64,000 bases of DNA from Syncephalis fuscata S228. Its lineage: Eukaryota; Fungi; Zoopagomycota. The stretch spans positions 124,001-188,000 of the forward strand of contig JAHLTZ010000011.1 of NCBI GenBank assembly GCA_025786725.1. The letters are read 5' to 3'. Positions 1 through 64,000 of this stretch are shown here, piece after piece (positions within the stretch are counted from its first letter, which is position 1; every line of letters starts with the position of its first letter). The position numbers and the translations under genes were made by a program. A model generated the notes under the pieces. The model was not told the DNA's origin, searched no databases, and saw nothing but the letters and a program-made list of their open reading frames with translations.

Positions 1-393
1 ATCTAGACCAACCGTCCAAATAGTTATACCACTGCTATATATACACGTACACACGTACACACGACCAAGAGATGTATTTGATTATGTCCGCAGTTTGCAT
101 TATTAATACTGGCTTTATTTCTTTATTTGTCTATTCTTTACTCTTCGCTTTCTTTATTTGTTCAAGAATTAATGAGCGAACGATCAACTATCGTTTACTT
201 TATACTTTGCTCTTATTACTATTACTGCTACACTCCCCTCCTCTGTGAACGTTCTTAGTCTGCATTATTTTATTTTGTTATTTGTCTCATTATCTCTCAT
301 CATTTCAACACCACTTAAATTACTGCATTCATCTTTGTTTCATTAAATTTACTAAATTCGACCAGATCCAATTGGTTAACTTGTATTCTATCC

Positions 394-3300
394 ATGTCCA
401 ATCTGTTAGAACAGCCTCCATTCAAAATGAATTGTCCTGTCAATGAGGATGAACATCGTGGGTAAGCACTTGCATCTGTCTATTAGTAAATGGCTCTACA
501 TAGAAGTAAATAAATATTTTATTAACATTGCAAAGGTGTGTATGGCCATACACATGAGACGTCAACGGCTGGGATGTGCCTATTATGATGCCTATCATCA
601 GCGATTGCATGTATCGCAAGATGTTAAAGTGGAACAGCTAGCTATTATGATTGCTACAAGTGGGTTGAGAAATGGATTAGGCCAGCGATGAATCTAATCG
701 TTTAACAGTTTGTCAACAAGCGTGTCCAAGTGTAGTGTTAATTAGTAGTATACACAAGGATAGTTCGATGGAGCGTGCACTACAGGCACAGGAACTACAA
801 GGTATTAATTAGTAGCCATAGCCACTTGGTAATTAATGCTAGATGATGGCGTGGTGGTGTTGTTATTGCTGTAGTACGCATACAGCCACGATCAGCATTT
901 CATATGGCATCGGCCAAAGCACGTTTATTAGCACTGCCGTGGATTGCCTCAATCAGTCAATTATCAAATATTTTATGTTTTGATGATGATGAGCTAGCGG
1001 CATGTAGCTATTTTGATGAATTAATACAAATAGCTAATGAAAAGCCATAAATGTAGATAATATGTGCTGGTGTTTTACTAAGTCATAGCAATAGTATGTT
1101 AAAATGCCCGGCCAACTATTTAGCTGTTGATTTACTGCCTGTGCAAGCTATTGAGCGATTTTCAATGTAAATAATAATAGTAATAATAATTTATAACATT
1201 AATTATTGATATTGTTGATTAGAGGAGATGGCGTTTATGTATCGGCTACTACTATGCGGTATATAGTAAATGTTTATTATTTAGTTATGTGTTACTAACT
1301 GATTAGTAGTGGATTGCAAATTATGACAGCACCCATCAGTTCAGCGAAAAATGTATTTAATCGTGGACATCACACATTATTAAGTAGGTATTAGTGAAAA
1401 AGTGTTGATAGTATTTGCTTATTTTGTTAAAGATTTACTCAATTTTACCAACACTTCCGCTGGATATCATAAACTTAAAGTATAATTATAGTGGCAAACA
1501 ATATATTTTATTAATTGTATTGCTTAACAGGCTTGGATATCAAGACCAATTTCTAATAAAATAACGCTAGTAATGAGACAGCAAGCAATAAAAGAACTAC
1601 TTATGCCAGAACGAGAGTGTATCGTTCAACAGTTAAATCTTTATTTAAAAAGACTTGGAAATATGCAGCCAGTGTTAAAGTCATTGCACAATAAGCTGCA
1701 ACCAAACGATTGGGTTCATCTTTATAAGGTGATTGAATTCGAGTGTTAAAAATGTGTTGTAGCAAGTGTACTAAAATAATACATTTAGTTCATTCACAAC
1801 TGTCGAGAAATAAGTGCCGTATTGGATGATTGGCATATTACAGCGCGCAACTCACTTATCATGGAGGTATTATATTTGCATTCATAATTGATATATAGTA
1901 TAACTATTGATAATACATAGATTCGGTCTACTTTGTGTTTCAGTAGTCTGAACCAATTCTATCATGTTATAGATTCAGTGGTAAAAATAATATACATTTA
2001 CTATTGATTATACTAACTTTTAGTTAGTTGGATGTTGAAGCAACGCAATGTACAAATCAAATGGTTGTAAAACTACACGTAGATCGAGTGAGTAATTAAT
2101 TGTTTGTTAGTCATTTATGTTTGATAATAATAATAATAATAATAAACATTAGCAATTGGATCAATTGAGACATTTATATATTGGTTTAGAGGATTTTTTG
2201 GTAAATTACTTATAAATACAAATAATTTACTAACGACAACAATAGCAACACGCAGCTAGATCGTTGCAAACAGAATGGAGACCAATCCTATCTGACATTG
2301 TTGATTGCTTAAATATTGCCTACTTTCCGTATTTAGGCTATTTAGTGGCCATTCCTAGTCAGTATACAATTTCAACTAGACAACAGACAAATATAGGTCT
2401 GGAGAAACAGGTGTGCATTAATCAATCTGAATAAAACAATTAACAGCTTAATGGCTAACAAACGGACTAGTTTGAACTAGAGGCAGTGGCCTATTTTAAA
2501 AGTCAACAAATGCTAGGTGTGTACCAGCAATAATAAAAAATAAAAGCTTTAATCAAGTTTAATAGAATTGGATACACATATTGGTGACGTTCTTGGGAAA
2601 ATAACTGGCAAGCCTTAGTGATAATTATTTTATGTAGATCTAATTAATAATTGATAGATATCGAAATCAAGATTTTTATGGATTTACAAAATTATGTTAT
2701 ACAGCACCAATTGTTGCTTTATCAGGCCGAGGAAGCATGCTCCACGCTGGACTGGTAAGTAGTAGGCCATTATTGTTGCAGAATAAATAATGTCGGCTAG
2801 TTTGCTATCTTTGTCCGAGGCAGCTCGATCATATCATTTCACTTGTCCAGCTCTTTCTACAAATGTACCGCAATTAGTTATCAAACAAGGATGGTCAGTT
2901 TTAAAACTTTTATATAAGTATATATTAACATCGAATAATAGGCACCCACTTTATAGCATGTCAACTGAGGGACTAATTAGTAACGACTTGAATGTACCTG
3001 AATTGCAGCAACGAGTTAGTCTACTTACTGGACCTAATGCTTCTGGCAAGACTACATTTATATCTCAGGTAATAAACAAGTGTTTATATAATAGTAATGC
3101 TGATGCTAATGCTACCATTAATAATATTAATAATGTAGGTTGCATTGGCTGTTTATATGGCACACATTGGAAGGTAGTTAATAACAGCACATAATTGCAT
3201 ATTTATTTATTGAAATTTAGCTTTGTCCCAGCAAAAAAAGCAACTATTGGACTAACCAATGCTATTTTTGCGTGTATTTTAACACTTGATTCTTTAAGCA

Positions 3301-4153
3301 AGGTATAAATGTAATTTAATGTATATTTAAGCTTATGACACATTAGGCGGAAAGTGCGTTTATGATGGATATCGAGCAAATTGCTATGGCATTAAAACAT
3401 GCCACTGCCAAATCATTGGTGATTATTGATGAGTTTGGTCAAGGAACACTGTATTCAGGTATGTTTATCTGGTTATTTATAAATTGTCTAAATTGCCAAT
3501 AGATGGTGTGGCACTGTGTGCTGCAGTACTACACCAATTTGCATATCAAGAAAATGGACCCATTGTAATTGCTACTACACACTTTCAAGGTAATAATATC
3601 CACGTCCAATACAGCAACATGCTGATGGTTTTCTAGAAATATACAGCTCAAGACTACTAGTTCAAGCGCCAATCAGTCATCTTTCAATGGCAACAATCCA
3701 GCAAGATAGTAAAATAGTATATTTGTACCGGTAAAGTAACAACAATAAACATCATAATAAAATAGCGGTAGTAATAGTAATAATAATAAACTATTACTTA
3801 TCAGAGTTGCGACAAGAAAACAAAATGCTAGCTATGCACTGGAAACTGCTCAGCAATTGGAATTGCCTGATAGAATAATAAAGAATGGCAAGTGCAGTCT
3901 GTGCGTGGCTAGTGGCACATTAATTAAAATATCAATAGCGAAACTTGTCATGGCTCAGTTTGCCAAAAACACTGGGATTAGTAATGTGCAACTGGCCGAT
4001 CCAGTCAACCTAGTAATGCCCATCAAGCTAATTATGCTCAAGGCAGACTTTGACGATCCTACTATGGATATTGCCGGCTTTCTGCAATGGCTTGTACATA
4101 ATATGCAAATGATTGTATTGGAGGACAATGAACCAAATATTTTATACAAATAA
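394..4153 (+). CDS. MSH5: Meiotic MutS homolog MSH5, many short introns (exon boundaries approximate)
   Basis: Spliced exons give the N-terminal '[19 protein letters not shown]', Walker A '[11 protein letters not shown]', 'MAHIGSFVPA', 'ESAFMMD', Walker B '[12 protein letters not shown]' and 'IATTHF'. More than 20 short AT-rich introns, with apparent GC donors near 2608 and 3888. Confidence 0.85.
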
Positions 4154-4482
4154 ACTTTAGCATTCAAGGCCCCTTTTTGTTAAAGTAGATACAAGGAGAA
4201 TAATTTGTTATGATGACAACTGTTTCTATGGGCGTTTTAAATAATAAAAAACACAGTACTATTGCAAGAGTGAGCTACCATGGAGACAGGCACAAATGTG
4301 ATCAAATACATAGTAGTTATACAAATAAAAGGCAGCCAGCTAATATGCAAGATTGATATAATGTCGAGTACACCAGAAGATCTTGCATAGTCGATTATCC
4401 AATTGCGCAATTAATTTATTCTAAGCGTACGTAATTTTTAATATTCAATTTAATATTTAAAAATTATTGCTTGCGTTTAATC

Positions 4483-7400
4483 ATGGACCGGGGAACATCG
4501 CGCAGGCAAGCTAGAGCGGATGGCCGGTTTAACGCCCTTTCTCTGCGCAACATTCTTTTAGGCGCATTTTTAATAAGCATCCAAGTGAGCGTCGGCACCG
4601 ATGCAAAATTACAACTGCCACCGAGTCATTTGTTAGACAGACGTACCCTCCCCGATGAGCATAGCAAGCCGTTTATTGTGTCAAACGCGTTCATTGCCGA
4701 ATTTAAAACTGTACCTGGTAATCTTAATGAAGTGGAAAATGAACATGATATCTTTCGTACGGCCATTAAAGACGGACAGTTTGAAATTCGTGAACGTTTA
4801 GCGTTAAAATCATTGCTAAACGCCATTTCATTTGAGGCCACTACTGAAACGGCCAATCGCATTGCCAAACTACCTATGATCAAAAGTGTATGGCCAATGG
4901 TAAGCGAGGATATTGATGGTTAAGGCGTGTATTTTTATTAATTCATTGATGAATGATAGGTGGCACAAAATCGTCCCCGTGTTCAGGTACACTCTGTACC
5001 CAATGTTCAGGGACTAAAATTCGCCCATGCCATGACCGGCGTTGACCGTGTTCGGCAGCGCTTGCAAAAGGCGGGCGAAGGCGTTAAGGTTGGCGTGGTT
5101 GACTCGGGTATAGATTACATGCACCCGGCATTGGGTGGCTGTTTTGGCCCAGGCTGTCGTGTCGCTCTGGGATGGGATTTGGTCGGTGATGACTACACTG
5201 GCAATGGTCGTAATCAGCCAATTCCCGATGCTGATCCACGCGACGTTTGCAACGGCCATGGAACGCACGTGGCCGGTATTATCGGCGCCAACGATCCATC
5301 TTTCCAGGGTGTAGCACCTGAGGTAACGTTGGGTGCGTATCGTGTATTTGGCTGCAAGGGCAGTAGTGAGACAGATGTTGTTATTGCCGGCATGGAGCGG
5401 GCCCACCAAGATGGCATGCAAGTTATCAATATGTCTTTAGGCGGTGGCAGCTCCTGGTCTGAATATCCTGATGCTGCCGCTGCCGAAAGACTGGCTCAGC
5501 TTGGTGTCGTTGTCGTGGCTTCGATGGGCAACGACGGCGATAAAGGCATGTGGGAAGCATCATCGCCTGGTCTAGCTCCTAGTGTTATTTCTGTTGGCTC
5601 AGTAGATAGCATGCGCTACCAAGCATTCGGACTGCGTGTAGATAATGAAAATCTACCACCTATGGGTAAGTTATCAGAACAGTGTAATAATAGCTACTAA
5701 TTTATTGATGAACTACAGAATATCTTAGTGATAAAGAAACACCTCTTGAATTAAAATCTGTCCCCATCACATTAATTCAAAGTTCAAGTGATCCAAATGG
5801 CTTAGGCTGCGATAGACTAAGCAATAGAATTGCTGGCAAACTAGTCATTATGCAACGAGGTAACTGCACCTTTAATATTAAGGTAAGTAACATATTAGTA
5901 CTTTATGTTACCCGTACTTACCAATGTGTATTTATATCTATATATAGGCAACCAATGCAAAGGAGGCAGGTGCCATTGGTGTATTGGTATATAACAACAT
6001 GCCAGATGACGTGTTTATTCCTAGTGTAACAATCCCCAACTCTATTCCAGTTGTTGGTCTTTCGCAGCTTAATGGTCAGCGTATCAGCAGCTATTAGAGC
6101 GTAAAGACGAAGTTACGATTACATTCCCAAATTCGCTGCTTACATTCGATAATCCGAATGGCGGCCACATGTCTCGTTTTAGTTCATACGGTCCTGGACC
6201 TGAGCTTGAAGTGAAGCCGGACGTCACAGCACCGGGTGGCTTGATCCGCTCTACCTATCCACTGCCAATGGGGGGCTACCGTACCTTGTCCGGCACTTCT
6301 ATGTCCTCTCCTTATGTGGCCGGTGCCGCTGCTCTTTACATTTCAGCCAAGGGCAAAATTTCTAATGCACCTGCTGAAATTCGCCAAATGTTCCAGATTA
6401 CCGCCAAAGCTATTACTCAAAACAATCAAGCTGACAGCGGTTTAACCTCAATTGTCCGTCAAGGAGCCGGTTTATTGGACATTGATGCAGCTATCAGTGC
6501 TACTACCCGAATTACCCCCTCGCGTATTGGACTTAACGATAGCCGACATGGCAATTTGATAAATGAAGAATTTGGACCACATACTGTCACAGTGACGATT
6601 AGCAATACACAGTCCATTCCAGTGGACTACACCATGTACCATGCCCCTTCATTGGCCATTCAAGGCTATATAGAAGGGCGTGCATTAAAAAAGCCGGATG
6701 TTTTGGGGTCATATGCCTCTGTTACCATTGATAAAAGTGAAGATGGTTTATTAGATGAAGCGTCGGATAAAAACAATGAACGTATTGGTGGCACAGTCCG
6801 CCGTATTGTCCGCTCTAATAGCAATCCAGTGTTGGATGGAGAGTCTACTAGCAGCAACTCTATTCAGCAACAATCAAAGCCCACGCTTGATGATGAAACA
6901 TTTGTACAAGAAATGGGATTGGACAAATCCGAAGATATGACAGATGGTAGCGATAAAGCCATTTCACAAGCCAATAATGCGGGCAGTTTTATGTTTAAAT
7001 TTACAGTGTCTGCTAATAGCGAGGCAGACATTACAATGAATATTCGACCACCAAATCTGCCTGAAGCAGATCGTTGGATCTACAGTGGTTTTTTTAATAT
7101 ATACGGCAGTAATCGTGATGCACTGCACGTTCCTTACATGGGTCTTTCCGGCAATTTACATGCTCAGTCTATTCTTGATCGTAATGGATTCCCCTATCTT
7201 ACTAGGCTTGTTACCGAGCCAGGTGTTGGAAAAGTGAAGCATAACGACAATCATCGTGAGAGACACACACAATGCCTCATACGACATCTAAAAAATATAG
7301 CGAATTTGAATTAAGTGAGCAAGAAGACGAACTTGATGCCGAAATGGCAGAAAGCGACGATTTTGATACTGAAGACATCTTTGATCAAGAAGAACAAGAA

Positions 7401-8150
7401 ACACGAATGGGCTTTTCTATAGACAGCAAGGAAGCTAATAATACTGTTATCAGCGATAATCCATCAGTAATCCAGCAAGATACCCGATCATCTCGACTTC
7501 GATTGCGAGTACGTTTAACACATCCAACTCGTGTACTTCGGGTGGATGTTCTTAAGATGGATATAAATGATCCACAGAGAATACCAACTAATCCTAGTGG
7601 CAGCACTATTGGTATTCTGCCCAATGCCTGGATTACTTATTTAGGTCGTCATTCCGATGATACTGACGACTTTTCAACAGATTTTACATTTGATGGCACT
7701 TACACACCACTTGGTATGGCATCCAAAACGCTGTTTACCCCCAATCAGCAGAGTGGTTTTACACTTTCTAAAGGAATTGCTGATGCCGAACGCAACACCA
7801 GCAGAATAACCACCTTACCTGATGGCTACTATCGACTCAAGGTGGTGGCACTACTGCCGTTTGGCAATGAGAACCAGCCATCCGATTGGGATGTCTGGAA
7901 TAGCCCATTGCTTCGATTGTCAACGCTTTCAAACAACGGTACTGGTCCTCAGGCGCCACGCACTAGCCCTTACGATGCGGCAGATGGTATGCTTGAGTAT
8001 AATCGCCAGGTTAGTATTATTAAACCAGCACGTTCTGTGCTCAGCATGGCGCTTGAAAGGCAGTTTCAGCGTGTCCAAAACTTCAAACAGCCGGTAAAAA
8101 AGGATAAAAACAGCAATAGTAAATCGTGGAATGGGCATGTTCCGATTTAA
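4483..8150 (+). CDS. Secreted subtilisin-like S8 serine protease with prodomain, PA domain and C-terminal Fn-like region; 3 introns and two apparent single-base frameshifts
   Basis: Catalytic triad motifs VVDSG, HGTHVAG and GTSMSSP. PA motif 'IAGKLVIMQRGNCTFNIKATNAKEAGAIGVLVYNN'. Introns 4900-4959, 5666-5718 and 5883-5947. Frame breaks near 6085 and 7265. Confidence 0.92.
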
Positions 8151-8416
8151 TTCAATGTAATCAATTCTTTTGTTATCTTACTCTTGTTAGAGTGCGTTGA
8201 AAATATGCATTATATATTTGATGATTTTGTCAGAATAAAGCTTTAAATTTAATAATACAATAGTATGGATCTATAATTAGCCTTGGTAGTACAACTGATA
8301 TTTATAATCAACCAGCCAATACCTTTGGTGCAAAGGCTATTGAATAAAAGAACCACAAAATACTTTCGTTTCATATAATCGTTTTTTAAACATTTTAGTA
8401 TCATTTAGCATCAAGC

Positions 8417-8583
8417 ATGCTTTTAAGCCATCTTTGTGTATTTTGGTGCTGATCGCTACGACAGCATTGGCCTATCCGACCATGGAATCGGATTTATTTT
8501 CAAAACTGAGCACTGCCAAACCAGCTGATATTGTAACTTCGGCGTTAGTATCTCAATTTGGTTATAAGCATGGGTTGCTATAA
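8417..8583 (+). CDS. Putative small secreted peptide (~55 aa), needs one extra T in a homopolymer
   Basis: Adding one T to 'atgctttt' gives MLFKPSLCILVLIATTALA-YPTMESDLFSKLSTAKPADIVTSALVSQFGYKHGLL*, a signal peptide-like N-terminus ending in A-L-A. An AATAAA lies downstream near 8683. Confidence 0.35.
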
Positions 8584-10319
8584 TCAAGCCCAATAACAAT
8601 GATCAACATATGTCTACAAATAACCTTTACAGCAACATATATGTTTATACATATACGTGTGTATATAGCCTTATGTCTTTGCAATAAACATTTTCTTTAA
8701 AATTAATTAAAAATATATGTTGAATAATAATTTGCTTATTGCCATGTAAAATCTATCCGTTGAGTTAGACCTCAGTTTGTATTGATTGCAAAATGGCCGT
8801 GTGTGTGTGTTGAATAACAGTGCAATGAAGTGGCTTGCAAATACGTCATGGTTTATCCATGACATTACGGATAAAAGTCTTCTAGATTTTACTCTAATCC
8901 TTGAAAGCATTGTTCTGATCAAATAATTGATGTGATTTGCTTTAAATAGATGCCGTAAATGGCAATCTGCCATCCCAATACACGGGGGCCATAATTGACA
9001 TTACGTTTTGAGCTTTATGAATCGTGTAGCGTATTTCCACAAACGGAAATGCCATATGTTTTGGTTACCATTTTGCCATGATTATACAGCTGATTCGTAT
9101 GCTAAATAAGAGCCGGTGCACACTTATCGATGCAGGCGGGTATTTATTTCTAACGTCATTATCTAGTTCTTTTGAACTAAAGCAAATATTTCTACGTTTT
9201 CTTTTTCATGACTTATACCTTGGCTATTACACGAATGCTCGCCTTTTGAATCTTATTGCTTATGCACTATCCTAATTCTAGCCTACTTTATTATTCTACT
9301 GTTATATTAGACCTCACAGCTTTTAGCAACCATATTATTTAACTGCAAGGTAAGCAATTTGGTGTCTCCCTGCTACTGCAAAGTATTTTAAAGTCTTCAT
9401 GGCTCTTTCGTGACGGTGACAAGGATGTAACTTGGATATATTTTATGCAGCGCTTTATTTCTTTGTATAAAGCCTGTACATTATATCAACTGCACATGCA
9501 CGTTGTAAGGTAGTGGCCCGCCTGTTTCATAATATTATGAGACACGTTTGTATAGGCACCTGTCGCTACCTGAAAACTATTGCCACAAATACATAATGTT
9601 TTATTGCCTCTTCCCTTAGCGTTCAAATTCATAGCAAGGCCTCTGGCAATTTTGTTTGCACTTGTTTCATTATACACAATATGGTCGATATAGCCTGCTA
9701 AAATAATCTCATATATCGCTTCATACCAGTGTTGTAAAATTACTTGTTGGTGCCAGAGGCTACCTTTCAATTTCACTCGTTTAACGTCTAAATAACACCA
9801 GTACGTAAGGTGTAACCTCGTTCTTCAGCACGTGGACTATAAACCAGTAAAGTGACTTATTGTTGGTTAATTGTTACACCAGAGTCGACTGATTAATATA
9901 GAATAGTATTCTTTTAATAAGTTGAACTAATCTATTGTGCTGGATATATCCAAAACATTTCTCCGCATTCGAGCTCCGCCACCTTATACGACTTACTGAA
10001 ATTGCCTTTTATTCATGCTATTGATAATAGTTTGGCTGTTTTCCGATCCATTGTCACTACACTTCTTGCACCACCACCACCACCATCTCTTTACGTCCTT
10101 ACCTTCTACTCGTCTTGTTATGAATCATTGAACTATCAAAGCTTATGAATTGGTGTTACTGCGTAAACATCTCTATCTCCTCCACCCTCTGTTTCCTCTT
10201 TATCGCGAAAAACGATCACAACAAACATATACACCAACCAAATAACAAACTAACGCGACACTAGGCGCTGTGTACCCATTTCTGTAACGTCTAGACACCA
10301 CCGTCTAGACACGATATCT

Positions 10320-12407
10320 ATGGCACAAATATCTGACTCAACATCCGAACAAGTGAGCTTTATTGTATGCGTGATTTCTATCACCATCTACGGTACTGGT
10401 ATTCTAGCATTGCTAGTCGCCTTCTATCATCGCAAATATCCACTTCTTAAGGCAAAACATCTGCCTCTACTTGCTCTTTCACATTTTGGTGCTATTCTCT
10501 GGAATGTTGGATTTTTACACGCTTCAAACTTTCTTATTCTACCCGCTCGATGGGAACTATGTGGACTTTGGGACATTTGGATCCAATGGGTATTCGGCGT
10601 AATGTTACTATCAGGAGTGCTTATTTTACGTCTTTACTCGCTCTACCGGGTGTTTGTTCAACGTAAAAGTGTTACTGTCAAAGAACTAGTTATCGTTTCA
10701 ATCTACTACTATTTGCCAATTGTGCTCTGTGCCGTATTTTTCACAATAATGCCCAAGGTCGGCTCGTGGTACAATCCGGTCACGAAAAAATGTCAGGTAA
10801 ATGCAATTTACCAAGGAACAGCATTTGGTATTGTTTCGCTTGCTTTAATTGGTCTAGGCGTAAGTAGCACACATAGCTTTATAGTTGTATACTAATAGTA
10901 ATTAACAACACAGTGGTTAACCTACAACCTACGAGGCATTCGCCGATCATTTAATGAATTTAAAGAATTACGTATTGGATTTTTCTTAGTATTATTGGTA
11001 TTTTCCGTCAATGCTATCCTGGTCATGACACATCTTAGCCAATCTATGTTAAATCGTTGTATTCTAGCTGTTTTCAATGTGCTAGCTGGCAATCTTTACT
11101 TTTGGCTTACACTGGGTCGGCCTTTGTATGGCTGCTTATTCCAGCGCCAGCAATATCTTGATAAGTTCCTTCACACACTTGCACTTGACGGTGTTTACAC
11201 CGAAGATCTTTCAAGTAGCGACGGCGGAGCTACTAGCTATGGCCATTTACGCCGTGCTCCGTCATATCGTGGCTACACGGAAGAAGATTCTCCGGCTATG
11301 GCAGAAAAAGGAGGATGGCCAAGTAAACAGAATGGCACTCAACGATTGTCGCAAGTCGGTATGGACTCTCATATGTCTATAATGAACGTTTCTATGCCTA
11401 CCAAAATTGCCGCACCCGTCCCGTTAAAACGTATCCGCCCACAAGAAATGATGAATAAGTCAAAGACACCTGAGCAGTTATCGATAAAGTCCGGCAAGAC
11501 TATTGATGCACATAATGAGCCTCGTTATGAAACATTAAAGGACCATTCAGCAGCATCAAAACCTTGTGTTAATCGCCATTTAAGTCATGATGATATGACG
11601 GAGACGCAACGTATATCTCGTGGCTGGACACTTTCTCCAGTGTTATCAAGTTCACGGTCTACATCGCAGCCATCACCAACACCATGGATTGTTGATGATA
11701 CACGGCCCACGTTAAGTTTGCATGAATTACGACAAATCTTAGTAGAGTCCGAAATGGCCCGTTCCACTGAAAGCCTTACTCTGTATAACGCCGTTCCTGT
11801 ATTGTCGAAAAACGACTCGTGTGCATCGCTTCGTCGTAGCACAGATGTCGAGCCATCTAGGCCTTTAAAGGCTGAATTACACTTGAACACACGGACAGGA
11901 ACCTGTGACACCATGGCATTCTCCGCTACTAGCTATCGGTCCTACTTGACAGACACATCGCGAAAAAGCTATGAAATCTATGACGTTTATGAAGAAGAGC
12001 ACGACAATAACCACGAACATTGTGAAATGAATAGACATAGAACAGCAACAATTGCCCAACAAGAGTCATCACGCAATGGTTTATCGCCTATAAACACTCA
12101 TCGTCCATCTTACGAGTCCGTTTCTTCTCCACGCTCACCTCGCTTTGCACTGTCCCCACGCATGCCAGTGCGTGTATCAATGTCACCATTAATGCATAGA
12201 GAAATGGCTCAGGCCAATGGATGTTCTGCCACTTCACTGCCACCACCACCACCGCTGCCATTATCGCTGCCAGCACTATCTCCTACAACATCAAGCCGTG
12301 GCCAAAGTAGCAGCAACAATAGTAGTCCAACAAGCTATAATCGTGCTGATATTGCTTCTATTCAGCGTACACCATCTGCAGCTTCGCGCCAACAACGCTT
12401 TATCTAA
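10320..12407 (+). CDS. 7TM GPCR-like receptor (class C-like/7TM-RGS-related TM domain) with long disordered Ser/Pro-rich tail; one intron ~10860-10913
   Basis: Seven hydrophobic segments and motifs 'RKYPLLKAKHLPL', 'LILRLY' and 'LRGIRRSFNEFKEL'. Clear paralog at 27462-28784. Confidence 0.8.
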
Positions 12408-13139
12408 ATAGGCACATTAGCCAGGATAGGCGGCAGCAATAACTATTGTATGGGTTTCGCCTGGTCGTAGCTCATTTATTGTTCATTCACATGAATCTAT
12501 ATGATACATAGCCGCGTTTAACAAAACACTGCTCAATTCTGTAAACACTGCATCGCTCAACCTTTATTCTTTATTGCTCGTTAACATGCGCATCTTGTCC
12601 ATCGGTGTTCTTCACTTCCTCAGCCTGATACGTAATACCAATTCACCGATTTAACCCGATCTCATTTCATTGTAAGCCTGTCCTCACCTCCGTACCTTTT
12701 TTCTACACACGCTGGTCTGTACTCTTCGTCCGTTGATCATGATGATGATTACATTTTTGCTTTTCTTTTCTCAATTCATGATCATTTATTCACGATGAAT
12801 AGTAATAAAACACCTTTATATTGTTTATCAGTAAATAACCGTTTACTTGCTAGCATACAATTATTGTATATAACTATTTGACGTTTTAGAAAGATACACA
12901 TTATTGCTTTAATGGCTTGTTGATTGATACACAATCACGTATGCAATTTTTCATGTGCTAATTACCATTTGTACCAAGATTATACATGCCAATCATTTAC
13001 ACGTCTTAATCATCGCATTTAACATGAGAATATGCTACAAACACGTTCTCCAGCATTATACATTCTATAAAAACGCAATAATATTTGATAAAATTTCATT
13101 ACAATCATTAATTACTTAGTAGACCAAGTATGTACTCTT

Positions 13140-13995
13140 CTTTTATTTGTTTACTACTGTAACTAGAATACACATTTGTTTATTGAACATGGGGACAAGT
13201 GGTGAGTTTTATTTAATTATCACATTATTACATTGTGTGATTTGGTGGTCAAATGGCTGCATTTAATAACATTAATCTATTGAACATGATGATGGGTGGT
13301 GAGTGACAGCAATCATCAAATACTCATCATTGTAGATTCATTATCCAGTATACATATAACCAGTACATATATATATTCTATTCATTTATATCACTTCCAT
13401 TCCATTTCACGTTACTATGTATCATTCTATGCTATACTAGATACATTCTACTGTTTATATGTCCCATTACACTTTATTCACTCTATTCATTACATTATAT
13501 ACACTATAACTTTAACATCGTTTTATATGCTTCTCACCATACATTTATCATTCTATTTATCATTCTATACTCGCCTAGCCTTGTTCTATCCAAAACTATT
13601 ATTATCTCTGTTCTAGCTTTATTATTAATAAATTTTGGCTCATTTACCTCATTCATTTAGCAAGCTATATGTAATTGAACCCTATAGCAATATGGTCTAT
13701 TCAGTATATTATAGAATACTATATGATAGTATATGATAGTATATAATAGTATATGCATATATTGTTAACAATATAGATAAATATAGGATATATGTATATT
13801 GAATAATAAATATATGACTATGAGTATTTTAAACTTTAATGTTATTCATCACTTATCATCATGTTCAATAGAAATATTAATAAATTTAATCATTTGACCC
13901 AAGTCATATCACCTTTTGATAATCCAATCATTATATTTCTCATTACTCAGTTTTATATTCAACAAACAAATATCTAGTTCAATTAGACAAATATT
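13140..13995. repeat. Long imperfect inverted repeat (fold-back), arms ~13140-13460 and ~13680-13995
   Basis: Left arm 'ggtcaaatgg...tctattgaacatgatgat...aaatactcat' pairs with right arm 'atgagtattt...atcatcatgttcaataga...catttgacc'. Outer 'actaga...atttgtttattgaa' pairs with 'ttcaacaaacaaatatctagt'. Confidence 0.75.
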
Positions 13996-16900
13996 ATTAA
14001 ATTTAATCACATCAAATTGCTAATGGATTGTTTAATATCAATGTAATAACCATAACATAATAAATAATGCAAGTAACTAAATAAATTACTGATATTGGTT
14101 CTAGACTATCTCATATAAAAATGTGATGGTAAATTTCGGCATTAAAAACCAATGCCGAAATACTGGTCAGATGCATTACCCATGCATCGGGGGGATACGG
14201 CACTGACCTACAGCTTTGATAGAATAGAATAAAAAGCAAAGGGCTATGCCCAGCCTTTACATAGTCCTGTGACTATTTTTATCGCTGTCGTACCAAATAC
14301 AACAGAGCACAATGACACCAAGCACATTGAGTAGTACACTGGAGCTGCATGATGGCAACATTCGATGCAAGTACAATACACACATCAGTACAAAGAACAC
14401 TCAAAGCAAATGAAGCAATAAAAGGATTAGTAAGCTATGACCATGTGATAAGTCAATCGTATTTGTCAGTTCAACTAAATCTATAGCTTCATTGACTGAT
14501 AAGACTCACACTTGGGTGTTATGCACGGATCAACGTGTGGTCGTTCAGCAGCAGAATAATATGAATAGATAAATGAATGAATGTTTAAATGATAGTGTCA
14601 TGTATAGAACCAATCAACAACGTGCCTGCTTGCTTGTTGCTTGCCCCGCTTAACATCCATCGACTTTGGTTACACCCACGTTGTCGCACAATAGACCTCG
14701 AGGCGGCATAATGGGGTGCATACTGGCATGGCATATGCATAAATCGCGTTCTAGGCTGTTATTGGTTGAGCACAAGCCACTTGACAAAGCATTCGTGGAG
14801 GCAGACTGATTAGCACAAGATGAATAGGAAGGAAGGAAGGATAGGAAGGAAGGATAGAAAGAGGAATGCGCAATGCATTAAAGGGTCCAATCTATAACCG
14901 GTTATCCTTTCTAAATAGTAACGATACAGATACCAATCGCTCTGTTGGTCTTCTATTCTCGCCAGAATGCATGCATGTGTCCTATTGCTTGACTCATTGC
15001 TAACAGTACCCTTGCAAAAGCAAGCTGCATGTGACGCGGCTTATGGCTGCTAAAGGCCGATGGAGGTTTTATTGCTCAATATGCAGCTGAACGACACAGC
15101 GGTACGTGTATCGTGTATAGCGATAATTGTATTATTTGTATTCATGCACGTATCTAGATCGCTTTGTTCGGCATATTGCGCGTAACACCGAATAGAACAG
15201 CAAAAGGAAGAACATTGAAGCAAGTGTAACAATAGAACATTTTAACGGCAAATTATGAAACATTACTAGCGTATTCTGTGAGGTGAAGCAATGGCCGCTA
15301 AATTAACGAAATAGACACCAACGGTGCGTGTTTACATCGTATGTGTAGAATAATATACTAAATAGCTGTAATAGATTTATTTCTAGCTATTTGATATTGT
15401 TATTATAGTATTAAATATGTAGAAAATCATCATTGATTTTATATATGCGAAGAAATAATAAACAAGCCTGGAAATATGCAACACTACGATTTAATAACAA
15501 TTATACACATCATTAATAAACTGTTTTACAGTCTTAGAAAACATTTTACGCCCATTTAATAATGACACAGACAATTAATATAATGTTAACAGTGATTTTT
15601 AATTTAATTGAGCGCATAGTGCTGAAACAATTACAAAGAAAGCGCGTCTAAGGGCGCGTTTTATGGCTATCATGGCGAATCTCAAAGTAGAGAACACGCA
15701 CCGTCTATGGCCAAACTAAGAATATTTTCTCCTGGCTATCCATAGTAATAGAATAGGTATGCATACGATGCACACACAGTCCATAGAGTTTTAAAAAGTG
15801 TCGGTGAGAAAAGAAGCAGTGCACTATTATCGGCAACAATAATAAGCACACCGACCGAATAAGTAGATTTTAACAAACAATTAAAATAAAGAGAGCGGCA
15901 ATAAGGAAGGTGATAAACAACGGAACGAGAATGAAAGGAAATGGAAATAGAGAAAAGGCACATATACTTAGTATTAAAGTAATGGCAAATACAGTAAGAA
16001 AACGTGAATAGCAATAATAATAGACACGGCAAATAGCAAAAATAAAGGTAAAGATAAGTGGACTTGCCTACACTACATTAAACATGCGTATTTCTATTGC
16101 TGGTGGCAACCGTGGCGTATGATACGATATTCGTATTGATCATGTCCATTAATAAAACATTGCTTAATGTGTTGTAGTATGCCACCGCAGTCATGCTGAT
16201 ATGCGGGGTATTTTTTTGTTGATATTCCTAATGACTTGCTGCTGCTGTGTTAGGAATTAAGTCGAGTAGTAGCTAATACAATCTATAGTAGTGAATCAAT
16301 CGTTTAAGATAAACTGATCAATGCAAACGATGCATGGTGATAAATTGCAGTGTTGTCAAACGCATGCTATCGTGATTGAATGGTTGGTTATACATTCTGG
16401 GACGCTTTGTTGGTGTACGAGTACTGTACACGCGTTCGGATGCAGTATCGATTAAAGCTCCATATAGACCGTGCAAGCCAGTTCATCGTTGGTTAGCCGG
16501 ACGAAGCGTAATGACTCAACCGGCGACTGTTGCTGAACTGGCTGCAATGGATGGCTAATGCAGTTGCCAGTCCACGGCTCATAATCACCATAAGTAATGC
16601 CTAATAACTGTGAGAATGATAATAGCTAGACGCGACAAAAAAATAGATTGCTGAACGAGTAAGAAAGAGGAGAATAAACAGAGTTATACAAGACTGCTGT
16701 TTAAAAAACCTGGAGAATATTGCTAAAGACAAGGCATAGATGAAAGAAAAAAACGCAGTAAACATGAAAAGATCATATTGTATGGTGGCGCTACCATAAT
16801 CAATGATCATTAAATACGAAATACTTGAAAGGGGTCAGAAAGAGATCATCTGAAATCAGGTCGAATCGGGTCAGGTCAGGTCAGGTCAAAGTCGTGTGCG

Positions 16901-17132
16901 GCAAATCATATCAAGCGTCGTTATTATGGGCATAAAGGTGATCTATAGTATGAGAGAGAGAGACGAGTAGCGTTACAGTTTATGAACCAGTCACACATGA
17001 ATAACGATCATCATCCATACACTATAATAAATAGCGAATGGCTGGTTGATGCACCGTTTAAGTGATGGTAGCATAGCATCTCAGCTATCGTTTAGAATGG
17101 TCAGTTGAATAATCAAGTGTAGGTGAACATGA

Positions 17133-17678
17133 TTATTTGTTAAGAAGTGGCTCGTTAATCACATCGTGACGAAGGGCCTTTACAGCGCCGACAATGCGTC
17201 GTGAGACTTCGATGGGCACATTCGATTGAAGTGCACCGTCCAAGTGACGTAGAGCGCAGTCGAAGAAGCGCTGTGTGATAGGATGGTGGTCAGCGTCGTA
17301 GTAGGAACGCTTCATAGATTGGGCGTGGTCGGCGTCTTCGCCGAGAGCAATGGCTGCAAAGTAGGTGAGTAACTGATGCAAATGGGCCTCATCTGGACAA
17401 CCTGGACCATCGCTCTCGTTACCGTCCTCATCCTCGGAAGCACTTGGCGAGCTAGTGCAATTAATAGAAGCCTTTTGGCTGGCCAACATACGACGGAAGA
17501 ATTCCTCGACAACGCGTGCCACGGTATCGTCGTCGAGTAGTGGGTGCATATTGCGCTCCGAACGGAGGCCGGACATTGATGAAGTATCAGACATGAGTGT
17601 AATGTAGTGCTGCTCTGTGGTCATATCCACGGAAAAAGTCGCCAAAGAAGTCAAGTTAAGCGCGACCGCAGACGTCAT
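17133..17678 (-). CDS. Divergent group-1 (GlbN-type, 2/2) truncated globin-like protein, intronless
   Basis: 'TVARVVEEFFRRMLA' fits the B helix, 'DEAHLHQLLTYFAAIALG' the E helix, and 'MKRSYY..HHPITQRFFDCALRHLDGALQSNVPIEVSRRIVGAVKALRHDVIN' the F-G-H helices. These are colinear with the TrHb1 consensus (AVDKFYERVL...DMAKQ...AFG...MREAH...HFDAVAEDL..TL...VP...RDVLN). Confidence 0.7.
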   Translation of the reverse strand: MTSAVALNLTSLATFSVDMTTEQHYITLMSDTSSMSGLRSERNMHPLLDDDTVARVVEEFFRRMLASQKASINCTSSPSASEDEDGNESDGPGCPDEAHLHQLLTYFAAIALGEDADHAQSMKRSYYDADHHPITQRFFDCALRHLDGALQSNVPIEVSRRIVGAVKALRHDVINEPLLNK

Positions 17679-20600
17679 TTGAACGCAAAGCGATAGTCTT
17701 TAGGTGCGCGTAAGTTAAGATGCTATGGCAGACAATTTATAGTAGTAGTAGTAGTAGTAATATCAATAACAACTAAAATAGTAGCCAAAGACAGTAAAAT
17801 AACGATGCGAATGTCGTTTAATTCAAAGTAGCTTTTTGTCTTTAATAAAGATGGCTCGAGTTAGCATGCACGCATAGATAGACGTGGAGTGTACGAGTAG
17901 ACACGTGCGCTATCGTATAACGACAAGGGGAGTTGTGGTGCAGTTAATAGGTGAGCGTACAGACACACACACACGTCCGTAGAGAGAGTGAGGGATAAGG
18001 AGTAGTAAGAAAAAAAAGGAAGAACGTGCCGGCCGGTCGTAAATTGCAAATAGTAAGTAGCTTTGAACGTATGAGAATACAAGAGAACGACGACAGGCAG
18101 TCAATAAGCGATAGAGTGAAGGGGAAGAGTAGAGTAGTGATGGTAATAGTGATGGTAGTTGTAATAGAATAGAATAATAGTGCTATGTTGCTAATAAAGA
18201 ATAGAACGGTTAAAAGACGTGTACGAGTAGTGTGAGTAGTGTGCGAGTAGAGGATGGATAGATAGAGAGGGAGGATAGAGAGAGGAAGAGTGATAGATGT
18301 GAGTGAGTGTGGATACTAAGAGTAGTAAGCGATAAAAAGAAAAGTGGAATGGAGTGAGAATCGCTTGCTTATATAACAAATAGACGTATTGATTCACACA
18401 CCCACACGACAATGCAGACCCACTGTTTTTATACGATAGAAAGGAGAATGTGAAAACGATCCAATAAAGACCTAGAAATGAAGAATGAAGAATGAATAGA
18501 TTTGGATGATCATGACTCAATCCGTAGTATTTATATAGAACACAGCACATTTTTCTCCCCTTGCGTTGATAAATAGTTGCTATCCCTCAGTCTGGCAGCG
18601 TGTGTGTGTGTGTGTGTCAGTGTAAAAATAAAATTCGGGGAAAAGGATAATGCTGAATGGTGGTGGTGGTGATAACAAGAATAATAGAAATAGACTCATT
18701 GTAGTCATCATTATACTTGTCGTGCCTATCACGGTGGTCGTCGTCGTCGTGATGCTTGTGGTGGTTGCAGCTGATGCTGCAGCAACGCAGCCCTCAATTG
18801 CCAGTTGAATTGCTGTCCCCTCCTCCTGGTGGTGGTGGTCGTGGTCGTGGTCGTTGTGATGCTAGGCAGTCGACATGGGCGAGCAACGGCGAGAATGAGC
18901 GTTGCACACGCGCGCACGCGCGTCCACATTCAAAAACATCCATGGTCAACACTGATACACACACCCATTTACATCCACATGTACCCACCAGGAATGGACC
19001 CCTTTTTTTAATACCGAAGGATCCCGCACACACTTGTTGCATTTAGGCGGTGGTGTGCTTACTGTTTATTGTGTTAGTCTTGTTTGCCTATCTTTCTTTA
19101 TTACTATAAAGAGATGTATGCGTATCGGTTTGCATTATAGTTTGTTGTTATCTTAGATTGACCAATATTATTGCTATGTTGTTATTATCATTGTTGTTAT
19201 TTATTATGATAGTAATAATAGTAGCGATGCCTAGAACTGTATGTTCCATTGCTATGGCTATTATTACTCTAGTAGCCTATCATTGGACGTTGCGCCTTTG
19301 AAACGCCGAATGAATCTATTTTCGCTCTTGGCTTCTTGGCACTAATTCTGGCTTATGCAAGTAGGTTTTTCCGACCGAAACAATTCGCGCTACTTTGACT
19401 CACACCATTTATCATTAGTTGATTATTCAGCTGTACTACCATGTTCATTAATTACTACTTACCTTGTTATTATTAGCACAATGATGCGAATGATGCTAAT
19501 GACGTTAATAATGATGACGAGTGTTGCAATGTTTACTACTGTTACAGTATTATTATAAAATTATTACATTATTACATATCATTACATATCATTACATATT
19601 TTATTATTATTACATATTTTTATTTTTATTATTATTAACCTTATCAATAAACCATCCAAGATGATCATGATTAACTAGTGGATCTGCATGGTCTCTATCT
19701 CTAGCTTGTACCCCTTTGCCTCGACATGTCCCCTATATTTCTTCGTTTTTACTAGGACAAATAGCAATGGTTTATCCAAAAAGGTTATAGCCGTAGTGAG
19801 AAAAAGGCAATTACCACGGTGAGTAGATAATACCGGATCACAGTAACATCATGATCCTTATCATTATTAGAATGATCGTCATCTCACCTTCCTTGTTACT
19901 GCGTACAAGTATACAAGTATACAATGTACAAGTTGTTATTGGACGTGGCATGCAATGCATCAATCCATATTTATCCTGCCACGCCTTGTTTACATTGGCA
20001 ACGTCTCCTCAATTTCGACGTTGTTCGCCAATCAGCTTTAGCTAATGGTGGCGAGTGGCACCAATCAACGGTCTATAGTCAAATCTCACATGGCATTCAA
20101 CGTATTCGCTAAACTAGGAAAGACTACTTTGATCCATGATGGGTAATCTAGCAAGCCATACTTGTAAATCGTTCATTATGATAGGTGTAATACATACACA
20201 ACGTGGTGTTATCATGTAAGGAGTAAAGTCGACAACGGGGGTAAACATTCGGGTTTTTTAATGGCGTCTCCGAGCGGAGATTGAATAATAATAATTGAAA
20301 GATGAAATGCAGTAATAGCGGTGCTGCAATACTGCATTGTAGCTGATGTGTTCGGGCCGAATCCCAAGTAATAACTGTCCTAGAAAAGTAAACCATATTA
20401 CTTGATAAGCTTTAACATAAATATACACACGCACTTTCTCTCATACTTTGAAACGATAAACATTAATGGGTAACTTTACTGCGGCAGTTTGTTCTCTCTT
20501 GCCTTGAAAAAAGCTGATCGGTTGGGGCGTGATCGGAAACCGTAAAAGTGTAAAAAAAGTGCAAAGATTTGCGCTAATATCCTTCAATAGCGATACAATA

Positions 20601-22916
20601 CATCGTTTCAAATGTTAAAAAAGAAAATTGCTTCAGTCTTGCTTTTTTTGCTACGTTCTACACTCAAGGCAAAGATTTGCCAATAGATATGCTGTAATAG
20701 ACACAAAGCAGTGACAAGGCATGGGCAAAGGAGTACTAGTCCAAAAACAAAAAATGTGTACACATTTGTAGTTTAATCGGAGTTTTGATATTTATGTTTC
20801 AAGTAAATAAATTGAACTATTTTTACTATAACGGTTTATAGCACGAATTTGTTGATGCATCATTGTTCTTTTTCTATTCCTACTACGACTTGATTGAGGT
20901 ATGTTGATTGCTTCTACTTTTACTCAAGTGATGTCAATGTTTCATTCTATGGTTGCCATAATACAACATTTTTTACAATATTCTATTCTACTATTGTACT
21001 CAACTTGGTAATTGATGCAAGAATAGTTTGGTGATAGACATGATAGGCCAATTCAATGGTTAATGGCCATGTTGGATTGCCAAGCTTCTCCTCAATAAAA
21101 GTTGCAGTGACAATAAAAACGCGCCTGCTAATTGGTAACTGTTGCTGCTGTTACTATTATTACTGCCTCTACTGCAATCTGTTTCTATATTTTACTTGAC
21201 CCTATTTTGACATCATAGCAAAATGAGGCCAAAGGTACCATTATCATCATCATCATCATCAACATCATTGCACACCTGTTATGCATATGTACACACAACT
21301 CTTTGTCTTGGCCAATGCTATAATTAGATGCCAATGGGCCATAAACGTGATGTGTATGTGCCTATGTGTGCAAGGGCCAAGACTATCAAGAGTGATGGCA
21401 TAAATAGTATATACAAATTATAGCACAACACGCGTTTAGCACAGATCACACTAACCAATACAATAGCACTAACTATTTTTTATTATACGTTCTTTGTTTT
21501 ATCGGACATAAGAAAAGCAATACAAGGATTGATAAACACGTTGTGCACTTAACATGTGGGCAGATCATTATTACAAGCATGTAGATGAATAAACAGATAG
21601 ATAAGCGCTACTTTGAAACTGCATACTTGTAGTAAAGTTTGCATTCTTATCGCCGTAGATGGCAATACACCCTATGGCCCTATTATATATAAATAAGGCT
21701 AAATACTGTCCCTATAATGCTACTAGATGAACAAGTCAAGTGATAGCTATGGCCCTGTAATTGTAAAAAAGATTTGTGCGACAGTGATGATTATAATTAT
21801 CGTGTTAATCATGATAATAGTTTGGGATTGCATCGGTGTTTATCCTTGTAGTGCAGCGCTGTACCATCTCAGTTAGCGCATGCGCGCGTGTTTTGCAGCA
21901 TGCGAACTTGGCCCCGCGCACGCACATATGATCTTCATGTACTTTACATGACAGCTCCTTTCATCCTTCATCAATAAGTCGTGATGTCATTGTGACAGCG
22001 GCACTTTATTGAAGCTCGGAGGCTCGGCCTCCGAAGTTCCAGGTTTACTGATAATGATTGGCTTACACGCTTTAGATGCATGAGCGTGTGACACACTCAA
22101 GTCACAATCGAAGCAAAGAAGAAGGAAAAGAATAAAAGGGAAGGAGCACTGGTTTTGCCGCGGCTTATATTAATATTTAGGGTACTAAAAGTCATGTGAA
22201 GCAGATTGTACTAGGTAGCTGATAATTCCTTGGTAAACATATTAACGTGATGCCATTAGCAGTATCAAGGTGTGTGTATTTGTATGTATGTATAAGTATG
22301 TATAAGTGTGTGTGTGTATCAAATTATGTGCTTATGCATTACAGTGAATATCGATGGATAAATACGATGTGTGCTTGCTTAGCCCGCCGGCTAATCTGGA
22401 TAAAAATGCCAACACCATCAGCCATATTTATTCTTGTTAATGCATCTTGACTGGCAAGGATTAGCCTTATTGCAAATGCCAACTTGTTTTATCGGACTTG
22501 TATGGGATTATCAATTAACCGTGTTCATTATCACTGTAAGTTGAATATAAACTTGTTTTTCTTAAATGATATTTTATAAAGTCTTTTTTTTAATTCGGCA
22601 AATGCAATAAATATTAGATAGTGTATTAATAGATACTACATCTGAAACAATCTGAACTAATCGATTGTTGCAGACATATTATAGGCATTAATGAAAAGTG
22701 CTGCAATTTTATTAAATGGTAAATACTTACTGGTTTACTATGTACTTTATTAGCACACTAATAACAAATTTATTATTATTATTGGTATTTTTATTACTTT
22801 CATTGTTAAAGCATATTTTAATTAATATTGGTAAATAAATTACTTTTAATAAGTTATATTTAATCGTTTCATTTATTCGTAAAAAAACATTTACTAAGTA
22901 ATAATAATGGTGCTGT

Positions 22917-25385
22917 TTAGGCAAAATGGTCACGACGGCTGTCGTGATGGTCGCGCCAAGCAGCAAGTTCGTCCATTTGTCGTCTCCACCAGCGGTTCAT
23001 ACGAGCTACCGGCGTTAATGGCTTTTTATGGGATAGATATGATGCTTTTTTCAATCGGCCAGAGCAGCTTTTATTACCATGCTGACTAAATACCACATCC
23101 CAAGGATTACCACCTGCACCTTGGCGTTTTGTCATTGCTGAGTAGCGTTCGCTAGCTGATGTATTATATGCCATAGCAATTAATTCCTCTTCAGGATTAT
23201 CGTCATTGGTAGCCATTTCGTCAGTATCCATGTCAAGTTCGTCTTCTGCATCGGAATGTAATAAAGAGTTAACATAGCGCGGGAAAGTATTGCGATAAAG
23301 CAAATCAAGCACAGCGTGATATGCTTCGTCAAATATTGTTGGCTCAATATGACCCGAGGTTAGCGCATCGCGAGCTCGGCGGCGTACGCCATGATCGACA
23401 TTGACTTCGAGAAGTGCACCTTCGGCCAAATAGACGTAGTAGAACTGGCGGTAATCTTCAGCAAGCCAATCAGGCAATGGGCCATTATTGACAAATGAAA
23501 TCATTTGTTCATTTCGTTCGGTAAAGACTGAGCCAGGGCCAATGGTCATGTGGGATGGAGTACATGTAACAGGTGTACTAATACGATCACTCATCGTGGA
23601 AGAGGCACGACTTGATCGAGTTGTATGAAGTGTTGATGTCGGCGATAATGATAATGGCATTAGCGGTATTGACGTGGTGGCTGGTGACACTTTTGTGGTG
23701 GTAGCAAATGGTGTTAGATTTGCATTGGCTGATGCAGTTGATTCATCCATAGGTGGCGATAAGCAAAACGCCGGCACTGGTAGTGAAGGCATTGCAGGTG
23801 CTTCAGCCAAACGTGTAGCACGTGCACTTGCCGTGCTAAATTGCCGTGATGCAGCTAAAGATGATGTGCGTTTTGTAATGGTTATGCGCGGTGTTGTTGG
23901 ACTTGAAAGTATTGAGGCGCTGCCTTGATAAGTCGATAACTTTACGTGCTGTGCCAATTCAATCATTTCGCTTTTATGGCTATTATTGGAAATAAAACTA
24001 GAGGTATTGGAAATAGGTGATATTGGGCGAGACTGCATGGCAGATGGTGAAATGCTCGATGTCGCAAATGGTTTTGTCGTTACGTCAGCTGCCGTAGTTG
24101 CAGCTGTAGTCGTTGGAATTTCAATACATGATAAGCGTGGTAAATTCCAATCAAGTGCTACTTTTGTCGTATCAACTTCTTCAGCACGTGCTGCATCATC
24201 CGCCATATGATAGTGTTGTGGCGAAGTAGGCGCAAACTCGACCGTGCCTGGAAGGCCCAAAGCCCGCATGGCCAATGCAGTCTGCATTGCAACATGTGCT
24301 GCCTGAATTGTGCCCCATTGTTCAGCGGTGGTTTGTTCAGCCTTCAATCGCTTTTGCTCTTCGCGTTTCATTTGCTGGCGTTTAACTGTTTCCGTACGTT
24401 CTTTAAGTGCTTGATATTCTTGAATAAATCGACAATTTTCTAGAGAAAAATCAGCTTCAGCAAGCTTTTCCAAACGTCGAAATGCCGTGGGATTTTCTAA
24501 TGCCCGGTAGAATTGACTGCGTGACAATAGGCGACGTTCCAATCGTAGACGTAGTGCACGGCGTACTGGACGAACTACCGATACTACATGCACTGAAAAT
24601 AGCATGACAGCCAGCCAGCAAATGGCATCGACTTGGTGTTCAAGTGCTGGCACGCTTGTCCATGTAAAGTAGATAGGTATGATAAGCAGTGTGATAGCCA
24701 CCGTAAATTGCAAGTCACTTGCAATGTTATAGGCATCGCGTAGACCGACAAGTAGCCAGACAATGATCGGACATAGAATGGCCATAAAGAATCCAAGCAT
24801 AATGTAGAGTGGTATATATTCCCAGTTACTCCAGTTGTGATGGCCGACATCTAGCGGTACAACTCGATACCTTGTAGACAAGCACTGTACTAGAAGCAAA
24901 CATATAAGCGTACTAATACCGATCGCTGCCATAATCCCCGTTAGCGTCATGTCACCTCGAGGTGCACGTCGACGACGAAGCCAGTTCTGTTCGCGATGTA
25001 ATTGAGCACGCGCTTCGTCAGCGTTTGCTTTGGCTGCGGCAGCTGCATTGCGTGCTTTGGCACGTCGAATGTCAGCAAGAAATCGTGCACGCCAAACACG
25101 GCCCAATAACGAGACAGTCCATGCGGAAAATCCAATATAGGCCCCCCATAATGGTAAAAACGAGGGAGTCCCCGAGGGTGAGGATGCTTGAACGAGAAAT
25201 ATTGTACTAACACCTGTGGACGCAATGGCACCTACCACCGTAAGAGATACGGAGCGTTTACGTAATTCTGGTGTGTCGGGTGCAAAGTAGTAATAGCCCA
25301 TTGTTGTGACAGTATAAATGGCTGCTAGCAAATAGGCTAGCACGAGGTAGACAATACTCTCGATAGGACCGGGTTGTCGATTCAT
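22917..25385 (-). CDS. 7TM-RGS protein with a split RGS domain, intronless
   Basis: Seven TM segments, then the RGS N-half 'ALENPTAFRRLEKLAEADFSLENCRFIQEY' and C-half 'FYYVYLAEGALLEVNVD...IFDEAYHAVLDLLYRNTFPRY', separated by a ~300-aa Ser/Thr/Ala-rich insert. ATG at 25385 chosen over the upstream TTG. Confidence 0.88.
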   Translation of the reverse strand: MNRQPGPIESIVYLVLAYLLAAIYTVTTMGYYYFAPDTPELRKRSVSLTVVGAIASTGVSTIFLVQASSPSGTPSFLPLWGAYIGFSAWTVSLLGRVWRARFLADIRRAKARNAAAAAKANADEARAQLHREQNWLRRRRAPRGDMTLTGIMAAIGISTLICLLLVQCLSTRYRVVPLDVGHHNWSNWEYIPLYIMLGFFMAILCPIIVWLLVGLRDAYNIASDLQFTVAITLLIIPIYFTWTSVPALEHQVDAICWLAVMLFSVHVVSVVRPVRRALRLRLERRLLSRSQFYRALENPTAFRRLEKLAEADFSLENCRFIQEYQALKERTETVKRQQMKREEQKRLKAEQTTAEQWGTIQAAHVAMQTALAMRALGLPGTVEFAPTSPQHYHMADDAARAEEVDTTKVALDWNLPRLSCIEIPTTTAATTAADVTTKPFATSSISPSAMQSRPISPISNTSSFISNNSHKSEMIELAQHVKLSTYQGSASILSSPTTPRITITKRTSSLAASRQFSTASARATRLAEAPAMPSLPVPAFCLSPPMDESTASANANLTPFATTTKVSPATTSIPLMPLSLSPTSTLHTTRSSRASSTMSDRISTPVTCTPSHMTIGPGSVFTERNEQMISFVNNGPLPDWLAEDYRQFYYVYLAEGALLEVNVDHGVRRRARDALTSGHIEPTIFDEAYHAVLDLLYRNTFPRYVNSLLHSDAEDELDMDTDEMATNDDNPEEELIAMAYNTSASERYSAMTKRQGAGGNPWDVVFSQHGNKSCSGRLKKASYLSHKKPLTPVARMNRWWRRQMDELAAWRDHHDSRRDHFA

Positions 25386-27461
25386 AGGTTTAACGTTGAA
25401 TAAGCTGATTAATAGTTTGACATTAAAAGCTGTAGTATAAACTAACATCCAACAGACAAAAATTGCACGCAAACAAAAGAAACACAAAGCTCTAGTCTAT
25501 AAGTTGAATAAACACAATATAACAGCTCAGCGGCGATGAATCTTAAGCAGCTGAGGTATCGTTTTAAATATCGTTATTGGTATAAAGTTGGCCCTTGGTT
25601 CAATAGCACGCTTGTAAACTAACAATAATAACAACTATAAGATATTCTACTGTTTTCTTTAAGTACCGAATACTAATAGTGCTGACGAGATAATAATAAT
25701 AATAATAGACTAATGATAATGATAATGACAGAGTATTACGAAAGTGGTATAAAATAAAGCGTAGAACAAAACAAACTGGTACTTAAGCGTAAAGTGCCAA
25801 AAAGAATAGAACAAACTATATTACGGGTAAAAAGTTTGCTTATGAAGAAAAAGACATAACTGTACCGACTGCTTCTAATGGAACACAGCAAGTGGGCGGG
25901 TGGTTCGTTAGCAAAGTAAAAGAGAGTTGATATGATAACGGTGTCGTGGTGGCGGCGTCAAGTAAAGAAGGCGATAGTGGCAAGAGATGCCGTTTAGGCG
26001 GAGTGAAAAAGTAGCGCTGGAAAAGATGCAAACTTTCGTGCTAGCAAAAGGCGAGAATTATAAAAAGGCTCTGGCAGTCAGGATAGTTCGGAGTCAATGA
26101 CTCGATAAAAAGAAATAGCTTTGCGGTTTATAGAGGCCATGTGTGTTCCAAAATGCTTAAAGAGATTCTCGTTCCAAAACGTAGCTACACGTTTTCACTC
26201 CGCGGATCACATTCAAATAAGGCAACGTATTTATATCAACACATGTGTTTTTATGTTTTATATGGGACAGGTACCAATTCATTTGAATTTATGCGCACGC
26301 GCTTAGATAAATAAATTTAATAATAAGTAAAATTAGTTGTACATCAATATCTCTGAACAATAAATCGACATCGGCAATAATGGGCCAATAAAGAATGGCC
26401 AGGGATTGTACTAGGTTGCACATATTACAATAATAAGGGCTACATCTTTCAATGTAGTGGCGTTTTAAATGGGCGAGAATAGCAATAATGGTTGATCATA
26501 TCAGTATTTCAAACATTATTTCATAATAGTGGATATAGCCATTATACAAGGCTATAAAATATACATGCTATCATATAAAACACTTGGCAATAAAGCATAG
26601 TTAAATAAAATAGCCGTAATGCAATACACTCAAATAATTGGCTAATTCTAAACATTCTAGTCGCTCAATTACTCAGCCAAGATAATACTAACAACAAACA
26701 CGATTTGAAAACTTTATTTCTTTATTTAGTACATAGTAATAAATGATACAACCGTGACAAACCGTAGCATCAATAGTAAACTATTGGCTTTATACTAAAT
26801 TGAATTTAATAGTTAACTAATATACAATACGATAATATATATATATCATTTTTCTCGTCTTTACTCGCCATATCTATATTTCTTAGTGCAAAACATTATT
26901 GTCAAATAATACTATTTTCTATTGTCAAATCAATCTAAATTAAAGATAATCGACTATTGTAATTTAACTATTTAATTACATTGTTTATTATTGCATTGAG
27001 TTCTATTAAATAGTTTGAAATGCTTATAGAAGTATTTTGTGCTTTATTGTTCATTTAACAGAAATGGCTTTATAGCAAGAATGCGATGTAGTTGGCGTAA
27101 CGCGAAATAAAAGCGAGAGAATTGATGCAGACGGTACTACGATTACTGAAAATTAATGACGGAGTGCAGCGTAGTAAAGTATACTAATTAAAAAAATGGA
27201 TACACCTAGATAGGGGAAATCTAGCGCGCGCTATTAAGAAGGACAGAATGGTAAATAAGCGAGTAATAAGTGGTGATGATGGTGGAGAGGAACAGGGTCG
27301 TAATAACAAAAGAGCTGTTTGAAATCGTGTTACAATAAACAGGATAATCTATTGAGAAGCGAGACGGGTATGTACGTATTATGGTGTACACACACGCGCG
27401 CACGCATCATCAGACATGCAATATGCGTATTGATTGGACAAAATAGATAGAAGCTTTGCCA

Positions 27462-28784
27462 TTAAACCGGCGACCCATAATGCTGTCCCGTAGCATCAGT
27501 TCGTAGTGGTCTTACACGACCACCACCATTATTTTTAGCGTTATTACTAATAGCTGCTGCTGCCGCTAATGAAGCGGTCATTTCTAATGATTCATCGGTA
27601 TCTCTCGTGAGATTATTTAAAAAATTTTGCATGCATTCTTCACGACGAAAGATGTGTCCGTAAAATGGCCGGAAAAATACCAGCCCAAAGAAAAATGTTG
27701 ACGTAAATACGTTCTATAATACAACAATGCGGTTAAATAGACTGAATCTAATTAGCTAGTAGGCTTTAACTTACAAGTAATATCATTGAATAGACACCCC
27801 ATGCACTCCAATGATATTGATTTAAAATAATAGCCGAGTTCCAAACAACGCAGAATATCAAGGCAAAAGAACCAAAACATAACTCACGAAACTCGTTGAA
27901 CGCACTGCGCACATTACGAAGCTGCCAAGTGAAGTAAATGACAATAAGAGCACAAATGCCCGCCATGCTAAAGAATAAGCATTTGAAAGTTAACGTAACG
28001 GAGCAGCCGGTACTATCATCTATCTTGACGGCAAATCTAGGAATAGCACTTGATGTAATGCCGATAACACCCATGGGTATACAGAATATTAGCCAAGGAA
28101 CTACTATAGGTCGCTTTGAAAGCGATTGTTGAAGCAAGAACACATGGCGAACAGTGTATAGTCGGAATATGAGTAGTGCCAGAGTGAGTGAAGCGCCAAA
28201 ACAAAACTGCACCCAAACTATAATAATATACAAAAAAATAGTCATTAATTCGTAGTCCGATAGATGCAATGACAACAAAGTTGATAAATCACCCGTTGTA
28301 TCGCCTATTCTCCTCTCTTTTTTCACCGACTTACCCTCCCATAACGAACAAACGGACCAAAGACCCTTATAACCGAAAACGCCATTGGAATGCTGCAAAG
28401 AAGACCATTGATCAGTATTTTGATCGCTTTTATGCAATGCATCAGGAAAATCTTACTTACCATCATGCCAAGCCACCAGAGGAACGAGCCTAGTTAATAT
28501 TAATTGGTTGTATAGTAATAATAAATATTTAAAATAAAATTTAAATTAAATGTTCAATTTAGTTATTGTAAAACATTATTGTTATTAGTGGATAGTCATT
28601 GAGAATAATCAAGTCACTTACTTAAAAGGAATAGGCCCATAATAGGAACATGTTTTGCTTTAAGTGGCGGATAGTTGCGATGATAGTAAATGTAGACATA
28701 AGATGAGAAACTAATGGCAAATAATAGCGAACAAAAAAGCGTCAGCCAGATAGTTTCGGGAGTCGTAAAAACATATGCGCCCAT
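27462..28784 (-). CDS. 7TM GPCR-like receptor, paralog of 10320-12407, short C-tail, 3 introns
   Basis: 'RNYPPLKAKHVPI', 'LLIFRLY', 'LRNVRSAFNEFRELC' and 'FFRPFYGHIFRREECMQNFLNNL' align with the 10320 gene. Stop at 27462-27464. Confidence 0.82.
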
Positions 28785-30654
28785 ATTTGAACTGTACAAG
28801 ACCATGTAAGCGCAGAAGATGAGCTGAATCAGTAGAGAAAAGCGGTAACAGCTTTTCAAGTGTCAAGATAGTATATGAGAGCAGCGGGGATTCGCGTTGA
28901 CGGGCAAACGAATCAGCAATTGTCAAGAAGAGTCAAGAAAGCAGCAATATTTCTATGAGTGCAGCTTGCTACCACGAACAAAGACGGAATGGAGAACAAT
29001 CAAGGCAATAAGCAAGTGAAGATGTGCTGGTAGCAGCTGAACAAACAATGGAATGCCAACGATACCTATCGTGGTGGAGGAAATGGAGGAGAGAAGCGTA
29101 AAAATTGCGAATAGACCAGCTACCACGTGTAACAATGATGTCCACAACACTGAAATCGATAAAAGAGTGCAAACGTTATATACCACGCCCAGCGGGTATT
29201 AGAAGGTGGATCTGTATGCAAATTGACGAGGAGTAAAGAAGCAAAGACCGTAATAGTCGGCATAAGAAATAAGTGTCAAGGTTTAAAGGAAGAAAGCGGC
29301 GAGTTTTAATTCAGACTTTTTAGACGCCAGCGATATTGGTGTTCAAACGCCGCTTGTTGATTTTAGCATGAAACTTACCTGGCATTTGTTAAAAAGGAGC
29401 ATGAGGGGCTAGTGCTAACTAGAGTGGATACGACTCCGCAAATCATCTGCTTCAGCATTGCGTGCTTGTATGCGTATGTGTTTGTGCGCGTGTGCACCTA
29501 TATGGACGATGGCCTATCAATAAAGGAAAGGCTGAGTGTTCTGAATTTAAACTAGTGTACAACACTCCGATAATACTTTTGTAGCCTTGGTCGAATTTCC
29601 ATTATTTCATCAGAATATTAGCTTTATTAAATTGCAAAAGTTCAGAGCGCATGAAAATAGCAAAATGTGCTACTTGTTTCTAATATGTACTTGTGTACGT
29701 GTACTTGTGTAGCCATTCATATACAACTATGGCGTTGCGTTACGACAAATAAAGCTCGTATTGACTAGGTGTGGGCCCATAATTATGCAGTAAACAGACG
29801 TCAGGGCATTCATACAAGACTATAAGGCCCAGTGCGTTGTGTAAGACTAATAATAAGCCAAGGATTTAGGGCCAAACGAGAATGTAACAATGTAGGAGAG
29901 TGGCGCCAGCGGCTTTTATATTGTCATGTTAGCGATTGGCCCTCTCCATTTGATCGTTTATTCGTGGCGATATAATATTAAATCCGATAGATAGACGAAT
30001 AAGGCCTAAGCAGCATGGGTTTTGAAAGAGTATTTGCACAGTTGGCTAGTAATATGTCTAGTCTTCCAAGCAGATGGAATCAGTTGCTTATAGTGAATCA
30101 TTGTAATAAAACTTGTAACTCGTGCATCTATTGTTTACTTGATGCTATTAACAATGTCATTTTTATTGTATTTATAATTGTGACTATTATTATTGTGGCG
30201 ATATTCCCTTATCAATATCACAATAGTTACACACTACTGACTTGTAAAAGGCATAACATGCAAAAAAAGATAACAAAAATAATTTGTTACAAAAACGGTG
30301 CAAAATAGTTAGCCACTTAAACAGATGATTTTTATTTTCATGTTGAAACATGAATGTAATAATAGCACTTGTATTTAACTTGTAGTTTCATTTCTAATAT
30401 CAGTAAAAATAATAAAATAAAACAGCATTGAGTCGAGTCGAGTATACAACTCGGATTAATTCATATATTTGGTGATGAGTATAGCAGAATACAGCAACAT
30501 TACTAATGTTAAAGCTGAAATAAAACAAAATAACAAAAACGAGTCTACCCAATTCGGTTTGATTCAAAAAAGATTAAATAAATAACAATGACAGCGCGAC
30601 AATCATTAATTTTCTCTCTCTACTGGTCTACTATACTACATTTTGTAAACTATC

Positions 30655-33283
30655 ATGGCAGACCCTAAAGGTAAAACATTGTGCAAGAAGAGTACAGTAT
30701 TGATAGGTGACTAATAGAATATAATGGCTATAGCACAAGTGCAGCGACCACCTGCTGAAGGAGCGATTACAGTAGCCGAGATTGATTTGGAAATGGGTAA
30801 GTTAACTGTAGATATACAGTGCAATAGTTGGCTAATACGTAAATATCAGTTGCGTTACAAGACGATCGCGACAACAATATTGCACGATATGCCGCAGCAG
30901 GAGTAAGAAAACAAGCTAAAGTATACGAACACAAGTCGTACTGACATGGTAATTACATTGTTTGTTAAGGGTGTTTGTTATCCACATATTATGATTCCAG
31001 CAGCTATTTGGAAAGATATCCATACGGCAATAGTAAATCAGCGTGAAACGACGAATAGCAATACAGCTGCTATCGATGAACATGGCGAACAAGGATTTGT
31101 AAAAAAAGTGCAAATCCGTCCTATGCCAATGGCTAATACTGGACGAGGAGATGAGACACATAAAGTTACGACAACCATGACAGTGCCACAACGTAAACTA
31201 GGTGTGGAGAATATTTCATCTTCGTCTAGCTTTCAAGAAACAGTTGCATGGATGTTACAAGCCGATTCAAGGTAGGTGTTTTGCATGTATAGTATTAAAT
31301 TTATTGTTTACATTGATGTTAGGGAAATGATTCAAGCATTTATGAACCGAATTGGCATTGTAGGCTGGGAGAAGTGGCGAAGGCGCTGGTTAGACCCGCT
31401 AACAGCGATGATAACACCACCAGTAAGTTAATGCAAATGAACTATACTATGATGGTGCTGTAAAGATGATAACCAGTGCATAACTTGATGATAGCCATCA
31501 CACGCTGTATTGCATCGATCTGAATGGCCAACGACATGTATTGCATGGCATCCATATAGACAAATAATGGCTATAGCACATCGTAATGATATGGCATTTA
31601 TGTATAATGTAGAAGAGCAAGGTAGATGAGATAGACAGATTATAAATAGTAAATTAATAAGTCTATAATATAAACTATGTAGAATGGTTCCCTGATCCAT
31701 TGCATCATCCTTTACAACAAGATCTGGTGCAACTTGTATGGCGTCCTAATGCTGCTGGTGCATTGGCAGCTGTTTGTCGGTAAGTAAATTAAATTAAATA
31801 TTTTATAACAGTTTTAGACAAATACAAATTAACTATTATTATTATTATTATTATTAGACAAGGTATTGCATTATGGAGATTTCCATTATATAATTGGCAA
31901 TCAACAACAGGATCACCTCAAGCTTATATGACCTGGCTACATCATACAGCAATTGAAGATGTAAGCTGTTGTGCTTGGGATCCTACTGGACAATATCCTT
32001 TTTATAATATATATATAAATATAGAAACAATATTATACCTTATCCTTAACAAAGCAATATTTACATTTTTAGCAGTAGCTGGTAGAGCAGATGCTTCTTT
32101 ATTAATCTGGCATGTGGCAACAGAGACGGTAGTGCCATTGCGACGAATAGGCTCGGGTATTGCCAGTTTACAATGGAGCCCAGATGGTCAATATTTGTGC
32201 ACAGCTCCTCGAGAGTATGTTAATTTGTCAATTCATATAAATATACTTGGAAAATAACCATTATATTTAGAGATGATGCATTGCGTATATGGGAAACAAA
32301 AACATGGACCGCAGTACGAGCAGCCGAGTTATCATCAGGAGTAACGGTTAGTTATTTGCTATATATATTATGTGTTTATTTATAATATGTATTTAGAGCA
32401 TATACTGGGCACCCAGTTCACGACATCTACTTTTTTCACTTGAAAAGGATACACACATTTATGTATTGCAACTCATAGCAACACAGAGTCATATTGGTAA
32501 GTATATTATTATAGCACACACTTTGAATCTAGCTAGATAGGCTTAAAACTGCAAATTATTAATGATAAAAATAGATTTTAGAATATTGGATGAACCACGT
32601 AGTTTAGAAGCAGTTGCATTACGTGACGAAGAAGGAAAAATGGTTCGGTATGTATATCATGGTGTACTAAAATCAGACTACTTACTACAATTGGTTAGTG
32701 TTGGTGGTGTCATTCGAAGTATGGCACTAGATCCAAATGGAGAAAGATTAGCGGTGATCTTTGAGCCACAAAAAGATAAAAAGATGTCAATTAACGCTAA
32801 AAAGAAGGGAAATGCAGTTAACGATAAGAATAATCAGCAGAATGGCAGTGAACTTATTATGGTATTTATGGTTCGACTATCTAGTTGGATTGGTGAACGG
32901 CGCCCATTATTACAAAGGTGAGATGATGGCGGATGACTTGTAATATATTCTAATACTGCTATTATTATTAGCGGATATATTCGCGGACCACCGGCACCAG
33001 ATTATGAACCAGGTGATATTCTTAATGTGGCACATCCACCACATGCTGCAGCACTGGCTTTTGCCCAACAATTTGACCGTGGATCTCTATTAGCCGTGGT
33101 AAGTAAATCTATATAATATGTGTGTAATGAAAAAGCAAAAAACTAACTAATATCCATTAATAGGCATGGGATAATGGTAAAATTACATTTGTGCCATTCT
33201 TCTATATGGCCAATAGTCGACTACCCAATAATTCAGATCATCAGTATCAGAACCAGCCTGTAAGGCGTAATAATGCTTGGTAG
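30655..33283 (+). CDS. AAAS: Aladin WD40 nucleoporin, multi-exon, includes a U12 AT-AC intron
   Basis: Motifs 'IAWHPY', 'LHHPLQQDLVQLVWRPNAAGALAAVCRQGIALW', 'LQWSPDGQYL', 'LRIWETKTWT', 'VGGVIRSMALDPNGERLAVIF', 'GYIRGP' and 'GSLLAVAWDNGKITFVPF' are characteristic of Aladin. Confidence 0.85.
31993..32064 (+). other. U12-type (minor spliceosome) AT-AC intron, 72 nt
   Basis: 5' end ATATCCTTT, branch site TCCTTAAC at 32043-32050, terminal AC at 32063-32064. Removal gives in-frame WDPTGQ|FLAVAG. Confidence 0.9.
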
Positions 33284-33414
33284 ACATTTGAGTCATATGA
33301 AGTTAAATAACATACTATTTTATTAAAATGATATAAATATAAAGTGATCTGATTATTGTTTATGGGGAATGTATTTATTATTGAATTATTCCACTTCTTT
33401 TCTTTTGACCAACC

Positions 33415-34317
33415 ATGAACGACGGTGTCAGTATTTTCGTAGCATTAGTAATATTGGTGTTTGTGCTTCGCTGGCTATTGGGTAGGATAATACCTAGTAT
33501 TTACTAAAAAATACGAATATAATGATATTTGGTCTATTATTGTTGCTAATACTGCTGTTACTGCCACGGTTATTAGCAGGAAACACGGCGGAACAAGGGG
33601 GAGGATTTGGTCATCGACCAGTGCCTGAAGAATGGGTAAGTAGCGCTAGTAGACTGTATGGCTGCTAGTAGCTTATACTAATTAGTATAGGTCCATACGG
33701 TTCATTCGATGTTTCCTCATTTACCGCCGGCAGCGATTCGACGGGAATTGGAACGAACACGTTCGGTCGAGTTAACGTGTGAACGCATTCTACGCGATGG
33801 CACTCTACCCACGGTAAGTAATAGCAGAAGTGCTAGAATGTGTTTATTTTAGATTAATAAAGAGTGGCGCAAAGTATTAATAAGTTTATAAATAAATGAA
33901 TTAACCATTAACATCTACAATTAGTTACCGAGCGACACGGCATCAATGCCATCGGGACCTGCCGGTCATGGCGGTGAACGGGCGCGTGAAGGATCACAGA
34001 GTGCAGCTAGCACTTCACTTTTGCAGCGCTATCAATTGTCAGATGCGCAACTTGCCGATGTACGGGACGACCAGCCGTTGGACCGTACGTGGGAGTCGGA
34101 AAGTACACAGCGCGAGAAACGGTTACAAGCACGTAAAGCTCAAATGGTTCTTATGGCTCGCAAGTAAGTAATTTGCCTTTAGTTATTAATATGGCATCAG
34201 CTAATGTATCTTTTGTTTGTTATCGTCATGGTGATTAGGCGTATGTTGTCGCACAACCAGCAAGAACCGCAAGATAGTGTATCTAGCGATAAGGGCAAGG
34301 AGCGTGCCGACTATTAA
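33415..34317 (+). CDS. Cue1/Cue4-like ER-anchored CUE domain protein, 4 introns
   Basis: N-terminal TM 'MNDGVSIFVALVILVFVLRWLL', CUE domain 'VHTVHSMFPHLPPAAIRRELERTRSVELTCERIL', and a C-terminal U7BR-like segment 'SLLQRYQL...WESESTQREKRLQARKAQMVLMARKRM'. Confidence 0.85.
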
Positions 34318-34579
34318 ATAATAATAATTTTATGATATTTTATCCAATACAATGATGGATTAAATAATGAATCTTTAGGCAAACCAATGAAGATATTGTT
34401 GATGGTAATAACGATAAAACACTGTTACTATTAATATAGTATTTATTAGTTTATAAAGTTTATAAATTTAAGAAAATGGTTACAATAAAGATGCAAGTAA
34501 ACTACATTAATTATATACAAAGTGTATAACTTTTAATTATTTAATTTAATAAATATTGTTATTATGTTCTGGCTTTAAA

Positions 34580-35288
34580 ACAAGCGTCGAAGAGGGCGAA
34601 CGTCGTGAATGCCTGTAAGTAGACAAGTCTCTAAAATAGACGATTGATTCATGGCGTTTATAGCAAACAAGCAGTGATATGTGCCGTGTTGCCACCAGCA
34701 GGTCCACAACGATCGCGTGTGCTGGCTATGCTGTATAAAAGCGATCGCACACGTGAACTCACCGGACTGTATTCGATGTTGACAAAAGTATATTTAGATC
34801 GAGTATTGTCATCTGAAGAAGTGGCGCTGTTTACCGAACATCTTTCCGAACACCATCAGGCCATATTGGCCGATGGCAGCACGGTGCTGGACCGGGCCGT
34901 ACTTGAACATAATCTGCTAAGTGCATCAAGGCTATATGATTATATCTGCGTAAACGAACTGGCCCGACTACTTAATACCACAGAGACACATGCAGAGACT
35001 ATTGCGGCACGTATGATAGGCGAGGGTCGAATCCGTGGCTCAATCGACCAAATAGAGCGATTAATTGCATTTGAACGTACACCCATGGGAGAACAAACCA
35101 GAGAAGCCGAACCAACTACCGGAGCCGATGTAGGTCGCGGTGCTACACTTGAATCATCATCGGCACGTATATTTAGTCGTTGGGATGAAAGATTACAGTC
35201 ACTTTGTGCACATGTAGAAGAAATGAGCGAGGCAATTGTTAAAAAGCATCCTGAATGGGCCAAGCACCATGCTACATTACGTGCATAA
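34580..35288 (+). pseudogene. CSN4: COP9 signalosome subunit 4, C-terminal (PCI) half only; no 5' half visible
   Basis: 'VEEGERRECL|KQAVICAVLPPAGPQRSRVLAMLYKSDR', 'LADGSTVLDRAVLEHNLLSASRLY' and 'RMIGEGRIRGSIDQIERLI'. Only ~260 bp of AT-rich DNA separates it from the CUE gene stop. Confidence 0.7.
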
Positions 35289-35455
35289 CTTGCTAGATAT
35301 AAATCCAATAAGTACGGTTAATAAATATGCTATTATAGCTGTAGAATATGCAATACAAATATTGTTATATTAGTTATGGTTATATCAGACTGGTTTTACG
35401 TAGTTTAACCTAATTATTACAATAACAAAGCAACGATTATTATTTAAATGGTATT

Positions 35456-35930
35456 TTATTCATCATCGTCGATATAATGAACAGCATAAGTGTAGATGGC
35501 ATCTAACCGTTCTACACAAGCATCTTCTTGTAATGAATATTTAAGAAAACGTGACACGCCTTCATCACGATAAACAAGTGTCAATGCATTATCAGTTGGC
35601 GGCAGTGTGGCCAACAAGTCTCCATCTTCTGTATTAATATAATGATAAGCACCCTGCCATTCCTTTTTATCATCATCGATATTAGGCCAATGGACAGCAG
35701 TTTCGCTGCTATTTCCCGCTGTACTTGGTGAGGCAAGTATATAAAATAATGCATCCAAGCCCGTGGGTTCAATCCAATCATCACGTAATAATGTATAATT
35801 ACCGTGTACAATAACCAAATACAATACTACACTATAATAATTTTCGTTATTGATCATTAATAAAAAATTACTACATGTTCATATAATCGGTTACGTTATA
35901 TAGCCATTAAAGATATAAGCTGCCATGTCT
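35456..35930 (-). pseudogene. Tpa1/OGFOD1 (Ofd1) prolyl hydroxylase C-terminal domain fragment; 5' part absent
   Basis: 'HGNYTLLRD...LDALFY...WQGAYHYINTEDGDLLATLPPTDNALTLVYRDEGVSRFLKY' resembles the OGFOD1 CTD (GHYTL..D; EDEELLT..P.SNSLALVYRD..TLKFVK). There is no room upstream before the SET gene stop at 35964. Confidence 0.6.
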
Positions 35931-35963
35931 ATACATTATTTTAGATAAAAATGCATATTTATT

Positions 35964-36106
35964 TTAATGGCTTGATTTTTGACGTTTTGATCCCAATAGT
36001 TCAATCACTTTATCAAGTGAATGTGATCGTTTTCGCTCTAATGATAAAGTTTTGTCAGTTATTCCAGTAGTATAAGTAGTATGTATATTAATAGAAATAG
36101 TATTGT

Positions 36107-36137
<31 letters not shown>

Positions 36138-38916
36138 TGAGTAGGAGCCACGAGATCGCGAGAAAGATACTGGTCGCTTTCCACTGTTGGCCATGGCCTA
36201 TTATAAATAAAAGTGTCAATCTAGCTATAAACAGTCTAACAAATACTTACCAATTTCTCAACTTGTCTAATATTTCGCAATAGAAATAATCGCATAGTAC
36301 GGAGTGTAACAGCATAACGTTGCAGTTTAGGTGTTACAGGCACTGCCCGATATTCATTTAGTGGTGTCCATCGTTGATGTCGTAATGTCTAAAATGGTTT
36401 ACAATAATATAATAAGTTATTTATCATTGATAGCTAGTTATAAGCACTATATACCTCTTGGCGATTACAATGTTGTTGTTGTTGATGTCTTGTAGTAGAT
36501 ACACTTTTACGTTGTGTTCGTCCATTGATTATAATGTGTTTATTGTCACCTTTCTTTAAGCATGCATTATTCGGGATTCGATTGCGTTGTCCAATAACGC
36601 CACGACAGCGTGGACTGCCACAATAGCATGGCTCTTCCATTCCACTCATGCTTTCATAATTATAATCATAGGTAAGCTCGGTACCAGCCTCAATCACAGC
36701 AGTTGCAAATAAACCAATACGCAATTCACCATCCACAAACCTATATTAAATACGATTAGTAAGCTCATTAGTGTAATACAAATAGCTATTACCATTTTTC
36801 AATATGGCAATTAGGTTCGCAGCTAATTATTAGCCAATAGTATAATACATATATAAATACAAACATCAATTGAAAGAATCTATACAGACTCGTTAATTAC
36901 CTATGGTTGGCAAATCGTGCATCTGTGCCTCGTCTACCCGCATCAATGACACGGCCATGGCCGCATTCAAGGAAATAAAAGTTATGATGGCCGTGATAGA
37001 TTGTATTCATTCTTTCCAAACAAGTACGCTGTGTAATAACTTCACCGCAATATTCGGTAATTAGTTGACCAGCTTGAAGTGGTACTTTTGTACGTAGTCC
37101 AAAGCCTCGATTCATTGTCTAGACATATTAAAATATAAATATATATATATATATTGAAATAGTCATTGATAATAGTCAATGCTTACTTACGCCAAATACT
37201 TCAAGCTCCTTTACAAATTCATGTCGTCGAAATCGTTGATTACTACACAAATTGCCACATCCACACAGTTTGGGAGAACATTCATAAAACATCATACTGA
37301 TTTGACATAAATAAATCACTAATTAACAACATTTTTGCCTCTACAAATTATAACTTACCGATTAAAGCAAGTATCGTCCACACATCCTCGACTTGTATTA
37401 TCTTCAGCTTTTTGACATTCACATACAGCCTGTTCCATTACAAGTCGTTTCATTCCTTCCTCGTAGCCGTCTAATTAATGTATGTTTACCATGATAAAAT
37501 GGTTAATTTGTTTAATATTATAAACTAAGGTCTACTTACTGCTACGTATCTTGACAAATGGTGGCGGTTCTCGATGGCGTACAAGTAATCCCTCATTTGC
37601 AGCAAACCAAATATCCCAGGCAATTGGAATTCTTGTTCAAGCGTCTCGTCAAGCAATTCTGCACCCGAATGAATTGGTAATGGAAATGGTACAACGTCAT
37701 CAACTAGAGGACGAGCACAGGTGCCATAGATGCCACAGTCCCAGAATGTCTTTTTACTATAAACATTCTCGGTCAGTAGTGGAGGCTGTGCAGCAAGCCA
37801 CGTTTGAAATAAACGAGGGATAAGCTTGCGATTTATTGTACTCTGCTGCTTATCACATGTCGCCTATAATTGTATATGTGTTAATTATTATCGCAAATCT
37901 AATGGCTATTTACCTTGGACGACGTAGACTTTGATGATGATTTAGATGATGATGTAGCAACGGCTGAGGCTAGAGTCAGTGGCAATTTAAATGGTACTGA
38001 AGTTTTCAATAAAGCTTCACCATGAAAGAGCGGTAATGGCAATGCCGTATTATCTGGCATCTCTTGTGATGCAAAAAGCCCTGAAACTAGAATGTTGGTT
38101 TTTAATTTTATAACTTTCGATTCTTCTTTTTCAAGTGTTTCAATGCGGGCCAATTCAGTTTTTGAATAGGCTGGCAATTTAGTTTCCATCAGGCTAATCG
38201 TGTCGAAGTGCGCTTTTTAGACGATGTTGGTGCAGGTGATAATGATGGTAAGTTTCAGGCATTGATTTGGCCCGAGTTGCCTTCTTAGATGGCAATGACA
38301 CAGATGGTAATGTCTTGGGTGGTATTACTGGATTATTCTTTGTTGGCTCATTTTTTACAATGGCTTTCTTCGTTGTTTTGTCATTCACTATATTAATTGT
38401 ATCTCTCCGTTGTAGTATTTTGATAAATACGTTGACTTTTCCTTAAAGCATACTGAGTTGTAGTTTGCTTTTGCGTAGATGACAACTTGTTTTCAATAGG
38501 CAATGCATCTGCGGTCATTTCTGGTAATGCTAATGTGGTCACAACTACATTTACTGCAGCATCTCGCCTTGTACGTAATACACGATGATGGTCCGTCTAA
38601 ATGTATATATTTCGTATATATAATTAAATTATTATCTCTACCAAACTGTTATTATAGTCTACCTGAATAGACTTTTTTGTTGTGGCGTGCAATGGCTTAG
38701 TTGTTGTGCTGTTTGCCATTATAATCTTTTTTTTCTTGTTACTATTGGCCACGCCTAATGTATATTCAACATTAAATATAGCCATTGGTATATATTGTTG
38801 CTATAAAATAATGACTAGACTTACTGAAGATATTTTACTATCATCAAGTAAAATATTGCTTTCTTGACTAGCGAGTAAATCTTTAAAGTTATTTAATTTG
38901 ATAGCTTTCTTCAAAT
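35964..38916 (-). CDS. ASH1-like H3K36 histone methyltransferase (AWS-SET-postSET); 5' end uncertain, apparent indels near 38190-38255
   Basis: AWS 'CECQK...[32 protein letters not shown]', SET 'RGFGLRT...ITEYCGEVIT...IDAGRRGTDARFANHSCEPNC...ELTYDYNY', post-SET 'CYCGSPRCRGVIG'. Pre-AWS 'LPLFHGEALL...FKLP' motif as in fungal Ash1. Confidence 0.85.
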
Positions 38917-39392
38917 GACTAGCGGCTAACCTTACGGTTATTTGGCGACGCGAACAAAAAATAAACAAACAAATAGGCCAAAAATATATTGAGTACGCGT
39001 TTGGCACGTAACCGAATATAGGCGATTTCAAGCAAAAATGTGATAGCAAAAAACTTAGAATCTGCTAGCAAATAGACGACACATAAACTAACAAAAAGTA
39101 AAAGACACGGTGGCCAAGCAAAAGTAATAAGAAGAAAGAAAAAGTAATAAGTGAAGAGACTATCTTTGTTTTTGTTCAATAACTCCAGAAAAGGCTACGT
39201 TGATTATGGCGTGATGGAAATCATTAAACTGGATTGATTTAAACCGATTTGAGTAGTATACTAATTTTAGAGGCAAGTAATAAGGATATATGCGTACTGG
39301 CCAAATCAGTCAATCTATAATTTTGTCCTATTTAATAGGATACGGAATTTATTTTATTAGTTTGATTCTTGTAATATTATTGCTTATTGATC

Positions 39393-40213
39393 ATGCCAGA
39401 AGAGAATACGCAGGCATCATTGGCGACATTGCCTGGATCTCAACGGAGAGTTCATACAGCGCTTCAAGAATATGCACGGAGTAGAAGACACTGGCTATCT
39501 ATAAGAGAGGAATGCTTTACACTGTTAACACAGCTCTCTAATACAGCTATACAATTAGAGTAATTACTAAGCACAGCCAATAGGCTTGTTTGTTTACTAA
39601 TTAACTGTACAACTATAGTTATGCAAATTACGAAGAATGCTGGCATCCAGGACTGATGCCGTTTCGGGATGTTAGAGAGAAATATCGGATAAAGCAAAAC
39701 GAAAAACTATTAATGGAAAAAGAAAAGGCAGATATATCATTTAGTAAATTGGTAAGTGAAGACTACTTTATACCAATCAGTAGTTAATGGATATACAATT
39801 TGGTGTAGGAAAGACAATATGAGCGTATGAATAGCCAGATTAAATTCTTACAACAGCTGCAAACAGATCTAACGGCTCGCTTGGGCAAAGAGCGTGTCAT
39901 TACGACACCAGTACTTCTTACGCTAACCTTGGCTACTTTAAGTAAATAACTAATATATATATATATTGTACGGTAGCGCTAATCTTTGACTGTGTGGACC
40001 GTTTTAGTAACTCGGCTAAGTACAGTGGTGGAGCAGCATAGGAAACAACTAGTACTGGATAGACAATTGATCGAGCAGCTAGCTAAGGCACAGACGCGCG
40101 ATGCAGCTACACTACAACTGTCTGCCTGGTTAAACGTGCCAAACATGGACGCCAATGGAGTATGTTGTCAACTGGATGAGCTCCTTGAACTAGAGTTGAC
40201 ACCAATTGTATAA
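39393..40213 (+). CDS. CINP / C1orf109-like helical protein (adaptor of the AFG2/SPATA5 AAA complex), 3 introns
   Basis: C-terminus 'RKQLVLDRQLIEQLA...TLQLSAWLNVPNMD' resembles CINP (RKELLLKRTVAKELA...LSMWLHQPYVE). N-terminus 'WLSIREECFTLLTQLSNTAIQL...FRDVREKYRIKQ' resembles C1orf109. Confidence 0.55.
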
Positions 40214-40884
40214 ATATCGAAAATGATAATAATTAAGAATTGATAGTTACGTGTAATTATTTAATAGCAAATACTGGAAATAAATAGTTTTAGACAAACT
40301 TTCAGCTTAATTTTAATTATTTATTTGCAATTATTTTTGTAAATATTGGTTTATTATTTAATTAATATTTGTTGATTAATAAGGCTACAAGTAACTAAAA
40401 TAGTTAAAACAACATGTTTTGAATAGCATGCAACTAGGTATTTTTAAAAAATTTAATTCATATTACTGCAATGGTATATATTAGCATTATAAATACAAAC
40501 ACGACATTGTATTAAATTGTTATTGGTAAGCGTTGGAAAAGCTGCATAAAATTAAGAATACGATATACTATCATTGCTTCAACATGCATAGCATCTGATT
40601 TCTATACCATAATCCCTGTAACTAATTTAGAGTAAATTCTTGTGATTTTAAAAGGAGAAAAAGGAGGCAAGCAATGTAGAACGCCCCTTATTTAAATAGT
40701 ATACTGTTATTTATAAAATATTGTGCACGGTTACCATAGTGGGTGGTATTCAATATTATTTTAAAGCATTGTTAAATAATTTATTGCCAATAATACTATA
40801 ATTATTGTTGTTTTAGCTGCTGTTGTGTCATATTGCAATCAAACTGTACTTGCCAATATATCAATTTTAACTTTATTATCCGAA

Positions 40885-41345
40885 ATGAACATCTACGCTA
40901 CAAGTATTGTTTTAGTCTTATTTGTTATTGCATCAAGCCAGGTGCAGTGTGAATCACTTCTACCTATTAACAAGCATGATTTAGATGGAATGGAATCGCC
41001 TGAGCCAACGCAGTTTCGTGTAAGTAGTCTGTACCTTTAAATTGTATATAATATTAATTAGACTATTTATGTTTGATGAAAAAGTTAAATAGAATGGCAC
41101 GCCGCCACAATGGCATAGACCATAGTGCAGAGAAAAAAGCTCAATTGCCTTTGGCTAAATCCGCCACACTGGTAATGATGACACAGAGCAAGCCAAAAGA
41201 CCAGCAAAATGCTACACCTACGGCAATGGCTATGGGAAAACAGATAGATTCAAAACGACCAATGGAATGGCCACCAACGCTTATTTTGGTCAAACCCACG
41301 CCCACATTTGGAGCAAACAATAATAATCATGGACTAATTTACTAG
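40885..41345 (+). CDS. Small secreted hypothetical protein, one intron (~41019-41092)
   Basis: Signal-like N-terminus MNIYATSIVLVLFVIASSQVQC, a gtaagt donor, and a low-complexity P/T/M/K second exon. Confidence 0.55.
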
Positions 41346-41925
41346 AATAATAGCAACAATAATATGGGCAATCATTCTTAAGCTCAAACAGCTATATCAA
41401 AATTAATAATAAAAACAGTTTAAAATTTTATAAGTTTATTAATTTAAAAGTAGTTAACTATTTTATTGAAATACTTGGCATTTTTTAATAGAATATGAAT
41501 CCAAGTATAATCTTTTTAGATAACAGCTATAAGAACATAATTTTTTTAATAAAAGCTGGTGTTTTGAAATAAAACAAAGTTTTAATGCCCTGAGCTTTAC
41601 TGTATAAGCTAAATATAAAACATAGTTTCCAAAAGCGAGCCAGCTACTATGTTTGAATAAACCAAATTAAAAATACGCTTTTAGCCATTGCCAACCTTAG
41701 AGAGTTTCAATTGTTTTGAATTTAAACTACGAACACCAATTTTATTGCTTTAAATATTCTGCATGAATCGTCGCATCCCGCTATAACACCATATCCCCTT
41801 TACTACCACATCTTTCGATTCTTCTTCATACATAACAGAAAGCTACGATTTTCTTATTTACATTTTTTGATTTACATCGTTTATTATAAGTAAAACTCTT
41901 TAGTATATTTTTACTGGTTAAAAAT

Positions 41926-43240
41926 ATGCTACCATCGTTTACCGAAAAAGCTGCGCTTTGCTGCATTGTTTTAATGCAATTTTTCACCAACTATATAACA
42001 GCCACCCCAGTTAACTATGTGCCAATGAATGGTATGTCAACGATATATAATACTGTAAAACTTACGTTTCTTTTAGAAAATAGTCCACAAAGTCGCTTTA
42101 TTAATTTTGACGTTGATAAGACTCTTGGAAGACCCAATCTTATAGTAGACGAAACCATTGGATATGGAGAAGAAGCAATATTTGGTCTTGGTACTTTCAA
42201 GGACATAAGAACTGGTGTTAAAACAACAGTGGTTGTAAAGTGTTCAGAATCATCCTCCATAACTTCAAGAGAAATTAAAATGCACAACGTAAGTAATAAT
42301 AGCAATACATTACTCAATAGCTAATTACACTTATCTGCTAGCTTATCGAAAATAGAAAGATAAAATATCAAGGAAGAAAAGCGCCTGGTGCGGATAATAT
42401 TGTAAACTACCTTGATGTATTTAAAATTCAATATGGCTGGTGCTTTGTGACCGAGTATGCTGGTTATGTGAGTCTTTATGACTACGCACAATTACTTACA
42501 CCGGAGGAGAAGGTGGCACGGTTACCGGGAGTATTCAGCCAAATCAATGAAGCCATGGGATTCTATCATCTTGCCGGTATGACCCACAATGACATAACTC
42601 CAGAAAGTAAGTATATGTAATAGTATTTTATTATTATTTTAACAACGTATATCATAGATATTATTTTAGAACACTGAAAGAGGGAACTGGAACAAGCGAA
42701 AACTCCAAAATAAAACAGCCGACACCATCAAACAAAGAAATGAGAGCAGCAGAAGAAGCTGAAGAAAGAGCCGGACTTAAAGTGGCAAAAGAAGTTAGAG
42801 TGACACTCATTGATGTTGATTTGGGTCGAGCGTTGACCCTAAAGAAAGGTTTCGTTAAAAAGAAGAAGCCATTGAACTATTCGGTTTTTATGCCACCGGA
42901 AGCCTTTTTGAAACGAAGCATAGATCTTTTAGCATTAGACAAGTGGCAACTTGGAGCATGTCTTTATACTGCTATCACAGGCATGTACCCATTTGAATTT
43001 ATTACCAATAGCAGTGAAGTGACCAGTGTGACTGACGATAAGAAACGACAAGATCTTATTAAATCAAAATTAACGGATCAAATGAAGAAAATGGCTGCTA
43101 CAAAAATAGTAAGCATTGGACCAATGCCAATTACATCATCGTATGGAACATTTTACAAGCCACTACTTACTGAAATGGATGTATTGCTGTCGTTTGATCC
43201 TAATCAACGGTACAAAGCTTCTTCTTTTTCAAGCAAGTAA
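41926..43240 (+). CDS. Signal-peptide-bearing protein kinase (candidate secreted effector); 2 introns and a 1-nt frameshift at ~42665
   Basis: Signal 'MLPSFTEKAALCCIVLMQFFTNYITA'. Kinase motifs IGYGEEA, VVVK, REI, VTEYAG, HNDITPEN, LIDVDLG, MPPE, DKWQLGA and DPNQR. Confidence 0.82.
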
Positions 43241-43507
43241 TACTTGATTATATTATATTTTAATGATTTATATTATATCAGTATTTACAAGTAATAATCG
43301 TAATCGTATTAAATAAAATTCATTATAATAGGATTTATATTAGCAAAGATTGTAATGGATAATAATCATAAAGAAATTTATAAATATATTAACAATAAAT
43401 TGTTGATTTAATTATAAGTTTAAATTAACAATTTAAAAACAGCAAACTTTTTATTTTTTCTTTTTTTCCACTCAACATTCAGTCACACTATTGAACTTTC
43501 TGCTATA

Positions 43508-46485
43508 ATGCGTATGGATGTATTTGATTTAGGTGCTGAGTCGCCGACAGAGGACGATCCTACCGCGTCCAATCTAACGATTGAAGATGATGAAGAGATT
43601 GATAGTGATGACGCTTGGGATGAAGAAGACGAGGCAAAATTTGGACAGTATAAGTTTACAAACCGTACCAAGCAATCCAAATCAGCTAATTTATCGGGAG
43701 ACGACGACGAAGACGAAGAGAATGAAGAATATGGCGAATATATGGATTTGTCGGAAATGCTTGGTAGTGGCTCAGCTACAACAAAAGACGTGTCCGCGTC
43801 AAGTGATGAAGAGTTATCAAGTGATACTGAAGACGAAAATGAACACGATGCAGAGAAGCTTGTTTTTTTGTCAATAATTTAGATCGTAGCGGAAAGACAA
43901 AGCGTGCACCACAGATAAAAGAACGCACTGAAGTGTATACAGAATCTGAATACAATCTTACACTACGAGATTCATCAGCCACAGGCAAACTCTCACTAAA
44001 CGATCTATACGGTGCATTAGAAGATCAGTCGGGATTAGCATCGTTAAAAAAATCGCTTAAAGCCATAAAAAAAACCGAGCCTATTGCATCTACTTCTACC
44101 AGCAATACTGTTGGTACGCCTTTGGCCGCACCACTTGCCAAGCGTATTCAACAGCGCTTTGATCGCCAAGTGGCCTATGAGGAAACAACAGAACAAATAA
44201 GCCAATGGGAACCAGCAGTGAAACAGAACCGCGAGGCCGACCATGTATCGTTTGTAGATCGAACCGTATCCAACTACAAGCCAACCAGCGAGGCTATGGC
44301 TGCACAGTTGAAACCCACAACAGATTTAGAGAAGCAGATTCACGAAGCACTTATCAAAGGCGGTTTACGAGAAAATGAGATAAAAGAACAAGAAGAACTG
44401 GCTTTGAATCAATTATCTATTGAAGAGGTAGCTATTACTATAATGAAGCGATACTATTTATTGATAACAATTGATTTATTACTAGGTTAAAGCACGTCGT
44501 GATGAACTTCGTGTACTTCGTGAACTCATGTTTCGCGAGGAACGTAAAGCTAAACGAGTTAAAAAGATTAAAAGTAAAGCATATCGTCGATTGCGCAAGA
44601 AAGAACTTGAACGTCAGAAACAAAATGAATCAATTAATAATCCTGAAGATGCCGATGAATTGCTTAAACAAGCAGAAATTGCCCGTGCTAGAGTAAGTTA
44701 CAAATAGTATTAATAGCCAATAGTTAATGGTCTATTAGGAACGTATGACACTACGCCATAAAAATACCGGAAAATGGGCCAAAGAAATGATGCGCCATGG
44801 AGGTCAGAATGCCGAGGTAAATAGAACAACATACTATTAAGTAATAATATATTAATAGATGATATCAATTGTAATATAGACACGTCAAGCAATAATGGAA
44901 CAATTGGATCGACATGCACTATTGAAACAGAAAATAGCCGGAACAATAGAGAATTCCGACTCTGATGTGGATGAACAATATTCCGATACAGATTCCGATC
45001 TATCTGACGGTGCAGTGATGGAACGAGAGAAGCGTAGAGCATTGGATTCATTATCTAAACTGGCCACCAATGATAGTCAACCGGATACAGATCAAGTATC
45101 AAAGAAAGGCGTATTTGCCATGAAGTTTATGCAAGATGCTATGAAACGACAAGCAGAGGAGACACGTCGATTAGCTGAAGATGCTCGTCTTGATCTTGAA
45201 CGTATGGATGAAAGTGATACCAATAACGATGAAGATAATAATAATAATAATCTACAACATGGTAAAATGGTGCAAGGCAATCCAGGTCGTCGTATTTTCG
45301 ATCAAACCGATGTAAATAGATAGTTATTGATCATTAAATATTATTATTAATACTAACATTAATGTTAATGTAGCAATTAGATCAAGAGACTGAAAAGACT
45401 GAGCATATACTACAGCAGCTATCTGTTAATAAGGTAGGTCAATGTTATGGTTATACTGACTAATTATTCACTCATTACTATTACTGTAGAAGGGCACTTC
45501 AGTTCGGTTATCAGCTGCGGTAGAAGTGAATACAAAGACTAAATCAAAACATACTAGTAAACGTGTAACTGAAGCAATTACCAATAAATCTGTAACAGAA
45601 ACAGATAATCCATGGCTTGATAGTTCAACGGCCAGTAAGCAGACGGGTAAAGCACGAGCAGTTATTACCAAAGCCGATAAAGCCAGTGATAAATTGAAGC
45701 GTGTTAAACAACATACGTCAACCGCTGATGCCAAGAGTCAACTGGATGCCAACATCGATGTAGATATCACGTTGGAGAGTACATCTTTATTGGTATCAAC
45801 ATCAAAACAGCAGCCAATAGATATTGATAAATTATCAGATGAAAGTGATACTGAAATACAAAGCACAGTCAATCCCAATGCATTAAAACAACGTGAATTG
45901 GTAGAACGAGCATTTGCTAATGATCATGTGGTTATGGAGGTAATTAGTATATAAATAATAACATAAATAATAGATATTAATAATAGATATTAATAGGAAT
46001 TCTATAAAGAAAAAGAAGCTGAAATGAGTGAAGAAGAAGGACGAACGAAGGATGATACTGATACCATGCCAGGTTGGGTAAGTAATTTATTTATTTATTT
46101 GTATTTGTATTAATACCATCATTTATAGGGTCAATGGGGTGGTTCTGGTACTAATACTACTAAACGGAAACCAAAACAACCATCATCATCATCATCATCA
46201 TCGTCTAATTATAAAAAGGCCCGATCAACGATTATTCGTGGTGTAGAAAAGGATAAACGCCGTGATGCGAAATTAAAAGAAGTCATTATTAGTGAAAAGG
46301 TGATTAAAAAGACGAAGAAATACGCAGTGGATGCCGTACCCTTTCCGTATAAAGATCGTGCACAATATGAACGATCATTACAACAACCATTGGGACCAGA
46401 ATGGAATACAGATAAAGTATTTAAGAAAACTATACAGCCTAGATTGGAGAGTAGAAATGGCATGGTTATTGATGCATTGGAATAA
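43508..46485 (+). CDS. UTP14: U3 snoRNP-associated protein Utp14 (SSU processome)
   Basis: 'PLAKRIQQRFDRQVAYE', 'AKRVKKIKSKAYRR', 'ERMTLRHKNTGKWAK', 'MPGWGQWGG' and 'VPFPYKDRAQYERSLQQPLGPEWNT'. T-run frameshift near 43865. Confidence 0.93.
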
Positions 46486-46576
46486 ACTAAAAGTATTATT
46501 ATAGTATTATTATAAATATGATTGGTGTTGTTAATGTTTTGGTTTATTTATTTATACATCAGAGTACATTTAATGG

Positions 46577-48297
46577 TTACAGGTTTGAATTAATAATGTT
46601 GGTAATCATCTTGCTTTGTCGAATACGCTCTAATAATGAGAGTGTTTCAAGTAACGGTTGACATTGTTCTAAATGACTCTGTTCTTGATCTATTAAATGG
46701 TGTAGATCGTGTAATGATGATGCCAATCCTTGTTCCTATATTATATCATTTGTAATTAATATATATATGTGTGTGTGTTACTTACCTCAATTGATAAGGA
46801 TCGTTGAGGGGATGTAGCAATAGTTTGTAGTATATTAGGTAATGTATCTATTTCATGTTAACAATTGCTATTATTATAATATTATTTATATTTACATACC
46901 TATATTATCTACTCGAATGTTTTTTACGGGTAACTGTTTCATTATTTCAGTTAAAGCGTTAATTGAACTATCAAATGGTTCGCGTATTCTATCCAATTGT
47001 TTCTCGATTATATCCAATATTTTGGACTGATTATTAATAACAATTAGTAACACGGTAATGTACAACTATTACATATAATTGTTACCTGATGCGGTATTTG
47101 TTGATGTATATCCCGTGCTTGGTACAACGTTTGAATCTGATTTTCTAATTGACGTGTTTGTCGTCGTTTAATAATAAGAGCTTGCCGAGCATCATCTAAT
47201 TGATTCTATAATTTGCAATTAGTTAGCTAGTTATTTATAATTATTATATAATATAAATAATTAACTTACTTGGGCTAGAGTCTTTTGTTCTTTCCATGCT
47301 ATAGCCGATTTTGCTTTTAAATACTGCCATTGAACATAGCGGGCCCGTATTAAGAGTGGATCAACCATAATGGGTGTCAATTCATTTAACTAATAAACCA
47401 TTAGTAAATAGTAATTAATAACAATTGATTAATTAATACATACTGTCACTTTGTTAATAGGTTGAGTGGTGTTAATGATAGTATTGGTAGTTGATATCTA
47501 TTATCAAATGGTTTAATAAATATAAATATACAGCTATTTAATTTTATTTACCTTATCATTATTAATTAATTGATTACTATTACTAGGAGTGCTGATGGTA
47601 GATGGCTGTGATTGAGCTATTTTCTTTTTAGGTGGTTCTAATACTGGTTCAGGAGATTGAAGTGCTGGTCGTTTACGTGGATTTAAATGATCTACTATTA
47701 TAGCCATTATTAAAATATGCTACTTTATAATATGTTGTATTAATGTTACCTTGAGTACTTGGTGCAACACGAGTAGATGGTGTTTTACGAATCATTTTAG
47801 ATGGAGTAGATGGAGTATTACCTGATAATGGACGCTTTTTTACTCTCGACTGTATACGGGCCGATCTTCGTCTCTGATCATGATGAGGCGTTTTAACATC
47901 TTCTTTACTATTTTCTTGTTTGTTGGTAGATAGATTTGGTGGGGGATTTGATTGTATTGGTAGTGTTTCTGATACAGTTGATGTAGGTTGTGCTATTACT
48001 GGTTCTTGATATTTAGTTAGTATTATAAAGCAATTGCTATTAAATATACTGTAACTTACTTGGTTTTGACAATTGATTGGTTGTTCGTGGTTTAGTTATC
48101 GCTTTACTACTATTTGTTGGTTTTGTTATTGGTTTTGATGTTTGTCGTCGAAATACTGGTACTGCCGTGCTGTTGGTAGATGATGGGTGTACCATTCTAC
48201 GCGGTTCTGTTATAGAACGTGTCTTTGTCGGTTTACTTAATGTAGTTGCTGCTGATACTTTATCAACCACATTAAGTGGTTTTGCCTTGTCCTTCAT
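46577..48297 (-). CDS. HAUS8/AUG8 (QWRF-like) augmin subunit-like protein, multi-exon
   Basis: Basic Ser/Thr/Pro-rich disordered N-terminus, then 'LLIRARYVQWQYLKAKS' (QWRF-type motif) and a coiled-coil C-terminus. Confidence 0.5.
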
Positions 48298-48383
48298 AGT
48301 GGCAAAATACAAGTGTACAAACTGACGAAATAAGAGAAAGAAGATATTGCGTGTTTTTTGTTTACTTTTTTCTTTTTGTCGCT
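48298..48383. promoter_or_regulatory. Very short bidirectional intergenic region between divergent genes
   Basis: Only 86 bp separate the ATGs at 48297 (-) and 48384 (+). Confidence 0.5.
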
Positions 48384-49233
48384 ATGTTTTCCTTGGCTGT
48401 TATTAAAGATCGCGTTCGTATTCCACCCAATAACTTTCGTCAAACAACTGATCGGGCCTTGTCCGAACAGATCAATACAAAATATGCCAACCGAGTAAGT
48501 TGAAGCTGTTTTACTAGAATGGCGTATTTATAATCAACAGGTAATTCCAAAAGTTGGATTATGTATTTGTCTGTTCGACATTATAGAGCGAAGTGAAGGC
48601 TACATTTACCATAGTGATGGCTGTAGTTACATTAATGGTATAGTAAAGTACAGATATTATTGGATCAAGTACTAACTATTTGTTTATAGTGACCGTTAGA
48701 CTAGTGATATTTAGACCTTTTGAAGGTGAAGTATTAGTGGGACGTATCCGTAGCTGTAGTCCACTTGGTGTTCATGGTAAGCTATGACATTCATTGGTAC
48801 AAAAGAGCCTATATTTATTCAACAATGGCAGTGACATTGGGATTCTTTGATGATATTCTAATTCCACCAGAATTATTACAAGAAGGCACGGAGTTGTAAG
48901 TGACACTTTAATCTATAGCACAACACAGCCTTTTAACGAGTAATTAATAGCGATGTTAATGAACAGCTTTGGGTATGGCGATGGGAAGGCAATGAGATGT
49001 ATATGGATCTAGATGAAGAGATCCGTTTTCGTGTGGTCGCTGAATCCTTTACCGATACAAATCCTACATCTGCACAACGACGCTATAGACCACCAATTGC
49101 TCCATCGGCCGTGCCTAATATAGACGAGGGAGGTATTGATGCCCAAACTAACTCCTCAAAGATTCCTCCTTACTCTGTCACTGCTATGATTCAAGGTAGT
49201 GGGCTGGGTCTTCAGTCATGGTGGCAAAGCTAG
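48384..49233 (+). CDS. RPC25: RNA polymerase III subunit C25 (RPC8), 4 introns
   Basis: 'MFSLAVIKDRVRIPP...INTKYANRVIPKVGLCICLFDI...RLVIFRPFEGEVLVGRI...LGFFDDILIP...EQLWVW...GSGLGLQSWW'. Confidence 0.95.
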
Positions 49234-50445
49234 AAATAGCGTCTATCAATATCTTATGTTATTTTGCTATTCATTAATAAATAAATTTAAATACACTGTC
49301 TTTTGTCAATCTTGAGCTATATCAACTGCATTTAAATTGTGTTTATAAAATTTGTCATTATTATTTAAATCACGGCTAGTCCATTGATATAATTGATTGC
49401 GTACGTTGTCTGTTTTATAGGTCAAACTTTTATACACAATTAATCGTGCTATAAAAGTGTTTATTATACTGAATGTACACATGCTTAATATTAATTAAAT
49501 CTATTTTATTGATATTGTTTATCAAGTCATTGTATAATTAAATTAGTATGATTGTAACACAACATGACAGTGTAATAAACTTGCAATGGGCTTTGTTGAA
49601 TTCCAACATTATTAGTATATGATTGCTCATGCAAACTGATGCTACAAGTGGTATGGTCAGTAGCTCAAATATGTTTGACGGAGTATCTAGGTTGCTAGCA
49701 GTTAGTTTGTCGAGTAATTCAATTATTTTTAGGTTGCCAGTTAGTAAAGCTAGGGGTTAATAAAATAATTATAGGCGTTTTAGCTGTGTTTAATTTTTTG
49801 GTAACTGTCAAATCATAAAACTTTTTACAATATTTTAAAATAGTTTGATAAATGTAATCTGTAACAATATTTACTGTATCAAAACAAAAGCATATCAATA
49901 ACTACATTTGTTATATAATTAAAATTTTGTGATTGAATTTTATAAAAGTATTGAATCGATAAAATAGTGACTACATAGCATGCAAAAATTGACTGTAGTA
50001 TTCCATGTCCAAACCGATGAAATAAAAAAAGCAGCTCAGTTGCCGATTATTCTCCAATTATTTTTTTGAATATTTGAAATTCTTGCTACTATATTTGTAC
50101 CAATCCATCAATATGGCATGTCATCTACTAATTTGAGTAAGAGGCGGTATTCAAATTTAAAACAATACATCCAATATAGCATGCACAATTATCAGTTTCC
50201 ATTTTGAGTTGTCGCTCAGTTAAGATGTTTTACTTTCATGCTGGCTACATTGAAATAAATATGTTTTCTGCTTAAACAACATAGCCGCATTGATTTCTAT
50301 GTGCTGTATTTTGCTATAAATAATCGAACATCTTGCCACTTTTATGTCTTTATCGCACACACAATCCATTTACGCCTGCTCATCTTATTGTTGCAACTAC
50401 AATATTTTACGACATTACAAAATATAGACATTAGACAAGAACTCA

Positions 50446-51634
50446 ATGATGCTATCTGGAGCCAAGTCTATTTTACCACTGCTGGTGCTGCTATCAGTTG
50501 GCCAAAGTGTTTTAGCATCACCAAATTTATTAAGTAAAAAGAAAGGTAAAGCATGATGTATTGGCTTTCAACAAAATACTAAGCATGTTATAGAAGTGGA
50601 TCCTACTTTGGTTATGAATTAGGTCAACCTGGTGCATTTAACATCGGTAGCCTTACTATTAATCAAAATTCATTGTTAAAAGAAGGCGCATACATTATGT
50701 TGGCAAAATATGCTGTAAAGAAGGATGCTGAAGCTAATGCTAAAGTGATATGCGGAAATAGTAATACCAAGCATAATTCATTTATAGCATATCAAGTATG
50801 TATATTCATTATTATTGTAAACCATCAATATATTAACATCACTGATAGTACCTATATCATGGAGACTACAATGCATATGAACCAGATGCTCCGTTTAACC
50901 CAGTTTATTCTGTTATCAAGAAATTTGTTCCTAAAACTAATTTTGTTTGTTACCTGGTTGTGGAACGAGGCTGTGGCACGAGTGCTGATGATGTTGTTAG
51001 ATATTCAAATATCAAGCAAAGCGAAAAACTAAAAATATATACACAAACTCTAAATCGTAAGTACATAATTATTATAGTAATTGTTCGCTGATAATCAATT
51101 GAATAGTCTTAAAAAACTAAAAGACGTAGGATTGTATATCATGGTTCTGTTGAGAAGAGTAAGTTAAATATTTAATTGCCTATATTTGTAAATATGCTTA
51201 TATGGTTGTCAGGTATATGCGTTACAAATAGCCGCGCAGTAATTGGAATCATTAACTATCTGCGTCCTTTCAAAAGCCACCCTTCTTATCCTAGTCAAGG
51301 GCTAAACGATAATGCAATTACAGAAGTAAACGATAGAGTATTACTTAATTTAGTAGACTTTTATAAAAAAATCGAGCCTGGCTTGGAGTTTGAGGATGCA
51401 TCAGAAATTGTTAGAAATGACTACGAGCGATTTGCACTACCAACAATTAATCCACCTTCTTATCAACATCCACCACAATACAGGCGTCCTTCTATTGATT
51501 CTATATCTGGCAATACACCTTCTTCTTCGCAACGTCGACCACCATATAGAGGCTTTTCTACTGATTCTATGTCTAACAATCAAGATCTTCCACCAGAATA
51601 TACCCCAACTGAAAACAATGGTTCTTTTAATTAA
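50446..51634 (+). CDS. Secreted, highly divergent kinase-fold (pseudokinase-like) protein with P/S-rich tail
   Basis: Signal 'MMLSGAKSILPLLVLLSVGQSVLA'. Degenerate kinase-like elements 'AKVIC', 'CYLVVERGCG', 'YHGSVEKS' and 'IGIINY'. Intron layout is similar to the 41926 kinase, and the catalytic Asp motifs are absent. Confidence 0.5.
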
Positions 51635-52183
51635 ATGGTGTATAATTAAATATGCCATAGTTGTATGCGTTTATTTTACTTTACTTTTCATTGCTATATA
51701 AACACCAATAGCATTATTGAGCTAATAAACTACAATATACTCTTGTTGCACAACGATATAATTGTTATTAAAAAAGCATTTAGTGTAAATTGTGCATTTG
51801 CTTAAATATTCTTTTGGTTTATTTATATTTATATTAAGGTGTAGTTGTAAATCAGTTAAAATGGTATAAAAAATGAATATTAAGAATATTGTGGTCTAAA
51901 TCAATTCCGTTCGAATTAACTCAATTAATATTATACATATCGGCAAATAGTTTATCTCAATAGTTAATTATCTAATTTAATTCTCCAGGGCAGTAAATCT
52001 TTTTACCATCAATTGTAATGATTTGAGTAATTAATGTTGAAATCATTATTACAATAAACATTAAGTAATATTATTATTATATTTCATAAAACGATATAAT
52101 TATAACAGAAATTGTGTCAGTAATAATATTAAACATTTAAATAAATAATGTAACATACTATTTGATTTCTTTGGAACATTTGA

Positions 52184-52778
52184 CCAATTATTATTGTTGT
52201 TAGTCATGTGTACAAAAATTGATCGAATATTAAAAAAGTCATTGGTCATGATTCCATGTCATTCCATATTAATTGTTGTTGCATCCATGTACAATATGGA
52301 TATTGCATTTAATGATCTCTTTTATTTTTCGACCTTTTACTGTTGTGTTTTGAGCATATTTGCAATGTAAGATACTTATCTATGGTGACAAGAAGGTAGA
52401 AAGACTAGCATTTCTGATGTTCACTATTGTTTTGAGCATTTTGGTATCAACTTATAGGCGCAATTATTTGCCAACCATTAATGAAGCAAATGACCTTCAC
52501 CATATGCAATAATGATAGGTTGAGTGTCTTCACCAGGAAGATCTTGTGGCGAAACTGTAACCAGAATATACGGCATGCCGTTGAGATTACTTGAACAGGT
52601 GTTTATGTAAAATAAGAGAATAAAGACTAGGGATTAAATATGTTTTTATTGCTGTTCAAATACGCATGCTATTTATATTGTTATATTTGGCATTATCAGA
52701 TAATATATTATTGAATAAAAAATAAAATGGCAATAGGAAAAGAAAGTGAAATAAATAAATAAAAAATATAGGAGTCAA
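52184..52778 (+). repeat. ~590-bp direct repeat, copy A
   Basis: From 'ccaattattattgttgttagtcatgtgtacaaaaattgatcg' through 'aaataaaatggcaataggaaa', near-identical to 57855-58458. Confidence 0.92.
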
Positions 52779-54046
52779 GGTAAAAATGACATGACCATAT
52801 AAATATTATGCGCTCAATCCAATGTTTTGTTTTATTTTAATATGTAGCTATACAGCTTTTATTAATGAGCAATAAATAAAATTAATGTGTCTTTCTATTG
52901 TTGCAATAATGTATAATATTAGCTGTTTACTCTAATAAATAATTAGATTAAGCCTTATAATAGTTGGCTTAGTTGGTGGTCGTGTAAATGTGTGTATATA
53001 AATGGTTACAATGTGATTGTAAATATTTATCCGCACAAACAACCAGAATTATAATTATAGCGACAATAATAAGCTATTTAACTACTAAACGCATTTATTT
53101 AATTTCATTTACATTTCTCTGTTTTCTGTGTATTATCTTGGTTTAACGTTGTTGCTGTTCTAATCGCATCCGCAACGACAACTTTTGATAAATGTAGTTC
53201 AGCTTAGCATAGCTATAATGATTTGCCATAGGTTAAACCAGTAAGCCTTTGAGATGTCAATTGTTTTTTCATTGGTTTCTGCTTTGGCTTGTTCTCCTAT
53301 ATTCTATCTTACTTGCCTTGTCAGAAATGGTTTCAGAAATGTAAGCAGCACTTAGGCCTTAGATGTTTACCAATTGATATGCAACCCATTGCTATTATGC
53401 ATTTGAATTGCTGATATTTGATTAGAATGTCTATTGTGTTTAACTAGTGTCTGCATATTGTATTGCGCGTAGTTTAGCCAATGCAATCTAGTTTACAGCT
53501 GAAAACTGATGACGAAAATGACATGTTGGAATGTTCTATTGCTCAAAATGCTGTGATGCATCATCCTACAAATAGTACTCATTGTATAATCAATTTCAGG
53601 TGATTTGGATTAACCGCCATTTGAATGATGGTAGTTGTACAACATGTGGCACAATATCCTGGGTGGTATAATGCATTTGTGAATTCAAAACAATGATTAC
53701 CCATAGCAATGGGCATAGTGTCGAATGAAATGCACGCATGTACCAATCAATATACTTTATAATCTAACATTACGACTGACCTATGTATAGCAATAAAAAC
53801 TTGTATAAAATACCAGTTTGATACATTAACTTGTTTTGCATCAGTGCTGAGTGCTATTCTGTATGCAACAGATATTGAGGACCGAATCGGTAGAAATGGC
53901 AGCAAATACATCGTTATCGTTTTACAAAGCCAAACAATATACTTGTTTTTACTAAATAGTTAGACTGTGAAACAAAAACACAGACGGAATATCTCTATTG
54001 TATATGCACTGCTCATTGGGATTGCTGCGTCATTTGTGTAAATGCC

Positions 54047-54130
54047 GAGAAGATTGAAGTAAAACCAGGCAGGTTGAAATCAAGGCCGAACAGGTTGAAA
54101 TCAAGACTGGGCAGGTTGAAATCAAAGCTA
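54047..54130 (+). repeat. 21-bp tandem repeat (core caggttgaaatcaag), 3-4 copies
   Basis: 'caggttgaaatcaaggccgaa caggttgaaatcaagactggg caggttgaaatcaaagct'. Confidence 0.8.
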
Positions 54131-54269
54131 AGAAGCATACTATACACCCAATCTATTAATATACACATACACCTTAAACCATTTTTGGGTTTACTTTATT
54201 GGTTCATATTGTATATCAATGGTATACCTCGTGTGCTACAGTATACTAGTATCTCAACATAGCTGTAAG

Positions 54270-54277
54270 TATAAATA
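54270..54277 (+). promoter_or_regulatory. TATA box of the micro-exon peptide gene
   Basis: TATAAATA ~140 bp upstream of ATG 54413, followed by a pyrimidine-rich leader. Confidence 0.5.
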
Positions 54278-54412
54278 GCTTGCAAAATATACACAACCAA
54301 CTGCAATATCATCATTACACTCTACTTCTTGCTATACACACTCTACTCTCCACTATACCAACCACACTCTACTATCTCTTTTATTTGTTTGTATTAACAA
54401 ATTAGTATCACC

Positions 54413-56227
54413 ATGAAGCTTTCCATTGCCGTCGTTTGCACCGTCGTTGTGACTTTGACAGCCGCTACAACCATGGTTGATGCTAAACCAACCATGGTGG
54501 ATGATAAACCAACTTTGGTTGGTCGTGGTATGTTTTAATGACAATAGATATAGCGTATTATTGTGCTTACTAACAGTATTTCTAACTTAATAATAATAGC
54601 TCGTAAGTTGCATTATATATTAACTAACTATTCACTAATTATGTACCATGTATTATGCGTATAAATGACTTAATATTAATAGTGGGTAAGTTGTATTATA
54701 TATTGACTGACTATGCACTAATTATGTATCATTTATTATTGGTATAAATAACGTAATATTAATAGAGCGTAAGTTGTATTATATATTGACTAATCATGCA
54801 CTAATTATGTACCATGTATTATGCGTATAAATAAACTAATATTAATAGCATGTAAGTTGCATTATATATTGCCTGACTATATACTAATTATGTATTATGT
54901 ACTATGCGTACAACACGCTTAATATTAATAGGTTGTAAGTTGTATTATATATTGACTGACTATGCACTAATTATGTACCATGTATTATGTGTATAAATAA
55001 CGTAATATTGATAGGGCGTAAGTTGCATTATATATTGACTGACTATACACTAATTATATATCATGTATTATGTGTATAAATAACTTAATAATAATAGGGC
55101 GTAAGTTGCATTATATATTGACTGACTATACACTAATTATGTACCATTTATTATGTGTATAAATAACTTAATAATAATAGCTCGTAAGTTGCATTATATA
55201 TTATTTATTTTATTTTGAAGAGCTTGTGAGCCCCGCTGCGCATAATTAAAGAATTTGCGCTGCTTCCCACTATATTTGGACTTTTCCAAACTTTTAACGG
55301 GTGGACTGCCACGTTTTTGCGCAAAATCTGGTCCATATAGATTTTACACGGGGGCCATCTTCCTTTAAATGGTGCTACACAGCACTATTCTCTTGAAGTT
55401 GGTCCCAATTGGTTTTTCCTCGGCTATTCTGGCCAAGGTCTTGTTTCCGGACCTACTTATTGGTTCTGGTTTGCAATTTGTTAACTAGAGAAAACGGGGG
55501 GGGATTTTTCATTAAGGATTGGTTCAAACCTCAGTTTGAACCCGGAGCCTTCAGCTCGGGAGACGCTGCCTTACCAACTGGGCTAGCAACGTCCCCAAGT
55601 TGCATTATATATTAACTAACTATTCACTAATTATGTACCATATATTATGCGTATAAATAACGTAATATTATAGGGCGTAAGTTGCATTATATATTGACTG
55701 ACTATATACTAATTATGTACCATGTATTATGTGTATAAATAACGTAATATTAATAGGGCGTAAGTTGTATTATATATTGACTGACTATATACTAATTATG
55801 TACCATGTATTATGTGTATAAATAACGTAATATTAATAGCATGTAAGTTGCATTATATATTGCCTGACTATATACTAATTATGTATTATGTACTATGCGT
55901 ACAACACGCTTAATATTGATAGTGTGTAAGTATTATTATATATTGACTGACTATGCACTAATATGTACCATGTACTATGCGTATAAACAACTTAATATTG
56001 ATAGGGTGTAAGTTGCATTATATATTGACTAATTATGCACTAATTATTTACCATTCATTATGCATATAAATAACGTAATATTAACAGGTCGTAAGTAGTA
56101 TTATACGTTGACTGACCACATATTAACTATGCTATTTACTGATTGTACCGATTATTTAATATTAATATATTGATGACTTATAAATTAATTATATGACATA
56201 TAATATATATTTGTAAATACAGCATAA
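54413..56227 (+). CDS. Secreted 53-aa prepropeptide encoded by 16 exons, fourteen of them 3-nt micro-exons: MKLSIAVVCTVVVTLTAATTMVDAKPTMVDDKPTLVGR-ALEPCWRPRRPLWCP*
   Basis: Exon 1 is 54413-54527 (gtatgt donor, phase 1). Micro-exons start at 54600 ctc, 54683 tgg, 54766 agc, 54849 cat, 54932 gtt, 55015 ggc, 55098 ggc, 55181 ctc, 55674 ggc, 55757 ggc, 55840 cat, 55923 tgt, 56005 ggt and 56088 gtc; each is flanked by YAG and GTAAGT. The last exon 56223-56227 reads 'ca taa'. Confidence 0.8.
54590..56120 (+). repeat. 83-bp tandem array (80-nt intron + 3-nt exon), ~14 units, interrupted by a SINE
   Basis: Approximate unit: gtaagttgcattatatattgactgactatacactaattatgtaccatgtattatgtgtataaataacgtaatattaatag + NNN, recurring with an 82-83 nt period. 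Confidence 0.97.
55204..55596 (-). mobile_element. tRNA-derived SINE (~393 bp) with 18-bp target-site duplication
   Basis: The minus strand starts GGGGACGTTGCTAGCCCAGTTGGTAAGGCA (A box), contains CCGGGTTCAAAC (B box) and ends in an (AAAAT)n tail. TSD aagttgcattatatatta at 55186-55203 and 55597-55614. GC content is much higher than the flanks. Confidence 0.9.
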
Positions 56228-57854
56228 TCAATGGTTTCAAGACATCAGCATTGGTAGTGCAATCAAACCACTATTCCAATACACTATAGGTATATATTCG
56301 GTGAAAATCAAGATCATTTGACAACTACGCCGTCCAGTCTATTTATATATCAAGTTTTGGCCAATGCTCCGGTTTAGCTAGTTTTTAATCAATGGAATCA
56401 TTATTTTATCAACAGGCTTGCAATTAGTTGTTTCTATTCAACTGTGCAAGCTTATAGTAATAAATTTATGGTTCCATCTTAACTATATCTATAATCATGT
56501 TCTATTTGCATCCAATAATTGCCAAGTATTAATCAAATAGTTAAATTAACAAACTGTGTATGATTATATCATGTAAGCTATAAGCATATATTAGTATGGA
56601 TAGTAGCAAAGCTATTATTATCCTATAACCAAATAATAGTATGCTGAAATTAGCATAAATATGTTTTTTAATAAAACATGGTAACAAAGTATAGGATATT
56701 ATAAAACAAAATAAATAGACAAATCAAGTACGTGAATAGTGATAACAAAACTATACTGTATGCAATTGACCAAGAGTGATGAACGAAATAAATTAAAATC
56801 TACTAAAAGAATGCAGTTAGCAATAAACTTTTAGCTTTTATTAGTATAGCTTTTACAGTTTACAATATTAATTATATACACGGACATATGGTATATGTAT
56901 ACAGGATAGATATGTACAGTGCAATAATAATGATAAATAAATAGTTTATCACCATTGACACTCACTACCCAATTTCATCAACAATAAAACGAATTGTTGA
57001 TTTAAATGCGTAACTATTATAGTTATTTAACTGCCAAATCACATTAAACAACCAATAATATACTTAATATTATTGAAAAGTTATTTTTATTTAGTTAATA
57101 AAGATATCATAAGATTTAATACAAATCAAGTGGTTTAAATAATCCGCCACAGCACCCTCTTAAGCTTCTTTTGCCATGTTCCACGACTTTTCTAAATTAT
57201 GACACTGGAACAACTATCGCAATGTTTAGGAATGGATGCTAAAAGTAAACTGTTTTAGTTTGCCAATGATAAATGCCATGTTGACGGCATTATTTTGCAT
57301 ATCTTCACTCTTGCTTGATACACCAACCAATTAATTTGAGTTAATCAAAGCAATAATACTTTTATGTAATTCGGAATTAATTAATTGCTATATCTGATAA
57401 TTGAAACGCTCTAAACCAGTCTGATTTTATTTGTTAATTAAATTTAAATTTAAAAAATATTTATTAGCTAAATCATTTTTATTTTACATTACACTTTCTT
57501 CATCTTGATAGCTGTTTTAACTACTAGTTCAATACTATTAATACTAGTTTTACATATTATATTTTTGTATTGTATTTGTTAGTTGCATTTGCCACCAATA
57601 TATTGTTGGACATATTTTGGCAAATAGAACACGATCGGCATTACTGTTAATATTGCTACAATTAACTAAATTACGTAAATAAAGTTTAGATTAAATTTGT
57701 TGTATCTATTGTGATTATTTTTTCAAAATCCCCAATTCTACTTTAAGTCTCATATTTGAGTTTTCTAAGCAAATCGGTTTCAATTGAAAACATGTTGTCA
57801 TGCACAAGAAACATAGTTATAATGTTTTATTTAACTACTTTGAAATTTATGAGG

Positions 57855-58458
57855 CCAATTATTATTGTTGTTAGTCATGTGTACAAAAATTGATCGAATA
57901 TTAATAAAAGTCATTGGTCATGATTCCATGTCATTCCATATTAATTGTTGTTGCATCCATGTACAATATGGATTATTGCATTTGAATGATCTCTTTTATT
58001 TTTCGACCTTTTACTGTTGTGTTTTAAGCATATTTGCAATGTAAGATACTTATCTATGGCGACAAGAAGGTAGAAAGACTAGCGTTTCTGATGTTCACTA
58101 TTGTTTTGAGCGTTTTTGGTATCAACTTAATAGGCACAATTACTTTGCCAACCATTAATGAAGCAAATGACCTTCATTATATGCAATAATGATAGGTTGA
58201 GTGTCTTCACCAGGAAGATTTTGTAGCGACAGTTGTAACCAGAATATACGGCATACCATTGAGGTTACTTGAACAGGTGTTGATGCAAAATAAGAGAAAT
58301 AAAGACTAGGGATTAAATAGTGTTTTTATTGCTGTTCAAATACGCATGCTATTTATATTGTTATATTTGGCATTATCAGATAATATAATACTGAATAGAA
58401 AAATAAAATGGCAATAGGAAAAAAACTGTGAAATGAGTAAATAAAGATGTGGGAGTTA
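57855..58458 (+). repeat. ~590-bp direct repeat, copy B
   Basis: Near-identical to 52184-52778 with scattered SNPs and 1-nt indels. Confidence 0.92.
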
Positions 58459-59171
58459 AAATACAGTAGAAACATTAAAGTCATTTAATACTAAAGTTGT
58501 TATTATAGAGCATACTACCAATAAATTACTGAGTGCAATAGGAAATACAAGCAAAGCCAATGTTTTTTAAAGACAAGTGTAGTCATAGAAGGTGTCATTG
58601 TTAAAATAATGAAACATAGTCATATTCTAGACGATGAAGCAATAGACCAATAGTTTATATGAATGAATAAATAGTGCGATGTTAATGCCAGCAGAAACAT
58701 GCACTGTATATTCAGTACAATGGCAGTGGTGAACCAAGGCCTTCTGATTTCTTACCACCTATTATTATAAAAAGCCAAACTGACACTGTCGCATCAACAT
58801 TATAATTAAATCATAACATTTTATTGTAAGTAAAATGAAACACTATTTAATATTTATTTTATATTAAAAATTGTGTTGATTAATTGACACTGATTGATTC
58901 AATCAGAGTTGATACGACACTACTTCAACAAATAACACTTCTTAGTAGTAAAAGCTGATCGACGGTTTATTGTTTATTATTGATTTTTTTGTCCCAGTTT
59001 AAAAATAGGAATTCAAAGTACAATAGCTATATATATTAAATTGGGCACTTGAACATTTTTCTCGTAAAAAAAAACTCGCATCGAATCCTTCTAGACTTTA
59101 CTTGTCGAAATATATGGTACAATTTATGTATTTGTTGGAAGGTTGATACATTTTTATTTGCACTCTCACTA

Positions 59172-61456
59172 ATGTCAGAACACGGCATTTTTCCCGTTCT
59201 TGAAAAAGACGACTATCTTTATGGACAGCGTGGCGTGGCTCAAGTACGCGAATCGCTGTCGCGCCACAATCCTGCCCAGGTCATTGCTGAAGCACAGCGT
59301 CGTTTCCGCGTTAACGATGAACGTGTCACAACGGGCTATCCGCTGGCCGATCAGTTTGGCGTGTCGCGTCGAACCTTGCACGCCGACTGTATCGCTGCAT
59401 TAACACAGCTTATGGCCGATCGTATAGAGCAATCAAGTATGGACCATGTTCGGTAAGTGTAGTATACACATTCATGGATTGGATTACACGTCGACTAATA
59501 CTACGCTATATACATGCTATTTCTAGTTTTAAGGAATGCTTTGAAGCGACTTTTGACAAAATTAAAGAACCTGAATTACGCGCTGTACCAATGGCACTTT
59601 GTCGTAAACACCCCGAATGGGTACCAATGGAAGCTTATGATGAACTAAGTAAGGGCGATGTCTATGAGGTAAATATGCTAGTATTATAATTATAGATTAG
59701 ATATTAATTACACTAATGTTTATTATTAAGGCATGTCCATTGGAAATGAAACGTCGCTTATGGCTACATGACCACAACCTATTTGGTCAGTATATTCTAC
59801 CAACTGTCAAGGAATATATTGAAGATCCAGTCATTCGTAATATGGCTTGTGAGATGCGCGGCACTGATTTGGCTGCCTCTTCTAAAGAACGGTATGTATT
59901 ATACAGTTATTTGGCGTCCTATATATATATATAACTACTTATTTCTTATTAATTAGACGTGATCATCCAACGGTTAAAGAGCTGACTCGATTAATTGGTT
60001 GCAATCTACAATTATACAATGTCTGTCTTGGATTGCTACGTAGTTTATTTATACAGGATGGACAGCCAATGTTATGTATGCTACGATTTGATCTATTAAT
60101 GGCAATGCATGACGGGGATGTAAGAGAGGTAAGCTATATTTTACGGTATTTAATAGACTCGAATGTCATATTTATTCTATATTGTAGATTTGTGATGTAG
60201 ATCCTTGTCATAAACTTGTATGGTCATTGGATGCATGTATTCGTACACAACAACTCGATGAACGACGAGTCGATGAAATGCGACGATTCTTTGAAAGTGT
60301 AAAACATCGCGGTGTCAACGAAGGAGTCTATGGGTAATTAAACGTTATTATTTGTTAATATTAATTAAACTAATTGGTTGATATATATATATATATATAA
60401 CTTAGTGATCTAGGTATTGTACTTTATGATCCATTTGCTAGTAATATGATTGCTGGTCAATTACTACAGCATCTACATGGATATTCTGGCAAACTGGGAA
60501 AAGTAGGCGATATGAAGGTAATTAAACTGTTATAATATTGGTAGTAGTTGTTGACACATTGATAGACGGATAGAACTATTCAGTGGGCCTCTGTAGTATT
60601 AAATCTTGGTATTCATGCACTTCATATGATACGACAACGTGAATTTCAAATTCCTCGTGTACCAAAATCTGTCACTTCCGGTTTCTTTGGTGTACTTGTA
60701 CGAGTAATGGCCGAAGATCAACGTCACAGTCATCGACGATGGAATGGTACAGATCGACCAGCCGGTATTGGTAGTGAAATGGAAACAATTATGCGTGAAA
60801 GTGTAGTTGCTCAAATGGTAATTAAATTGATTAATTTATGGACATATAAATACTAATATATTGATATCGATTAGGTATTTGCCCATTATATTCTGGAACG
60901 ACTACAACGCGGTGACTTTCTCGCTTTATCCCATGCATTGCCATCATTTGTGGCTGCATTACCGACAACACTACCGCCATGTCCCCTTCTTGATCAGCTT
61001 ATTCAATCACTGGTGACACTGTTGCTTAACCAACATTTATCCACGCTTATTACGCAAGAAGCAGTCGGCCGTCTTATTATCGAGGAGTTTCTACTTAAAT
61101 GCGTTTCACGTACACCTATTGTGCACGATAAAACTATTCGATTAATTCAAGCGATCATATGGCGGGCTGACGGCACTATCGGCCGTACGGCTTATGGATG
61201 GGCCGCTCAATGCGCACAACAAGGCCATAAAATACTAGCCACCGATGCTAAGGTAAGTATAGTATATTGATATAGCATTGCTTTTAAATAACCACTTTTA
61301 TCAATAACACTCATCTAGCGACAGGATATTCTTCGTACCGAGTGTTATCTTCCAATCCTTGAACGATCTATGCCAACACCATGGCGTCTTACAAGAGAGA
61401 ATGCACCAGGTATATTTAATATTATCTACGGTGCCGCTATGGATATAGAGTCTTAA
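59172..61456 (+). CDS. NELFB: Negative elongation factor B (COBRA1) homolog, multi-exon
   Basis: 'ACPLEMKRRLWLHDHNLFGQYILP', 'VKELTRLIGCNLQLYNVCLGLLRSLF', 'CMLRFDLLMAMHD' and 'ICDVDPCHKLVWSLDACIR' match NELF-B (ICTVDPCHKFTWCLDACIR). Confidence 0.9.
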
Positions 61457-61745
61457 TAGACTATATACAAAAAACACTTTGGCAATGATTATTACTTCGT
61501 ATATAATATATAATATAACGTATAATATGTTTAATAATTGATACTGTATCAATGAATACGGATACGGTTACAATTTATAATAATAATAATAATAATAGTA
61601 ATATGTGGTTTGATAAAAAGTGTAATGTATCAATAGCATAAAAAGATAATTAATTAATATAATTAGTATATTTAAATAATAATATAATATAATTTATTCA
61701 CTCTCTTTATTATAAACCCAACCCATTAAACTCTCTGTTTTAACT

Positions 61746-64000
61746 CTAATCATCGACAAATACATGTTCGAAGAATTCGTTGAACGGTGTGGCCAGTGCA
61801 TAATTCTTCGACATTTCTTCAAGTAATTGCTGTCGACGTACATAAGCATCAAGTCGGCGCCAGTCACGTCGAGCTGGCTGTTGTCGATGAGCATGTAGTG
61901 CCGCACCTCGAATCAGTCCCGGTAAGGACTGTGCTGTGGCAATCATACCATTAAGTAATGGACCAAATGTAGCACTGCCATGACTATTGCCATGGCCCAT
62001 AGCACTACTGTTACTGTTATTACTATTACTATTATTTGCATTATTGGTAGTACTAGTAGTATGTGGATTAGTGGATGTTGTATTGGATGCACCTGTTGAT
62101 GTGTAACCATAGCCCGCTGCACCACTTATACTATTAGTATGTTGGTGTTGTGAGTGAGGTGACTGGATACTTGACGCTGTTGTAGGTGAGTCTGCATAAT
62201 AAACACTTGTATGCCCATTACCACCATTTGTTGTTGTTGTTGTTGTAGCAGCCTGTCGTTGTACAATACGTAACCAATAAAGACCAGGTAAACATGGTAA
62301 TGGATGTATAATAATACAGCCAACTGCAGTTGACTGTTCCGTCAATAAATGTGTATTAATAAACTCGAATGCTCCCGCTGGATCTTCTTGTACCCATAGA
62401 CAAGTAAGTGCATCCAGTGTCGATGATCGTCTAAATGTATTCCACGCATCAGATGAACAAATGTCTTCAGTCACTACACAGCCTGGCAGTAAATACGGTG
62501 TATGGAATTGAAAGTCGGCTTCATCGCTTGATTGATGTATAACTGTGCCTGATAGTAGTTGTTGTGCCCAATCCTCATTCTCATCAGCAGTTGAGATAGA
62601 TAATTGTTTAGCACAAGCTGGCACCTAGTAGATATAATAGATATGTATATACAGATATAAGTATTAATTAAATAATTGGCTATTCTATTTACCTGACGAC
62701 CTAGACTACCCAAGAATCGATCAAATTCAAGGGAAATTGATCCATTAAGTTCAGGATCAATAAGTCGTTCCTTTGTTGTTGGTTGAGTGCGAGCATAATA
62801 AATGGATACACCAATAATATCACGTCTAATTAATTAATAATTAGCTAATTAATACAAATAAAATAATTGTAATTAACCTACGTAGGAATAGTATCAAAAT
62901 CACTTAATGTATCAAGTAATTTATGATTCAATGGCAATACGGCAACATCACCTCGACTTTCCTTTCTTAAATAACCAATTTGTGCAGCAAATTGGCGGAA
63001 GAGCTGTGTTCTGTTTATAAAACATGGTATTAATATTAATATAACGCCAATCTACACTAAATAACTTACGGATTACTTGCTTGTCTTGGTTTGGGTGGAT
63101 AAACATAAGATGATCTATATAATAATAACAATAAATAATAGTAATAAATAATATAATAGCAACTTACTCAAATACCGTCGTTGATAATGGTAATGGATGG
63201 TTTTTTTCAAGTTCTGACTGGTCTTTCATCAATTGATCGACCAGTTCTGCTGCTCGAGCTGATTCTGTACCTTCGTTGAACATACGGTCAAATGCCGGTA
63301 TATACTGCTCGTTCACCGCTTCAACTCGTGCCACTCGTGGTGGTGCTGGTGGTGTAGGTGGTGCCGGACGTGGTTGGCGTTGTTCACGATTTGCATCACT
63401 TACGGCAATCGATCCAGAAGATTCAGCTGGCAAATGTTGTTCAAGGAAGTCGCTAGTAGCTAGTCGAGAAGTGGCCCTCGATACATGTTTGCCCATAAGA
63501 TCGCGGAACACTATAATGATTTCATCTTCTGTCGACGATAATGCCAACTCTTCAGTAGTTGTTGATTTCTCTACAAATCCTACCACAATGCGATGATCCA
63601 CTAGAATAAATCGAATACCATGATCGGCAATGGATGCTGATTGTTGTTGCTGCTGCTGTTGTTCAAGTAATCGACGTAATGGTGTTATATCGTCAATATT
63701 ATCGATTATTGGATTACATAGGTCGCGTGATCGTCGTACCATATCCATAAATCGATTAAGATGAATCTTTAATTCCCATTGAATAAAGTTGGCTTCACTA
63801 CTAAGCTCAACGCCAGCAATTAATGTCGGATAGCTTGATATAATACTAGTGGCAGCATTCATTGTGGTAGCCGCAGTTGTGGTGTGTTGCCCTTGGCCGT
63901 GAGCAGTAAGACTCATGGCGCGTGTACGAGCCAGTCGTTTAATGTCACGTTTTACTCGCCATGACATGCCATGGTCTTGCTGACTAGTTGTGGCGGCAGA
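61746..64000 (-). CDS. RalGAP beta-like / Rap-GAP superfamily protein, 3' part; the gene continues beyond the window
   Basis: 'IIIVFRDLMGKH', 'FDTIPTRDIIGVSIYY', 'EFDRFLGSLG', 'FQFHTPYL' and 'FGPLLNGMI...LPGLIRGAAL' resemble the RalGAP-beta C-terminal GAP-like domain. Confidence 0.65.

Follow-up and report, generated by a model that had tools for sequence, protein, structure and literature searches.

In Tuber melanosporum, the NACHT-ankyrin (nank) genes contain multiple codon-sized (3-bp) microexons, which, according to reviews, are alternatively spliced (Iotti 2012, as cited in PMC4986451 and PMC10197012). The micro-exon genes (MEGs) of schistosomes have exons of 6 to 81 nt, mostly of 15 nt, and introns of 0.1 to 5 kb (PMC10526429, PMC4350168). 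Twenty-seven 3-nt exons have been reported in 26 genes of Coprinopsis (PMC12230235), and APC11 of Arabidopsis carries an isolated tiny microexon (PMC4674806). An earlier note on the DNA studied here had held that no gene of serial 3-nt exons was known, a claim that the Tuber genes contradict, and that schistosome micro-exon genes have longer exons, which is indeed the case. The DNA is from Syncephalis fuscata, a mycoparasitic zoopagalean fungus (PMC10386755), and the window, i.e., the whole stretch that was analyzed, is 64,000 nucleotides long. The fungus is not known to cause disease in people, animals, or crops. A protein encoded in the window is recorded on contig JAHLTZ010000011.1 of S. 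fuscata assembly GCA_025786725.1, and the 22.5 kb surrounding it match the window without a difference. Judging from its sequence, the array gene in the window is very probably a member of a family of S. fuscata secreted-peptide genes.

Architecture of the array gene in the window

The fourteen 3-nt exons proposed earlier were borne out with the triplets listed for them (42 nt in total), as was a phase-1 frame in which only 2 nt of the terminal exon, which begins at 56223, precede the TAA stop. The gene and its surroundings are laid out as follows.

4960 to 8150: subtilase with an Fn3-like domain
22917 to 28437: 7TM-RGS receptor and a second 7TM gene
34644 to 35288: PCI-domain subunit
43933 to 44490: Utp14
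52159 to 52778 and 57828 to 58459: dispersed 620-bp repeat, two copies in direct orientation and 93% identical, one on each side of the array gene
54270 to 54277, + strand: TATA-like box, common to the array paralogs and missing upstream of processed copies
54308 to 54412, + strand: putative 5' UTR, its start (38 nt below the TATA-like box) placed at the onset of homology of two processed copies (P0010 of L006, and L011)
54413 to 54527, + strand: exon 1, 115 nt (38 codons plus 1 nt, ending in phase 1), leader and propeptide
54528 to 54599, + strand: intron 1, 72 nt, GTATGT donor, at the same position in six of six arrays
54600 to 55183, + strand: array block A, eight 3-nt exons (first bases 54600, 54683, 54766, 54849, 54932, 55015, 55098, and 55181) with 80-nt repeat introns between them
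55184 to 55673, + strand: intron 9, 490 nt, one repeat intron enlarged by an insertion
55674 to 56090, + strand: array block B, six 3-nt exons (first bases 55674, 55757, 55840, 55923, 56005, and 56088)
56091 to 56222, + strand: last intron, 132 nt, two introns fused through a 19-nt deletion near 56167
56223 to 56480, + strand: terminal exon, 2 coding nt, stop at 56225 to 56227, then the 3' UTR
56459 to 56464, + strand: AATAAA, with the poly(A) site probably near 56480

Exon 1 contains a 21-nt tandem duplication (54468 to 54521). The motif AG-NNN-GTAAGT was found 15 times in the window, compared to 1.1 ± 1.0 times in shuffles, and 14 of these matches lie behind exon 1. The introns of the gene are 72, 80 (11 introns), 490, 79, and 132 nt long; the length of 80 nt claimed before thus held for 11 of them and failed for the others. 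In most introns, which are 80 nt long, the sole AG is that within the donor. The G+C content was 67% in the triplets and 23% in the surrounding introns, and the per-base difference was 0.62 between triplets versus 0.13 between intron bodies. Ordinary S. fuscata introns (n = 10, from annotated housekeeping genes) measured 53 to 90 nt and had the same donors as the arrays. The branch-like motifs described previously are present as CTRAY but lie 45 to 56 nt upstream of the acceptor, a large distance for a fungal branch point, and are at most candidates for it. Rfam and ARAGORN gave no match in the region of the array gene, a bacterial promoter scan returned nothing useful, and no deposited gene model was found to cover the gene in database searches with exon 1.

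Invariant splice sites beside variable exons, on which the earlier note had leaned, were seen, but 63% of all intron columns are invariant in the window gene (P of about 0.16 for the four GT/AG columns). Splice-site invariance inside this gene alone is poor evidence, and its strength comes from the paralogs. That the GT/AG invariance is not significant in the window alone is one point for reading the locus as a noncoding 83-bp minisatellite with chance splice-like motifs, or as an assembly artefact; that the same motif search also returns CRISPR-like arrays is another. The paralogs described below make this reading hardly credible.

The exon 1 product has a basic start, a hydrophobic core, and a small residue before the cut and is signal-peptide-like by eye. 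The predicted peptide, the translation of which is consistent with the junction codon counts, would have about 15 residues and be Pro/Arg-rich, with two Cys and two Trp. All 15 mature codons had been proposed to be split by an intron, and the layout of exons and phase agrees with this, but the start of the mature peptide and the processing of the window copy are uncertain because Gly-Arg stands where most family members have the dibasic Arg-Arg.

Paralogous arrays

Paralogs, for which exon 1 had been suggested as the bait, were found: with its natural 41-codon ORF as the query, the leader search returned at least 19 annotated proteins, all of S. fuscata, and no homologs outside this species within the search tools' limits of length and shared words. 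Five of the loci examined proved to be arrays of the same build as the window gene, with 17 to 40 internal exons each. The six arrays have leader, phase, and terminal exon in common and lie on five large contigs. Exon lists hand-curated from splice motifs give the six intact arrays a total of 158 internal exons. Of these, 149 are 3 nt long; eight measure 6 to 33 nt, are multiples of three without exception, and sit toward the 5' end; and a single exon in L002, inside a G run, has 2 nt and may be a sequencing slip. Internal exon length was thus divisible by three in 157 of 158 cases and showed no drift, whereas intron lengths range freely across the arrays from 54 to 86 nt. L007 has GG where the terminal acceptor is expected, and one unit of L003 is without an acceptor.

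When units were located by their intron bodies alone, AG and GT were kept in 26 of 26 units of L007 and 22 of 22 units of L010, the arrays that have diverged the most, at 0.70 identity to the consensus; in a decayed copy without an ATG, at 0.66 identity, splice sites were kept in 1 of 7 units (the profile had been trained on intact units and somewhat favors those). The decayed copy lies at L008:2740-3950 on the minus strand (and in L009), at a distance of 3 kb from P0008, which is intronless. The contig ends L008 and L009 are 97 to 98% identical and are perhaps haplotypes.

U1 snRNA pairs across the exon-intron junction, and a G-ending exon offsets a weak donor. Weak or GC donors followed 14 of 46 G-ending exons versus 1 of 111 other exons (Fisher P = 8e-8; P = 1e-5 after collapsing duplicates), and 14 of the 15 donors lacking the G at +5 or starting with GC were preceded by a G-ending exon, which is the compensation expected of donors in use. 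Junction codons were counted singly and unordered, with exon-order shuffles as the control. Stops at phase-1 junctions numbered 1 of 150 (7.1 ± 2.1 in the shuffles), the single stop sitting at the last micro-exon of L002, and Cys codons numbered 18 (7.8 ± 2.1 in the shuffles), with an even count in each gene. Exon base composition fitted phase 1 best (log-likelihood of -610 versus -669 and -691). As deposited, model P0016 requires an exon of 3 nt flanked by two canonical introns. The splice sites and the frame of the family are under selection. The paralog tests, the decayed control, the donor compensation, the match between P0008 and L007 (see below), and the occurrence of six array loci on five large contigs all speak against a minisatellite or an assembly artefact.

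That the gene grows and shrinks codon by codon through its repeat units, as had been proposed, is backed by the six paralogous arrays, the decayed copy, and the intronless processed copies. Unit copying is visible in the introns at 54852 and 55843: they have a single-nucleotide difference and are preceded by identical triplets, as expected if an exon and its following intron were copied together. The last intron records the loss of a unit, for there the 19-nt deletion took one micro-exon (the 15th) together with both splice sites and left the frame unchanged.

The products of the family look like secreted, short, often Cys-paired peptides. Paralog peptides gave no significant match in Pfam, in the PDB, or by fold, except for an SVWC domain in P0019. 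A model of one paralog is a helical hairpin with paired CX3C motifs (pLDDT of 82), the best TM-scores of which were to vicilin leader peptides, but with E above 7. The same leader also heads longer proteins (P0019, P0018, P0007, and P0015), with a single von Willebrand C domain in P0019. The most likely targets of the peptides are the host fungus or microbial competitors, a role that we consider about as probable as not; the earlier designation as an effector gene is tentative.

Intronless copies and the state of the window copy

Six family members are intronless, and in these the leader runs directly into the mature region, with the junction at the position of intron 1, the stop at the position predicted from the terminal exon, and the introns precisely absent. 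Four copies (P0017, P0010, P0008, and L011) have a short A run about 16 nt past the AATAAA; homology of the processed copies begins, where checked, below the TATA-like box. A putative 14-bp target-site duplication with 2 mismatches flanks P0017, and none that was convincing was found for P0008 and L011. P0006 and P0018 have no transcript-defined ends and have kept their flanks. In L006:8690-11165, P0017 and P0010 stand in tandem with a nearly identical 3' UTR and 670-nt flank and with very different mature regions, as though one cassette had been replaced from another cDNA; the L006 flank also holds a truncated leader copy. Intronless members with both promoter and downstream flank occur at L005:1-1000 and L012:9850-10700, and these are candidates for in-place loss of a whole array of introns through cDNA recombination.

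In an exon-by-exon comparison that included P0008 and L007, P0008 matched a run of 14 successive 3-nt exons in array L007, with their order kept, at 35 of 42 nt (0 of 20000 shuffles). Of the 13 junction codons, 8 were identical, 2 synonymous, and 3 changed, and 4 of 4 Cys were kept. P0008 and L007 are sisters on the exon-1 tree (98/98); L007 is a relative and not the parent of P0008, and the match spans 14 of its exons. The colinear match amounts to a natural cDNA and means that splicing of an array of this type joined successive micro-exons in their order. P0018 shows a similar match, between its front part and the initial exons of array L001 (2 of 20000 shuffles); no intronless copy matched the triplets of the window gene (P of 0.8 or more), and no parent of P0006, P0010, P0017, or L011 was found among the six arrays. 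The P0020 locus was considered as a parent and rejected, being a 97 to 98% duplicate of L008.

An order of events that starts from intronless genes, with a mobile introner-like element then adding the introns singly to a contiguous coding sequence, seems to us quite improbable and, for the A-tailed copies, is largely refuted. It could draw on L005 and L012, which retain promoter and downstream flank, and on the absence of a root in the tree, but intronless copies with mRNA-defined ends and A tails are scattered among the arrays: on the 3' UTR tree, three of the intronless members cluster with L002 and the window gene (100/97), and a single clade of intronless copies was rejected (AU P = 8e-8 and 1e-4). 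Moreover, the intron unit is confined to these genes among 295 kb of S. fuscata sequence, the array intron is less folded than its own shuffles, and the copying of an exon together with its following intron, seen at 54852 and 55843, is at odds with single intron gains.

It has also to be considered that the arrays are spliced mostly with skipping and that the full 15-residue product is rare, the output being a mixture or the leader only. Symmetric exons permit skipping, none of the 78 possible skip junctions of the window gene gives a stop, and the Tuber nank microexons are described, in the reviews cited above, as alternatively spliced. On the other side, 14 successive exons are retained in unbroken order in P0008, adjacent exons are those for which Cys enrichment and stop avoidance are seen, and skip junctions in L002, L007, and L010 give 4 to 9% stops; stop avoidance between adjacent exons, set against this rate, points to selection on full inclusion. 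Predominant skipping is improbable, although less so than an intronless ancestry.

Two features of the window gene had escaped the earlier note, the 15th micro-exon lost by deletion and a SINE-like insert in intron 9. The insert and its relatives are located as follows.

55204 to 55596, - strand: SINE-like retro-element, 393 nt, with a structured G+C-rich head and an A-rich tail
55186 to 55203 and 55597 to 55614: target-site duplication of the element, 18 bp, perfect
L001:11255-11569: further copy
L002:10195, 11508, and 13104: three further copies
L003:10748-11148: further copy

The head of the element is strongly folded (z of -4.3), with no match by ARAGORN or Rfam that would mark it as tRNA-derived. 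Six dispersed copies were found among 295 kb of S. fuscata sequence, and all six lie antisense, about 17 to 19 nt past the donor of a micro-exon, every copy having a target duplication of its own; the element is strongly site-preferring. An AG-NNN-GTGAG look-alike, possibly a cryptic exon, lies inside the window copy (55221 to 55230), 39 nt past the donor, and this copy differs from that in L003 by a 4-nt micro-inversion in a hairpin.

The insert bears on whether the family is real while the window copy is silent or decaying, with its intron 9 sixfold longer, its dibasic site changed, and its peptide of 15 residues. The 490-nt intron, the Gly-Arg site, the deleted exon, and the absence of an annotated model would fit such a state, and the repeat units are young, which leaves little time for visible decay. 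The 14 of 14 units, the promoter-like box, the frame, and the poly(A) signal are, however, all intact, SINEs also occur in L001, L002, and L003, and the intronless L011 has an equally short tail. A silent copy is the most serious of these alternatives and still an unlikely one; we infer that the window copy is probably expressed.

Proposed mechanism and comparison with described systems

In the mechanism that we propose, a conventional first exon gives the leader, and the mature peptide is stored as 3-nt exons, each of which completes one codon with two bases and opens the following codon with its third. Between these exons lie short introns of the ordinary spliceosomal type, tandem copies of a single unit. 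Since two spliceosomes cannot flank 3 nt, the introns would be defined across themselves and removed one by one, by the same argument as that made for APC11 (PMC4674806), and exon size need then not limit splicing. With all exons multiples of three in one phase, duplication, deletion, conversion, and skipping of units would keep the frame; each unit event would add or remove one residue and, in phase 1, recode the neighboring junction, three bases being the smallest unit for frame-neutral gain or loss. Spliced mRNAs may occasionally be reverse-transcribed and reinserted, or recombined onto the gene, to yield the intronless members.

A scan for tandem arrays of this type, suggested earlier for this and related genomes, was run on metagenomes with three successive AG-NNN-GT-type sites as the criterion and automatic screening and gave at least 120 loci. 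Among the matches listed, at least about 70 are arrays unrelated to Syncephalis, and none of the loci listed resembles Syncephalis sequences. At least 61 loci of moderate G+C content have fungal-type introns of about 65 to 77 nt and up to 79 variable 3-nt exons and, read in phase 0, contain 6 stops in 1123 among the matches listed versus 72 expected from column composition. Phase-0 arrays include L032, L093, L114, L108, L029, L053, L126, and at least about 55 more. NACHT-type and ankyrin exons adjoin arrays L029 and L053, and an HET exon adjoins array L126, the intron type of which links at least 20 loci; in the L093 group, a GTPase-like exon without a Pfam match recurs beside the arrays. A low-G+C family (L013, L022, L050, L061, and others) has 3-nt exons and 90- to 100-nt introns, with no stops in phase 0 or 1 in at least twelve loci. 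Protein kinase exons adjoin arrays L022 and L013, two low-G+C arrays lying just upstream of kinase exons, and these exons presumably resemble those of arbuscular mycorrhizal fungi. Where the triplet is invariant, the match resembles a CRISPR array and is spurious; L014, L059, L121, and L132 were rejected as exon arrays, having a constant repeat of about 37 nt and unique spacers, apparently CRISPR.

It is possible, though less likely than not, that one-codon exon arrays are a recurrent, convergent generator of diversity at biotic interfaces across fungi and serve as a peptide library in Syncephalis. If so, skipping would give many in-frame variants per gene, recombination of units would rewrite the peptide residue by residue, and reverse transcription would fix chosen variants as intronless genes. 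With up to 40 consecutive 3-nt exons, the arrays are a limiting case of gene architecture and a natural substrate for the study of intron definition, splicing order, and the minimal number of exon bases for the spliceosome, and they offer a route by which repeat recombination can change a peptide residue by residue in evolution. Deposited gene models miss them almost entirely, so that a candidate antifungal or antimicrobial peptide family of a mycoparasite has been hidden, and the metagenome scan suggests similar hidden arrays in immune-type genes of other fungi.

Full-text searches gave no account of Syncephalis microexons and no description of 3-nt-exon arrays for Zoopagomycota or for any secreted peptide, in a literature to which subscription journals contribute little, and did not confirm a rust-fungus precedent. 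Isolated microexons of 1 to 3 nt, as in Coprinopsis and APC11, show that the spliceosome copes with such sizes, probably via successive intron definition, but they occur about once per gene, in contrast to the runs of 14 to 40 in Syncephalis. Conotoxin-, defensin-, and alpha-hairpinin-like families combine a constant leader and a dibasic site with a variable Cys-paired mature peptide encoded by ordinary exons; the Syncephalis family shares leader, dibasic site, and variable Cys-paired peptide with them, with no significant sequence or fold match. Like schistosome MEGs, the Syncephalis genes have a (putative) signal peptide, transposon insertions, variable secreted products of a parasite, and most of their coding sequence, here the whole mature part, in small symmetric exons. 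Unlike in those flatworm genes, the exons are of 3 nt, the introns are tandem copies of 70 to 86 nt (about 80 nt), and the homologs are all from S. fuscata. With the Tuber nank genes they share membership in a fungal family with serial 3-bp exons (14 in the window gene and 149 in the six arrays) and the theme, as far as the reviews report it, of microexons held to make a protein more diverse where organisms meet; the Syncephalis design may be regarded as an extreme form of that of the truffle receptors. In the ascomycete, again according to those reviews, it is the sensor region of a large receptor inside the cell that the microexons vary, whereas the Syncephalis arrays, in Zoopagomycota and without sequence homology to nank, encode a whole mature secreted peptide; no NACHT or ankyrin match was found with Pfam in the paralogs, the array being preceded by a 38-residue leader only. 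The Syncephalis arrays are, moreover, in phase 1 and have processed intronless copies, which may further set them apart from nank as the reviews portray it. The array gene thus works like Tuber nank genes and schistosome MEGs and belongs to neither; what is new is a whole secreted peptide from codon-sized exons, in phase 1, in an early-diverging fungus, and with processed copies.

Follow-up and report, generated by a model that had tools for sequence, protein, structure and literature searches.

A locus of the mycoparasitic fungus Syncephalis fuscata, at 54413-56464 on the plus strand of the 64-kb stretch of DNA analyzed here (the window), is probably a gene for a secreted prepropeptide in which a leader exon is followed by exons of one codon each, with constitutive splicing and a layout that matters evolutionarily. 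The architecture is real, unannotated and, as far as we found, undescribed; a literature search that extended beyond fungi returned no report of 3-nt exons in tandem arrays. The DNA itself shows the anatomy of the locus, its phase, its family, the collinearity of arrays with intronless copies, and an avoidance of stops that is restricted to adjacent junctions.

Structure of the locus

A regular-expression scan of the window found 14 AG-NNN-GTAAGT sites inside an array and one elsewhere. The NNN triplets start at 54600, 54683, 54766, 54849, 54932, 55015, 55098, 55181, 55674, 55757, 55840, 55923, 56005, and 56088. Tandem Repeats Finder delimited the repeat at 54583-56131, with a period of 83 bp, in blocks of 7.5 and 6.5 copies that match at 84-85%; the array itself is far beyond chance. 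No noteworthy ORF was found on either strand of the repeat. The features of the gene and its surroundings are as follows (in exon ends, the slash marks the splice junction).

52159-52778, plus strand: left copy of a direct repeat of 630 bp around the gene
54270-54278, plus strand: TATA-like box, about 140 nt 5′ of the ATG, within the 5′ region common to the paralogues
54413-54527, plus strand: exon 1, 115 nt, from the ATG to G/GTATGT, with a hydrophobic leader and a pro-region
54528-54599, plus strand: intron 1, 72 nt, GTATGT...TACTAAC...TAG, with TACTAAC as the branch site
54600-55183, plus strand: first block of the array (regular-expression scan), eight 3-nt exons with 80-nt introns between them
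55184-55673, plus strand: intron 9, 490 nt, a 79-nt array intron plus a retroelement insertion
55186-55203: left copy of an 18-bp target-site duplication
55204-55596, minus strand: SINE-like insertion of 393 bp inside intron 9, its A-rich tail adjoining the 5′ part of the intron
55597-55614: right copy of the 18-bp target-site duplication
55674-56090, plus strand: second block of the array (regular-expression scan), six 3-nt exons with 79-80-nt introns between them
56091-56222, plus strand: last intron, 132 nt, ending in CAG
56223-56227, plus strand: start of the terminal exon with its coding part, two bases completing the last codon and then the family-conserved TAA (56225-56227)
56228-56464, plus strand: 3′ UTR, conserved among the paralogues, to the AATAAA at 56459
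57828-58459, plus strand: right copy of the 630-bp direct repeat, 92.6% identical to the left copy

Exon 1 comprises 38 codons and one base and ends in ..LVGR plus that base. With an exon 1 of 115 nt the array is therefore entered in phase 1, and each array codon is made up of the last base of one exon and the first two bases of the next. All 14 array exons (14/14) are 3 nt long and of phase 1-1, and the acceptor AG never abuts the donor GT, three bases lying between them at every array site. A first-pass annotation of this DNA had described 3-nt micro-exons of symmetric phase with codons that span the junctions, and the scan, the phase of exon 1 and the paralogues all confirmed that description. 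The near identity of the splice sites, which it had also pointed out, was seen again in the aligned units of the window, where GTAAGT, an ACTAA motif and the acceptor AG are invariant. The most variable of the 83 aligned repeat columns are the three exon columns (1.7, 1.3, and 1.3 bits). Nine different triplets occur among the 14 exons, a small number because several units are recent duplicates.

From a comparison with the paralogous locus L002, we infer that the first ~77 nt of the last intron are a decayed array unit without acceptor and exon, joined to the canonical last intron of the family. Scans of the window for tRNAs and Rfam families gave no matches, and ARAGORN called no tRNA at the tRNA-like end of the insertion in intron 9. 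The other genes of the window include class-C GPCR/RGS genes, a subtilase, and a PCI-domain protein. A 1546-nt stretch of the S. fuscata assembly GCA_025786725.1 (contig JAHLTZ010000011.1) is identical to the corresponding part of the window.

A leader family of S. fuscata

A search with the 41-aa ORF that exon 1 opens when unspliced, followed by one with a profile of that ORF, revealed about 20 proteins with a common leader, all from S. fuscata. The profile was compared with 1.84 billion representatives and matched in S. fuscata alone; by these searches, the family and its leader are specific to this species. Members of Syncephalis parasitize other fungi. S. fuscata, one of the Zoopagales, is included in existing public transcriptome projects. 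The leader (MKLSIAVVCT-) consists of Met-Lys, about 17 hydrophobic residues and VDA, is invariant across the family and, by inspection, appears to be a secretion signal peptide.

None of the ~20 leader-family proteins is the product of the window gene, which is absent from the public annotation. The gene nevertheless fits the family in its leader, in an exon 1 that ends in phase 1 at G/GTATGT, and in a last exon that opens with two bases and a stop. Its 5′ region is 88% identical to those of loci L004 and L007, and its flanks are 73-89% identical to paralogue flanks.

Seven further array genes were found (L001, L002, L003, L005, L006, L015, and L016), each with 16 to 39 units of the form AG-NNN-GT(A/G)AGT, introns of 77-83 nt, and exons of 3 nt, a few of 6 nt. 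Exon 1 of these seven loci measures 94-97 nt and closes with RR (or RRG) plus one base at G/GTATGT, so that exon 1 ends in phase 1 in all eight array loci. The last exon of the five fully modelled paralogue arrays opens with two bases followed by TAA or TAG; L015 and L016, with irregular first and last exons, were modelled partly, and the family counts cover the fetched loci. The public gene models at the array loci are wrong in seven of seven cases, continuing into either the first intron or an inserted element.

Three members are intronless: P0004 (in L004), and P0015 and P0011 (in L007). Contiguous DNA translates exactly into these proteins, and all three have the promoter region, exon 1 and 3′ region of the family and end at the conserved TAA. 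P0015 is predicted to form a helix-loop-helix (pLDDT 70-83) and had no significant PDB match; a search with it for transcript-derived spliced relatives returned P0015 itself alone, and the searches made for transcript-derived proteins of array genes found none. The natural paralogues gave no Pfam, PDB-sequence or fold family, except for an SVWC domain in P0016.

A dibasic RR closes the pro-region in L001, L002, L003, L005, L006, L015, L016, P0004, and P0011, and the window copy has GR at this position; as read from the sequences, the Kex2-type dibasic feature is present in the family and absent from the window copy. This substitution is one of several signs that the architecture could be genuine in the family while the window copy is a young or decaying, nonfunctional paralogue. 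Exon 1 contains a 21-bp duplication of the KPTMVD motif (Tandem Repeats Finder, 54468-54521), a retroelement lies within intron 9, the gene is unannotated, and its peptide is short, partly repetitive, made of recently duplicated units and of no recognized kinship. We nonetheless consider this reading unlikely, since every one of the 14 donors is a perfect GTAAGT and every acceptor an AG, while 34 of the other intron columns vary; the chance that these eight columns stay invariant is ~0.01. The frame is open to the conserved stop and the promoter and 3′ regions are conserved. Insertions in introns also occur in L002, L003, and L006, whose frames are open nonetheless.

Collinearity of arrays and intronless genes

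The contiguous coding sequence of intronless members was divided into triplets in the phase-1 register, and these were aligned one by one with the exons of the arrays. The alignment of L005 with P0015 reached z = 7.2, equalled by none of 300 order shuffles, and it includes a run of five micro-exons identical to 15 contiguous bases; P0004 was also matched, by both L005 and L006. The CxxCxxxC...CxxxCxxxC framework of the intronless genes is kept in L005 and L006 when these are read in phase 1, with 5/5 and 6/6 cysteines retained at a dS of ~0.75 and a dN/dS of 0.5-0.6. In L016, 13 consecutive micro-exons spell a CKC...CTSC motif with 10/13 identity to P0007 and P0020, two annotated contiguous paralogues (z = 12). 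In all six modelled arrays, identity in the exon columns is 0.22-0.45, against a mean of 0.69-0.88 for the introns.

Since two of the three intronless paralogues are collinear, triplet by triplet, with L005 and L006, the micro-exons are taken to be coding. The paralogues thereby give strong support to the micro-exon gene model, and the collinearity and the kept cysteines, as sequence evidence, are not compatible with a noncoding satellite. An apparent 33-codon open frame in phase 0, present in the terminal exon of three paralogues, was considered as an alternative frame and was rejected: phase 1 is fixed by exon 1 at all eight loci, and translation of the intronless genes ends at the TAA of that phase.

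Evolution of the arrays

Within the window array, the intron pairs 4/11 and 9/10 are 99% identical and go with identical exons. Recent unit duplications appear as runs of identical exons with introns of 96-99% identity. A clean duplication of seven units was discarded, because the identity matrix supports only the pairs 1/8, 4/11, 9/10, and 6/7. Some units of the paralogues have lost their acceptor, have an exon of 2 nt or carry a weak donor, and the few 6-nt exons look like the exact loss of one intron. Unequal exchange between near-identical introns, together with the death of single splice sites, would add or drop whole codons and keep the frame. Such frame-neutral changes would allow the peptides of paralogues to diverge fast in length and sequence. 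Because the gain or loss of a unit or the death of a splice site amounts to an in-frame change of a single codon, the array is more likely a germ-line generator of peptide diversity than one that acts at the level of splicing.

In a tree of the flanks, the nearest neighbor of the window gene is L005, an array gene for a 37-residue peptide that is quite unlike the window peptide. Array genes stand on all major branches and intronless genes are nested in two places, all with weak support. We favor the reading, resting on this weakly supported tree, that the arrays are older and that introns were lost later through a cDNA copy.

The opposite course, in which an intronless gene was invaded codon by codon by self-propagating intron copies, has in its favor that the long arrays have nonrepetitive exons and related introns and that intronless members exist. 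It strikes us as distinctly unlikely. Insertion at an exact 3-base spacing, always in phase 1, has no known mechanism, and the clear recent unit duplications carry identical exons. Neither the rest of the 64-kb window nor the fetched loci outside their arrays yielded a further copy of the array unit. The flank tree, with array genes on every major branch and intronless copies nested among them twice, also speaks against it, if weakly, and SINE-like insertions imply a source of reverse transcriptase.

Exon skipping and the selected transcript

The first-pass annotation had proposed that the locus is a combinatorial library, in which stochastic skipping of exons yields many peptides, every skipping pattern being productive. 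Its factual premises hold. AG opens a single exon, which no exon with a final T precedes, and no exon opens with AA or GA; the two worked examples of recoded junctions (T+GG=W and C+AG=Q) are right. By brute-force enumeration, each of the 2^14 inclusion patterns (16384/16384) is open and reaches the natural TAA at 56225-56227, and together they yield 6330 distinct peptides.

This openness is, for the window copy, no more than expected by chance. The probability of complete skip-safety was 0.25 for shuffled exon orders that left the all-included frame open, 0.26 for sets of 14 exons drawn from the pool of 143 paralogue-array exons, and 0.23-0.67 under base-composition nulls. Nor is skip-safety a family trait. 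The five modelled paralogous arrays were expected, on the same proposal, to avoid skip-made stops more often than chance, and this failed: they contain 4, 49, 2, 39, and 25 nonadjacent T+AA/AG/GA hazards, with shuffled means, in the same order, of 8.4, 38.7, 5.3, 32.6, and 27.0. The hazards of the long arrays are at or above their shuffled means, and the probability of as few as observed was 0.17-0.84 across the five. In L003, L005, and L006, just 38-86% of inclusion patterns are open.

The junctions between adjacent exons behave differently from the skip junctions. None of the six modelled arrays has a stop at an adjacent junction. Under order shuffling, the probabilities of this were 0.63 (window), 0.20, 0.059, 0.65, 0.079, and 0.059, with a joint product of ~2e-5; for the window array alone, its open frame of 15 codons is weak evidence (P = 0.63). 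Since adjacent junctions are stop-free, skip junctions are not purged, and the cysteine spacing needs every exon, the all-included mRNA would be the one under selection. The all-included transcript is, on this sequence evidence, the selected product, and constitutive inclusion of all 14 exons is most likely; low-level stochastic skipping may occur.

A locus shaped so that stochastic inclusion makes a peptide library from one gene is, by comparison, quite improbable. The open patterns and their peptides, and the near-identical splice sites, agree with it, and so does the precedent of schistosome micro-exon genes, which vary by symmetric exons and alternative splicing (PMC10526429). Against these stand the skip-safety at P ~0.25, the chance-level hazards and partly closed patterns of the paralogues, with purging limited to adjacent junctions, and the six-cysteine spacing, common to arrays and intronless paralogues, which requires every exon. 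The usual pairing of short fungal introns, set out below, tells against it as well. That the arrays are unspliced, a minisatellite with splice-like motifs 3′ of a short ORF, with the intronless genes alone functional, is very unlikely: public gene models do read through the first repeat unit, but the triplets of L005, L006, and L016 spell, in order and phase, homologues of contiguous paralogues with their cysteines kept, a conserved stop ends the frame in all modelled loci, and hypervariability is confined to the triplet columns.

Proposed splicing and product

Transcription, splicing, secretion, processing, and activity are predicted from the observations above. Under the constitutive reading, exon 1 would provide the signal peptide and the pro-region, end in phase 1, and be joined to the 14 single-codon exons. 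Short introns of fungi are usually paired across the intron, which favors the nearest sites. The introns of the array would be removed singly, by intron definition, each paired across its own 80 nt, and removal would be stepwise, most simply 5′ to 3′ during transcription. Simultaneous recognition of neighboring introns would hardly be possible, because each donor lies three bases from the previous acceptor. The spliceosome may have difficulty with a donor so close to the preceding acceptor. The lack of conserved exon bases would be offset by GTAAGT, which is invariant and matches U1 in full within the intron.

The product would be the leader followed by ALEPCWRPRRPLWCP, a predicted peptide of 15 residues that is cationic and rich in Trp, Arg, and Pro, with two cysteines that could close a loop. 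It would be secreted. The products of the paralogues would be cut after RR, and dibasic processing of the window copy may be impaired, with GR in place of RR. From its composition, an antimicrobial or host-directed role is a guess. No recognizable relative of the window peptide was found in searches with the 41-aa unspliced ORF, the leader profile, and the natural paralogues. In cysteine-stabilized helical hairpins, two helices are pinned by paired CxxxC-type motifs; the window peptide has only two cysteines.

Comparison with known systems

The micro-exon genes (MEGs) of schistosomes have 10-20 exons, which range from 6 to 81 bp and mostly measure 15 bp, and their introns are unique and 100-5000 bp long; their alternative splicing is documented, and automatic annotation misses them (PMC10526429). 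The S. fuscata genes resemble them in their products, predicted to be secreted by a parasite, with a signal peptide in the first exon and the bulk of the coding sequence in symmetric exons whose lengths are multiples of three. They differ in that their exons, all of phase 1 and in runs of up to 39, measure 3 nt or in rare cases 6 nt, and in that the array introns are 80-83-nt tandem copies of each other. A sequence relationship to MEG proteins did not emerge, the leader profile having matched S. fuscata proteins alone. The S. fuscata layout is an extreme new variant of the micro-exon gene idea, outside the MEG family.

Ordinary spliceosomes can handle a 3-nt exon, as in the Drosophila homothorax gene (PMC7392893), and a 2015 paper names 6 nt as the smallest constitutive exon known at that time (PMC4674806). 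The isolated 3-nt exons of animals and plants are single, usually alternative, and placed in long genes, whereas in S. fuscata 14-39 follow one another and make up the whole mature product. Runs of constitutive 3-nt exons have no known precedent.

Three other systems share part of the pattern. During recursive splicing, as in Drosophila Ubx and the recursive exons of vertebrates, a 3′ splice site almost abuts a regenerated strong 5′ site. Like these ratchet points, the arrays present an acceptor and then a strong donor, which implies stepwise removal of intron segments; the ratchet points leave nothing in the mRNA, whereas S. fuscata would keep three coding bases per step. Conotoxin-like superfamilies and Kex2-processed fungal peptides combine a conserved signal and pro-region, a dibasic site, and a hypervariable, often cysteine-rich mature peptide. 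Here, too, many paralogues occur in one genome of a predatory or parasitic organism, but in those families one ordinary exon encodes the mature peptide. Introner-like elements are near-identical introns dispersed through unrelated genes. S. fuscata likewise has many near-identical introns in one genome; its units, unlike introners, are tandem, lie within one gene family, and are spaced every three coding bases.

Wider occurrence and significance

Five very AT-rich contigs (GC 0.16-0.23) were recovered when metagenome contigs were screened for runs of three units; they carry 10 to ~40 AG-NNN-GTAAGT units at a spacing of 73-115 nt. The introns are again repeated in tandem, and G+C is higher in the exons than in the contig as a whole. 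In one of these arrays (L013), an upstream exon that starts with ATG ends in phase 1. Another (L012) stays in phase 1 up to an ordinary exon that has two in-frame TGA codons; beyond this exon lies a protein-kinase fragment (Pfam E = 1.2e-5) of a type that may resemble the kinases expanded in Glomeromycotina. These sequences suggest that the layout is not confined to one species, and the metagenome arrays are candidate coding arrays. It is a tentative possibility, on balance not yet a probable one, that single-codon exon arrays are an overlooked architecture of early-diverging fungi, constitutively spliced, generating diversity in the germ line, and with leaky in-frame skipping; this broader reading takes in at least eight S. 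fuscata genes and the unrelated arrays on AT-rich soil-metagenome contigs.

Should the arrays be spliced in the way that the paralogues imply, they would contain coding exons of the smallest possible size in longer runs than any others known. They would then pose a hard test for models of splice-site pairing, with a donor three bases from an acceptor dozens of times running. Since the public models are wrong and the window gene is missing from them, fungal genomes may contain a class of secreted peptides that annotation has overlooked. The peptide would be encoded within a minisatellite, whose repeat instability would yield only in-frame changes of single codons, and such an arrangement would offer a mycoparasite a simple route to the fast evolution of secreted peptides.

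SINE-like elements in the array introns

The S. fuscata DNA retrieved, roughly 200 kb, contained six copies of a SINE-like element, all of them located in introns of the micro-exon arrays. Their positions in the window and in the paralogue loci L001, L002, L003 and L006 are listed below.

Location of the SINE-like copies
Window, 55204-55596
L001, 6255-6569
L002, 7508-7869
L002, 9104-9485
L003, 6748-7148
L006, 8763-9092

The copies share a single orientation and lie 13-26 nt downstream of the intron donor, and their 5' truncation points differ; the copies of the window and L003 are 96% identical. Taken together, the array-intron location, the common orientation, the short distance to the donor and the varied truncations point to independent insertion events with a strong preference for array intron sequence.

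Deposited gene models

Seven deposited proteins of the family (P0001, P0002, P0003, P0005, P0006, P0012, and P0009) have C-terminal halves that are artefacts, because past exon 1 their models enter an intron or an inserted element. The loci of these models are as follows.

Loci of the incorrect deposited models
L001, 5001-5223
L002, 6001-6472
L003, 6001-6319
L005, 8001-8410
L006, 8001-8406
L015, 7001-7601
L016, 7001-7494

Similar arrays in metagenome contigs

Arrays of 10 to about 40 putative three-base exons, placed between AG and GTAAGT, were present in five very AT-rich metagenome contigs, L009 to L013 (WNFZ01329041.1, WNGF01236917.1, WNFZ01053292.1, Ga0137367_10077775, and WNGA01071791.1). 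Their introns consist of tandem repeats and show no relation to the S. fuscata array introns. The array of contig L012 runs through an in-frame junction into an exon, downstream of which lies a kinase fragment with in-frame TGA codons.

Upstream region, exon 1 and terminal exon

The following 21-bp repeat features lie upstream of the gene or in exon 1.

Window, 54070-54125, 21-bp tandem repeat upstream of the gene
Window, 54317-54358, 21-bp tandem repeat upstream of the gene
Window, 54468-54521, 21-bp duplication within exon 1

The two upstream repeats may be promoter elements. The second of them falls within the 5' leader, a region shortened in the intronless paralogue P0015. The duplication in exon 1 doubles the pro-region motif KPTMVD, and the pro-region, which usually ends in RR, ends in GR only in the window copy.

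At the other end of the gene, phase 0 of the terminal exon has no stop for about 33 codons, up to a common TGA, in three paralogues (window, 56223-56321; L001, from 6885; L002, from 11016), unlike phase 1, the family frame, which meets a stop immediately. The open phase 0 may be due to chance within a conserved 3' UTR, or may be a relic of another frame.

Genomic surroundings and possible route of spread of the leader family

Positions 4471-12407 and 22917-28437 of the window hold several ORFs that match class-C GPCRs (7tm_3), one with a fused RGS domain, and a split subtilase gene; these are unrelated to the micro-exon finding.

Direct repeats of 630 bp flank the gene on both sides.

Window, 52159-52778 and 57828-58459, pair identity 92.6%
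L005, 5301-5946 and 13170-13830, pair identity about 97%

The entire 6-8 kb segment inside the repeats is common to the window and L005, and no reverse transcriptase or integrase ORF was found between the repeats. This bracketed arrangement may be a means by which the leader family spreads. In the S. fuscata protein P0016, the family leader is followed by a single-domain von Willebrand factor type C module, matched in Pfam at E = 4.7e-7, and the leader is therefore a putative secretion cassette that serves unrelated cysteine-rich domains.
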